Shown here: positions 1 to 64,000 of the stretch, one piece after another
How the letters are laid out: the number at the start of each line of letters is the position of its first letter
Numbering within the stretch: position 1 is the stretch's first letter
Source: Eremomyces bilateralis CBS 781.70
Lineage: Eukaryota
Assembly (NCBI GenBank): GCA_010015585.1
Contig: ML975161.1
Length of the DNA: 64,000 nt
Reading direction: 5' to 3' (one strand)
The notes under the pieces: model-generated
What the model saw: only the letters and a program-made list of their open reading frames with translations
The model's database searches: none
Told to the model about the DNA's origin: nothing
Program-made: the position numbers and the translations under genes

Positions 1-111
1 CAAAAACAGAAGTATAAAATAGGAAACACTCGCCCAAATACTACTATTTCTCCAATTCGCCTTCCTCTCATCTACATTATCTCCTTTCCCCTCACGATCT
101 ACAACGTCATC

Positions 112-480
112 ATGTCTTCTCAGGGTCTTTTCCCTGTTCTTGTGGCCTTTGCCGGCAACTCCCAATCCCATGAGGTGATACTTATTGATGAAAAAACCGA
201 GTCCTTCAACGCACTCGCCACCCATGTGTACGCCCACCTAGGCCCTCATATCGACGATGAGTACCGTCCGAACGGACAAGAACGCCATATCACCAAGATG
301 TGGGTGCAATGGAACCAAGTGAAGACGAACGAATTCCCCCTCAAAACGTATTTCTCAGACACCAATATCGGTGCGCTCCTGCACCTTTTGGCTGCTCGAG
401 GCGGCGTCGATAAGGTCTATGCATGGCTCAATGAAATTGACGACCCGGAAGAAGAATATGACGACCCGGAAGAAGAATAG
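112..480 (+). CDS. Small acidic hypothetical protein (122 aa)
   Basis: ATG in good context after a CT-rich leader and TATAAAA (~13-19); C-terminal 21-bp tandem duplication (DDPEEE twice); GT..CTAAG..TAG intron-like segment 481-535 directly after the stop. Confidence 0.6.
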   Translation: MSSQGLFPVLVAFAGNSQSHEVILIDEKTESFNALATHVYAHLGPHIDDEYRPNGQERHITKMWVQWNQVKTNEFPLKTYFSDTNIGALLHLLAARGGVDKVYAWLNEIDDPEEEYDDPEEE

Positions 481-1745
481 GTATGCATCCGTTCTTCATG
501 TCTCTCATGGTGGTAGTTTACTAAGCTTTTGTTAGAATGCTCTGTCCCTAGGCACTGCAGGATGTTGTGAGCTGGTATCGGAGATACCTCACGTGGGATT
601 AGATCTCTTAGAGAGCGTGCAAGGCGAGCAGATGATCATAGACGAAGATGTCAATTCACAACTCGAGCTATGAGTCGAAGATAGCTTTCAAGTTTCAACC
701 TCAATTGCTCGACGAGCCACCCCCACCCATCCATCTGCAGCTGCGGGCGCTGGGATCTCAGGACACGTCCGTCTTCTGTCCGGACGCCCGCATGCTCGCG
801 AAACCGTGATCGCGATTCGTGACCGCCATCGCAGGTTTTCGTATTAAGTCGTGTCGTCGATCCATCGTCCCAATATCAACGTCCTGCGACTGAACTTTTC
901 ATGATGTTAGATTGCTTCATCACGGGAGATAGCCGCTTTCGGGTTAGAGAATCAATCGTGAAAATTAATTGGAGGGGGAATTGGACTACCGGGTGCCCGG
1001 GCTTGGCGGGTTCCCTGTCGATTTGGTGCTAACGTGCCCCGCAGTGGCGGCTCGACCAGCCACAGCGAAGGGGCCTGGCACAGGGGGTGGACGCGGCGGA
1101 ACCGCAGCACCTGAGCCGAGGCCGCTAGGGAAGTGTTGAATAGTAGTACGGAATAGTAGTGTGACTGAATCACGTTCCGCCGCCAATTCCGTTGCTCCTT
1201 CCAACCGTGATGAGAGGCTGTTCCGCCACTGCGTTGCGCTTGCGGATAGAGGGCGTGTTGGTATCGGTTTCCACTCATTGTGAAGATGATAGTTTTGAGA
1301 GTTTGGTATCTTGACGCTTTGTGGTTGTTCGTATGCGGTTCACCAACTCGAGTTGGTTTGCGTTGGGGGGCGGAAGGAGGATAGGGTTTCGCCTGCTTCT
1401 CACCAAACAGGAGAACGCCTACACAGTAAGCGTATCCCCCCAAAGACAGCTCTGCTTTGGCTCGGACGGTGTATATTGTCTCTGCATACAATATGACCGT
1501 CAGGTTCCCGGGCCTCACCAACGTGGAGGTACAGAGTCTGCTTTCAGATGCCCGTATAATACTATATAGCCACCTTATATATTAACCTAAGATCGTCGGT
1601 CTTCACCCATCGCCGATCAGTATGAAGCAGAGAAGCAGAGACGAAACTGAACGATTGTTGGCCTATTTAATAGGCAACCAGCGTAAGCGCTGAAAATACT
1701 TCCATTCATGTTACGCTAGGTCGCTGAACGAACGCTGAGAACTCG

Positions 1746-4281
1746 CTACAGTCTTTGGACAAAATAATAATCGGAAAAGCAAAGGCTAATGAAAGCTACC
1801 TGCTCGCTTTCCAACTTCCGACTCCTGCTGTGGCAAGCTGGGGGCTCACGATCCCTTAAGTCCTTCTGTGCTTCCTGGAGTGTCTTCTTCATATCGGAAT
1901 AGAGGGTCGGATCGGGCTTCCTCCGCCTCCTACCACCTGGAAATACAACCCTCCGCACTCGATTCACGCAAGGAATCAGTGGCTGATAGTACGGCGTGAA
2001 GAACTGCCCAACAGTCTTAAGAAAATCCATTTCTTCAACCACGATGCCCTTTTTCAGATTTGCCAATAGTTCCGTACCCATGAAGTTCCACTTGTCAAAC
2101 TTCGGGACGACCCTGCCTCTTTCATCTAGTCTCCTGTAGTGAATGCATGTCCAGAAGAGCACCCAAAAGAAAGACTCGATATCATGCATAAAGGTGCGTT
2201 TCTCGTCGTTAAGTAGGGCCCCTATTGCCATAAAAGCTCTGGTTCCGGTCTTGCCTCGTGCTCCGGAAGGCTCCTCTCGCTGCACTCTGACTGCAAGATC
2301 TAGGTCGATCAGAAATGCTGACCGCGAAGGGTTCTCTTCATTCTCGTTAATCATGAGGTTGCCTTGTGATATGTCGCAGTGCCATATATTGCCGGTTTCG
2401 TGCAGATTCTTGTATCCTTTCTGGTCAGCATGTAATACGCAAGAGACTCCGATCATGTCCTTACCTTCGATGCAACCCATTAGAGCACCCAGCAAGGCCC
2501 CTCGAGAGCTTGCACGATAGATAGGTTTTCCGTAATCGCGAACGATGACACAGCGATGCACGCGATTCGGTACTACATTCCTCGGATCCGGCTTTGTTGG
2601 CGAGCTCGAATACGCTCGCTTGCTGGGCGGCAACTCTGCGTCAGAGCCGCTGAGCGACTTCTTTTCCTGACACTGCCTGCACTTCGACCTCTTTCTTTAG
2701 TGAGAGGGGGCAACATTATCGAGCTTTTCGGTTTGTAGTTCGTCGCTTTGCTGGTATCTAGGCCCTTGCGGACACCGCCATAAACGTCATCCACCTCGCT
2801 GCCCACGCACACGGTCTCGTGGTGGTAGTACCTTGCCACGTTCGTTACATTCTTTTCAGTGGCTTCTTGCAGCAGCAAGCCTTCCTCTTCACGTTCCAGA
2901 TACTGCCAAGAATCTTTAATGACGAGAGGTTCCCGTGATTCATCCCCCTCGCGATATGCTTTCCAGCACGTTGTTGCACGGCCCACCACACAAGCCGCTC
3001 GCCGTATAACTCATCGATGATGAGGCGTTCTATCTTGCCATTGCGTTCAATCTCGATGTATCGCATGCCATCTGAGGTTGAGATGGTTGGATCGAATCCA
3101 AGCTGCTCCCTGTTCATCTACAGGTATCCCAACACGGCCGAACCGAATTGCTGCCCCTCCATGTTAATGCCAAACGACGGTGAGGCGATTGCGCCTGCCC
3201 GGTCAAACGACCATAGCCGCATTACAGGTCCGCAAAGCGTAAATCCGAGAACGAAGCGACGGCTGTCCTGCGCTGCCAGCACCTCTCTTGCGCATCTACC
3301 AAGGTCAAGCAACGTTTGGGACACTGTATCCAAGGTGTGGTTGCTCTTGAGCTCCTCTGGCACGAGAACCTGCGACCAGTGGCACTTGGATGTTTCGCTA
3401 GCCTTCGGATCGTCCACGAAGCCAAAATCCAGCTTGCGGTCCGCCGTCGACCCTTCCAACCCCCTGTCAGTTGCGCAAGTGGCCTACGCAGAGTTTTTTT
3501 TAGCCTGATTGTGCATGGCTGAGAGATCCACGAGACGGTCGGTAAATTTTGCGAGCCAGCTTAGAACGTCCTTCTCCTTTGAGCCCTGCGGTCAGTCCCG
3601 CCAACCGCCCTCTTGACTGTACAGTGGATCATCTCCTTCCTTGCATTTTTTGAAGACAGCTTCGGCTGCCGATGTAAGGCCGTCCACTTCCCTAAAGAAG
3701 ATTTCGTAGAACCTGGGAACCCCAATGTATACCGACGCTAGCTCTTCCTTTAGGGCACCGTCCATATATTTCCGATGCTCGGAGGAGTTGACAAAGCTGC
3801 TCGTGTTGCGTGTCAACGGGGTCTGGTTCACGTACGGCAGCGGGCGGGGAGGTGTGGACTCGGCGACGGCGTCGGTCGCCTTGTTCAAGACATCCTCATC
3901 TGGTTCTTTGTTAAAGATCGCCCTCTGGAGTGGAAGGACGCGGTCGACGTCAAAGTCACTGGAGTTGATACCGGCACCTAACCCTTAGAGGTTATGGAAG
4001 AGCGTTCCGTGACTAATCCTAGAAGGAAGCAGCCGGCATACTGGAAGACTCTGGAGGGCTGACACGAGATCAAACCCCAGATTCTTCAGTTCTGCGCTCG
4101 TTAGAATGGGCGATACAAAAGGTGAGCGAGCGTTACCGCCGTCTTCAAGTTGGTGCAGCGTGTCCAAAGATGGAGGGACATCCCGCCTCGCACCGAAAGA
4201 CTCAAGGGAGCTGCGGAACGCGTCCAAGGCTTTTCCGATTGGGTTGGCCTTAATTATATCTAAAATTGAGATACTTGACAT
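1746..4281 (-). pseudogene. Fungal-type (FunK1/Pkinase_fungal) protein kinase pseudogene
   Basis: Family motifs GSTADRKLD, VLGFTLCG, LGFDP, GRATTCWKA, VIKDSW, HCDISQGNLM, LIDLDLA, TGTRAFMA, HDIESFFWV are spread over several ORFs; in-frame stops at ~3985, ~3592 and ~3118; frameshifts near 3495, 3005 and 2630; intron-like segments near 4091-4135 and 2420-2465. Confidence 0.9.
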
Positions 4282-4763
4282 GGTAGAGATGTGTCAAAGA
4301 GTGCAGGATACGAGAGAGCATGGAGCGGAGACGTGATAGATAGGTATCCGCGCCCCTGGTTCGAAAATAATTCACCATTCTGTACCTTACATATGCCGAG
4401 ATATTATATCTGCCTGCGAATCGGACCGAGCCGAGTAGGCGGGAAATATTTAGAAAATTGGAATCGACCAATGAGCGTCCACGGTAGGCAAGCCGCCCAT
4501 TCTGGCAGTCGACCTGCCGCCGCAACTTTTACTTGATATCATTTTGCAAGAGTGCACTGCACAGGTATGGTACAAGCATCAATCAACATCGTCCCACAAT
4601 TTCATAGGACTAAGTCTGCAAGGCGATAAGGCTGCTAGATTAGTGCCTTAATGTATGAACAGGAATTTGAATGAACTCCTGAAGGGTTTCCCCACACTCA
4701 GAATTATCTCAACGTCCTATCTACAATTCAGAGATGCTTTGGCATCAATTATGGTAGAATTTA

Positions 4764-5066
4764 CGGAGGTCCATTTCAAAAGTTATTGCTCGCCAAGAAA
4801 GGGTCTTGATTATATAAGCCGTTCGAAAGCCGATAGCACGGGTAGTAGGGTGCCTAGCCAACGGGCGGGTACTACGCGCGGTAAATCAAATGCCTGGCGC
4901 CCTTGCCTCGAATTAGGCTCTATAAGACCTGAATTAAATGCCCAGTTAATAGGCAGTTCAGTGCCCGTGGGCCGTGGGCCCGTGGCAATGTGGCATAGGC
5001 TCTCGAAACTGCTTATATAATCACGCCACTTCCTTGGCGAGCAATAACTTTTGAAATGGACCTCCG
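4764..5066. mobile_element. Non-autonomous MITE, Tc1/mariner-pogo type
   Basis: 34-bp perfect terminal inverted repeat CGGAGGTCCATTTCAAAAGTTATTGCTCGCCAAG, extending imperfectly to ~60 bp; TA on both flanks (4762-63, 5067-68); no coding capacity. Confidence 0.9.
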
Positions 5067-5257
5067 TATTGTATTTCCAATTCAGTGTAATATGATTTCT
5101 AGGTATGAGTAAGTTGGACCGTGCTCCTAGCGCGTCGGTCACAGTTCGCACCGCTGTATTCAGGGCTCATGCATTATCCCGAGGCTCGGAATGACCGTGT
5201 CTTTTACTCCGTTTGCTGCCCGAACGTTCGTTCTGCTTCAAATCGAGTCCAAAAACC

Positions 5258-7459
5258 ATGTCTGAAAAAAGAAGAAAGAACGGCAAGCAACAGTCGTGTG
5301 AGCCATGCCGAAAAGCCAAGGTCAAATGCGACCATGCTAGTCCGGTTTGCGGTCGATGTCGGATTCGAGGACGCGCCAGCCAATGTTACTATCATCCCGC
5401 TCCGTTGACGAAGCCGAGATTGAACGCGACCTCCACTACGCAAACCGATCGGTACGGAATATTCGGAATTTCCAGCGCGTTGCCTTCCCATGGCGATCAG
5501 CCAGATTTCCGGAGAGATAGCACGGCGTTCGACCATTTACTGGCGGCTGCTGCTGCGGATCATGAAATCGTCGTCCCAAATACTCCTGAGGCCGTGGAGT
5601 CGAACCACAACGAGTCGGGGTATTTGGGCGCCACTAGCTATACGAATGCACTGTTGGAAAGCGCTCCGAAAGAATACCGGTCTCCTACCAACCACACATC
5701 CTCAGACTTTGGGCTGAACACCATGTCTTCAGATGGTGTGATGGACCATAATAAAGCCGAGTTTCTCAAGAAAGGTGCCGACGTGCTCGCTATAATACCA
5801 CGACTGTTGCCCGTCTTCCCTATGTTTCCGTCCTATCAAACTCAAACAAACCTGGCCATCGTTCCGCTTCCGATTGTCGTGCATACTGCGGAGTTCCTGG
5901 AACAGCTTGTGACCAACCACGACTTCCTACAAATCGAGCGCGAGCGGATGCAAATCTGTTCCAGAATGCTAGTCAATACCTCCAGGCCCCTGAAGGTGAG
6001 CCCGGAGATGACCGGTAGCCAGTTTCATCTCCAGTTCACCGGGGACAATTTTCGTTTCGAGACGCTGGCGTGGATGTTTGCGCTGGCAGGAGTGGGGATT
6101 CTCTGCGGAGAGGAAAAGGTATTTGGCGGACGGGAGTCGGAAGCTAGAGCGATACGGATGAGGATTCGCGAGTTGATCATAGCTAGCGATGCGTGTATCG
6201 AGATCTGTGCGAGCTACGGGATTTCTACGGTCAACGACGTATTTATTTGGGGCATGTTGCAGAATACGGTATTGACCACAATGTACCACGGAGATTCGAG
6301 TACGTTGCTTCTTGTCCGTGTATCAATTGGAACTGACTTCATAGGCTACATCGCAACAAGAAGAGCCGCAGACCTCGCTACTGCTATTTTCGCTTTGGGT
6401 ATCCACCAAGAGTGCAAGATCTCCGAAAATGTCCCCGGGTTCCTCACGCACTGTCGTCGCAAGACATTTGCCGGATCATACTACATTGATAAGACAATCG
6501 CTACGTTTGTGGGACGACCTCCCCGAATCCCCATGCGATTCTCTGATATCCAGGCTCCACTCGATGTTAGTGACGATACCATCCTTGGAGGGCCCGAAAT
6601 AATTAACGACGAAGTCTCCAAGCTTGATCCTGAAGGATATAATCCGGACGGCAAGTTTCATCCAAACACTTCATTACGGACGCGATTCAAGATGAGCGTC
6701 ATCCGGGAGAAGATCTTGGAACTGTCACTGGGCAACGATAAAACGGACCTGGACAACAAGGCCCAACATCTCACGAATGAGCTCGAGGCTTTATGGGAAT
6801 CGTTGCCGCGCTGGTTGAAGTTCGATGACAAGACGGATGATGCGAGGCGCTGGGCGAAGACTCACACCTTCTACACGGATTATCTTTACAGCCATTTCCT
6901 TCTGGAGCGGATCCGCGCCACAAAATGCCGTTCCGGTGGAGAACGACACCTGCACGTCTCCCGTGAAATGCTCACCACCGTCCTAATGGTGTCGAAACGA
7001 GTTTTCTGGTGCCAAAGCGATTGGTTTCTCCTCTTCTACGGCCTTCCCGCCGCGGCGGTCCTGGCCGCCGATCTCCTACGAGCACAACAACTAGGTCTCA
7101 GCGCCACGGAGTCGCCCAGCCTCACTCACCGAGCGTCCATCATCCGAAACCTCAGTGTATTCCTCGCCGCGCTCGAATCGGCCGCACAAGCGGACCTGGG
7201 TAACCGACGGGCTTGTACAGATGCAAGAGACACGCTCGGTCGAATTCTGGACGCTATTCTCGATCCGAACCCGCCGCCGTCAAGTCAACGATCGAGACAG
7301 AGTGACGAACAGCCTGCAAGTCAGATGATCGACGCGGTGGTTGATCAGTGGCCGTTTGGCGATGACCTGTTCGGGCTGAATGGCGAGGCGCTACCTTGGG
7401 ATCCGTTCATGGCAGGCCTCGACGAGATTGACCTAAGTACTCCTTTTCAGCAGGGTTAA
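5258..7459 (+). CDS. Zn(II)2Cys6 transcription factor with fungal TF middle homology region
   Basis: CEPCRKAKVKCDHASPVCGRC...C cluster at the N-terminus; RRK..YYIDK..FVGRPP motif; probable in-frame 45-nt intron 6300-6344. Confidence 0.93.
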   Translation: MSEKRRKNGKQQSCEPCRKAKVKCDHASPVCGRCRIRGRASQCYYHPAPLTKPRLNATSTTQTDRYGIFGISSALPSHGDQPDFRRDSTAFDHLLAAAAADHEIVVPNTPEAVESNHNESGYLGATSYTNALLESAPKEYRSPTNHTSSDFGLNTMSSDGVMDHNKAEFLKKGADVLAIIPRLLPVFPMFPSYQTQTNLAIVPLPIVVHTAEFLEQLVTNHDFLQIERERMQICSRMLVNTSRPLKVSPEMTGSQFHLQFTGDNFRFETLAWMFALAGVGILCGEEKVFGGRESEARAIRMRIRELIIASDACIEICASYGISTVNDVFIWGMLQNTVLTTMYHGDSSTLLLVRVSIGTDFIGYIATRRAADLATAIFALGIHQECKISENVPGFLTHCRRKTFAGSYYIDKTIATFVGRPPRIPMRFSDIQAPLDVSDDTILGGPEIINDEVSKLDPEGYNPDGKFHPNTSLRTRFKMSVIREKILELSLGNDKTDLDNKAQHLTNELEALWESLPRWLKFDDKTDDARRWAKTHTFYTDYLYSHFLLERIRATKCRSGGERHLHVSREMLTTVLMVSKRVFWCQSDWFLLFYGLPAAAVLAADLLRAQQLGLSATESPSLTHRASIIRNLSVFLAALESAAQADLGNRRACTDARDTLGRILDAILDPNPPPSSQRSRQSDEQPASQMIDAVVDQWPFGDDLFGLNGEALPWDPFMAGLDEIDLSTPFQQG

Positions 7460-7645
7460 GGATGCCCATCATGCGCACAGTGCCATCACTGGCGTTTCGA
7501 ACGAATCGAATATGCTGCTGGCGCGGCAGTGAATCGTCAATTGACGCTGTTCGTGTAATCTCTCGGCAGCACCGGTCTTCCAATCAACACCATGGGTGAT
7601 ATGGACAATTTTCAATCAATAAGATATATACATGAAGAGGACATC

Positions 7646-9307
7646 TTAATTGAACAGCCCGGAGAACAGGCTCCCAAGTCCACTGAACAGCCCGGAGCCA
7701 CCACTGCTGCTACCACCTCCTTGGCCACTGGAGCTAGAGCTACTTCCTCCAAAAAGACTAGCCAAACCGCTCAAGCTACTCCCGCCACTGTTAGCCGATT
7801 CCCCTGATCCCGACGATCCCGAAGATCCCGACGATCCCGACGATCCCGACGTACCGCTTCCACCCAAGAGCCCTCCCAGGCCACCACCACCACCAAGGCC
7901 TCCCATAAGCCCTCCGATGCTGGTGCTGGCGGGAGCGGCCGAATTCTGGTACTGACCAGCAGTTGCTTGACCCTTCGGGATGCGGACAAACATGATCGCA
8001 ATAGACATGATGGATGACTGCTTTCCGCCGTGGTCGAGCACCCCTTTGTACACATCGTAGTCGTAGTTCCCTTTTAGCTCCCACTTCTGGCCCTTCTTCA
8101 ACTGCGGCACCGGCAACGGATATTTGCACAGCGACATCGAGCTGATATGCTCGACCGCCGTCCCGCCTTCCATGTCGTGTCCCATGTCCGTGCCCCCCCC
8201 GTGCCCATGGCCCCCACCGATGTACTCCGGCGTCTCGCCGTACTTCGCGCTGCTCACGCAGTTCTCCTTCCCATCGACCGACAGCGACGAGGAGACCCCG
8301 CCGTCGTGCAGATGACCGGCATACCCGACCACATCGCCGTCGAAATTTGCGGTCCACGGCTTTGCGGTGACGGTGAACTTCCCCGTCTCCGACGTCGGCA
8401 TGACCTCGGACGTCCCGCAGTTGTTCGCGTCGAACCACACGGGGCGGAGGTCATCGTAGCCGGCCGGGCTGCCGTCGATGTAATCGTACGTGAGTGTGAG
8501 GTACGCGAGGGCTTCCTCGACGTTTTCGTTCATCAGGTCGACGATGAGGCGGAATTCGTCCGACGCGCGGAGGTGGTAGCCGATCTTCATGGGGACGTCC
8601 TGGAAGAAGGAGGGGGTACGCTCGTTGCCGGACGACCACATTCTCTCCGAGGCGGTGGCGGAGGAGCCGATGATCATGTGGGGAAGGGACAGGCTCGCTC
8701 CCGCGCAAGTGGCATCGTTGCGGCCAGGACCGACAGCGAAGTGGACGTACTGTCGAGGTTAGCACGTTTCTGACAAGATCCAAAGGGCGTCTTACGTGGT
8801 GCAGCCAAAGCCCCTTGTCGATGTTCGCGTTGGCCCCATCCGGGAACTCCAGCCCGGCGTTCATGCCGACAATGACACACTCATCGCACGGCTTCGGCGC
8901 CTCCTTATCCGGATAATTGAACAGCGTGCCACTGTGCCCCGACAAGGCGTGCGTAACGTTGGAACCCGGAATCTTATAGGGTCCATATCGGATCTTCACC
9001 GTCTGCGCGCCCTCGATCCGCGGCTCGAGAACCTGCTTCGCTGCCGCGGCCCCAGCCGGTGCCGGAACTTTCCCAAACCCAGCCGCTATATTCCATCCTG
9101 TCAGTTTCACCTCCCCGCGACGATGTTCGAACGCTACGCACGATTGAGCATCCCCGAAATCATCCCCCCCAACCCCTGGCGCTTCTCCAGATCTTCCTGC
9201 ACCGCTCGCGGAAGATACTGTGGGTCGACGGGATGGCCCATGTAGGACGGCAGCGCCGCCGCGCTGGCCGAGCCGGCGGCCGCGAGCAAAAGAGCGAGGT
9301 TCTTCAT
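7646..9307 (-). CDS. Secreted protein with putative copper monooxygenase (PHM/DBH-like) motifs and a Gly/Ser-rich tail; 3 exons
   Basis: Signal peptide MKNLALLLAAAGSASAAA, KR site, introns ~9098-9141 and ~8750-8795 join the ORFs; WLHH, GHLH and C-terminal IMSIAIMF motifs. Confidence 0.8.
7806..7850. repeat. 9-bp coding tandem repeat (GATCCCGAC) x5 encoding SGS repeats
   Basis: Directly visible. Confidence 0.85.
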
Positions 9308-11070
9308 CGTTGCGAACGGATGCTATCGCTCTACGACGGCGGAATGAAAGAAAAGAAGACTTGAGGTCACGAAGGAGCGAACGACTGGAGTGTGGGAAGA
9401 AGAAGCGAATGGGCCACCATGCAAAGTGAGGTTCGTGTGCTTTATACCAACCACACGTCGCTATAATTCTAGTTGGTTCAATTAACGGAATACAATGCCA
9501 AGAGGACGATCGGCGAATTCCTCCACAGCGCCACGGCGGATTGCATTTGCTGAATCGTCAGGCTGTCTGGATGGAGATCATGAGCCACAACCCTAATTTG
9601 CAGAGGCATGGATATCGGAAGAGCTTGCTGCATTCACTACTACTTCTCTCGGTCGCCCGGCCGATGATCTCTGCGAAACGACGACCCAGCAAGCAATCAT
9701 TGCTCGGCAGCGCTGCGGTTGGTGGACCAAGTTCGCAGATATTAACGCGGTGGCATCTCCCATCGACGAGCCAGCATGCTGCAATATGCCGCTGGCCACA
9801 TTTCGCTATATGTGGTGATGGATGTAGGAAGCAACTTCTCTGGAAACCAATGTAGATTAATTACCAGATTGCCTAGAATTGGCCGGACTAGGTTTCGTCG
9901 CTTAATGTAGCGGAAACTTCACCCCATGAAAACTCTCACGTGTAATCACGCTGGTCTGGAGAAGATGCATCAAGTACTGGGGTACCTCTGATATATACAT
10001 CTGCCAAGCTCTGAGATTAATTGCTTAAACACACCTTGGAATGCGGAGGATCTACTTGATGATGCGCACTAAGGAGCGATCTCCCTACAAAACATTGGGT
10101 CAGAACCGTCAGATCAGTTCAGTTCTGTCCGTTCGCGCAGGCATCGGAACCTTAACCGACCTTAACCAGAGAGCAGGTCAGTGGAAATCGACAACGAACC
10201 GGTTTTGCAGAACATGCAAGAAAGCATTTTTGGTAGAGAGTAAATAGTTGAAACGTTTCATGGCTCGCCGGATAAACAACACGCTGTTTCGCATGTGATA
10301 CTATTTAGTGCGCGACTCGCCCTAATCCAAGGCCCTAAGATCGAAATCCATCCTGACCAACCCCGCCTATAGGAACTCGTGGGTCGGAGTGCATGAGAGG
10401 GATCATCCATCTCATCGGCCACGCCGCCTAACAAATGGCGGCGCTGGATCTCTCGTCGAAGCATGCAAGCCCTAAGATATCTGGCGGCAAGAAAGTCGAT
10501 TGGATATGCCATGAGGGGCGTTCCGGTAGTTAGACGACGAAGAATCGAAAGGCATGGTGGTCAGTGGGAGATTGAACCGGGTGAACGTATATTCGTCAAT
10601 CTAATTCGAAACGGAGAGAAACAAGCTTATTTCTTTGACGACACACATCGGGGCCGTCATCCAATGGCATACCCCTCTCAAACGTCGCCGCATCATAGAA
10701 ACAAGGGATTCATTCAATAGGTACGGATACTATACGGAATACGACGACGCCCGACGAACCAAAATAGTTCATCTGACGATCTTCATCTGCCCCGACCAAG
10801 GAGACGGGTGAGTAGATTATAACCTGAAGGGACAAGAGACATTGGCAAACCCCTCCGCATGGACTTCGTCATGTCCTCATATCCATCTTCATCAACCAGC
10901 CATGCGTCGTGACGATGGGGGATCTACCGAGCCGTGCGCCGGCGCGGAGCTGAAAATCAAAGAGCGAAGATGACGTGAAGCGAATCCAAGCCTGATAGAA
11001 GAATCAATGAGATGGGATCCCGCAGCTGTGCCATATCGCCCATAATACTCAGCAAGGACGACCATCGGAT

Positions 11071-12389
11071 CTATTCCCGCCCCACGACCCTCCGCTCAAA
11101 GTCCTCCGCCAACCTCATCCCTTCCACCACCTCCAATCCCCTTCCAAGCCCTACCCGACTCTGATCCTCCCACCATTTTACCCCGCTCTCCTCCCTCCTC
11201 TTCCTCCCTTCATCCTCCGTATCCGTATCCGCCAGGCCCGCCCACTCCCCATCTCCGCCCAACACAACCACGATCTGTCCGACCCACTTCCCCAACTTCT
11301 CGACGGTATCCCCGTCCGCGCCGGCGAGGCCCTCGGTCAGATACACGACGTCAGGGGCGAGGTGGCGCAGCATGTGAAGGTGGCCGGCCGGAGAGGCGAA
11401 GGGCATGACGCAGGTTGGGGCGTCGACGAGGCGGTCGGCGTGGGCGCGGAGGATGTTGTAGCGGGAAGCACTGGCGGAGAGGTCGGTGGCGGAGAGGGCG
11501 GGGGTGAGTGGTTGGAGTTCGGAGGCGGGAGTGATGGCGGGGGTGGAGATGGCGGAGTAGGAGGACGCGAGGGAGGCGGGTTGGGTGGGTGGGGAGGAGA
11601 GGTGGGGAGCGTAGATGAGGATGAGGAGGTTGACGGAATCATGGTCAACGGAGTTGAGGTGGGAGAGGAGGGACTGGAGAGGTATTAGTAGTTGTTAGGG
11701 GTTTGAGAAGGAATACATACCGCTTGCTCAGAATAGCTTCCTTCTTCCTCTTCCAAAGAACCCGCTTCGGCACTCACGACAATCGCAACCGTCCGCCTTT
11801 TGATATTCCGCTTTCTCGGATCCGCCTCTTTCATCGAACCTTCCGTTCCAGCACCATCTCCCCTCCTCCCCACCTCCTCCTCCCACCTCTCATGATCCAC
11901 ATAATCGCTATCCTTCCCCTCCTCGCGTATCGCCCCCAACGCCCCACCCACCATCGCCCCCGCCGCCGCCATCCCGGCCTGCACCCGCTTCCCCGCCGCA
12001 TCGATCATCTGCTGCGGACTTGGCGTCCTCTTCATTGCCCCCGCCATCCTCGCCATCAACGTCTCCTCCCCAGGCACCCCAGACCCAAACCCCTCTCCCG
12101 ACCCAATCACCCCCATCTGCGGTCCCCGCTCGTCCATCGTAACATCGTATCCCGGCGGCGGCGGGTCCGCGCGTCGCTTCCCCTTCCCCGGCCGCGCGGA
12201 CCCCTGCCCTTCGCCGTAGCTGAGGCTGCTGGTGTCTGGGTCGTCGTCGCTGTCGGAGTCGTCGGCGGCACTGCGCTCGCGCCAGATCCAGGTCGCGATG
12301 CCGGCGGTGGCGATGGAGCCGATGAGGAAGAGGGGGACCCAGTGGCCGAGGAGGGAGTGGCGTTCGCGGGAGCGGGCGCGCTGGGACAT
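11071..12389 (-). CDS. PEX22: Peroxin-22-like protein (filamentous fungal Pex22/Fam1 type); intron 11674-11720
   Basis: N-terminal TM anchor GHWVPLFLIGSIATAGIATWIW; C-terminal GHLHMLRHLAPDVVYL, WVGQIVVVLG..GLADTD and VGLGRGLEVVEG motifs; canonical intron joins the two ORFs. Confidence 0.72.
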
Positions 12390-13104
12390 GGTTGGGGAGC
12401 GACCAGGCTGGTTCGTGGCGGGTTCGTTAATGAGAATCGTCGCGTGGGTGACGCGAAGCGTTGGATTATGTATGCGCGCTGATCGTGGCGGGGGATATGT
12501 ACATGGCGCAATTCGAATGACGGGTTGAGATCACGATTGTAAGACTCCGGTAGGAAATAGCGAGAAGTGGGAGGGTATGAACTGGCTTATTGATAACTTT
12601 TCATCGGTGGCTGGGACGACCTAGGGATGTATGAGGGTCCAGTTCTGTTGATGCCGAGGAGGAACGGCTTTTGGTGGAGGCTGGTGACGGGACAAGGGGG
12701 GGACAAGGGGCGGGCAATTGCCGACAGGGGGACATGATCGACGGAGTAAACAGTCCGTAGTTGTGAAAGGAGATCTCTTAGTTACCATGCCTTCTTCATA
12801 TCTGGATTCTGGCATCTCCTGGTATTAATTCTTCTACCAATGGAGTTGTATTTCAACGGGATGAAATGGCGGGTTGGAATCCGTGGATGCGATATATCTC
12901 TTCATCGCCGCCAATGCTGCAGAGCCACGTGCATCGCATGGAGACATACAGCACTGCCACTACATAAGTACTTACTGGCAGCATTGCTTCTTCAATAAAC
13001 CACATTCATTGCTAGGCAGTATACGATTCATTGAGTTGCGGCTGACGTTTTGTGTCTCCTTCGTTGCCATCTCGTCGGTTTCCTTCCTTGTACCACATCC
13101 AACC

Positions 13105-14135
13105 ATGCGCCTTGTGACGCAGTCCGCGGCTGTTGATATTGAGTTCAAAGTTATCGAATACTTCGGCAATGACATTCCATGTTACGCTATCCTCTCACAC
13201 ACATGAGCCCAGAGGAGGTGACGTTCAAAGAGCTACGGAAAGGAACCGGCACGAGAAAAGACGGCTATCGAAAGATTAAATTCTGCGAAGCGCGAGCGAT
13301 TGGCCATGGATTAGAGTATTCCTGGGTCGATACCTGCTGCATCGATAAATCAAGCAGCGCGGAACTCTCGGAAGCTATTAACTCGATGTTTCGTTGGTAC
13401 CGGGATGCGGCGAAGTGTTATGTATACCTCTCCGATGTGAATGCACTCAGAGGTGAGGTAACCGACCAGTTGTCATGGGAGCCGGCCTTTCGCAAGAGTA
13501 GATGGTTCAAACGAGGCTGGACGCTTCAAGAGCTTCTTGCCCCGCGATCGGTAGAATTCTATTCGGTCGAGGGGACGCGACTGGGCGATAAAGAGTCGTT
13601 GCAGAGCCAGATTCATGAGATTACCGGAATCCCTATTCGAGTTCTTCAGGGATACCCACTGTCGATATACACCGTTGATGAGCGAATACTGTGGGCAAAA
13701 CACCGCGAGGTCCTGCGCGAAGAAGACGCAGCGTACTCTCTTCTCGGTCTTTTTGACATCCACATGCCTCTGATTTACGGTGAAGGGCGGCAGAAAGCCC
13801 TGCATCGGCTACATAAGGGGATCCACGAGATGCAAGGAAAGTCTAGCGGCTGTGACCTAGATGACGTACCACTGACAACCCCAGATCAAGAGAAAATAGA
13901 TCCCTGGCTATCTGAAGTCGCGCGGGTGATGTACGACTACGTGCCAGCTCTATCCGTCAAGAACATCTATTTATCGGCCAAGCAAGGGGACCTGGTAGCG
14001 ATTATTTCCAAGCTGGATCAGTCGGGGAATCCGGTGGATTGGTGGACTTGCAGAACGATCGAAGGTCGGAGGGGATGGTTACCGTACAACTATCTTCGAA
14101 TTCTCAACAAGCCCCCCGCTGCAGTAAAATCCTAG
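13105..14135 (+). pseudogene. HET-domain gene fused to a C-terminal Pex13-like SH3 domain; disrupted at codon 34
   Basis: MRLV...YAILSHT then TGA at 13204 plus a frame change; downstream frame has EEVTF, WVDTCCIDKSSSAELSEAINSMFRWY, WFKRGWTLQEL, YSLLGLFD..PLIYGEG; SH3 with MYDY..GDLVAI..DWW..GWLPYNYL. Confidence 0.85.
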
Positions 14136-14303
14136 CGGTAAGGATGGAACACTGAAAACGGGACCCCAGAATCTAAGCTGATCACAGTTGCACGACGGCT
14201 CCGAGGCTTCGGTAAGGTCAAGTCAACGATGTTCTTGGCTGCAGTACTAACTAACCTATCTCAAGAAAGTGCCCGGCTTATCCCAATAGCAGGCTGTCGA
14301 CTC

Positions 14304-14793
14304 TCACACGATCTCCTTCACTACCTCGCTCAACTGTGGCACCCATTGCACCTTATCCTTCGCATACACCTCCATGATCGGTGCCCTCGCATCTAACCAC
14401 TTCGCATCGTCGATCGTCCCCACCTTCACGAGGACAACCCCCGGAATCTTCTCCGCCTCGGAGAACAGATGGTGCCCGCACTCCGCGCAGAAGTTCACCG
14501 TGACGGTGCCCCCCGAGTCGCCTTTGCGCTGCCATTGCTTCGGGGTGCCGGCTAATTTGAACTGGGCCTGCGGGACGCCGAGGACGATGCTGTGGGTGCT
14601 GCCAGAGAGGCGGCGGCAGGGGAGGCAGTGGCATGCGGCCTGGTGGGGTTAGTGGTGATGGGAAAGGAAGGTGGGAAGAGGAGAGGAGTTTGGGGACACG
14701 CTTGGATGGAGGGGTACATACGGATTTCATGGCGGATTCATCTCCGTCGATTGTGTAGGTGACGTTCCTACATCCACAAGCTCCGGTAACCAT
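14304..14793 (-). CDS. GFA/CENP-V (Mss4-like) zinc protein, copy 1 (135 aa); intron 14640-14721
   Basis: GACGC, ACHCLPCRRLSG and NFCAECG motifs; spliced frame is intact. Confidence 0.9.
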
Positions 14794-15704
14794 CTTGGCG
14801 CGTTTGGAAGGGTAGAATATGGCTTTATAGAAGGTAAGCTGTCAAGAATGACGAATGAAAGGCCCCGAGCTTCTTAATGGGAGCTGGTATAATAATTGCT
14901 TTGGTATGATCTCGAACTCCAATCTGATCCTGGGGATGCGCTTCCCGATATAAATATTTCGTTTCTCGTGACCATTCTCCGCACCCTTAGCCTCCGCCCC
15001 GCTTTAATCGCCCGAAATCCTACGTAGTACGCATTCTCACCAGTTCGACGCGACGGCGAGTCCACCGCACGGTGGATAGGAGGAGATAGTCTGGTCAGCT
15101 AAGTCCGGTCGATCGGGTGCGTTACCGTTATCGCATTCGGGTGGTCGAATGCTCGAGTAGCCACAATTACCGGTAGACTGCCGACCCCGCTACTAGTGGC
15201 CGATACTGACTCGAAGTTTTTGGATATGGGAAATGTGGCGTTGTATAGTTATTCGTAATTCTCGACTCATGGACTTTGTAGGGAAAGAGAAATATCTTAA
15301 GGATGATGAGCGGAATTTTTGCAAGGCTACATCGTGACATGGTGTATCCATAGAGGAAGGGATTGAACGATGTTCCGTAGCATGGCGACGTATTCCTAAT
15401 TATCAATTACGGTGAGTGATCATTAATAAGGAAGTTGTAGAGTAGTGGAAGGCCTTGATTTTCATATACTCTTTTAAACAATCTGACGGCAGCTTGACCT
15501 CCGTTTTGGGCGGTTTGTGACACCGTTTTGGGGGTAATTTGGTTCCCAAATCTAGGACCCAAGTACTCAGGATCCCAAAACAAGGCACTCTATCTTGATT
15601 GGCCAGCCGTTTAACAAAACTCGTAGGGAGTTGACGAGTGCGTAGACTGTAATTAAAGGCAGAGGACTTAATGATAATGTGAGAAGTACAATGGCCCATG
15701 ATCT

Positions 15705-17431
15705 TCAAACGCAGTGGAATCCCTTACCAGCAGTTGAGTCCCCAATACCATCATATATCTGCTTCTTTGGATATGGGCACAGTGGGCGTTTGATGACGGG
15801 CGAAGTTGACACACTGGTGGCGGCCACTGTTTCTGGAGCAATTCCGTTCTCCACCCATTCTCTCAGGGCGTCAAATGTGGTGTCGGGATATGCGCCAGAG
15901 CCGCCAAAACAGTGACCTAAACCAGGTGCAAGAAATAGACGATAATAGTCCTGAACGTTGGGGTCGACAGCCGCAATCCGATCATAGTAATCCTCACTCT
16001 CACGTGTCGGTATGACACTGTCGGACTAATGAACAATAAATCAGCCTTGCCTCTTTTCGGTTCATAGGGAAACGTATCGTTCCATGACATCCAACGAGCT
16101 TACCACCTCTCTTACTAAAACTCTGAAAGGTCTGGATCTGCCGTGCCGATCATGGAGTCATATACTTGCTTAGAAGTATGTGCAATGCGACCGTACTCTT
16201 CGTGGGTAAGAAACCTTGTGGTCGCGGTTGGACTTCGCTGAATGAAGAGCTTGACCCAGTTTGTACCGAGCTCCAATTCATTGGGTGTGCAAGTTCTGTT
16301 GGAAGTGCACGTGGTAGAAGCGATTCCCCGTTGGATTGTTGAATCGGTCAATTGGGCGTCTTTGCCTACACCAAACCAAATACTCGAATTATCGACTCGT
16401 TTAGCGCCAGTCCACTGGTGCAAGTTAGCAATGAGAGTCACGGAATGCAACTGACAACAACAGAGAATGAAGAATCGGAGGGCCATTGGATATCCAAAAA
16501 GGGCAAAGACTTACAGCTCCTTGCACTATAGTCGCTGCTACGGCTGAAATGCGCCATTCGTGCCAAAATTGGTGCAGTTGATGACCTTGCCAACAAGACT
16601 TGTAGGGTCGAATGTGCAGGTCTCGGGGTTCGTAATGACTCCATCTATCACACCATCCTCTCCATCACAGGAGGCGATTGCAGCTCCAGTCAATGCCTCA
16701 ATTTCGCACGAAGGTGGATACTGGCCATGTAGATCCATAAGAAAAGCTGGCCATAGAAACGAGACGAAAAACTCGGCCCAATTGATTGCCGGTGCGCTAG
16801 CAGCAATACCATCATAGGCATCTGGGTAACGTTGGGCAAGCATTAGACCCTGGCGGCCGCCCTGAGAACAGCCACTGAAGTATGAATATGCAGGAAGCTG
16901 ACCATAGAAGGACTTCACGGTGCTTTTCGCTACGACGGAAACATCGTTGAGCGAGACAGACGCCAAGTTTTGGAGCAGATGGAGGTTGGGATTTCCTTCG
17001 CACAGGAGTCCCCAATTGGTGGGATCAACATCAGAACCTAAGCCTGCATCAGTCCCGACAGTCGCGTAGCCTTCGCCAACGGCCACTGCCATGCCGAATA
17101 ACCCAACATAATGAAGACCGGCCTGTCAACCAGCTCCTCCAATGGCTTGTGGTCTGCCATTCCAGGTGTCAGATGGCATCCAAACCTGGATGTAGATCGT
17201 GTCATTCACGCCAGGATGGGTGTACGAAGCGGTGACGTTGCAGAAGTCAACATTCTCCACATTGACGCCGCCATGATTGGCATAGAGCCCAATATGGACA
17301 TTATTTGTATAGTTTGACACGAAGTTGGCATCTAGAGACAAGAATTCTGCGCCAAAGAGAGTGGGATATGGTATCAAAGAGGCCGAGCACGCATCGGCCG
17401 AGATAGATCCGTTGAACAGCGACGGGATCAT
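15705..17431 (-). pseudogene. Tannase/feruloyl esterase pseudogene
   Basis: FCNVTASYTHPG, WNGR..IGGAG, GCSQGGRQG nucleophile motif, YDGIAASAPA, PGLGHC, RPLCPYPK; stop at 17126 (expected Trp), further stops and frameshifts at ~16540 and 16000-16120. Confidence 0.9.
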
Positions 17432-18344
17432 GACTACGTGCGTAGAGAACCAAGTAGATAATGACAGGTGTTCCCGGGTGATAGTTAAGGATGGAAAAGT
17501 GTGAGAACATTAAGACAGGCCAACCGCCAACCTGTGATGAACGGACACTATATATATTGGCATGTGCCATACCAGAGCATGATACCAGATTTATCTATCC
17601 ACTGAACCAGAAAACAAAATCTTGATCCTCGGCCTTATTTCCGCTAGCTGTGTTATTGAATTTGGTAGAGGAATGCATACGTCGTTGACGATGCTAATTT
17701 CCTCATGTTGGCCCAGGTTCCGCGTTAACTAGCTCTTCGTGTTCTACTATGTCCCCACTTGTCCGTATTAAAAGGGGTCTGATTCGTACCCTCTTTACGC
17801 CAAGCAGGAAAGGACCAATCAAAAGATCTTGTATCCTCATTTTGAATACGCGCATTTGAGAGCAAATATAATGATCTCCTCAGCGTGCATCCTCAACTGT
17901 TTGTTCCAGTGGGTCAAACTTTGAAGTATATTCCCTGAACTTTTTAAGCATGCCGGGCCTTTCTATTCAAATACCTTATCAAAGTGGAACTTGAGCATTT
18001 TATCGGTCGATACACGCGCGGTAAATCACAGTGAAAATGTAGGCCAGGGGAGAAGACGGTACATACATGTAGCGACCTAACTGTCGTAGACTAGGCCGTC
18101 AGCTATGGCCTAAGGCTATAGGCTCTATTAATAATCCTGCTATGAGCCTCGTATGTAAATTATATTAACTTAGGAGGACTAAGTTAGGGCAGGAGACCAC
18201 ATATAGACACAGAATTTGCTAGATGTCGAAAAATCATCTGACTTTCAACCATATTAAGTATATTCCAGTGCGACAATTGACTTCCCGACTCACCACACTT
18301 TGGAGTCCTTTCCACGTGCTCGACACCTCAGATCCAATGAAGTC

Positions 18345-18660
18345 CTAATGCCTACAGAGCCAAAGACACAGGCGCGGCGGTCACATAGAAAGTCACGGAA
18401 GTTGTTTAGGAGGGGTACAAACTCCGTCTTAGAGTTTGGACTAGGGCCAGGCCGAAGGCATCGTGTTGCTTTTACTCCTGAAGAGGATTCCCTGCTGGTA
18501 CGTCTGGTGCGGGAGTATGAAGAGGAATAGACCACGATCACGGAGGAAATCAGGCGTAGGGGTCCGGTTTAGCATCGCACCCTCCTTACGTTAAGGAATC
18601 GCTTCCGTCTGCCGGCCTCTCAAGGCGAAGCCGTCGCCGGATAGCATTCAGTAGTTCCGT
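18345..18660 (+). pseudogene. Myb/SANT-like domain remnant
   Basis: RVAFTPEEDSLLVRLVREYEEE*TTITEEI....HRTLLTLRNRF with TAG at the conserved Trp position and further TAG stops. Confidence 0.55.
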
Positions 18661-18722
18661 AACTTACACGAATCATCTCCCTTGCCAGTTCATAGTGTTT
18701 GAGATGTCACTAACATCCACAG

Positions 18723-18970
18723 ATTAGGGGCAAATAGATCCCTAGCCATTCAAGGTTACGCGGGGGATGTACGACTACGTGCCCCCTGCATCCGTCAAGA
18801 ATTTCGAGTTATCGGTCAAGAAAGGGGACCCTGGTGGCGATTATTTCGGAACTAGATCAGTCGGGAGCCCGAGGTGGTTGGTGGACTTGCAGAACGATCG
18901 ATGGTCAGATGGGATACTTTACCGTACATCTCCGCATTATTATCAAGGTTGCAGTAGAAGTAGAATCCTA
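18723..18970 (+). pseudogene. Degenerate second copy of the Pex13-like SH3 module
   Basis: Aligns by eye with 13885-14135 (MYDYVP..SVKN..LSVKKGD); TAG stops and frameshift. Confidence 0.85.
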
Positions 18971-19216
18971 GCGGCAGGGACTCGGCACTCGAGACGGGCC
19001 CCGGGTTTCCAAACACTGGTCAGAGTTGCATGACGGCCCCGAAGCGTCGGAGAGGTCAGATCGATGATTTTCTTGGCTGCAGTACTGACTAGTCTATTTC
19101 ACGATTAAAATCTCCTGGCTATTGCCATACCAGGCTGTCAAAGTTGAACGTGGAGTCTGACAACCTCCGAGCACTAAGGGCATCTCCTATCGCTTCCCAA
19201 ACCAGCGACTGTTCAC

Positions 19217-19707
19217 TCACACCACCTTTTTCACCACCTCGCTCAACTGCGGCACCCACTGCACCTTATCCTTCGCATACACCTCCATGAACGGTGCCCT
19301 CGCATCCAACCACTTCGCATCGTCGATAGACCCCGCCACCACGAGGACCAACCCCGGAATATTCTCCGCCTCGGAGAACAAATGGTGCCCGCACTCCGCG
19401 CAGAAGTTCACCGTGACGGTGCCCCCCGAGTCGCCTTTGCGCTGCCATTGCTTCGGGGTACCGGTGACTTTGAATTGGGCCTGCGGGATGCCTAGCATGG
19501 TGGTGTGCGTGCTGCCGGAGAGGCGGCGGCAGGATAGGCAGTGGCATGCGCCCTGGTGAGGTTATTGGTGATGGGAAAGGAAGGTGGAAAGAAGAGGTGG
19601 GGTTTGGGGATACGCTTGGATAGAGGGGGACATACGGGTTTCATGGCGGATTCATCTCCGTCGATTGTGTAGGTGACGTTCCTACATCCACAAGCTCCGG
19701 TAACCAT
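19217..19707 (-). CDS. GFA/CENP-V (Mss4-like) zinc protein, copy 2 (135 aa); intron 19553-19635
   Basis: Same motifs and exon lengths (72+336 nt) as copy 1; intact frame. Confidence 0.9.
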
Positions 19708-20915
19708 CTTGGCGCGTTTGGAAGGGTATAGTACGGCTTTATAGAAGGTAAGCTATCAAGGATGACGAATGAAAGGCTCCGGGATTTTCAATGGGAGCTC
19801 GTATAATAATTGCTTTAGTATGATCTCAAACTCCGATCTGTTCTGGGGCTGCAGTTCCTGATATAAATGCACAGTTTCCAGTGATCAGCATGCCATTCTC
19901 TGCACATCTCAGCCTCCGCCCCCCTTTTTAATCGCCCGAAATCTTATGCATTCTTACCAATTCGACGCGACGGCGAGTCCGCTCGCGGTGGATCGCAGGA
20001 GATACATGAACTCCATGAAGTTAAGTCCGGTCGATCGGGTGTTCAAGTGCTCGAGTAGCCACAATTATCGGGAGACAGTCAATCCCGCTGCTAGTGGCCG
20101 ATGCTAACTCGAACCTTGTGAAGATGGGAAATTCGGCATCGCGTATTCGTAAGTATCGACATATGAACTCTGAGGAAAGAGAAATGTCTTAAGGACGATG
20201 GTTGTAATTCTTGCCGGGCTGCATCGTGATACGGTGTAGAGGTAGGGATTGAACGATATTCCGTAGCGTGGTTAGTGTACACATTCCTAATTGTCAGCGA
20301 GGTTAAGTAATCACTAATCAGCAAATGACACGGTCTGGATGTGGAAGATCTGCGTCCTGACTCCTGAGATTACCAAGTTCCATTAACCTAAACTAAAGAG
20401 AGAGAGAAGGAAGAAATCTCCTGGCGCCTTCGTGCGCGAGAGAGCGACTCTCCCCTCTGCCACCCTATGATAATGCTGTGTCACCATGTTTGCTTTTCTG
20501 ATAATCCACATGCAATCCACCAGCCACATCTCTGTGGCAATCAGCTGCAACCCAGCTGCCCCCATGCCCATGACAGCAAGTTCTAATTAAGGCCTTGATT
20601 TTCATTATACTTGTTTAAGAAGAATAACCTCAGAAAGCATTATGAGAAGAAACGAATTAACGAAGTTACTTTCATACATATATCTTAGGTGCTTACTACA
20701 ATTCATACGACGTCAGCGGCGTTGGTGGGAGACATACAGCATGGCGTAGGAGGGCAAAATTCGGGAATCTTTATTGACATTGGAATTTGCACCATTTTCA
20801 ATCCTTTGTTACTATTAGAAATTAGAAGTGAACCTCTTGAATTGCCTAATAAGCGCAATATGTTAGAATCTTAGGATATCCCAACTTCATCCCCTATCAC
20901 GACCTGCTTGATTCT

Positions 20916-21609
20916 CTACACGAATGACCACACTGGTTCCCCAGTATACTCATGCGTCCCCAACCCCTCCAACTCCACACAATCCGTCCGATTAAATGCG
21001 TCCGTCACCGCATACACACTCGTGACCTCCCCGTCCCACGGATTCGGACACGCCGCGAACCCTCCGCGCTCCTGGCCCTCGATCTGGAACGTCCAGTACC
21101 CCGATGGCGGTGAGCAGAAGTAGAACGCCGACCGCGGACAGGGGATGGGGTCCTGGCATTCCGGCAGGGGCAGCGCGGTCCACTTCCAACCTTCGCCGTT
21201 CGCGTAGGAGCCCGGCGGGATGTAGTGGGAGTGTTGCACGGTGATCTTCACCAGGCCGGTAGGGTCGACGTACATCTCCTGGCCGCCAGGGACGATGGAG
21301 TACTGGATAGGGTGAGTATATTAGAACGGGGACTGTAGGGGAACTTACGGGACTAGTACCGGCCCAGGCCGTCTCGGTTCCATTGGGGCAGTTCGATGGC
21401 GGGTCGATGGGGCAGTAGTCCCCGGTCTGGACGGTGAAGAGGTTCAAAGCACCGCCATAGTTTGCCTTGAGTGCGTTATATTGGCGGTCGCCGGGCTTGT
21501 AGGACGTCCAAGTCGCGAGATTTGGGCGCTCGCTGATCGGACAGTCCTGGGCTAACGTAGCCGGAAGGACATGGGCGATAGCGAGAAAAATGTTAACGAT
21601 CGATCTCAT
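20916..21609 (-). CDS. Small secreted Cys-containing protein, fungal IgE-binding-protein-like; intron 21303-21348
   Basis: Signal peptide; YCP..CPNGTET, VPGGQEMYVDPTG, QHSH.IPPG and FAACP motifs. Confidence 0.8.
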
Positions 21610-22820
21610 CGTGACGGAAAGTAAAACGACGTGTTGTTTTGCTACAATCAAAATATTCTTGGATGACTTGACAGTGGATGTATGAAACCAAAAACTTTCA
21701 GAAGCGGAAACTTTAAGAAATGAGGAGCCCGGAATTATATATTAATTGTCTGGACATGCCGCCCTCCCAGGTATGCCCAGCGAACTCTCGAATTCTTTGC
21801 TGACAGCGAAGTAAACGGCTCAGCTTTGACGACTTTCGATCTCGTATTGTTTATTTCCCTCCGGTACTGGCGGGTCAATGATATTGGATTCTCGATGTAA
21901 CCTCTGCTCGGTAACGTCATCGAGTTACGATCATCCCTAGCAGTTCAGCTGCTCTGGTGGGCGGGCCGTGGAACGTCCATCCCGACATCGATCCGGTTGG
22001 CCTAAACAAATCTATGGAGAGCAGGCTGCTATCGAAATATTCGATTAAAGACCAATAGGAATAGAGCATGTTTTAATACACCTGGATGGTGCGCGGGACT
22101 AAGCAGACAAATAGATGTCACTTGCAACGGTTGAAACACGGAGATATTAGACCGAGACTTGGCGTTTGGTGGAGAACCATTTCTAAGTTTAGCTATGCGA
22201 TATTAGTGTCGATCCATTCCCCAACCACTGTCTCTGGAGCTCGAGAATGGAGCACCGTATGGTGGTGCAAATCATGAATTCGTATTCAATCTATTTACAA
22301 TAGTCGCACCATCGAAAACAATGCTGGGATTGTGGTTTGTTGCTATACACCGTTGTATGACGGCAACCTCCTCATTTCGTGCCACCTGCGTAGGTTTGCG
22401 GTAGCATTCGAATGACCCTGATCCGATGACCTGCATGCGGAGTTCGTGATTTTGATGTATCCAAATCGTCCCTTCGGGCATCCCACCATCGGTCGGGCGA
22501 AACTTTGGTATGAACCACTGCCGGAAACTCCGAAGTTGTCTCAAAGTCTCGAAGGGGTAGTCTTCCCACACACATGGTTAAACCGTAAAGCCAATAGAAA
22601 TCGACTTGCCCTCATCATAGTGAGTGTACAGTTGTTCCCCATCCATTTGCCACCGAAGTTGCTCGCTGTTTACTCCCATTTCCAAAGTCTCTCGGCCTCA
22701 AAGCAAGGAGCGGTGCTCCCGGTAGCCCGCTCGCTAATGCAACGACTAGTAATCAATACGCCGTGTCTCGTATTCCAAAATGAGAACTGTGCCAATACCC
22801 AAGTCGCTCACCTAACGACA

Positions 22821-23954
22821 TCATCGGTTTGCAAACCCGCCTCGTCCTCGGCCTCGTCCGAATCGTATATTTCGTGGAACAAATTTCAAGGAAGACATGG
22901 ACGTCGTGAGATCGGTCATGGCATCGTCTTTCACGTCATTATTATTGCCTTGATCAAAATCGTAGTCCTCGTTCATTTCATCCCCGTCAGCCTCGACCAC
23001 GTCGGTGTCGGACTCATCGTTGTCCACCGCGCCCTTCTGGTTATCGCCCTGAGATTTCCGTGGAGATTTCGCGTTTGAAACAGATTGACCAGGGAGAATT
23101 GCGCGTTTGCCTTCGTTCTTGGCTGCGACGACTCGTTGGGAACCCGAGGGTGAGGTTTTAGCTTGCTGTTCGCCCAACTTGCGTCGCGTTACCCATTCCG
23201 GCTGGAGCATAGAATGTCGTCGATCAATACCATCGTTGACGATGAAGAAGTCATAGTTCTAGGCCAGAGGTTAGAGAAATTCTCAGCGCAGAACCGCATA
23301 AACGCCTTGCTTACCCTTGGGTATTGATGCTTATCAATGCAATGCAACCTTCTCTTCCACCATGTCTCAACGACCTTGTCGCATCCCTCTACGAAACATT
23401 GATACTGCTCGACATATTAGCCTGTAACCATCACCCGGACAATCCTAGCCACCCACAATTGACTCCCCTCTCTCCTTCCGCGCCTGATTAATCGGGTTAT
23501 GATTCTCCGCAATATGTAACTCCAAATACCTATCGCTAGGAAGGTTCTTCATGCACTCCGCACACCGATGCCTGTGTGCCTGGGTGTAATGTAACTCATA
23601 CTCCTCGTACGTCTGGAAGGTGAGCGGTCGGTGTGGTGGCAGGAAACACTTCATTGCATGCTGTCGATTGGGAGCGGGCGACTCGGATCGCGATCGTGTG
23701 AGCTGGGAATATTTCGCGGTGTGCGAGTCGGAGAGCTGGGATAGGGCTGGGGAGACAGCTCGGAGCTCGATACGCGCGGATGCAGATCTCGGGGAGGAGG
23801 GCGGTGTAAGCGATCGGAATCTCTTGCGGCTCGAGGTTTGCGATGTCGGCATAGGCGCCGGAGTACCGTTCGGTCGGTTCTGATCTACCTTTGGCCCTCC
23901 CTTTACCATGCAGATTAACTGTTCAGGCTCGTCCTCGCGTCTAGGCGCGTGCAT
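22821..23954 (-). CDS. C2H2 zinc-finger protein (ZNF511-like); introns 23405-23456 and 23259-23314; start uncertain
   Basis: C..PPH..F..YE.HY..AH, CAEC..LELHIAENH, YQCFVEGC..LHCIDKH.YP.NYDF, and terminal SSLKFVPRNIRFGRG. Confidence 0.85.
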
Positions 23955-24277
23955 ATCGTCAAAACTTGGGAATATCGATTCGTGATGAGCAGGGAAGTCG
24001 GCTTAGTCAGCAGCCCACTTTCAACATCACTTCATCGATTCCCTTGAATGTTCACCGAAATACATCTGAGCTTGGAGTGAAATGTGTTGTGATTTCGTCT
24101 AGGAGCTAGTTGATTGAAGCTCGACCAGACTAGAAAATAAATACAGAGAGTAAATACCACTACCACTCGGCCTTACATGATGTCAGTGTCCCCCAAGTCC
24201 CTTTGAGCGGTTGTTTGACGGCCGGCTCAATCTGACTACTTCCCAGTCAACACCTTTCTTCAACACCTTTCCTCGTA

Positions 24278-24462
24278 CAAGACTGAGCTCTAAAGCTGCC
24301 CATCAAGCTGCCCAAACACTTCCGAACGCCACCCCATGATCCGATTGGCCGTTACAAGACTAAGCTCTGAATCTTCTCGTCAGGCTGTTCAAACCACTTT
24401 CGAACGCCACCTCATAGTTAGATTGAACTTGGCCCGAGACTAAGCTCTGAGACTGAGCTCTG
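24278..24462. repeat. Degenerate direct repeats upstream of the Poc4-like gene
   Basis: AGACTRAGCTCT x4; CACTTYCGAACGCCACC x2. Confidence 0.75.
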
Positions 24463-24526
24463 GAATCACAAGTGAGACTGCTCCAACAAAGATCCAGATC
24501 CTGGCAACTGACGAATGACTTGAGAT

Positions 24527-25789
24527 ATGGCTCTCACCGCGCCAAAGATCTCATCTTCATCACCCATCCAATTCTCCATCCCGCTTCCGCACGCTCCCCA
24601 GACCCGCATCCATGTCCACCTCACCATCCTCCAAACCTCTGTCATGGCCTTCCTCACCACGACCGGAGAATCCACGACACGAGCCCTCTCCTCCATGGGT
24701 TCGTTCGTGTACTCATTGCCGAATGTAAGCAAGTTAGTTTCCGTTTCTGTCAATGTTCATGAGATGCCAGAGCAGACTTACCGCTGGGTGGGTCTAGCCG
24801 ACGCTTGGCCCCCTTCGTGATGGCCAGGCGCCAGCCAGAAGCTGTCCCGAATCCAACCTTCTGTCCCTTCGCTGCCATAGCAGCCCAACCCAATGCTCCT
24901 CCGTTTTCCCATCCCACTACCCGTAGCAGTCCGACCTGGTGCTCCTCCTTTTTCCCACGCCCCCTTCTTTTGGAGGCTTCTTCACCCCTTCATTCCCTCA
25001 CCTGCCCTACCACGCCTCTTCTATTTGGAGGCTTCTCCCCTTTTCAATTCCTCCTCTGCCCGACCCCGCCCCTTCTTTGGAGGCATTTCTTCCTTTCTTT
25101 TTCTTTTTTTTTTGTTTTTGTTTTTGTTTTAGTTCTAAAGAGCGATGGTTAGCATGGCCAAGCAATTGAGGAGCAAGGACTACCTACTATGGTTTTGGTC
25201 TCAACAAAGCCTGCCACGTATGTGGCGCGGTTGAGACCGGACTGTCGGGCCACTGATGCCAAGGAGTTTGCAAAGTTGATATGAAGTTTCTGAGGCCTGT
25301 GTGCTCGACAATCTGCTATGGTTTTTGACGAGAGCAATGAATGAGGACAGCTGCTTTTGGCAGCTCTATTTTGCGGGTTTCCCGCATCATTGAGATGTTT
25401 GAAATGATTGATGCCTATGTCCGGTTGACAGTCGACGCTCGGATGGAGTGAATGTGTCGGAACTTACTACTTTTGATAAAATGATCCAACTATTTTTGGT
25501 TTGAAGTTCAACAGCAAGAAGAACGTGTCGCTGACGATTTGATTGAAAACAGCGCGACCATCCGACCGAACAACCGATTAGCACACCCCTTTACATCGAT
25601 GCCGGCACGGTTGACTTCGCATCCCGTCTCGCAAAAGCTTTGGCGCGGAGAGTTGGAAAGCCAGTGTATGTTGGTAGCTCAGTAAGCTTCTCGTCGGCAG
25701 GACGAGGCGGCGACGTGGAAGAAGAAATGGAGGGCTTCCGGGCGGCGGTGGATGCAATTGCCCGCGTGGTCACTACGCGAGAAGAATGA
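24527..25789 (+). CDS. Proteasome assembly chaperone PAC4/Poc4-like protein (144 aa); exons 24527-24724 and 25553-25789, 828-nt intron
   Basis: Exon 1 FSIPLP..IHVHLT..MGSFVYSLPN|GTAAGC; exon 2 after CTGAC..CAG reads ISTPLY..FASRLAKALARRVGKPVYVGSS..EEEMEGF; phase-0 join is in frame; exon 2 is absent from the ORF track. Confidence 0.82.
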
Positions 25790-25817
25790 ATTGCTTGAAA
25801 TGATGGTGGACCTGGAA

Positions 25818-26362
25818 GGATCCGAAGTTGAAAACTTGATGAAGAGACGAATGAAACGCTCCTCATGTGTCTGATCAACCGAATCGAAACGATATATTGT
25901 TCGTTTGTGAGTGTTGCTCGCTCGTATGGAGACGACTCGGGAAGCTGAATAGCTTGATGATCCGACTTGAAGACCCGATGAGTGGTCACATAAAATGCTC
26001 ACCCTGTGTCTGATCGCTTGATGACATAGTTTAGTTGACTGTGTCGTGGACGTGGAAATTGCTCGTATGGTCACGACATGCGGAGCAGAATTGAAGATTT
26101 GCTTAAGAATTTTATCGATCTAGAAGAATCCGAACTTGAAGATTTGATGAGTGGTCACACAACTCATTATATGTCTGATTGCCCGAGACGTGGTTTATTT
26201 ATCGTCGATGTGGCGATCGGTTGCTAGGCGACGAATTGTCGGGGCACGACTGAAGATTTGATTAGTGGTCACAAAACATCTCATCCTCTGTCTGATCACC
26301 CGAAACCGTGGATTGCCTGTCTATCGGTGTGGCGATTGCTCGCATGATCACAGCTGCGAAGC
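25818..26362. repeat. Four degenerate tandem units of ~110-165 bp
   Basis: Core TGAAGA..GATGAGTGGTCACA..CTCA..TGTCTGAT recurs at ~25830, 25969, 26136 and 26251. Confidence 0.85.
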
Positions 26363-26599
26363 GTTTTGTGTTTGAAATATGGCGGATCCCGAAGGATCCG
26401 AATTCAAAGGTTCGAAGAGTGGAGGCTGTTCTTCGCGTTATGTGAGCCTTGGCGGATTTGCATCGGGGTGGACGCGCGGAAAAAAGGCACTGTACGAGGC
26501 CGCGAATCTGAAGATAAGACGCTGTCCCTGATCCCACACGGCCTGTTTCACGAAGTTTCGGGGTTCCGTAACGACATCATCGTGTTGGTCCTCTGCGTA

Positions 26600-27800
26600 T
26601 TGGGCGCGGGCGCGGGCGCGGGCGCTTAACTCAGATCAACTGCTACTCATGAATCTTCTTATCTTTGGTGGCCGACGTGCTCTGGAGCCCGCAGAGACTC
26701 GCTTTCGCCGGATCCAGATCGCAGAGATGATCCTCGAGATGGCCGACTGCCTTCCAGTGAATCCAGCGACAGGCCTTTGATGATAGGTCCTGCGCGGCAC
26801 GGCGGCTGTCGTGAGATTGCCCGGCCCAGTCTTCGCTTTCCGTCAATTCGCCACTTTTCCTGTAAATAAAGTTGGCCAGGCGTTGGAATTGAAGCCCGAG
26901 GGCCAGCTGGACGAAATTGATGCAGGAAAGGAAGAATTACAAACAACGAGGTATCCAGTTCAGGAGGAACCGGGGAGAAATAATGGCTTTGGCTGCCAGG
27001 ATGATCACTATGTCGAAGGTTCTATCGCCGGTGAAGGCGATAGCGTACTGGACATTCGGCTGCGTCAGGAAACACTCAGTTTTACGGAGCATTTTCTTCG
27101 CGGCGATATCGAACCTTTCGAATTGCTCGAGGGCATATCCCACTACGACCACAAGGGCTTTGTCGTAGTCCGAGCGAAAGCAGCAGCGCAAAATTGCCAT
27201 GCTTGTGCGACCCAGCATGAAAGCGATTACCGTGACAGTCATCCATCCGAGTGGGGCAAGGGAGACACTGGAAGGCAGATAGCCGACCAGCTCGGGGACT
27301 TCTTCCAGGAATATCCTATTTCTGAGCCCCTCGATGGCAGACAATACCCCGTTCCTGCTCCATGCTGAGAAAAGATCCCCGACGTTGATCCAGCACTTCT
27401 TGAGTGCACCATACCACGAGGAGGAGTCCAGAACCAGTCTCAGCACTTTCGTTACGGTCGAGTTCGAGAGCCACGCGGGGTTCTTGAAGGCCGAGACTCA
27501 AGGCGACGCAAAGACGGAATCACAAACGCAGCAGAGTACTGGTCGCGATCCATCGAGAGGAAAGTAGGCCGAAGCCATGCCAGTGCGCTGCCAGGGGTCC
27601 CAACCAGCCGCTCGGGGATCTGGTCGTACAGTGCCGAGAAGCCATTCGCTTGCACCGCTAAGGACGATCATTGAGCGGGCACCTGGCTTACGATATCCGG
27701 AGTGGGTACCTGTGACAGAAGTCAGTAGATGCTCAGTCATTGTGAGCCATAAGGCAATCCCCAGAAAAAGCAAGGAAAAGGAAAGCGCATGCAAAGGCAC
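26600..27800 (-). pseudogene. Possible decayed gene of unknown family
   Basis: Chain of minus-strand ORFs (27498-27800, 27452-27655, 26937-27446, 26643-26846); the last two are in frame across one stop; no recognised motif. Confidence 0.25.
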
Positions 27801-29095
27801 CCTCTGCTTGAAGCACCTTTATGGCACCATGCCCCTGAAGTCAAGCAGAGTGAATAGTGTGCAGTGTGTGAGTGAACTGGGATGTGTGTCTTAAGCAAAA
27901 GCATCTAACCAAAGCAAAATAATGAGACGGGGGTGGCTGGTGTGCGCCCAACTTTCAAGACATGTGACCCACATCACCATGACTCGAGAAAACTAAAGAC
28001 TTCAAGACTCGAGACTCAAGGTTGAAGGCAAGGCCAGGCTTCCCCAGAGCCCGGAACCACAGAGCGCGAAGCCACGACCAGCGGCCGGGTACGTAATCGC
28101 ACCCGTGGGGTGCCGTGGGCTGGGCGGTCGGGCGAGGCGGATCGAGACTCGGCACGAAGTCAGACTCGAAAGACGACGACGGAACCGGCGAGGCTGTGGC
28201 GCCAGGAAGGGCGACGACGGGAGAAATGGACAGACCATAAGCCCATGGGCTTATAATCTTTGTGACATTCTATGGGAGTGACTCAGGGATGCTGAGCCGA
28301 AGCCGACACACAGCAGGACGATCGAGAGCAAGTATAGCAACTTCATTGTGAAGTGCTAATATCCTTCGGAGGACGTGAGGTCGATCGCACTGGAGATGAT
28401 AGGAGGGGGTGATGGATGCTATCTGAGTAACGGGGATGCTTTAAAGGCTGTACGGATATACAAAGATTGTAGTGAGGATTTAATATCGTTAGTCAATAAC
28501 CTCAACGCAGTGGATGGCTGGGTGGATGGTTGATGGTTGGTGGATGAAATCAGTGTGTGCATGATATTGAAGGAAGAAAGTAGGAAGAGAAGGAAGGGAG
28601 GAAGAAAGCGGAAGAAGAAGGTCAAGCTAGACGAGAGCAGGCTGAAAATGATTGAGCTCGAAAAGCATCAACAACACAGTGCGTGGGCCTGAAAGTGAAT
28701 GGGCCCGAAAATGAACGGATCATGTGGGTGGTAGTGTTGGGTATCGGTGAATTCACACGCTCCGCAAGCGTAGATATGGTGTGAGACTCAAGTTGCATTT
28801 TCGATATTCCCACAGGATAACAGAAGTTCCTCAATTCGAGGGATACGGGAATAATTTCAGTGGGATATTGCGGAAGACCTTTGAATCATGGTCCCCTGGG
28901 GCCTCTCTAGCAATGCCTTGAAGATTGAGTGGAAGTCTTCTTGCATAGGCGTGGACAGCACACAAAAACGTTGATAGATCTCAAAACACGGGTGTAAATA
29001 GGCTCCATTTGAAACAATTCTATGCTCGTAGACTACATGATAGAAGCACCCCACCGTGAACCGCCAGAAAAACGTTGATTGAATCAACAAACCCA

Positions 29096-30294
29096 TCATA
29101 TACCACGGTTGAACTCCACCGGTGTATCCTTCCCTATTCTCTCCGAAATCTCCTTCTCCAACTTGCCGGCCAATATCTGCTGCCTCTGCGGAAACGCACC
29201 CAGAGCCAACGGCAGCGCTCCCAGACTCGTCCCTAAGATCAACCCCAGGTTCACCGGCAGCGCCAGCCCCGGCCTCCGCTTCATCCACTTTTGCTTCTGC
29301 AGTTGTACCAAGATCAGCGGCGGAATAACCATGATCGGGGTGGAGTTTAAAACACGACTCAGCGCCGTCTCGCCCACGGCTAGGAAGGCCGCGCGTTTGG
29401 ATTTGCCGACCGGGCTGGCGACTACTCCGGCGTTCTTCTCTTCGGGGGAAAGGCAGGGGTAGACGTCGATTCCTTTTCGTAATTCGCTAGAGCGCATCAG
29501 GAAGACGTTGAGGGCACCGGCAGAGGCGACGGCGGCGAAGGGAACAAGGCGGGTGAGGATAAGTCGGGTGCCAGCTGAGAGAGAGCGGAGGCGAGGGACG
29601 AGAGAGTTGAGACCCACGGCCACGGAGCAACTGGCAGAGACGGCGAGGAAGTAGGACGTGATGATGCTCTGGGTTGATAATGGGGAAGACTTATTCGCGT
29701 TGGAGGAGTTGATGGCGACATTGAGGGATTGGTTGGTGATTTGCCAGCCGATTGTTCCAACAGTCTACAGGGGTTAGCTGAATAACTGTAGAAAGGGGAG
29801 CGAACATACTCCTAGTCCAGGGGTCAACATGCCCGCCGTGACAACCAGATTGGATATGACGAAGCAGCTCATTCGGAACGGCAACAAGACAGGTTGTCCC
29901 GTGTCAGGATGCAGTGTCGAGTCCACTATCTTCTTCGCCGCCCAAAACTCGGGGGTTGGGTCCTTCAACTCGCCCGTCTTGTAGGCGGTAATGATCTGCT
30001 TGGCATTCTCCAAACCGGCTGAAGAGACGAACAGTGTGCTGCAGGTATATACAGTTAGATATGTTCTTTTAACTAACATTCACCGCGACAGATATCTGGG
30101 ACAAGAACCTGCCGGGCGAGTGGAAGAAGTCTTCGCAAATGCCAGTAGTCATACTCGCCCCAAGATATATTCAGGGCACAGAATTCTTACCTAGGATCTG
30201 ATATATCGACAGCATGGCGCACCCGGCCCCAGTATGTAGTCAAGTCATATTGAGATTGTGGAGGGTCTCTCGTCCCTGGCAGAGCGGCCGACAT
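29096..30294 (-). CDS. FSF1: Sideroflexin (mitochondrial tricarboxylate/serine carrier); introns 30039-30190 and 29765-29809
   Basis: YDLTTYWGRVRH, STLHPDTG..LPFRMS, WQITNQSLNV, RLVPFAAVASAG..MR, terminal FNRGI. Confidence 0.95.
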
Positions 30295-30931
30295 GTCGAT
30301 TTTCCTCCTTATGACCTCTCCTCTTGCTAAACAAATTGAGTGTTCACGGAGCAATTTGCGACGGTAACTGAAACGGCTTATCGAGGTATTCAAGAGTCAA
30401 TTAACTCGGCAGATAAATTTCAGAAGTTTCTCTGAAGGAAAATGTCGGAATTTTACTGATCGATATGGTTTTCACGCTCTATTCCTTATCCTTTGACTCA
30501 TTTTCTTGCGGTGAGAGGCAAACGGGCAGTTGAAGTTGAATCAAGCATTTTCGGCTATTCCGATTTCGGTGCCGTGACTCAAGATGTGGCGCTGCGCCAC
30601 CTTTCTACCTACGGCGCCTCCTGCTGACCAGGTCTCACGAACTTGAACAACAACCGTAGCATCATCTCGGGCAGTACATAATTGAAGAGGCACTCAAATA
30701 CTATACGACATGCCTGTTGTAGCAAATACAAGAGAGGTCTAACGTGGCCGCGGATCTTGTTGGTTGTGTATTGTCTACCTTATAACGTAACAAGGATTTT
30801 GTGCTTATCTCTGCGAGACCGGGTAAGAACTATTAGTATTACATATAAGAGCTAGGACACCGGTGGATAAAACCTGACCATTACGACCTAGAGCTGCAAG
30901 TCGTTCTGGATCGTTTCTCCCTCGAACATTA

Positions 30932-32680
30932 ATGCGATATATTCGAGTACCGCGTTCCCTCCTCCCTCGGCCCCATTATCCATACTCGAACCCCAGTTAT
31001 ATCCCCTATCCCCGACCACTTCCACCCTCAACTCCCTTCCTCAGCCGAGCCATCACCATGTCGAACTTCTCTGCCGCAACCGCGGACCCCTCCTCTAAAC
31101 TCCCGCTCATCAACTTCCTCCGCGGCTGGCCCCACCCGAGCCTTCTCCCACCGTCCCTCCTGCAGGCCTCTGCTTCAACCCTCCTCGCCAACCCCACCCG
31201 CTCGACCACCGCTCTCTGCTACGGACCCGATGAAGGGGACGTCGAAGTACGTCACGAGGTCGCCAAGTGGTTAACGGACTTCTACGGCGGCGTATATCAA
31301 CCTGACCATCCTCCAGCGACAGGTGGCTCTGCAGCTACAGCGGAACCACCTGTCGATGTGAGCAGCTCAATTCCCCCCAACCCCGACGCGAGCATCCCAT
31401 CCGACAGGATCCTCATCACTGGCGGCGCCTCCCAATCCCTCGCGAACATCCTCGCCGCATTCACCGACCCAACTATAACCCTCCGCATCTGGATCGTCGC
31501 CCCCGCCTACATGCTCGCGTTCCGCATCTTCGAAGACGCTGGCTTCGTCGGCCGCCTGCGCGCCGTCCCGGAAGGTAACGAAGGCATCGACATCGACTTC
31601 CTCGAGCACGAAATCCAAGCCGTCGAGGACGACGAGCGCCTCCGACGCGAGGAATCCACCTCGGGCGATAGCCAACTGCGTGAACAAGACAGACGACCCG
31701 GCCCGAGGAAACCCGGCCGCACGCACTACTACCGCCACCTCATCTACAGCGTTCCCACCTTCTCCAACCCCTCTTCCCGCACCATGTCCCTCCCCCGGCG
31801 CGAATCCCTCATCCGCCTCGCCCGACGCTATGACGCCCTCCTCGTCAGCGACGACGTCTACGATATGCTCTACTGGCCCGTTCTCCCACCCAACACTTCC
31901 CACCATTCCCCCACCATACCCGCCCGCGCCGTCCTCCCCCGCCTCACCGATATAGACCGCTTTCTCCCGCGCGCCTCGCCGCCCACGCACCCGTTCGGGC
32001 ACGCGCTATCGAACGGGTCGTTTTCAAAGCTGCTGGGGCCGGGGTTGCGGACGGGGTGGGTGGAGGGGGCGAGCGCGGCGGTGACGGCGTTAGGGCGGGT
32101 CGGGGCGACACGGTCGGGGGGCGCGCCGTCGCATTTTACGGCGTGTGTGGTTGGGGAGGGTTTGAAGAGTGGGGAGACGGAGAGGCAGGTGAGGAGGTTA
32201 AGGAGGGAGTATGCGAGGCGGTGGAGGAGGTTGAGGGATGCGGTGGAGGGGGTGATGGGAGTGGAAGTTGTGGAGTCGACGGTTGAACCGATTGGTGGTG
32301 GGAGGAAGGGGGATGTAGGAGGTGAGAGTCGTACGGATGGAGAGTATATCGATCGTGTTGCGGGTGGGTATTTCCTCTGCCTGACTCTCCCTGCTCCACT
32401 CATTGCGACCGAGGTGGTTGACCGCTGCAAGAGAGTCAACTTGATCGTCGCGCCGGGGGATATCTTTGAGGTGCCGGGTGACAACAACACTGAGAAGACA
32501 CGGTTCCGAAGCCTGATCCGGCTTTGCTTTGCGTGGGAGGATGAAGACAAATTGGAGGAAGGGGTGGAGAGGTTGGCGGGCGTGATTAAAGTCATGCTGG
32601 AAGAGAGGAAGACCGGCGGCTCCCACCGAGTCGGAGATGGTTCTCAAAAGGGCGACGGAGAGTTGGGGAATTTCTGGTGA
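30932..32680 (+). CDS. PLP-dependent class I/II aminotransferase (Yer152c-like); alternative start 31058
   Basis: INFLRGWP, YGPDEG, ITGGASQ, PTFSNPS, SDDVYD, SNGSFSKLLGPGLRTGW (PLP lysine), IRLCFAW. Confidence 0.93.
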   Translation: MRYIRVPRSLLPRPHYPYSNPSYIPYPRPLPPSTPFLSRAITMSNFSAATADPSSKLPLINFLRGWPHPSLLPPSLLQASASTLLANPTRSTTALCYGPDEGDVEVRHEVAKWLTDFYGGVYQPDHPPATGGSAATAEPPVDVSSSIPPNPDASIPSDRILITGGASQSLANILAAFTDPTITLRIWIVAPAYMLAFRIFEDAGFVGRLRAVPEGNEGIDIDFLEHEIQAVEDDERLRREESTSGDSQLREQDRRPGPRKPGRTHYYRHLIYSVPTFSNPSSRTMSLPRRESLIRLARRYDALLVSDDVYDMLYWPVLPPNTSHHSPTIPARAVLPRLTDIDRFLPRASPPTHPFGHALSNGSFSKLLGPGLRTGWVEGASAAVTALGRVGATRSGGAPSHFTACVVGEGLKSGETERQVRRLRREYARRWRRLRDAVEGVMGVEVVESTVEPIGGGRKGDVGGESRTDGEYIDRVAGGYFLCLTLPAPLIATEVVDRCKRVNLIVAPGDIFEVPGDNNTEKTRFRSLIRLCFAWEDEDKLEEGVERLAGVIKVMLEERKTGGSHRVGDGSQKGDGELGNFW

Positions 32681-33309
32681 TGCCCCAAATCTAAAGTTAA
32701 ACATGTATATATCTCTAGCGCCGTGTCGAGCGACGGCATGCGAGCTTATCGAACATCAAGTCACACACGCACTTCACCCGAGCACCATCATGAAGTCGAA
32801 CTATTCAATTTTTATCCGCCTATTGCGGGTATATTCGTACATACAAAGCGGACCTTTCTCTCGTGAGACACCGACTCCTCCTCAGATACAACCCTCTAAC
32901 CGAGAAAATCCTTCGCGACCTCCCAAGCTCCGAAAGGCGGTATCTAGGATCGCTCATCTACCGAGAAAGAAAAATTGACAACCGAAGTTGGTCTCGATAT
33001 GCCACGCTAGCCCTCAGACTGCCGTCCACGCACGAACGCTCCGAACGGTTCCTCCAAAAATGAAGTCCGACCCCCAGTCTGTGGTCGCCATGCCGAATGC
33101 GCCGTGAGGGCGATGGTCCCATACCATGCTAGTACTGTAACGCTCAGCTGCGAGAAAGGATAAGGAAATCGGTGGAGGTCAAGGGGAAAGGGATTAAAGG
33201 TGCGAGGAATGGAAGAAACGTAAAGCATTCGGGTTTATGTACAATCTGCCCAATTCTGCCGCGTGAGTGTAATCAGAAGTGCAGACATCCCATCGTGTCT
33301 GTCTTCCGC

Positions 33310-35688
33310 TCAGCTCTGCACCCACCTCGCGACCGTCCCGCAGAAATTGCTCCGATTATCCAGATCCTTCACCGAGCCCTGCGAGCTCACGATCATGTCC
33401 ACCGCCGCCTTAGTGCTGATGCCGAAGAGCCGGATGTTCTTCGATGTGCCTTCGATGCTGATCATGCCGTTCTGACAGTTGTTCGCCGGCACACACTTCT
33501 GGTCGTAGTTCTCGAAGAAGGAGTACAGCCCGGCGCCGTAGACGAAGACGTCCTCACTATCCACCACGCGGAGGCCCCAGGCTTTGTTGGAGAGGGCGTC
33601 GGGGGCGCCGAAGGTCGGGTCGCCAGGGATGGGGGTCGTGAAGGGGAATGGCGCGGACGGGTTGGATTGGTAGTAGGGCGTCTCGGACTGGATGAGGCCC
33701 ATCCAGACGTTCTTGGCATTCATGACCTGGTAGTTGTAGAGCACGTTGTGTTCGGAGTTCGTGCCGTAGAACCAGACGGGGTTCTGCGACTCGATGAGCA
33801 CACCACGGCCGTTGTAGATGTCGATTTGGTAGTGGTCGGCGAGGTCGAGCTCGTGGTCCGACACCCAGAACCAACAGTTCTCGAGGTACACCGAGGCGTC
33901 TTTGGTCGTGTGGTAAAGCATCCCGGCGCCCACACATTTCGGATCCGGGCCATGAGGAGCACTGGGCTTCTTGGCACATGTATCAGATTGCAGTAAGGTG
34001 CCGGCGCTGCCGCCGATGCGGAAATGAACGTCCCACATGCCGTTGCTGCCTTGCTTTTCGGCGTTCAGGTTCCACTCCATCAGCACGGCGCCAGGGACTG
34101 GACCGCGCGTCTCGAACATCAGATCGGACATCTCAACTGCGCCGGATTGGCCGGAGTTTCCGACTTTGAACACGGGGCGGAGCTGGGCGGGATCTTGGAA
34201 CTTGGGCCCGGACGCCATGATCAGAGGCCAGATTTCACCGGTGATCTTCGCGTGGCACCCGACGAATACCGTGTCGGTGATGAGATAGGCGCCATGGTCG
34301 AAGTAGAGGATTTGGTCATCCTTGAGGTTGGTGAGCGCCTGCTGAATGGCAGCGGTGTCGTCAGTAAGCCCGTCGCCAACCGCACCGGCGGATTTCACGG
34401 ACACGAATTGCGAGGCGGGGACGTTTTCGTACTGCGGCTTCGATCGCTCGAAGACCTTATTGCCAGAGAGTAGGCCAGCTGACTTTGCGGGCTCGGTGAC
34501 GACGGTTTGCGTGCGCATGCCATCGTTGCCGATGTAGGAGCGGCCTTGGACCCAGTTGGCGACATGAGCACCTCCGGCAACGACCGTCTGGTCACCCGGG
34601 CCTTTCACGGCGACCGGGGTCCCGGTGAAGTCGGTGTTCTCGAGAATCAGGGTACCGCCAGAGTTGGGGATCGAGTCGGGGGAGAAAGAGGTATTGAAGC
34701 CGCAATCAGTGGCTTGGATCTTAGAATCGAGCATGAGGATCGAGCCGACAGTTTGATTGAAGCCACCGTTGGCCATATCGACGCCGACACGGCAGTTGTT
34801 GATGGAAACCGACTTGAAGGTCCAAGCCCAGTTCCAGTTCATGAAGATGGCCGTGTCACAGTCGTTGAAGACGAGGTTGCGCGTCGTGAACTGTTGGTTG
34901 CCAAGAAAAGCGCCGTATTGGCCACCGTTGAAGATGAGGTCTGACATCCATCCACCGGAGCCGTTGTCCATGAAAATCCCCTGCTGTCGGTTGTCGGCGC
35001 CTCCCTTAACCATCTCGAAGCGGATGTTATGGAGACTCGTAGCTTGTGCAACCTGCCAGTGGATACCGGCTCCGCGGTTCGGGGGCATGGCCCTCAAGTC
35101 GATGACGAAGTTGCGAACTTGTCGGAAGAAGTTGTTTTGGTTCGTGAACCAGTTGACGCCATCGGGGAGATACGGATCGGCGTCTATGACTGCCATTCCC
35201 TCAAACTGCGGTGCGGCCTTGAGGACAGGGAGGTTTGTCGCATCACCGATCATCTGGGTGTAGTAGTACTGGAGCAAAGGTTGGCTGATGATGTACGTGC
35301 CGGCAGGGAAGTAAACAATCGCTGGGGTCACGGTGCTGGAATCACATCCGCCACCACCACATCGATTGCCCTCCGAGATGGCCTGGTTGATCGCAGCGGT
35401 GTCGTCTGTAACGCCATCTCCACGGGCGCCATAGTCCTTGACGTTGCGGAAGATTTTGAAATCGGCGTTTCCGTAGGCGACGGTGCCTTTACGCTCGATG
35501 TTGGAAACCCAGTACGGTCCCGCAGCGGATTGACCAGGATAGGTGGTTCCTTGTCGTGGAACATGAGCGGCAACGGGATTCAAGCTTTGACCTGGAATCA
35601 GAGTGCCAGTAGTTGGAGCGGTCGACGTGAGGGAAAACAGCGAATGTAGAGCGGCAAAGCCCAGGGAGACTGAAGCGAAAGCACGCAT
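33310..35688 (-). CDS. GH55 exo-beta-1,3-glucanase, secreted
   Basis: Signal peptide; two GA.GDG.TDDTAAI beta-helix starts; NQNNFFRQ, IHWQVAQATSL, WDVHFRIGG, IQSETPYYQ. Confidence 0.96.
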   Translation of the reverse strand: MRAFASVSLGFAALHSLFSLTSTAPTTGTLIPGQSLNPVAAHVPRQGTTYPGQSAAGPYWVSNIERKGTVAYGNADFKIFRNVKDYGARGDGVTDDTAAINQAISEGNRCGGGGCDSSTVTPAIVYFPAGTYIISQPLLQYYYTQMIGDATNLPVLKAAPQFEGMAVIDADPYLPDGVNWFTNQNNFFRQVRNFVIDLRAMPPNRGAGIHWQVAQATSLHNIRFEMVKGGADNRQQGIFMDNGSGGWMSDLIFNGGQYGAFLGNQQFTTRNLVFNDCDTAIFMNWNWAWTFKSVSINNCRVGVDMANGGFNQTVGSILMLDSKIQATDCGFNTSFSPDSIPNSGGTLILENTDFTGTPVAVKGPGDQTVVAGGAHVANWVQGRSYIGNDGMRTQTVVTEPAKSAGLLSGNKVFERSKPQYENVPASQFVSVKSAGAVGDGLTDDTAAIQQALTNLKDDQILYFDHGAYLITDTVFVGCHAKITGEIWPLIMASGPKFQDPAQLRPVFKVGNSGQSGAVEMSDLMFETRGPVPGAVLMEWNLNAEKQGSNGMWDVHFRIGGSAGTLLQSDTCAKKPSAPHGPDPKCVGAGMLYHTTKDASVYLENCWFWVSDHELDLADHYQIDIYNGRGVLIESQNPVWFYGTNSEHNVLYNYQVMNAKNVWMGLIQSETPYYQSNPSAPFPFTTPIPGDPTFGAPDALSNKAWGLRVVDSEDVFVYGAGLYSFFENYDQKCVPANNCQNGMISIEGTSKNIRLFGISTKAAVDMIVSSQGSVKDLDNRSNFCGTVARWVQS

Positions 35689-38600
35689 GTTGAACGATGT
35701 CAACAGTTGATCTTGGGCGAGATGCTCCAACTGTCAATCGTTGCCGAATTGAAGTAGTGCAAACAGGGGGTGTGTATGTGAGTTTCCGTCAACGTGTTTG
35801 TTGTGATGATGCAGTGTTCCAGCCTGCCTGGGATGGAATTTTGAATGTCGGCTGCAGTATTTTGAAAGTATTTGTTGACAGTGTGCAGTGAGAGAGAAAA
35901 TGGGAGAAGCCAAGCAGAAAATATATGTGTGATGCCACTTGACAGTCACCAGTTGCCACTTTTAGAGTTGAATGAACCCACAGCAGAGCGCGTGCGTGCA
36001 AAACAATTGGTAATTGGAGCAAAGCAGTAACTGGGAGAAGCAAAGGATGAAGAAAGGGGATTGGGGGTGTTTGTGAAATGTGTGAGAAGGCGGACAGAAG
36101 CGGGAGATTGAGCAGATGTGAAGGAAGACAAATTTCTTTTCACCATCAGCGCTCAAGGAACTTCGCCATTCATGTGAAGAAGCAGCAACTGAATCCAATA
36201 AACAACAAGCGAACTCGGTGGAGCGAGAAACAAAGATATATATTTCTTATTTCCGCTTTCTCCAGTAACGCACTCCGGATCCTCTGACCCTGTTTCATGA
36301 AACTTCCAGATCTTCTGGCTTTCGGGGTCCCACCTATGGGATGCTGCATGTTTGCTCCTCGTTTTATATTCGCCAATACTTACCTTGTCGTGGGGCCCTT
36401 TCATCAATGATCTTCCATGTTCCATGCGTCGATCACGCTTGCTGTAGTGAAGCTACGCTACGGGATCATTCGATGCCAACCGGACACCGCGGCTAGGCGC
36501 CTCGTGATAGACGTGGCATTTCGAGATTCACACATCGGCTTATTGGTTCGAATACTATGCGAGACATGTCCCTTGGTTGTCGCCAAGTTACGTATCACTT
36601 TCCTATCTTTCGATAGAGTCATATCTTTGTGAGAGTCGGTGAACATGGTCCGCATTCCGAGGAGAACTGCAGCGAGGAGCTCAAGCGCTGGCAAGGAGAA
36701 AATAACCATGGATGTTGGAATTGCGATAATATCCAGGAATCCATGACGTTGCTGTCGTTCCTGCATTAATGCAGGGAAAATTGGCCAGGTACCGCTGGAA
36801 AGCATGTTTGGTAGGACGGGGGACATCGATCCCCTACAGGACTAGAAGGATACTTTCCAAAGGGTGCCTAGAACTTCGATACTTTCCAAAGGCTAGGAAC
36901 TTGGAATACAAGCGGAGGTGGGAAGTGAGCGAAGATGTGTCGTTGGAGGTTGAGTGCGATGTCAAACAAAGGCGTCGAGGTTGGAAACGCTGGATTTGGT
37001 GGAGAACCAGAAGAGCGGCATCATTGGGCGCATCTTCGGTTGGCTTGGGCTTAGCGACCACCACCCGGTCATGGATCAGGAGCTAAGAGAGCCACGGAAA
37101 CACGGATGTGGACGATCCTTTTTTTCTATTGTCTGGATTTAGAGCGTTTGATGGTTGGGCGGGAATCCCGTCTGACTCGTTGTGGGCGAGCGATTCTGAA
37201 ACTGGGTTGCTGGTCGCTGGTGAGGTGGCTGCTTGATCCCAATTCCCATCGCATCCACCAGACACACCACTGGTCATCATCTGAGATGAAGTCCATCTAA
37301 ACAGATTTAGTTCATGACTTGGTGATATTACACGCCTTCCTCATCAAGATTCAGGGATGCTATCGGTTGTCCATTCATTGGAGATGATTTTGGTCAAGAG
37401 TCGCCCTACGGACATGCGCTGCCTTGTTTCGTCCACGAGGCAGCAAACTCGGAGCTTCGTCTGATGTCTCGAGTATCTAGTCGAGTCCGAACGGGATCCT
37501 CGGGCGCGAACTGGTCGCAAAGCCATTGATCTGCTCGTGAACCGTGCGGGTGTTGATGATAGGTAGTTAGGTACTACCGATCTGTCAAACGTCAAAAGTA
37601 AGGCCGGCATTGCCAGTCCTGCTTCAGGTCTACATGTGAAGTGTCCATGTCATGTACCTTCTCATATAACTTAGGTGTGGCAATACCCCTAGGTACTTCG
37701 TTACCCGTTTTGAACTCCGCGATTTGTTTGGATGGAAGCAGTTTGGAATGTTTCAGACAGATGAACCCCCGCACCATATCCGGTCATTCCACCATTGCGT
37801 TCCCATCCCTGAGACACGGGTTTATTGTTCCAGGTAATACTGTGATATATAGCCGCCTTTATTAATTCAACACAAGGGTATCATGTGCAAGATTTAAGGG
37901 TCGAGGTGTCTAGTGAGCACGATCTGCAGAGAGGAGTACAGGCGGTCGAGTTTGTTACTAGATTTCATCACAGGATAGTCGAGGTAACATAATACAGGTA
38001 CCCCGAATAGAGATCAGAACAAGGCGACTGAGAAGGCCTTAACGCCTAAATGATGGTCGACAATGCTGCTATCAGGGACTGATGAACACAGGGGTTCAAA
38101 GACTTATCTCTTTTATATCGAGGCCTCCATAATGGGTCGATTCCCCCCTTTTCGAACCCGATACTAGGAACGAATTACCTTTACGAAGTCCTTCGCCGAG
38201 TACGACAGGCGATTTTTAAGTGTCTGAGTTACCCAGTGCGGGCGATGTTCCATTGCCGATGTGTGTGTCGCCAGCTCTTTTCGACTCCGTGGCCGTGGTA
38301 GCAGCAATCCCGGATCCAGGGACGTATGGATTGGAGAAACGAAATCGATGACACCTTGAGCTTGATTTTCGCATTCAGCATCCTGTGTAAAGGCGGAAGG
38401 TATCTCGACATGCCTGACAAATGCTGTCCTGTGTGCAGCACTCGATCTTTGAAAAGGGAGGAATATTCTGGATATATGGGACCACTCCATCGTTCCCGAG
38501 TGGCTGGAGACATCCAGGTCAATTCAGTAAACCGAGGAAGATCTTCTCTAAGGGTTTGCTTTGGAGAGGATACAGAACATAAAGCACGCGACTGTTAATG

Positions 38601-39174
38601 AACAAGGAAACATGAGGGGTGAGAGGCTGCTCAGTGGCGTTGGAGAAGTCCAATTCTGCAATTGGCTATTATTGAAGGCATATCAACCTCACGAGGCGAG
38701 ATTAAGGCGAGTAATATGCAATGGCAAGGCTAATTTCAAGGGAAACCGGAGTATATCAGTACAAAAGCAGTTTTGATCACGCTCCTAATGGTTACTGTAA
38801 GTTGAGTTTATTTTCGACTCAATGCTCGGAGGCGATGTCGAACATCTAAGTTGATTGCACGCTGCTCGAGTTCCAAGTCAAAAGTAAAGAAACTGCTCAG
38901 AAGCCGAGACCAAGAGAGCGTTAGGATACTAGTATTCTGTTTAGTGTTATAGTGCACCTCGTCTCTCGTTGGGTGTTGTTTTCGTTCCTCAACAGCAGAA
39001 CTATGTACAGCAATCATCACACCAGACAGGATATATGTAAGCGAACACAGTTATCGCCTACACTCCTTTCCTTCGAACAAGTTTAGCCCTTCCCTGATTT
39101 TAGTTCTACCCTCAGTTTCAGTCTCATATCCCATACATTATCAAGTCAAGTCCCACAGGCGTATCGATTTCACC

Positions 39175-41705
39175 ATGGTCTCCTACTATGGGGACGCCGC
39201 TCACATCCGTCGGGACCTCCAACGTGCACGAGAGAGCGCCCTGGAGCACGCACACCTAGGTCATGAGCCAAGAGAAAGCTCTCATCTGTGTCCCCGACAA
39301 ATCGGCGCTATTGACGATTGTGTTTCTTGCGATCCTGGTAGAATGTGTCTTGCGGACGGCACTGTCATCACTCCACTTGAAGATACCTTTCCAACCGCAT
39401 ACGATGATACTCAAGGCTCGATTGATGTAGAGGAATTTGATCTGGTTGGGAATCCACTACCGGCGCTGGTTACTCTTGAAGAGGCGGTGGATCTTGCTAA
39501 GGAGGTGGCGCTAGCGACTGAGTCGACTGAATCAAAGGGTAAGCGTCCTGGATTAAAGGATTGAGGCAACATATCAGTACTAACTCGATATTTTAGAACG
39601 AGTAGAAGAAGAAGACACCAAATATCAGCAGGGATGGAAGAACCATTTTACGGCTCGAACTGCGAGCATGGCCCTGAATAACCCAATCCATGGAGAGGAA
39701 GCGGTCACATATATATTCAATGCAGGTACAGTAAAACCTCATAAACCAGGTCATATCTCTCCCATCGGACCACTGATCGCTAACCTTGCTAGGAATCAAC
39801 AATGGCCGCTACCTCTGGACCATGAGAAAAGCCTACCGCTGGCTCCAAATCTGCGATACCACCCACCAATGCATCGCCACCTCCTTCCCCTTCCACTACC
39901 TGCCCCCCCGCGTCCTCGACCTCGGCGACACCTTTTCCCCCCACGTCTCACTCATCGAGCCCGCGCACCGCGAAGTGGGCTCCCGGCAATACATGACGCT
40001 CAGCCACCTCTCGAGCCTTGAGCCGCTCAAGAAATGGGAGCTGACCACCAAGAACATCGCGCTACTCCAGGCCGGGATCCCCGTGACGTCGTTGCCACCA
40101 CTCTACCAGGACGCCGTCGCCGTGTGCCACTACCTCGGGATCCAAAATCTCTGGATCTTCGCCGCCTGCGTCGCGCAGGATGACCCCGTCGACGTGTTCG
40201 AGACGCGCGGGCAGATGGGCGAGATTGTGCGGCACGCGCACTGCAACATCGAGGCGGCGAACGCCGGGGATGTCTATGGGCGGCTGTTCCACGGACATAT
40301 GCTTAGGCGGTTCCCGGATGAAGAGTCGTTGCAGGGACATATGGATGATCAGCCGCTGTTTCGGCGAGCGGACTCGCTGCAGGAGGAGATATTGCCGGCA
40401 CGGACGATCCGGTTCACGGAGCATGCGGTGCTGTTTCTCTGTCGGGAAGTGATGCTCTCGGCGGATCTGATCAAGAAGATTTCTAGGCCTCCGTATCATC
40501 TACCCACGGTCTTGCCATCCCAACAAGTTCCCACCACAGACACCGAAAGCAATGACACGGCCTCTAACACCGGGGAAAGTTCACCGCCTCGGACAGCGGC
40601 GACTCTTTCCTCTACCAGCGCCAGCAACCCACCTGAGAACCAGCTTCATAAAATTCAAGCTCTCCACCACCTCCACTTTTTCAAAGTCCTCCTCGCTTCA
40701 GATCCAGTGGTCGACGACTCCATCCTCCAATTTACCACCTCCTGGATCTCGGTAGTGGAAGCCTACACACGACGACTCATCACCGTGAATGCCCCCGCCA
40801 ACCGACTCTACCCCCTCGCAGGCCTCGCATTCGCCCTACAGTCCCACGTCTCCATGCAGTACGTTTGTGGGATCTGGCACCACCGCCTAGCCATGCTCTA
40901 CATGCTCTGCTGGCTCATCGAGGACAACTGCGTCGACTACCGCAACGGCATCACCGAGAGTTTCGACCTCGGATCCCACCAATTCGCCCCCTCGCCAAAG
41001 AAGAGAAAACCGATCAAGAAATGGGACATCAGTAAACTCATCTCCCCCGCCTCCGAGACCGATTTCACCCCTTCTCCCCCTATCACCCCGATCTCCGGCC
41101 AATTCCGTCTCGACAGCACCCACCCCCACAGCCGCACCGCCAGCATGCGCGTCCACCACCCCCTCATCCCCTCCTGGTCCTGGGCCTGTCTCCTCGCCCA
41201 CCGGCCCACCTCCTTTCCCCTCGCGGAACATCTCCCGCCCGGCCACCCCTGCACCCCGATCGCGCGCCTAGTCTCGCTCTCCTGCCACGCCACCCCAGGC
41301 GTCCATCAGCCGCTTGACCGGCTGCTCGGGTCCCTACAGAAAGCCGAGCTGCGGGTCGAGACGCGTCTGTTGGACCCGTACCACGTGCAGCCTGGCGCGT
41401 TGGCGGATCGGCTTGGGAAGATGGAGGAGGAGGGGACGCAGTGGCCGGGGGTGGAGAAGTGGTGGGATGTGAGACAGTATAGCGATGGGAGCGCGGAGGG
41501 GCAGGTGCGGCCGGTGTATATGCCGTTGCTGTGGGAGCGGGAGGGAAAGGATGGGGTGTGTGTGGGGTTGATTGTGGAGGGGGTGGAGACGGCGTGGAGG
41601 GTGGAGGATGCGTTTCAGCGGTTAGGGTTGTTTCGGATGACGTTTGCGGAGGATTCGGTATTTACGGTGGGGATGTTGCCGTGGAGGACGGTGTGGCTCA
41701 TGTGA
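39175..41705 (+). CDS. Divergent HET-domain protein; introns 39539-39596 and 39726-39792
   Basis: Three exons join in frame; WLQIC..H..C, LPPRVLDL, YMTLSH, LYQDAV, LWI...CVAQDD, RA..LQE, W..VVEAYT, PSWSWA. Confidence 0.82.
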
Positions 41706-42520
41706 GATAGTGGAAAGGAGTTGCTGGGAAGCAGGGGAGCCTGAAGACGTCTTGGTTCTGGGTCACTGAAAGAAGGATACTGATGTTTCTCGAAAGCGAA
41801 GGACTTGTAGTATTAATTAGTATTAACTAGAAGGTATAAAATCAATGTTACTCAAAGAAAAGACAAGAGAGGAAAAGGAAAACAGGAGATAGTCGAAGGA
41901 GAATATATAGCATCGTTCAGGGGTAGTGTTGCCAATTCCTTCTCTTTTGACAGCCAGCTGGGATATGATCTAAATTCGCAGACTTAAGCTTCATGGTATC
42001 TTGCCTTATACTTCCGACGTGTAAGAAGTCTATGATACGTTTCGAGTAAAGTGGCAAGGCTGGATGTCTGAATAGTTACGGAACTTGACAATTGCGTCAG
42101 GTCTGTTCTATGAGGGGAAGCTTTGTGGTGCCGTCATCTCGACAAGCCCTATTATGGCAATCGGTACTATCCATTCTTCTCCCATCTTTAAAGGTACATC
42201 TGATGCGTTGGTGCCTTGTGGCCTTGTGCCCCATTTTTCTATCTCCTCCTTCTATCTTCTCTATCTGCTTCTAACATAGGAAATTATTATAACTGTGGTA
42301 TGGGGATAAGATGGTCAGTTTGCTGGACGTCTCTGTTCCTCTACGTAGTAGGTTCTGTTCTAGAGTGACGCTGCTCTTATATACTCGGGTGTTCAGGTGG
42401 AGCCCGCAATAGCGTCGAATTGATCACTCCTGACGATTCAGCAAGCCAAGTGACCCCAGCTCAAAGCTCTCTATCGACCATTTCTCCGCTGCGAGATGCG
42501 TGGAAATAGCTTCAGAGATA

Positions 42521-42634
42521 TACGAATAATTACGAATAATTACGAATAATGCAAATATTTATTCGTACGAATACTAGTAAGCGGAAATTCTAAATTTATT
42601 CGTATTCGACTACGAATAGTCGTGTCCAGCCCTA
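42521..42634 (-). mobile_element. Solo terminus of a probable hAT-type DNA transposon
   Basis: Minus-strand end TAGGGCTGGACAC followed by ~7 copies of TACGAATA in both orientations, including (TACGAATAAT)x3. Confidence 0.55.
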
Positions 42635-42846
42635 TGTGTGCCCCTCAACTTGGCGCGCTCACAACCGCATCCATCCCGCATCTTCGTCAATGATATCTGG
42701 AACCACGGCTCCAATGCGACTGCTTCCCTGTGTACAGCTCGCATGTTGTATGCGCGGGGAGCAGATAAGTAGCCTGCTCTCCCAGCAATCGAACGATGTC
42801 GTCTTCAGCTGTCATACCTTCCTCGAGGACGGGATATCGATACACC

Positions 42847-44667
42847 ATGGTTCCGAAAGACGACACTGCCGTGCAGGTTGATATCCAGGGTGTGGTGGAT
42901 AGTGAAGGGGATGACACCGCGGGAAGGGAAGCGAAGTGGCAGGAGATCACTAGACGAGATCGGTATACCTTACCTTGCACCGTTCACAGCTTCAAAGGAC
43001 CAGCACCTCTAACAAACCTCACCAGCTACCTCGGCGCCCTCCTCATCAACCTCCTCGCCTTTCTTCTCCCCGCCCTCTACTCCACGCTCTCCAAACCATG
43101 GGTCGCCTCCATCGACTCCTCCCTCGTGGCCACCACGGACGTCTACACGTACATCTCCGTCGTTGCCGAAGTCCTCAACGAAGGCCTCCCCCGCGCCGCC
43201 TGGCTCGTCATCGGTGACCGCGCCTCCCGCCCTCTCCCCCAGCGCGTCGGCCTCACCTACACCCTCATCCTCTTCCAGTCGGTCCTCGGTCTGATAATGA
43301 GCATCGCGTTCGTCGGCGCTGCCGCTACCTTCGCGAAGGGCTTCGTCTCCGCGCCAACGCGCTGCATCAGCGTCTCGTACGTCCGCATCGTGGCGTTTTC
43401 GGCGCTCAGTTCCGCGGTCGAGACGGCGGTGGCGACGGCGACGCGGGCGCTGGATCAACCGGACGTGCCGCTGGTGATCAGCAGCGTGAAGTTCGGTGTG
43501 AACATCGTGTTGGATTTCCTGATCATCTCGAAGTTTCACGTCGGGGGGCATGTGCCCACGGTTAATATGCAGGCTGGCATCCTCCTCGCGTGTAACCTGT
43601 CTTCCGCGGTCATCGGTCTGGGGTACTTCGTCGTCATGAGTACGCGACACCTTCGCGTGGGATATGGCGCGGAAGGGCTGCGTGCTGCCCACCCGACGTT
43701 CCGCGCTCTTCGGGTCCTTGCGCGGCCGGGGTCACTTACGTTCCTCGAGTCCGCAGTCCGCAACGCGCTGTATCTCTGGTTGATCAGCGGGATCGTGTCG
43801 ATGGGACTCCAGTATGCGACCGCATGGGGCGTCTTCAACACCATCCGCTGGGGCCTCGTCATGGTGCCGGTGTCCGCGCTAGAGGCGACTACGTTGACGT
43901 TCGTGGGGCACCGGTGGGGGACGTGGCGGCGGGGGATCGGGGTCGAAGAGCGGCGGCCACGGGCGGAGGCGCGAGCGCTGCGGGGGATCGGGAAGCCGGC
44001 GGTGTGGTGGGCGGCGGCGGCGCTGGTGGTGGAGGTGCCAGTGTGTGTGTTCTTGTCTGTCTGGGGCGCGAAGGGGTTCGCGAGGTGTCTGTCGGGGGAT
44101 GAGGAGGTGGCGGCAATTACGGAGCGGATGTGGAGGACGATTGATTGGTGTTATGTGATGTATGCGGTGTCAACGCAACTGGCGGCGGTGTTGTTGGCGA
44201 CGAGACCGCTGTGGTATCTGTATCAGTCGCTGGTGTCGAACTTACTGTACGTGCTGCCGTGGGCGATCGTGTGTCAGGTGGTGAAATTGGATCCGAGGAA
44301 CGAATGGACGTATCATAGTCTCGTGTTCGGGGGGAGCTTAGTGTTCTCGTTCGTCGATATTCTCATTGTCGATGGCCTGTGGCTTGGGTGCTCTGGAGCG
44401 GACGGGCGAGGCTGGAGAAGTTCAGGGAGGCATGAACTTGGCGATATCGCATGGTCTCCGGAGTTCCACCCTGCTCTATCGTACCATGAGGAATTGATAT
44501 CCGACAGTTCTCTTGACAAGGGAGTGGCGAGATATGTTCAATATAATTCCTATGGGATCAATACCCAGCTATCGCTATCTATCGTCCGCTCGTGGACAAC
44601 GGCGTTCCGACGATACCTGAACCTCTCAAATCCAACAGGACAGGATGTTAGAGATATATATAAATAG
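42847..44667 (+). CDS. MATE/MOP-like multi-pass membrane transporter; intron 42963-43025; probable 3' frameshift
   Basis: Many TM segments; [55 protein letters not shown]. Confidence 0.78.
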
Positions 44668-45382
44668 CCCGACTAAGCCGCCCTTGCCCTTATTATGGCA
44701 ATGACGCTATCCCAACTTCCGTATTCCGTATATTAATTAAATGCGGCTCCAATCCCACGAGGCTGCGCCACGATTCTTTCTCATAATGTCGTCTTTTCCA
44801 ACATTTTTCTCCTCCGAGCACGTCAGCCTCCCCAGTCCGCTTGTCGCTAGTCGCTTGTTAGCCGTACTTTTTAGTAGTCCGCGAAACTCCTCCGAACGGC
44901 TCTAGTTCATCCATATGGGATGATCTTCGATTCGGAGCCCGTGGACAACGAATCCTCATCTGTGCAACGGATCCGATCCTTGCCCCGCTGGCGGCCGAGT
45001 GGAGTGGATGGCTGTGCTGACGGGCGCAATCTTATTATCTTAACCAAGAAAATCTCTGAGTCTTCTGGTTCTCGATCGTAAAGATCCTGTTTGAAGAATC
45101 ATGAAATAATGAATATTTTGAGTCTTTGATTTCTTTACAAACTTTATGGTATACTCTGCATGCCAAAGGGTCCAGTGACGTAGACGGTTCACTGCCATAT
45201 AGTACCCATACCAAGGAACTGTTCGGGTTGTGGTGCTACTAGCCGCATCACACTACCTGGACACCTATAGCCTACAGGACTTCTTTGTTCAAATTCAACC
45301 TCTGAGACATCGATATCACCTCCACCCTTCATTAAATCGTATCGATTCCACCCATTCAGATCCGTTCCCGAACGGGAACACG

Positions 45383-48300
45383 ATGGCGACCCTAAAGAAG
45401 AAGCCGTCGCGCCTCTCCACCTTCTTCTCCTCCTCCTCCTTCTCCTCGTCAACCGACCTCTCCCTGCCCCCCCAGGAGCAACCCCCACCGCAACCTCAGG
45501 CTCAATTACATCCAGATGTGCCGCGAGGAAGATTCCGACAGGACTCGCTACCTCCGCCGCCGAGCGTGAATCTCCACCCGACCTTTGTGCCCGATCAATT
45601 TGCTGCCCACCACCGCGTGGCCAGCGGGCCGGCATACTACACCCCACCGGCGCCGGAAAATGCCCCTCCTCCACCGCCAGCACACGGCGACCTTCCGCCG
45701 CCCTATCAGCCCGGACAACAACCTTCCCCACAACCAGATAATCCTCATAAGTCCCCCTCTATCTTGCGGAAGCCGGTAGCAACCAGTAGCGAGCAGGTCC
45801 GCTCAAGGTCTCCGCTCCGCAAATCCGCCTCGCACGCTAACCTCGCGGTACCGGGATTGCAACCGATCGCGCTAAGAGATGGGGCGAAGAGCCAGCCTGG
45901 AAGTCGACCCAGCACTCCGGACGAGAAGGCGAGAGAGAAGAAGTTGACGCGGAAGAGCTGGTTTGGAGGGGGAGGCGGCCAGGAGAGTTCGAGGTCGAAA
46001 GCGCAGCAAGCGTGGGTGGTGACAGGGCGGGAGACGGGCGGTCGAGGGGAGGGGTCGGAGGGTCAACCGAAGCCGGTGGAGGAGTATCCACTTGGGAGAC
46101 TATTCGGAGGGAATATGGTGAGTTTGAAGAGCGCGAAGCAGATAAGTTGGGCAATTGGAGAACAGACATGACTGAAACGGACTGATAGATTCCGGAGCTA
46201 TGGGATGAGAATGGGAATGCATTCATCCACCTATTTCCAAAGGCATCCAACAAAGGGCCGTCTTTCCGGATCCACTCTCATCTATTTGCAGAGTCCCCGG
46301 GATTGAACAAACTGGCGCGCGCAAATCAGACACTTGAAGCACAAATGTCTGGGGTTTCTCTCGCTCCTGGTTCAACGGAAGGCAGCGATGGCGGTCTGGC
46401 CCCGTATGGGACCGATTTACTCCAGGCTCCGGAGATCCATCTCTATCTTCCGCTACCCCTCAGCATCAATCGGAACCCGCCGCAACCAGGACAGCCGGAA
46501 CGATTAACGGGAGAGGATATGGACGTGTTGATAAACGTGCGCAACGTGTTCTCCTTTCTCGTTGGGCAGTCGTTGGTGGCGACGGAGCGAATACCGACGC
46601 CTTTCCACGTATTCATGAACGTTGCAGAGCAGCTTAATCACTTCGAGTTCTCAAACATTGATGGATCGACGTTCGGGGAGGCGGCGAATACTTCTTTCAC
46701 CCTCTACATTGACGAGCTGGGGCTTGCCGATGTACGTAGCAGCCGGGAGAACACCATTGAAGCGGTCGTCCTGGCCGAGAGGATGCGAAGCGTGGTGCTG
46801 TACAATGAAGCATTCGTTCACGCCGTCGGGAAATATGAAGAAATTGACAAGGTCAAGTCTCCAAAATTCGAGCTCATCAGCCCGATGACGCGTAACCGAC
46901 TCGAGCGCGCAAGCATGGATCTCTTCCTCCGCCAAAAGACGCTCAACTCCAAACTAGAAGACTTCCAATTCCCATTCCTCTTCTCCGGCATCATGAACAG
47001 CAAGACCAGCGAAGAAGGCAAGCTAGTGCGGTTCGACGTGTGGAAAGAGAATTTCATGGTCACCCGCCGATTCATCCTGGGCTACTACAAAGACAAATAC
47101 GGCGCCTGGCCACCGAAGGCGCGCCACAAAAAGAACGCCCTCACCATCGATGGCCTCAACCGCATCGTCCTCAAATCCCTCTACGCCGACCTTGCGCAAC
47201 TATACGACCTCCTCGTCGACCGCACCGCCCTCACCCCCCGCTCCTACGACGGCGTCTCCCAATCCGCCGATTCCACCGACCCCACCGGCCAAAACCCCAT
47301 GGCCGTCGCCCTCCGCTGTGTCCTCTCCGAATACGATCGCTCCGTCCCCCCCGTCCTCCCCCCCATCCCCTTCGATCTCCCCATCTTCCCTACCCTCACC
47401 CGCCCGGACTTCGGCCGCGGCGACACCAAGCACGACACCAAAACCGCCCGTAAAAAGCTCAAAGACGGCGATCTTCACGCCGTCCTCCGCGCCTCCCGCA
47501 ACCCGGACGCCGCCCAAGTCCCCACCCCCTTCCTCGCCGCCTTCCAATCCTTCGAAGCCAAGTTCGCCCGCGGCACCACTCTCGACGACCTCCGCGAATT
47601 CCGCGCTGGCCTCTGGCTGTTCCTCTACGCCGTCTTCCAATCCCTCCCCCTCCTCGTTGTTGACGCCCCCGGAGTCCGCTTCACCGACGGCGTCGAGTAC
47701 TTTCTCTGCCAGCCGCCGCGCGCCGGCGCCCCCTGGGCGAAGGCACGCGCGGACGGCGGGGCCGACAAGACCTGGTTCGGGGTCGCGGGGACGACGGGCG
47801 TGGTGAGCATGCCGATGGATGTGATCAAGCATGGGGTCGAGGGGGTGTATCGGCGCAGTCATGCGTGGGTGCGCGGGGATATGTGGGCGAAGGCGTTGGG
47901 GAGGAGTGGAGTCGTGGCGCAGGTGGATGGGGCGAGGAAGGCGGAGGATGGAGAGTTGGCGAGTGAGCCGAGGATCCCGGTGGCGGAGATGGGTGCGGGG
48001 ACGCCGCCGTTTGGGCCGGGGAGTTCGTCTTTTGTTGGCACGGGGACGCCGCCCTTTATTGGGGCGGGGACGCCGCCCTTTGTTGGAGCGGCGACTCCGC
48101 CGTTAGGTGCAGTGGGTGGAGCTCCCTATGGCGTGAGGCCTGTGAGCCGGGCGCTGGATTCAGGGCTGCAGCCGGTACGGTCGGTGTCGGGTGACGACGT
48201 GAGTCCGATGCTGAGGCCGGAGCAGGGCGGCATGATGATTTCGCCAGGAGAGGTTGGAGGACTGCCGCCACCTGCGGCACCAGGAAGGATGAGAGCGCTG

Positions 48301-48399
48301 AGTCATGGACGGATGGAGAGGGATCGGAAAGCGAGTATGACGTTCGACGATATCTTGGGAACGGCGGGGAAGAGCGGGAATGGGAAGAAGAAGAGGTGA
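45383..48399 (+). CDS. Conserved fungal hypothetical protein with Pro-rich N-terminus; intron 46118-46188
   Basis: Two long ORFs join in frame; ELWDE.G..IHLFP..GPSF, YNEAFVHAVG, YGAWPPKA, VEYFLCQPP motifs. Confidence 0.85.
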
Positions 48400-50222
48400 A
48401 GATGATTAGGCTACTATATTGGATCCTTCTGCAATGAGACCTCGATGGGTGGATGCGTTTGGATATGCTGCGTTTCTCTTGCGAGGTACTCACGGCTCTT
48501 GATATAACGATGTTGACGATCTGAATAGAAACGAGGAGATGAGATATGCCGTACGAGGCGGTGGAAATCTGATTTGGTGTGGACTTTACCGATGCTCGAA
48601 CTGAGATGTGACATACGCCGATATGACGCAAATCATAAAAGGAAACAAGGCTTAAGGTTTTTGATCTAGTTCGGATAGCCTCCCCCATAGTCTGCTCTAG
48701 AAACGGGGATGTGTGCTGCGAGATATCAAGTTCATTATCGTCTTTCATCTTTCATCCGCTACCTATCATAGCTTCATTGTTCTCTCCTTTCGTCCATCGG
48801 GCGGATCGCCACAGTTCTATGATCTGACGGCGAATCTTATTTCTTACTGAATCCTTCATTCATGTCCGCCTGTTCTCCAGTATACCTTTACATATATGTC
48901 TGGATCTTAGGCGTCGTCTCTCACCACCCCTATTCCTCAAAGTCATTCACTGCCAAGATAGCTAAAAAGAACTTCACCGAAGCTCGAGCTCGCATTGCGC
49001 TTAGGACATTTTGGAGATCCTCATTTCCATCTTGTTGGTTCCTACCTTACGTAGGTGACCTCATTCGCACCACCTATTGTGCTTCAGCCAGAGCGTCCCA
49101 CATCTGCCCTATGCAATACTTCTGCAAACAGCCGCATCTTACATGTACAAGATTGAATAAAGGGCTTAATCCCCCACAGCATGGGCTTACTGGCAGTTAT
49201 TTCAACCATTCAAGCCTTGGAAAAATCCCAACGCTTGGGTTTTCAGGCTACTGATGCCACTAACCCAATGTCCATCGCTGACATCACCATAACTTCCACA
49301 ATTTGGCATTTGCTTCGGTATATGGATATCATGCTCATATTTCAATCAACCCCTACCCAGTCCACATATTCTATTGAGTACGATCGCAATACCGGTTGCC
49401 TAAAGGCTAATTGAGCACACACAGCCGGAAAACGCACGAATGCAATATCATCACATTCGCTCTTTCCTATCAAGAATGACTATACCATCACGGTTTGGCC
49501 GTCAACACCTTATTTGGGCTAATTCTGCCACACCGCTTCATTGAGGCTAATTACGATAGTTTCGAAGCAAACAAACCTCCCCACTCCCGGTACTTTCCGC
49601 GCTCTGGACCTTTGGTCTCCACGAGAGTCCGCGACTGCTCGAAATGATACGCATTCGCCAGCTAGTCATGCCGTATTCAGTCTAATTGACCTTGAAATCA
49701 CTCGGGAACATTTCTATGGATCTGCCTCGATGGAGCATAGCCTAGATCAGTGTCTACCTGTTCCATATCGGCGAATGCGCAATGTAAGCGCGAAGAGAGC
49801 CGAGCCTGTCTCTTGGTGAGTTTGAACTAGTTGTACTTTGAACTGTGCTGAAGCGAAACTAGCATCTTCCCTATTGAGGAAGTTCCTGGGGCGCAACAGC
49901 TCAACCATCAAACGCAGGTACCTCACCGTCCGCGTAACCTGGTAAAGGTATGACCCCAGCTTCCCGTACAATGTCAACGTCGTTTGCGCGTCCGTTCTAT
50001 ACAAATACAATGGCATTATTCGAGTCTCCGCAACAAAGAGGAAAATACCACTGTACTTCCATTATACATTCAGCAATGGCTTTGTCCTCTGTCCATATCA
50101 ACATGACTATCTCTCCCTCCAGTTGTCTATCCCTTTCTGTTTCTTCAGATCGAAACATCAGTGTCAGGATCTCTGCTTACTATCACCCTGGTAGTGTGTG
50201 TATTGCACTAAACAACACTAAT

Positions 50223-51518
50223 ATGGTCTCCAACCCGCTCTGTTCAGTCACAAATGACTGTAGCTACTTTAAGGGATTGGACCTCTGGTGGTTCATTCTC
50301 TTCATTGCGTTGTTCCTCTTTCGCTACACTCGATTCGTTATCCACTTCTTCGGATATATAGCAACTAAGCCCATCTCGGCTGAAGCTAACAACGGTCAGA
50401 TCAAGTACCGCCCCAAGGATGTCACGGTCATCGTTCCTAGCGTCGAGCCCTGGGGTATAGAGTTCTATGGCGTATTGAACAAAATTCTGGCAAGCGATCC
50501 AGCCAAGACCATCGTCACAACCCTTGACGAGTTTGTGCCGCGGGCGCTTGAAGTTGTTCAGTTGGTCGATCCCGAACACAGGTACATTAAGGTGGTCTCG
50601 ATTCCTCGGCCACCAGCGGCGCAAGCACGTTACCAGTGGATGCGTGCTATGCAGGAAGTCAACACGGACATTGTCCTTGTCGTTGCCGACCGCATCAATC
50701 TCCCATTGGGATTCATCAGGTCAGTCGCCATCCCCTTCAACGACGACAATATCGGATGCGTCAGCAGCACCAAGCGCGGTATCCGCATTCCCAGCGACAA
50801 TATCTGGACAGATTTCTGGAATGTTGTCGGCTGTGTGTACCTGGCCCGGAACGATGTTCAGGGCTGCGGCACACATAAGATTGACCAGGGTATTTCCTGT
50901 GCATCCGCTCGAGCTCTCACCCTCCGTGCCAGCATCATGAGAGACCCTGCCTTCGTCCATGCCTTCACCCACGAATACCACCTTGGCGGACTCATCGGTC
51001 CCCTGAACGCGGGTGACGACAAGTTCATTACCGCATGGTTGCTCGGACATGGCTGGCGCTTCGCAATGCAGAATGGCCCAGAGGCAACCATCCGTACCCG
51101 CATCGGTCTCTTCCCGAGGTTCATCTACCAATACTGCCGATGGCACCGAACCACATGGAGGATGAATCCTCGCATCTTGTTCAAGCACCGGTCTACCTGG
51201 CGCCGCTACCCTTGGACTACATACTCGATCTTCATTTCGAGTCTCTTCAACTTCGCCATCCTTTGGGATCCGGGCATGCTCACCTGCCTCTGGTATGCTA
51301 TGGAAGGCACTTGCCACACCCGGCAATCCATGGCGATGCTTGTTCTCTGGATTATCACCTCCAAGACTCTGAAGCCGATGTTCCATTTCATTGAACACCC
51401 TGCTGACATTATCTACCTCCCATGGCTCATCCTATTTGGCTACGTCTGTTCGTTTCTGAAGTTCTATGCCGGATTGACCTTCTGGGTCATTTCATGGGGA
51501 TCTCGTGAAGGCCTTTAA
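50223..51518 (+). CDS. GT2 processive glycosyltransferase (Cps1/hyaluronan-synthase-like); start uncertain
   Basis: N-terminal TM FLFRY.R, DVTVIVP, GDDKFIT, QYCRW (QxxRW), C-terminal TMs, SWGSR. Confidence 0.88.
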   Translation: MVSNPLCSVTNDCSYFKGLDLWWFILFIALFLFRYTRFVIHFFGYIATKPISAEANNGQIKYRPKDVTVIVPSVEPWGIEFYGVLNKILASDPAKTIVTTLDEFVPRALEVVQLVDPEHRYIKVVSIPRPPAAQARYQWMRAMQEVNTDIVLVVADRINLPLGFIRSVAIPFNDDNIGCVSSTKRGIRIPSDNIWTDFWNVVGCVYLARNDVQGCGTHKIDQGISCASARALTLRASIMRDPAFVHAFTHEYHLGGLIGPLNAGDDKFITAWLLGHGWRFAMQNGPEATIRTRIGLFPRFIYQYCRWHRTTWRMNPRILFKHRSTWRRYPWTTYSIFISSLFNFAILWDPGMLTCLWYAMEGTCHTRQSMAMLVLWIITSKTLKPMFHFIEHPADIIYLPWLILFGYVCSFLKFYAGLTFWVISWGSREGL

Positions 51519-54225
51519 ATGGGAGGACGAAGCCAGACTGCACTTAATTTTCTCAATGTTTTGCATAGCAACGAATACGATTCAGGCTGACCTATTGAAG
51601 AATCAGTGGTCAATAATGAATAAGTAAAAAACGTCGAGCATCATGTATTGTGAAAACGTTGATCTTTTCTTGTATCCTCTCAGTCCTTTTAGTCGTTTTA
51701 CATTCATTTTCTTTCCTGCTGTAGTTGCTTTGGAAGTGAGGATAGAAGATATAAACTGGAACTCCTCTCTAATCGCAGTTGAAATACCGCTAGCCAATTA
51801 GGCAATAAATTGTCTGTCAATGGCTAAGTAGGTATGGCGTTCCTACTGCATTTTCAACTTTCAAGTATAATTTCTTTCGCAGATGGCCTTAACTAGTGCT
51901 TGAATTATTGCTGCCATGTATAAATCTGGACTCTTTCCCAAGAATGCCTTATTTTATAATCAGAGCCCGTACGGATGACCTCGTCGCTCCCTTAATACGT
52001 CAGAAGCCATCCCAAGTTGATTCTCTTCACAATGTTCCATCAAGATCTTGGCGGTGCAACCCAGCCACCTCCTGTCTTCAATGGAGACGCCCAGTCGAGC
52101 AGCGACACGGGAGTGTCGTCTGTGATAACTAAATCTGTAAATTATGTTGAAACTAACATCCGGGAAATATGCCTAAAAAAGCAGGCGCTAGATAATGCAA
52201 TAAATCGGAAGACAGGGAGGAATTCCATCGCATCATGGATAGCGAGAATTATTTTGCTTATAATATATTTGTCGTGTCATTTTCACTCACGAGAGCTTTA
52301 CCTTCAACGTCTTTCTGCAAATGCTTGTTCTGAGAGCTCAGAAAACTTGGTTACCCCTTAGTCCTTAGTACTAGAACTGTCGAATCCACCAGTCTCTGTC
52401 GGGGAGATCGTTAAGTTTTTACGCTTGCTAATATCCCAGCGACTCACCAGCAGCTCCCAGATAGCTATGGAACTTACGGAAGCGCGATTCATACCGTCTA
52501 CTTCGATCCTATTTTCTGAGAGACCGTATTGCCCTGGACATAGAAGAAGCTAAGAACCTATGGCCGCTTATTGTTGCCCTGGGCAAATCAGGGTACTAGG
52601 TAGCCACAGATCTCTGGGAAAGTATTAGAGCGAGCCTCCGCAGGTAACGTAGTGGATCGGATCTTACATGCATTTTTTTGTGCACATCGGGGCGAAGTAT
52701 GTCCGAATGCATTCGTAAACTGCAGCAAATGAAGAGGGATAGGGCACAGTGCCAACACATGCCGATTACAGAGAATGTCGCATAATTAGAGAGAGAGGTC
52801 ATCGCACCCATTTTCATCGTCTGTCTTAGCGCAGTTAGGCATGGATAGCGCAATCTCAGAAGACATCTGAATGGTCACTGCGGGGAGACCGAGTTACATA
52901 GATTCCAATCTATGACGCCGGGTGTAAGCACCGCATAGAGGGATGAGATTCTCCTTCTACGCAGCGAACCTTCGGGCATTGACGAGAGAATCAATCAACT
53001 CTACGCATACAAATTCAAAACCCAGGAGCAGTGGTGGATGAATGCATCTTACTACGGGGGGCGTTGGTATACACTTTTCAATTTTATAGGAGGAAGGAGA
53101 GACAGGGGCTTCGATGGGGCGTAATGGCTCGCGCTCTGGACCCATAAGGAGGGGAGGGGTGGGCGCAGTTCATGAATATGAGGGACGGAGCTCGGAACTG
53201 CTATGTTGGCTAGCTATAGCGTGTCGAGGAAAAGTAATTTGTGGGTTGGCTAAAACATTTATGCGACCAGAGGGGAAGCGAGTCCCCTATCCAAACTTCT
53301 TCTCCTTTCTCCCCCATTTTACTTCATCTTATTCCCTCTGTCCAGCCTTTCCCGCACTAATGTCTTCGATTTTTAGAACCTCAGTGTATCTACTAGTTCA
53401 ATGCGGATCTAGGGTCCCTCATAACGTGATTGGCAACTTCAGGCAAGTTTATTATCAATAGGTATTCGCCAACCTCGTTCCTATCATGGTTCTTCTCGAA
53501 TAAGGTGCTGGATATGGTTTTAAGATAGCATTGACAATTGTATTGGTCTTTGTCTGAGGAATCAACAGGCATCTTTACCAAGAAATTCAGTGAATTCAGT
53601 GCGTTTGCCTGCCTTTGACCGCGTGTTCGGTGCTATCATGGATATTTGGAAGTCCTAGTTCATGATTTTTGCATCTATGGAGTGCGCGTGTCTGAGATAA
53701 AGCCAAATGGGAAGGATTACGATAAGAAAGGAGCTATATCGTACAAAGGTGTAGAGCCAGAGTCATCACTTTACACTAGGGTGCCTGGACTCAGGATCGG
53801 CAAAACCACTGAAGGGATGGATCCGTCCACAGCAACTCAGACCATGAACTTCGAAACGAAGTGATGGTACGCACTATAGAAAGCGAAGACAGCACAGGAA
53901 GAAGCAGATAGGTTGAAAAAATAGCGTTCATTGATTCTACGACTTTTCAATACTATTTGCGGAAATGATCAATCAACGAATAGCGATGCCATTATTCCGA
54001 CGATTAAACTAGCCAAATCAGCCGTGTTTCGTATACGTAAGGAGCGAGCTCGTTCCCGCTATCCCAGCACTTGCCGCCGACACTGGCGCTGATCCCTCCC
54101 CATTGAACCCCCTGATCGTCTTCCTGCCACCGTTCCGTCCCACGCTCAAGCTCATGTGCGGTTGATGGTCTTCATCTAGCCGGCTGTCAGCCACAAAAAT
54201 GTCATAGGTTCAGCTGCACCTCGTA

Positions 54226-56214
54226 TCAACCTCGCCGGCTATTCTTGATCAATTCCGTGAACGCGCTGTCCACCGCGCGCTTGACCTCCCGGTAGCTGAC
54301 CAGCAGGACATTCTGCTCGTCCCGGCTGACCAGCGCAACTTTCTCGTCGACCCCGGCATCGAGCTTGTTCAGGCACGACACAATATGCGCCAGGTCGACT
54401 ACCGGATTGCCACTCGCATCGACTTGATGGAAAACGTAGTCGCGGAAGAGCTTGAGGTAGTATCGTTCACCAGTCTCGGACCAGCGCGCATCGTGGGCGT
54501 GTTCGGGGCGCTCGTTGATGGACGTGAGCTTTGCCATCAAGCGGGCCAGGCGGCCGTTTTCGAGCTCCCGGGCGAGCATGGAGGTGAGTGTGTCCTCGGC
54601 ATGGAGAGAGCTGTCCAAAACGGACACCATCTGCGTGGTGATGGCGGTGAGAAAGACGTCGATGTCTTTAACGATTTGTTGCCCAGTGGGACTTGGTGCG
54701 GCGCCTGGTGGAGGGTTCGGTGTCAAGAGCCAGGCGATACATTCCTTCATTCGCTCAGAGTAATTTCGGGTGATGGTCTCGATGGCTTTCTGCACATTGA
54801 GCAGAGCGTTGGGGTTGTTCGAGGCGATGCAGAGGACTAGGCGACCGAGGTGGATGAGGTCGTCCGCTTGCAGTTCATGAAGAGGTCGGGAGGAATCGTG
54901 TTGGACGACGTCCATTATCCCGCATCCGCTGAGACGTATGCGATTTTTGGAGGTGAGGATAACTTTTGTTGTATGTATGACTTGGGCAGCGAGACCGGAG
55001 GAGTGTATGGCTTTCAGGGCAGATCCAATCTGCACGATGTAGCCCCAGATAGTCTGTTCTGGGACGGGTGTCGGAACCTGCCGTCCGGCAAAGCGGGGAG
55101 GGAATTGGAAATGGTGTTCCGCGAGGGTCTTCGAAAGGGGGTGGTAATCGGTGACAAAGATGAGAGAACTATCACCGAACGATCGGGATGTGAAAGCATC
55201 ATGGACCGACACAACTCCGGCATTGTCGATCCGCCGCCATGCTTGGACAGCTCTTATCGCTTTCTCATTGGTGAGTCGGTAACCTTCGAGACGTCTCATC
55301 GCATATGTGTTTCCATCTTTGCTGGATACAGCTTTGTACAGCCAAGTTTGATATCCGAATAGATTCAAATTCTTCTGGTTGCTTGTGTCAAGGGGAACGA
55401 GAGAGTGGAAGTGATCGATGCGTTGCGGCAAGGTGGAGTTCGGGAGAACTTGAAGAGTCGCCTCTGCTTTTCGTTGCAGATCTTCGCGTTCCGGATCAGG
55501 CATAAAGAAGTCGTGTGCTGTCCTTTGGTATGCCAAGACGTTCTCTCGGTGGGGAGCCATTGGAGCATATAGATGGTACTGCAACGGTTGAGCAAACGCT
55601 CCGTTGTGGAAGTAGCTGTTCGAGCCCATAGCTGTTGTTTCCTGCGGCGTGTACATGTTCATAGGAGGAGGGGCAGCTTGCGATGGTTCCTGAATGCCTG
55701 GGATGTTTGGCGGCACTGAAAAAGGGTCAAAGGCGTACGACCCGGACCCGGACTGATCAGTGGAATGGCCTCCATCATAACTCGCTTGCGGAACGAAGTC
55801 TTGAAACGCCTGTGCGTTCCATTCCTGCGATGGCTCTTTGCTATGCTGTGCCTGTGGAGGAGAAACCGTGGCAATTGTAGCGTTGGCCGATTTGGGGGTG
55901 AAGATTGCCGCATCCGCTGCCTTTGGCGAGATGGCCGTGTTTCGAGGAGCGGAGGCGCCATTCGGGGATGCTGGTTGAAGAGGAACAAAGGACGGAGAAT
56001 CGACATTCAACCGGTTCTTCATCCGGTCCGTCATAGCCTGTGTATTCATGAGTTTTGAAGGGTCATGGACGTAGTCGCAGGATTTCTCGTAACGACAATG
56101 TCCATAGATCGTGACATGCCTGCACAGGGTATTCTTTGCGTTCTCGCGTCGAGGTCGTGGAGATGAGAGCGGCTTTCGATTTTCTGCGAGCGCAGGCGTA
56201 CCGCTGGATGCCAT
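54226..56214 (-). CDS. PAN3: PAN2-PAN3 deadenylase subunit PAN3
   Basis: CCCH finger, PAM2-like LNVDSPSFVP, pseudokinase domain, ELENGRL.RL, WSETGERY, LNKLDAG. Confidence 0.97.
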   Translation of the reverse strand: MASSGTPALAENRKPLSSPRPRRENAKNTLCRHVTIYGHCRYEKSCDYVHDPSKLMNTQAMTDRMKNRLNVDSPSFVPLQPASPNGASAPRNTAISPKAADAAIFTPKSANATIATVSPPQAQHSKEPSQEWNAQAFQDFVPQASYDGGHSTDQSGSGSYAFDPFSVPPNIPGIQEPSQAAPPPMNMYTPQETTAMGSNSYFHNGAFAQPLQYHLYAPMAPHRENVLAYQRTAHDFFMPDPEREDLQRKAEATLQVLPNSTLPQRIDHFHSLVPLDTSNQKNLNLFGYQTWLYKAVSSKDGNTYAMRRLEGYRLTNEKAIRAVQAWRRIDNAGVVSVHDAFTSRSFGDSSLIFVTDYHPLSKTLAEHHFQFPPRFAGRQVPTPVPEQTIWGYIVQIGSALKAIHSSGLAAQVIHTTKVILTSKNRIRLSGCGIMDVVQHDSSRPLHELQADDLIHLGRLVLCIASNNPNALLNVQKAIETITRNYSERMKECIAWLLTPNPPPGAAPSPTGQQIVKDIDVFLTAITTQMVSVLDSSLHAEDTLTSMLARELENGRLARLMAKLTSINERPEHAHDARWSETGERYYLKLFRDYVFHQVDASGNPVVDLAHIVSCLNKLDAGVDEKVALVSRDEQNVLLVSYREVKRAVDSAFTELIKNSRRG

Positions 56215-57420
56215 GCGTCCGATCGCGAATGTCTGGCTGTATGTAGCTGGAGAGATAAGAGCCGCCCGGAATTTAAATCGAGAGACAAGAACTAGTGGAG
56301 GAAGGACACCAAACTCCGTTTACCAGACTAAAGAGAAATGGCATTAAACTCATTCGTGGACAGGTTGAGAAAGTAGTTTATCGCAGAGAATCCCCCTGTA
56401 TTTGGTGGTTGGTTCGTTGAGCAATGGGTACCGCCAAACCGTAGAATAACGCTCTCCTTGTCCGTCTAGACTCTTACTTTGATATGAGAAGCCACGACAT
56501 ACACCTAACCATAGGTTGTTTTCGTTTGGTGATAGGAATAGGATATGCCAATCCTACAGCCAGTCTTGAGGTCCTGGCAAGGAGTGTAGCCGGGGAGGGC
56601 CGTGAATCTCCGAAGGCTCCGAAGATGTAATGATTGCTACCAATGCAATACGAAGAGATAGAAAGAGGGAGAGTGTTCGGATAGTAGGAAGTTGACCCTA
56701 TAATGAGGAAGCTGAGAGTCGATCGTGAATCGACTCGAGGTAGGGCTGTCGGAGGTATGGACAACAATTGCAGATCGGTGGACGTTGGATCGGAGAGCTT
56801 GGTGACTACTATCAGGGAGGCGTATTCATTCTAAGCACACTTCAGAATCTGCCCCAATACATACTCGAGCTGCGCGACCGCGATTCACCGGCAATGGTGA
56901 AGGGGGGTCCAAAGACAAACTCACTCAGATAATCCCCGCCGCATCAGCTATGAGCGCCACCTGGGCCTGTCACACCAGAAAGGTATCATATCCTGTTACA
57001 ATGATCGGATGGAAGTTACAGTCCTTCTAGAATCTAGATATCTGTGATTCTCTTCAAACAGCGTGGCGTTTGTGTTTTCCAGTAACGAGTTGGTATCAAT
57101 TGCGATCATTGCCGTCTCGTCAGACACGATGGAATCGATGAGGTCCGACGACGCAACGCTGCCCAGACCCCTGTCATGCGGAATATCTTTGATCCGGGCT
57201 GATCGAATACCCGAGTCATTCAGCACGTGTTTCAGTTGTCAGCACGACTCATCATCACGTATGGGTGCCTTCAGGCGAACATTCGGACCGATGAACTTCA
57301 AGAGACACCTTTGAGCTTCACACCCACCTACTGTAATCTTCCATATAAACTTCCATATGAACATCTCCTTTGGATTCTGGTACTAATGCTAAATACCTTC
57401 TGTCTAAGGTGTTTCTGACC

Positions 57421-59023
57421 ATGGCGCCTCCAGTCCCAAATCTGGATGCTTTAACAGACATTCAGCGAGATGCTCTCCAACAATACCGTGATGTCACAAA
57501 TCAAGATGTTGAGGCGGCCATCCCGGTGCTTGAGCGGTCGCAATGGAATGTTCAGGTACAATTTCTTCATGATATTCCAAGTATGATCTTTCCGGAATCC
57601 TCCAGAAGCTAACAAATATATACAGTTCGCCATATCCCGATTCTTTGACGGCGAACCGGCTTCGGACCCAGTGGCCGATGCCCTCGCGCAACCCCCGCAA
57701 CCCAGTCAGCGACAAGAAACACTCATGAATGGCTTCTCGAACACCGCATCCTCCTCGCGTCGCTCTCAGTTCGAACCGGCTCCACGAGTAACCGCTCCCT
57801 CCGCAACAAATTCCAACCTCCCCGTTCCATATGTGCTGGGGCTCATCTTCGGCGTCCTCGGCCTAGCGACGACCACAATAGGTCGCATCCTCCGTCCGAT
57901 ATTCGGCATGTTCCCCTTCCTCCCACAGTTCGTTGCTCGGCTTTCTGGCCGGAATCCTTCGCATCGATCTGGAAGTACAACTGCTGGCCGAAGACCGTTA
58001 ATCGGCCGGGACAGTGCAGCTCGGGTAATCCGCGAGTTCGAAGAAGAGTACGGCCCCCACAATCTCCCCTTCCTGGAAACCAGCTACTCCACCGCATTCG
58101 ACACCGCCAAGGACGACCTCAAATTCCTCCTCGTCGTCCTGCTTTCCTCCGAACACGACGACACCTCCTCCTTTGTCCGCAACACCCTCCTCTCCACCCG
58201 CGTGGTCGAACTCTTCAACTCAGAGAAAACCTCCCCATCCAGTATGCTCCTATGGCTCGGCAATGTGCAAGACCCCGAAGCCTACCAAGTCTCCAACGCC
58301 CTCAACGCCACCAAGCTCCCCTTCGCCGCTCTCATCGCCCACACCCCCTCCGTCTCCTCCACCGCCATGAGCGTCATCTGCCGCCTCGCCGGCCCCACCC
58401 CTCCTGACGACTTCGCGAATAAGCTCCACGCCGCGATGGCGCACCACGCCGACGCGCTGAACGGCGTGCGGGCCACCCGGACGGCACAACAAGCAACGAG
58501 GAATATCCGAGCGGAGCAGGACAGTGCGTATGAGCGCAGTTTGGCGCAGGATCGCGAGCGGGCGAGGGTACGGCGGGAGGCGGAGGCCGCGGCGCGGAGA
58601 GAGGAGGAGGAGGCGAGGCAGAGGGCAGAGGAGGAGAGGAGGAATGCGGATAGGGTTCAGATGTGGAGAAAGTGGAGGGCAAGGCGGATACATGCGGAGC
58701 CAGAGGGGATGGAGGGGGCGGTGAGGGTGAGTTTGCGGATGGGGGATGGGGAGAGGGTGGTGAGGCGGTTTAGTGGAGAGGATCGAGTGGAGGAGATGTA
58801 TGCGTTTGTGGAGTGCTTTGAGGTGTTGACAAGTGGGGAGTTGGAGAGGGATGAGGAGTCCGAGCTGGATGAGACGGATCTGGGGGAATATAAGTTTGGA
58901 TTTCAGCTGGTGTCGCCTATGCCGCGCGAGGTGATTAGGCCAGACGAGAAGAGGACCATAGCGGAAGTCATCGGAAGAAGTGGCAATTTGATTGTCGAGA
59001 AGATGGACGAGGACGAGGAGTAG
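57421..59023 (+). CDS. UBA-UAS-UBX domain protein (Ubx3/FAF2-like Cdc48 cofactor); intron 57556-57625
   Basis: UBA-like WNVQ|FAISRFFDG, membrane hairpin, UAS (AK.DLKFLLV), coiled coil EQDSAYERSL, UBX (R.GDGERVVRRF..SPMPR). Confidence 0.92.
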
Positions 59024-59475
59024 ATTGCCGCCTGGATCTGGATCATGCCTTACCGAGGTCGGGATGGGAGTCGATAGGCGACAACTGTATGGGAAGGTTT
59101 GGGTTGTTGCATGCCCAGCATTTCCGGCGCTTTGGTATTAAACGGTATGTCTAGGACAACTTCGATGTAGTCAATGGCATGAGTAACCTCTAATTCAGTT
59201 TATGGAGGCCGAGGTTGCACTCTTTGTCTATATCTTGTTTCATGACATCTTATCTATTCATTTACACATTGTGAACTCGTCGTTGACGGAGCGATTCATC
59301 CTTCAAGCAGTGAACACATTCCACGAGGCCCACAGAGGGACTGTCCAGCTCTTAGCCCTGCCTTGAATGAAATCAAAGTGATCCAAAGGGGTATATTCCT
59401 GGCAGCCTCCTTCGAGACAACCCATCGCTGGTATCGCAGCAAACAATAGCACCTTCGACCTCCCAATCCCTCCTC

Positions 59476-60610
59476 TCACCCCGCCTTCCCCGCATCGTCC
59501 CTCCTCGCCTCCACCCGATCCAAAAAAACCTTCCTCCCTAAATAATTCCCCTTCGCCCTCCCATGCAGTTCCAACTCCCCTGCGATCCCCTCGCGATCCA
59601 CGAACCCCACCCAGTCGTATCGCGACTTATCCACCGTGTTCAGTTTCGTCGCCGCCAGCGCCTTGCTTTTCGCGTGCGTGACGGCCGAGGGTGCCGGTCC
59701 GGAGGGGGCGCGCGTCCGCGGCCAGGTTAGTTGGAGCTCGGCGGGGAGGGTGCGGACGATCCCAGTGGGGTTGGGGTCGAAGCGAGAGGGGCGCTTGGAC
59801 GGGCGTCGGAGAGGGGGGGGTTTGATTTCGTCGCTGGGTAATCCATCGGGACCAGTTGCACCATCGCCATCAACGGTCGGTTGGTCGGCATCGGTGGTCG
59901 GTTTGGCTTTGGAGGCTTCGAGGGAGGAGAGATACAGTTTCGCTTCAGCGGAGTCTTTGGGCACGCGCCGCGAATCGTGGTGGGTTTTGCCGGCGAATTG
60001 GTAGGTGCGGGTTATGGTGATGGATTCGGAGTCGGCGATGGCAGCTGGTTGAGGGGCGGAGGGATTAGGGAGGGAGGAGGGATCGTGGGTGGCGGGAGGT
60101 TTCAGGACTGAGGTGGCGCGGATGGGGGCACTGGTGATGGAGGACCAGAGTGCGTCGACGTCGACGGTTGAGCCTTTTGTGGTTGCGAGTGCTTTGCGCT
60201 CTATAGCCCTATTCGAAGTTTGTTAGCTAGTTCATCTCCAAAAACCTATCTTCTACGTCAACATACTCGGTCTTCCTTTGGCTTCTGGTCTTAATGAATC
60301 CCGCTTCTCCCTCCTCCTCCTCCGATATATCAACCTCATCATCCTTCCGCTTTCCCTTCTTCCGTCTCCTCTTGCGCTCCTTAACTATCTTCTCGTCGCC
60401 GGAGTCCCATTCCAGCTCCTCATGGCCGTCTGCGTCGGGCGCTTTCCGCTTCTTCCCCCGTGTTTTCGCAGCCGTCAGCGCTTCAGCCTCGCTTTCCGAT
60501 GACGCGGATTCCTCCGGTTGGTTGGGTACGTCCGGGTTGAAGTCTTCGTCGGACGAGGAGTCCTCCGCCTGCGGGTCGAGCTCGAGGTCGTCGAACGTGG
60601 TTGCTGCCAT
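59476..60610 (-). CDS. SWC5: SWR1-complex protein 5 (BCNT domain); intron 60209-60266
   Basis: Acidic N-terminus DSSSDEDF, FIKTRSQR, YQFAG, KLNTVDKSRYDW..FVD.EGI..EL, YL.R..FL.RV. Confidence 0.93.
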
Positions 60611-63600
60611 GGCGAAACGTCGGGTGGTTAAATGAAAAGCGGATTTTTGGAGTACGGGACGTAGTTAGATTTGCGTGTTACGCACTCAACGGTATTGTCC
60701 CTCTTTGTTTAATTTCATGTTGTACATCTCTTGCCGCTGTTTCGCATTCAAGCATCTACGATGTCATGCAGTGAGGTTGGAAGCCGACATCACGTGACCT
60801 CCAGTTTCCTTACCATATCACTCGTGGATTTCAAATCTCCATAATATGTCGCACAAGTATAGGAGGTGGCATTGAACAAGATTGCCGTGTCAATATCCTG
60901 TCCTTCGTGATACTATTTATCCATTCTTTAGTGATGCGGAACACCAAGCCCGATCTGCTTGCGAAGAGGATTCATCCGACGTCCAAACCAAAACGGTGGT
61001 AGAACTCATAGGATCCTCATGAGACAACCATTCGGCATTTTTGGATGTTAGAAGTAAATGCAGTGTCATATCTACCTCGATCAGCCTCGACCTAGTCTGA
61101 AATTGCGGCTTGGAATCGATAATTCGATACGCTATATCTCCCAACTCCTTATCATTCATCCAAATCTGGACAAAGTTTGGCTTTCCCCTATTGGAGGGTG
61201 CTTGTGGTTTGTGTCGATCACTTCTGATCCGAGCAAGATTTCTTGGGTATGTGGATCATCCCTCAATTCAGAAGTCTGAACTTGGGTTCTCAAGGTTTGC
61301 GGACACTGACGACGACTGTCTTTCAGTGTCTTGATGTTCGGACTTTTGACAGCGTTGATCGCTCCACGGCCCACACGTAAATTTCCTTGCTACTACCATA
61401 CCATAAAACTCATCTCACATTACACATATATAGTATCGGGCGAATGATGTGGCAATCCTTCCGAAATACGTGCCAAATTTCGCACGTTTGATGTGTAGAC
61501 GAATGTCGTACAATTAAGTATCTCCCCTATGCAGTCACGCAGGTTTGTATGTCGCTTGGATGCAGGAACGAAGCATTGGGACAGGTTACGAATCGACCGC
61601 GTCTTCGGGTCTAATTACCGAAGCATGGACCGAGCATCTGACTATCGCAACTGATCGCCATGTGGTGATGAAGACGGTTCAAGCTGGCGAATGCTGCTGT
61701 GAGATAATAGTAGACGTTGAAAGAGGTTGCAAGACCCTCGCGGCCCGTTCACGGAGACAAAGGAAATGCAATTACGCCGCGGTGGTACAAAAGATCTGTA
61801 CACGACCGTTTGCCTTCATTGTGCTCCTGTCATTACCGCATATGCCATGCTATGCATATGCAGCATGGCGGTTCAATCTCCTCCTTGCTTGTACGACAGT
61901 AGCACGTTGCTGATATGAAGGAAATGATATGATGTGGAGCGGCAGAGGGCATCAGTCCGTCAATCTGCTGCGATATGAAACCGCATGAAAGCAAACCGCC
62001 ATCAATCAAGGAGATTTGTGTCAAACTTGACCCTCAGCTGCGTTCTTCCAATGATCAACCCTCTGGAATCTAGCCATCTTTCTCGACAACTCCAGCCGAG
62101 GGACTTGCAATAATGATCAAGGGCCAAAAAAGCTAGTGGGCTAAGTTCACATTTAGTCAGGGTGTGCTGATCAGCTTGATGCTCCTATTAGTTAGTAGTG
62201 TTATTTTAGCAGGAATAATAGATGTCCAATCCATGAATGATAGCAGTAAGCAAGGGGCCTGGTCAACTAAAGAAGGGGACTTTTCCACCATACTCATTGG
62301 TAGTTCACAGCCCAAATGTCTGGCTGCAGATATCAGCCCCGATCCTTCAGACTGACAACGTGTTGTCAAAGATAAGCAGCCTTCCAAAGTCTCCGTAAAC
62401 CAGTTTTCGGGGTAATATCCGTTCAGCGCAGATAACGTAATACCCGTCCCAGGCAGGTTCTCGACTCTCATAAGTCGTATGAGAAAGTAAGCAGCCGGTA
62501 GTCAACCGGGTTTCCATAGGCTCAAACAGTCAAAGACCAGAGAAACGGCGAGCACTGCGTCCGATGGGCCACAATGCACCAAGCCACCACCAACGTCTTA
62601 CGCCAATACGCCGCACGCGCTAAGAAGCACGTCCATCTTTAGAGCCTCCGGTGCCGCCGCCGAGCGACGGGCAGCTCACAGCCCGTTGAGTGCCCTGTCC
62701 GCGATCTCCCTTGTCTAAACAAGGCTAGCCAGAAGCGGGATGTTTCGAAGCCAATTGGGCAGTCCAACCAGGATATTGTTCAACCTTCCCGAAATCCGAA
62801 TGCTTTGGAGCCTGGAGGAATGGGGAGGACATGCTGGGAGTCGGGACACTGCCACTCTGGGAAGACAAAGATCCAAAGCGAGATTCCCTGGCACAGTCTG
62901 TGTCGATAGGGGATTCCAGGCGCTTGGGTCGGTTCTAGGAAAAGTTAGAAATTCCCATAATTAAATCACACGCATTTCCGTATGTACTCAGCCATTATTA
63001 TGTAAGGTCTGTAAGCAGTTATCCTAAATCAACAGACATCATCCCACGAGCGACGAGACCGGCACAGGGTCGGTCGAAGCGAGAGATCTGTCATTCGGAT
63101 AAAGGAAAGATTGGCGGGGTGCATGCTCCATACTTGCTCCATAGGGCTACTTGAATCTTTGGCTCAGCCTTTCATTGTTTGATATCGGTGAGAAAGGCTC
63201 GAACGATGATGACCGCGTCCTTTCGACTTTCGTGATTAATCAAGGTTGCTCTCGAGGTCGAACGGACGGTTTGTACGGAGAATCGGAGAGTTTGTATTGA
63301 CAACACTTTAGTCATAAACCAAATCGGCTTGGACTGCTGAAATCACTCCCTCTCCCGACAGCATTCACTGTTGCGGCTTCATTCATCCCTTCCATGTTGA
63401 ATTTTAATTTCCTGTTGTTTCCTTCAAATCCCAACTGTTCGCACGTTTGGACTTCGCTTTAATGACCGACACCCGCCTGCGCTATCTACATTCAAATCGA
63501 ATATATCACCGTGTTGAAGGTCTGATAGCATCGTACATAGTACGGGTTCCTCAGTGATAGATCCAAACCCAGCTTACCGCACGTCTCACTGTCCATTCAA

Positions 63601-63787
63601 CCGCCATCAGGAAGACAGACTAGAAGAGGAGGAGCACCTGGATACAGTGTTAAGTACTGACTTGACATCAATCCACGGTTTTAAAATCTTCAATTTCCAC
63701 ATTACGACTTCGAAATGCCTCACTCGGTTTCATCTGGCGGCTCCGAGCAGAAAGGCTCCATCGATATGCCTCCGAAATGCAGCAGCA

Positions 63788-64000
63788 ATGGCAAGGCCCT
63801 CAGTGCCCAACCATCACCAGTACAAGAGCACTTCTCAACCGAGGAGCTACAGAGGGACCAACAAAGAGCTGGGGAGCGAGCGAAACGACTCGACACGAAG
63901 CGACGGACGCAGTTCTTCGAAGATCAATTCCGGTATAAGGCAGGAGACAGCTCGGGCAGAGAGAATGCGTTGAATAATTCCCCCGTGGTTGCAGACCTCC
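63788..64000 (+). CDS. Possible 5' exon of a gene running off the window
   Basis: GCAATGG start context, MARPSVP..., possible donor GTATAA near 63933; no recognisable domain. Confidence 0.25.

What the first reader, a model, noticed from the sequence alone, without database searches (positions are those of the whole stretch)
24725..25552. 828-nt hairpin-rich intron in the Poc4-like proteasome chaperone gene: candidate intronic ncRNA or splicing switch
Seen: the other introns identified here are about 45-150 nt, while this one is 828 nt. Its 3' half (25150-25450) is full of stems: GGTCTCAAC/GTTGAGACC (25197-25238) enclosing GCCAC-GTAT-GTGGC and extendable by G-U pairs; an outer GCAT.GGCC/GGCC..ATGC pairing; TGCTC..GAGCA; CAATGA/TCATTG closing two hairpins (AGCTGC/GCAGCT and TGCGGG/CCCGCA) as a three-way junction; GTCCG/CGGAT. 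Inference: an unannotated structured RNA or cis-regulatory element hosted by a proteasome-assembly gene. I cannot match it to a known snoRNA, snRNA, TPP riboswitch or ribozyme consensus.
Basis: partly seen in the sequence, partly recalled or inferred. Interest (0 to 1): 0.8.

Follow-up and report, generated by a model that had tools for sequence, protein, structure and literature searches.

The report
Candidate H/ACA snoRNA in PAC4 intron
A fungal proteasome-assembly gene has an unusually long, properly spliced intron; its last 160 bases look like an undescribed small RNA guide for ribosomal RNA pseudouridines (about even odds), and about a third of the intron is local sequence duplication.

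Summary
The 828-nt GT-AG intron (24725-25552) of a PAC4/Poc4 gene is real and spliced. The same intron is 47-96 nt in 41 of 42 measurable fungal orthologues, with no sequence similarity, so it is lineage-specific; about 260 nt are tandem duplication and a U-run. Refolded, 25355-25516 reads as a box H/ACA snoRNA: hairpin, H box (25402), hairpin, ACA (25511). Both pockets pair 13 bases with rRNA at 14-16 nt spacing: an 18S site at or beside human Psi918, and the 25S site pseudouridylated in S. pombe (Psi2839). This architecture arose in 9 of 30,000 shuffles (thresholds set after seeing it) and nowhere else in 510 kb. Against: weak or short upper stems, long hinge, unusual tail, no Rfam hit, no homologue, no small-RNA data. 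About 50% snoRNA, 33% ordinary expanded intron. Telomerase RNA, C/D snoRNA and transposon are unsupported.

The parts
24113..24181 (+). first leader exon of the PAC4 transcript (start approximate)
   Evidence: contig joint 24181 to 24247; start inferred from record offset 70
24182..24246 (+). leader intron 1, 65 nt
   Evidence: GT..AG joint; sequence
24276..24450 (+). 77-nt degenerate tandem repeat in leader exon 2
   Evidence: TRF score 186; self-BLAST E 9e-14
24472..24524 (+). leader intron 2, 53 nt
   Evidence: GT..AG joint
24527..24724 (+). PAC4 coding exon 1, 66 codons
   Evidence: Pfam PAC4 1-34; P0001
24725..25552 (+). 828-nt phase-0 U2-type intron; donor GTAAGC, branch CTGAC with A at 25534, acceptor CAG
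   Evidence: joint; same position in orthologues; signals
24875..25104 (+). degenerate tandem array, 46-nt x2 and 54-nt x about 2.5-3, 72-81% identity
25085..25132 (+). U-rich run / (TTTGTT)n microsatellite ending in AG, without an upstream branch motif
25194..25242 (+). strongest hairpin of the intron; GTATGT donor-like word at 25218 in its apex
   Evidence: z -4.97; pairing 0.86-0.99
25243..25310 (+). second hairpin; can be redrawn as a C/D-type kink-turn (6-bp stem 25246-51/25294-99, UGAUG 25254, CUGA 25290)
   Evidence: z -2.56; motif in 2-63 of 2000 shuffles by setting; found by eye first
25218..25275 (+). 58-nt nested intron-like pattern (GTATGT, CTGAT, AAG); not seen spliced
   Evidence: 163 of 2000 shuffles hold one; contig 24798-25582 has no gap
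25359..25399 (+). candidate H/ACA 5' hairpin; upper stem 25372-25386; pocket strands 25364-25370 and 25387-25392 pair 7+6 with 18S AAUGA-U-U-AAUAG
   Evidence: fold z -2.45; pairing
25402..25407 (+). candidate H box AAAUGA, 15 nt after the start of the 3' pocket strand
25408..25459 (+). 52-nt hinge with weak, variable folding
   Evidence: z +0.39
25460..25509 (+). candidate H/ACA 3' hairpin; 6-bp lower stem 25460-65/25504-09; pocket strands 25468-73 and 25497-503 pair 6+7 with the 25S site of S. pombe Psi2839; upper stem weak
25511..25516 (+). candidate ACA box and 3-nt tail (GCA); 14 nt after the pocket start, ending 18 nt before the branch A
25553..25789 (+). PAC4 coding exon 2, 78 codons and stop
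25754..26422 (+). degenerate 115-165-nt repeat, about 4 copies, from the last codons into the 3' region
   Evidence: self-BLAST E 4e-22; alignment, 62% mean identity

Best explanation
The ancestral short PAC4 intron grew in this lineage (shown: about 260 nt by tandem duplication and a U-run; origin of the rest unknown) and carries near its 3' end a box H/ACA guide snoRNA of about 160 nt (25355-25516; inferred). By the standard H/ACA mechanism (established knowledge), Cbf5-Nop10-Nhp2-Gar1 would bind the H and ACA boxes on the pre-mRNA, the spliced and debranched intron would be trimmed back to the protected RNA, and each pocket would hold one rRNA uridine for isomerisation: the ACA pocket the 25S U equal to S. 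pombe Psi2839 (S. cerevisiae 2744), the H pocket the first or second U of 18S AUGAUUAA (the second is human Psi918). PAC4 would be a recently acquired host; a decaying copy of such a snoRNA counts under this reading. Shown: splicing, short orthologues, complementarity and spacing. Inferred: existence of the RNA, processing, modification.
For: Hairpin-H-hairpin-ACA order; when the RNA starts at 25355 the lower stems have probability 0.81-0.96 and 0.76. Pocket 1: 11 Watson-Crick + 2 GU pairs with fetched fungal 18S, 15 nt from the H box; the register shifted by one base scores the same at 16 nt and falls on human Psi918. Pocket 2: 12 WC + 1 GU, 14 nt from ACA, without invading the lower stem, on a site mapped as 95.7% Psi in S. 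pombe. Rule 9-13 bp, 14-16 nt from Liu 2009. Nulls: pocket >=12 + lower stem + ACA in 1 of 2000 shuffled introns and 5 of 2000 shuffled 3' halves; both pockets >=12 against the fetched rRNA alone in 9 of 30,000 shuffles (41 at >=11, 162 at >=10), and the only case at >=11 in 510,370 bases of window and loci (11 at >=10); chance that one ACA box fits one of 55 S. pombe sites at >=12.5 is 0.001-0.003 by shuffles and about 0.004 in real window DNA, from 5 of 71,001 box-site pairs. Length fits N. crassa H/ACA RNAs, mostly over 160 nt.
Against: Thresholds were set after seeing the candidate, several RNA classes were tried first, and the Psi2839 site was recalled and then checked. Upper stem of hairpin 2 has no predicted stability alone (0.0 kcal/mol; hairpin z -0.05). 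Upper stem of hairpin 1 spans 15 nt, against 25 or more in all 17 N. crassa pockets (read by eye). In longer contexts the first lower stem drops to 0.02-0.08 and the second to 0.02-0.34; pocket 1 fails my lower-stem filter and its full 13 bp invade that stem. Hinge is 52 nt. G follows ACA, seen in none of the 20 N. crassa RNAs (one unclear, by eye). The 3' end is 18 nt from the branch A. Only 2 of 20 N. crassa H/ACA RNAs are intronic and none guides these sites. The 18S site is unmodified in S. pombe, the 25S site in human. Pocket 2 fits a second 25S uridine (about S. cerevisiae 930) equally well (score 13), and an unstructured stretch at 63469 scores 15, so pocket scores alone mislead. No Rfam hit; no match in 47 related loci. 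Four bases of the 25S target are inferred and the organism's own rRNA was not available.
Confidence: 0.5

Rival explanations
1. Ordinary, lineage-specific long intron in a locus prone to tandem duplication; hairpins and pockets are chance. It is spliced through its canonical signals and degraded.
For: Orthologues 47-96 nt in 41 of 42. Three unrelated repeat families in leader, intron and 3' region of this one gene; 19 of 22 window tiles of 2.8 kb and 40 of 42 orthologous loci have no such repeat. Overall folding ordinary. No Rfam, Pfam or credible protein match. Computed H/ACA candidates are often false: 3 of 131 snoGPS candidates overlapped the N. crassa cDNA library.
Against: Does not explain two correctly spaced 13-bp pockets (9 of 30,000 shuffles), one on an experimentally mapped Psi. 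No duplication source was found for 25133-25552.
Confidence: 0.33
2. Regulated unproductive splicing: the U-run and AG at 25132 and the GTATGT donor at 25218 define an 85-nt poison exon (stop at its second codon), or a 58-nt nested intron (25218-25275), gated by the hairpins.
For: Donor-like word at the apex of the strongest hairpin; nested pattern has the length and branch spacing of orthologous introns, with an AAG acceptor as in 2 of 35 of them; retention stops the frame after 97 codons.
Against: No such joint in X1; the contig 24798-25582 has no gap (contigs drop rare forms). No branch motif within 120 nt of the AG at 25132; 163 of 2000 shuffles hold a nested pattern; 36% of the intron's 9-mers are as closed as this donor. 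About 0.94 internal donors are expected. Not conserved.
Confidence: 0.07
3. An orphan structured RNA or protein-binding element at 25194-25310 (strong hairpin followed by a C/D-type kink-turn for Snu13 or another L7Ae-family protein), unrelated to H/ACA function.
For: 150-nt window 25185-25334 z -3.39; the only short-range UGAUG/CUGA kink-turn pattern in the window on both strands, 2-63 of 2000 shuffles.
Against: Pattern designed after seeing it; C box deviates at two positions; 31 nt between boxes is too short for a C/D guide; no rRNA duplex beyond chance (longest 11, shuffle mode 12); the predicted fold prefers another register; the minus strand scores as well.
Confidence: 0.05
4. Remnant of a mobile element (or a telomerase RNA) inserted in the intron.
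For: Lineage-specific length; the U-run reads as an A-rich tail on the minus strand.
Against: No terminal inverted repeats, no target duplication found, no RIP-type bias, no second copy in the window, no Pfam hit; the two phmmer hits are summed weak repeats. No CCCTAA on either strand and no NUNGN P6.1 loop. Copy number in the genome could not be tested.
Confidence: 0.05

Closest known systems
Box H/ACA guide snoRNAs of Neurospora crassa (Nc ACA1-20; Liu et al. 2009, PMC2780460: abstract, sections 3 part 1, 4 part 1 and 9, supplements 2 and 5 read)
   Same: Hairpin-H-hairpin-ACA order, 13-bp bipartite pockets 14-16 nt from the boxes, about 160 nt, intronic like Nc ACA1 and ACA9.
   Different: Neither target is among their 17; upper stems shorter or weaker; 52-nt hinge; G after ACA; no sequence likeness noticed by eye.
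S. pombe 25S Psi2839 (Taoka et al. 2015, PMC4605285: passages and supplement 2 parts 1-3 read) and human 18S Psi918 (Taoka et al. 2018, PMC6182160: passages of text and supplement)
   Same: The two pockets fit these sites (the 18S one in one of two equal registers).
   Different: These are modification sites, not guides. Psi2839 is listed there without earlier supporting evidence; the passages I read in Canzler et al. 2018 (PMC5824354; supplements unreadable) name no guide for it.
Pezizomycotina telomerase RNA three-way junction P5/P6/P6.1 (Qi et al., PMC3592445: passages read)
   Different: No NUNGN 5-nt loop on a 4-bp stem, no TTAGGG template, junction not favoured, far shorter than about 2 kb.
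Nested spliceosomal introns / stwintrons (search listing only)
   Same: A complete donor-branch-acceptor pattern lies inside the intron.
   Different: It interrupts no splice signal, is not seen spliced, and occurs in 8% of shuffles.

Membership tests
Box H/ACA snoRNA | H box ANANNA after the first hairpin | tested here: met
   AAAUGA 25402-07, two bases after the stem
Box H/ACA snoRNA | ACA right after the second hairpin | tested here: met
   25511-13, one base after a 6-bp stem; the following G is atypical
Box H/ACA snoRNA | 9-13-bp bipartite pairing around a U, 14-16 nt from the box | tested here: met
   7+6 at 15 nt and 6+7 at 14 nt; tested on other fungi's rRNA, four target bases inferred
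Box H/ACA snoRNA | two stable hairpins with upper and lower stems | tested here: inconclusive
   favoured only if the RNA starts near 25355; second upper stem 0.0 kcal/mol
Box H/ACA snoRNA | conserved homologues with compensatory changes | tested here: inconclusive
   none in 47 PAC4 loci or Rfam; no close relative or whole fungal genome available
Box H/ACA snoRNA | discrete stable RNA ending 3 nt after ACA, bound by Cbf5; target uridines modified | not testable with these tools
   only contigs of one run
Box C/D snoRNA | RUGAUGA and CUGA enclosing a 10-21-nt rRNA guide | tested here: not met
   no exact C box; longest duplex 11 nt, none at a D box conserved across the rRNAs held (partial rRNA)
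Fungal telomerase RNA | template complementary to TTAGGG | tested here: not met
   no CCCTAA in the intron on either strand; this species' telomere repeat not verified
Fungal telomerase RNA | P6.1: 4-bp stem, NUNGN loop | tested here: not met
   loops UUUUG and UUU/GUUUC against the consensus
Conserved intronic cis-element | long, similar intron in orthologues | tested here: not met
   41 of 42 are 47-96 nt, no blastn hit below E 1.6, no nhmmer hit; nearest proteins 60% identical or less
Nested intron / poison exon | internal splice joints in RNA | tested here: inconclusive
   none in contigs of X1, which drop rare forms
MITE / retroposed element | terminal repeats, target duplication, many copies | tested here: inconclusive
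   no inverted ends or duplication; genome copy number untestable
Any Rfam 15 family | score at gathering threshold | tested here: not met

The most novel reading that the evidence does not exclude
One RNA unit of about 320 nt (25194-25516) was recently captured by a proteasome-chaperone intron: an undescribed double-guide H/ACA snoRNA (for the S. pombe Psi2839 and human Psi918 sites) preceded by a kink-turn hairpin and a hairpin that displays a 5' splice site, so that snoRNP assembly next to the branch point and splice-site choice compete and tie ribosome modification to PAC4 output. (The H/ACA part alone as a functional double guide: about 0.35.)
Probability: 0.07. Interest if true: 0.7.

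Novelty: new member of a known kind. Interest (0 to 1): 0.38.

Why it matters
If the snoRNA is real it is a family absent from Rfam and from the N. crassa list, it offers a guide for a nearly complete S. pombe pseudouridine for which I saw no guide named in the texts I read, it predicts two modification sites in a Dothideomycete, and it documents a recent change of host gene. Its pocket words give a direct query for homologues in fungal genomes, S. pombe included. If it is not real, the intron is ordinary and the remaining curiosity is the three independent tandem duplications around one small gene.

Tried and rejected
Whole genome: none held; copy number, telomere repeat and own rRNA untested. 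Sequencing runs: no holder on record as RNA; one run, X1, guessed RNA. In X1 no contig covers 24725-24797 and one covers 24798-25582 at depth 10.3 against 195.8 for the spliced contig; contigs cannot show ends or levels, so this is used neither way. Rfam at E <= 10: 6, 3 and 3 weak matches, none credible. tRNA/tmRNA: 0. Pfam on 15 frames in and after the intron: one match at E 0.016 on the low-complexity run. phmmer of the 104-aa antisense frame: 2 hits, both sums of 4-5 weak stretches in repetitive proteins. Phage collection blastn: none. Sm site: no RAU4-6G match. Long-range pairing between the 5' repeats and the two CTATGGTTTT words: context-dependent, inverted tile scores not significant. 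Synteny with neighbours: no tblastn hit in the loci. Pocket-1 pattern: 0 of 60 loci; 116 matches in viral contigs, not examined, taken as chance. Missing rRNA parts (18S 1-566, 25S beyond model 2329) could not be fetched, so guide tests cover only part of the rRNA. Literature searches for a ncRNA in this intron and for Psi918 guides listed nothing relevant; the library lacks most subscription papers. Supplements of PMC5824354 could not be read and may list this family or these targets; file 1 of PMC4605285 was not searched. Published snoRNA sequences were compared by eye only, not aligned.

Full report
Gene and intron. Exons 24527-24724 and 25553-25786 match consecutive parts of Pfam PAC4, and exon 2 is identical to a 144-residue protein that NCBI lists under Eremomyces bilateralis (Dothideomycetes, Eremomycetales). 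A contig of run X1 joins 24724 to 25553 and so skips exactly 828 nt, GT..AG; the same run shows two leader introns (65 and 53 nt) and two introns of the upstream minus-strand gene (56 and 52 nt), and no other joint inside the long intron. Branch motif CTGAC lies 18 nt before the end, at the upper edge of the 9-18 nt seen in 33 of 35 distinct orthologous introns. The observation of a long intron is right.

Conservation. In 42 the intron could be measured: 40 lie at the identical phase-0 position and two identical loci (L039, L040) had uncertain borders; lengths are 47-96 nt in 41 (median 59) and 362 in one; 36 are distinct. Five were dropped for lack of an exon-1 anchor; three of these span only 426-489 bases and so are short too. 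Neither blastn (best E 1.6) nor nhmmer finds the intron's sequence in the loci. The nearest proteins are at most 60% identical, so an element confined to the family would be invisible. A class-wide conserved RNA at this position is excluded.

Folding. The intron and its 3' half fold like their shuffles (z -0.78, -1.14) and hold an ordinary number of strong local stems. One hairpin, 25194-25242, is notable (z -4.97; second of 36 in the window; 7 of 300 shuffles).

Where the length comes from. 24875-25104 is a degenerate array of 46- and 54-nt units followed by a U-run to 25132, together about 260 of 828 nt. Unrelated arrays lie in the leader (77 nt) and from the last codons into the 3' region (115-165 nt, E 4e-22). 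Of 22 tiles of the window only the two over this gene and one other hold such repeats, and 2 of 42 orthologous loci do. The locus is a duplication hot spot; no source was found for 25133-25552.

Classes tested and dropped. Telomerase RNA: no template word and no NUNGN loop. C/D snoRNA: no exact C box, duplexes with fungal rRNA (loci, labelled) no longer than in shuffles. Mobile element or hidden gene. Splicing switch: a donor-like word sits in the apex of the best hairpin and starts a 58-nt intron-like pattern, and the U-run ends in AG, but each is near chance and none is seen used. A C/D-type kink-turn can be drawn at 25246-25299; it was found by eye and is unexplained.

The H/ACA reading. 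A pocket screen against the fetched rRNA gave one hit in the intron: strands 25364-70 and 25387-92 around the stem TGCGGG/CCCGCA pair 7+6 with 18S AAUGA-U-U-AAUAG, 15 nt before an H box at 25402. A register shifted by one base scores the same at 16 nt and points at the second U, which is Psi918 in human; S. pombe modifies neither. Downstream a 6-bp stem 25460-65/25504-09 is followed after one base by ACA. Its internal loop starts 14 nt before ACA with UGGUUUG, the exact complement of CAAACCA, which precedes S. pombe 25S Psi2839 (95.7%; S. cerevisiae position 2744), and its 5' strand UACUUU pairs with the AAAGUG after the next base (these bases rest and on inference). I recalled this site first, under a wrong number, and then checked it. 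The same pocket also fits a 25S uridine near S. cerevisiae 930, not listed as modified in S. pombe, at the cost of opening the lower stem.

How unusual. First pocket alone: 21 of 1000 shuffled introns, and about ten equal or better hits in the window's 128 kb. With second stem and ACA: 1 of 2000 introns, 5 of 2000 3' halves. With both pockets at 12 or more, using only fetched rRNA: 9 of 30,000 shuffled 3' halves; 41 at 11, 162 at 10; in 510,370 bases of real fungal DNA it is the only case at 11 or more, one of 11 at 10 or more. A fit of one ACA box to any of 55 S. pombe sites at 12.5: 0.001-0.004. These thresholds follow the observation, and a pocket score of 15 in unstructured DNA at 63469 shows that complementarity alone is weak.

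What speaks against. The H/ACA fold is favoured only once the RNA starts near 25355; the second upper stem has no stability alone; the first spans 15 nt against 25 or more in N. crassa; the hinge is 52 nt; G follows ACA, unlike the N. crassa set; the end lies 18 nt from the branch A; intronic H/ACA genes are a minority in N. crassa, where 3 of 131 computed candidates were confirmed by cloning. No homologue was found, and the passages read in the fungal snoRNA survey name neither target (supplements unreadable). Weighing a low prior, a strong double-pocket signal and a mediocre scaffold gives about even odds; this is my judgement, not a computed value.

Mechanism. If real: co-transcriptional H/ACA assembly, splicing at the proven sites, debranching and trimming to 25355-25516, then guided isomerisation of the two uridines (established for the class; inferred here). 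The host link to proteasome assembly need not be functional, since intronic snoRNAs change hosts and this position is empty in all relatives sampled.

Verdict. Observation partly confirmed; interpretation partly supported in altered form. Most likely a new member of a known class (0.5), otherwise an ordinary expanded intron (0.33). Interest 0.38. Look-ups in the scan's own notes by place, sequence and words showed no earlier record of this element.

Noticed in passing
window 24276-24450, 24875-25104, 25754-26422: Three unrelated degenerate tandem arrays sit in the leader, intron and 3' region of one 144-codon gene, while 19 of 22 tiles of the window have none. Cause unexplained.
   Followed up: partly
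window 24113-24526: The spliced leader (about 296 nt, two introns) holds two upstream ORFs of 14 and 35 codons, at 24177 and 24336.
   Followed up: partly
window 25836-26295: Units of the 3' array carry TGATGA-like and CTGA words 25-30 nt apart; no rRNA guide beyond chance.
   Followed up: partly
window 25424-25438 with 25525-25538: Local folding pairs the branch-site region and leaves the branch A unpaired (about 0.8 with a 200-nt span limit, much weaker otherwise).
   Followed up: partly
window 24774-24795 and 24802-24830: Two well-defined hairpins near the 5' end of the intron (0.98-0.99); the first holds a GTGGGT donor-like word.
   Followed up: no
window 25178-25196 and 25307-25325: A 19-nt word (84% alike) recurs at 129 nt; both copies contain UGGUUU like pocket 2, and the first lies 14 nt before an ACA at 25204, but no matching 5' strand was found.
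   Followed up: partly
window 31311-31363, 42715-42772, 20193-20263, 45214-45267 (+): Hairpins as strong as the intron's (z -5.55 to -4.85).
   Followed up: no
window 22323-23922 (-): Spliced gene head to head with PAC4, weak zinc-finger-like Pfam matches below cut-off.
   Followed up: no
L044 2651-3012: One orthologue has a 362-nt intron at the same position, unlike the window's and without the pockets.
   Followed up: partly
L048-L060: Thirteen prokaryotic genome records contain a fungal rDNA primer site; the four scanned are eukaryotic rDNA, presumably contamination.
   Followed up: partly
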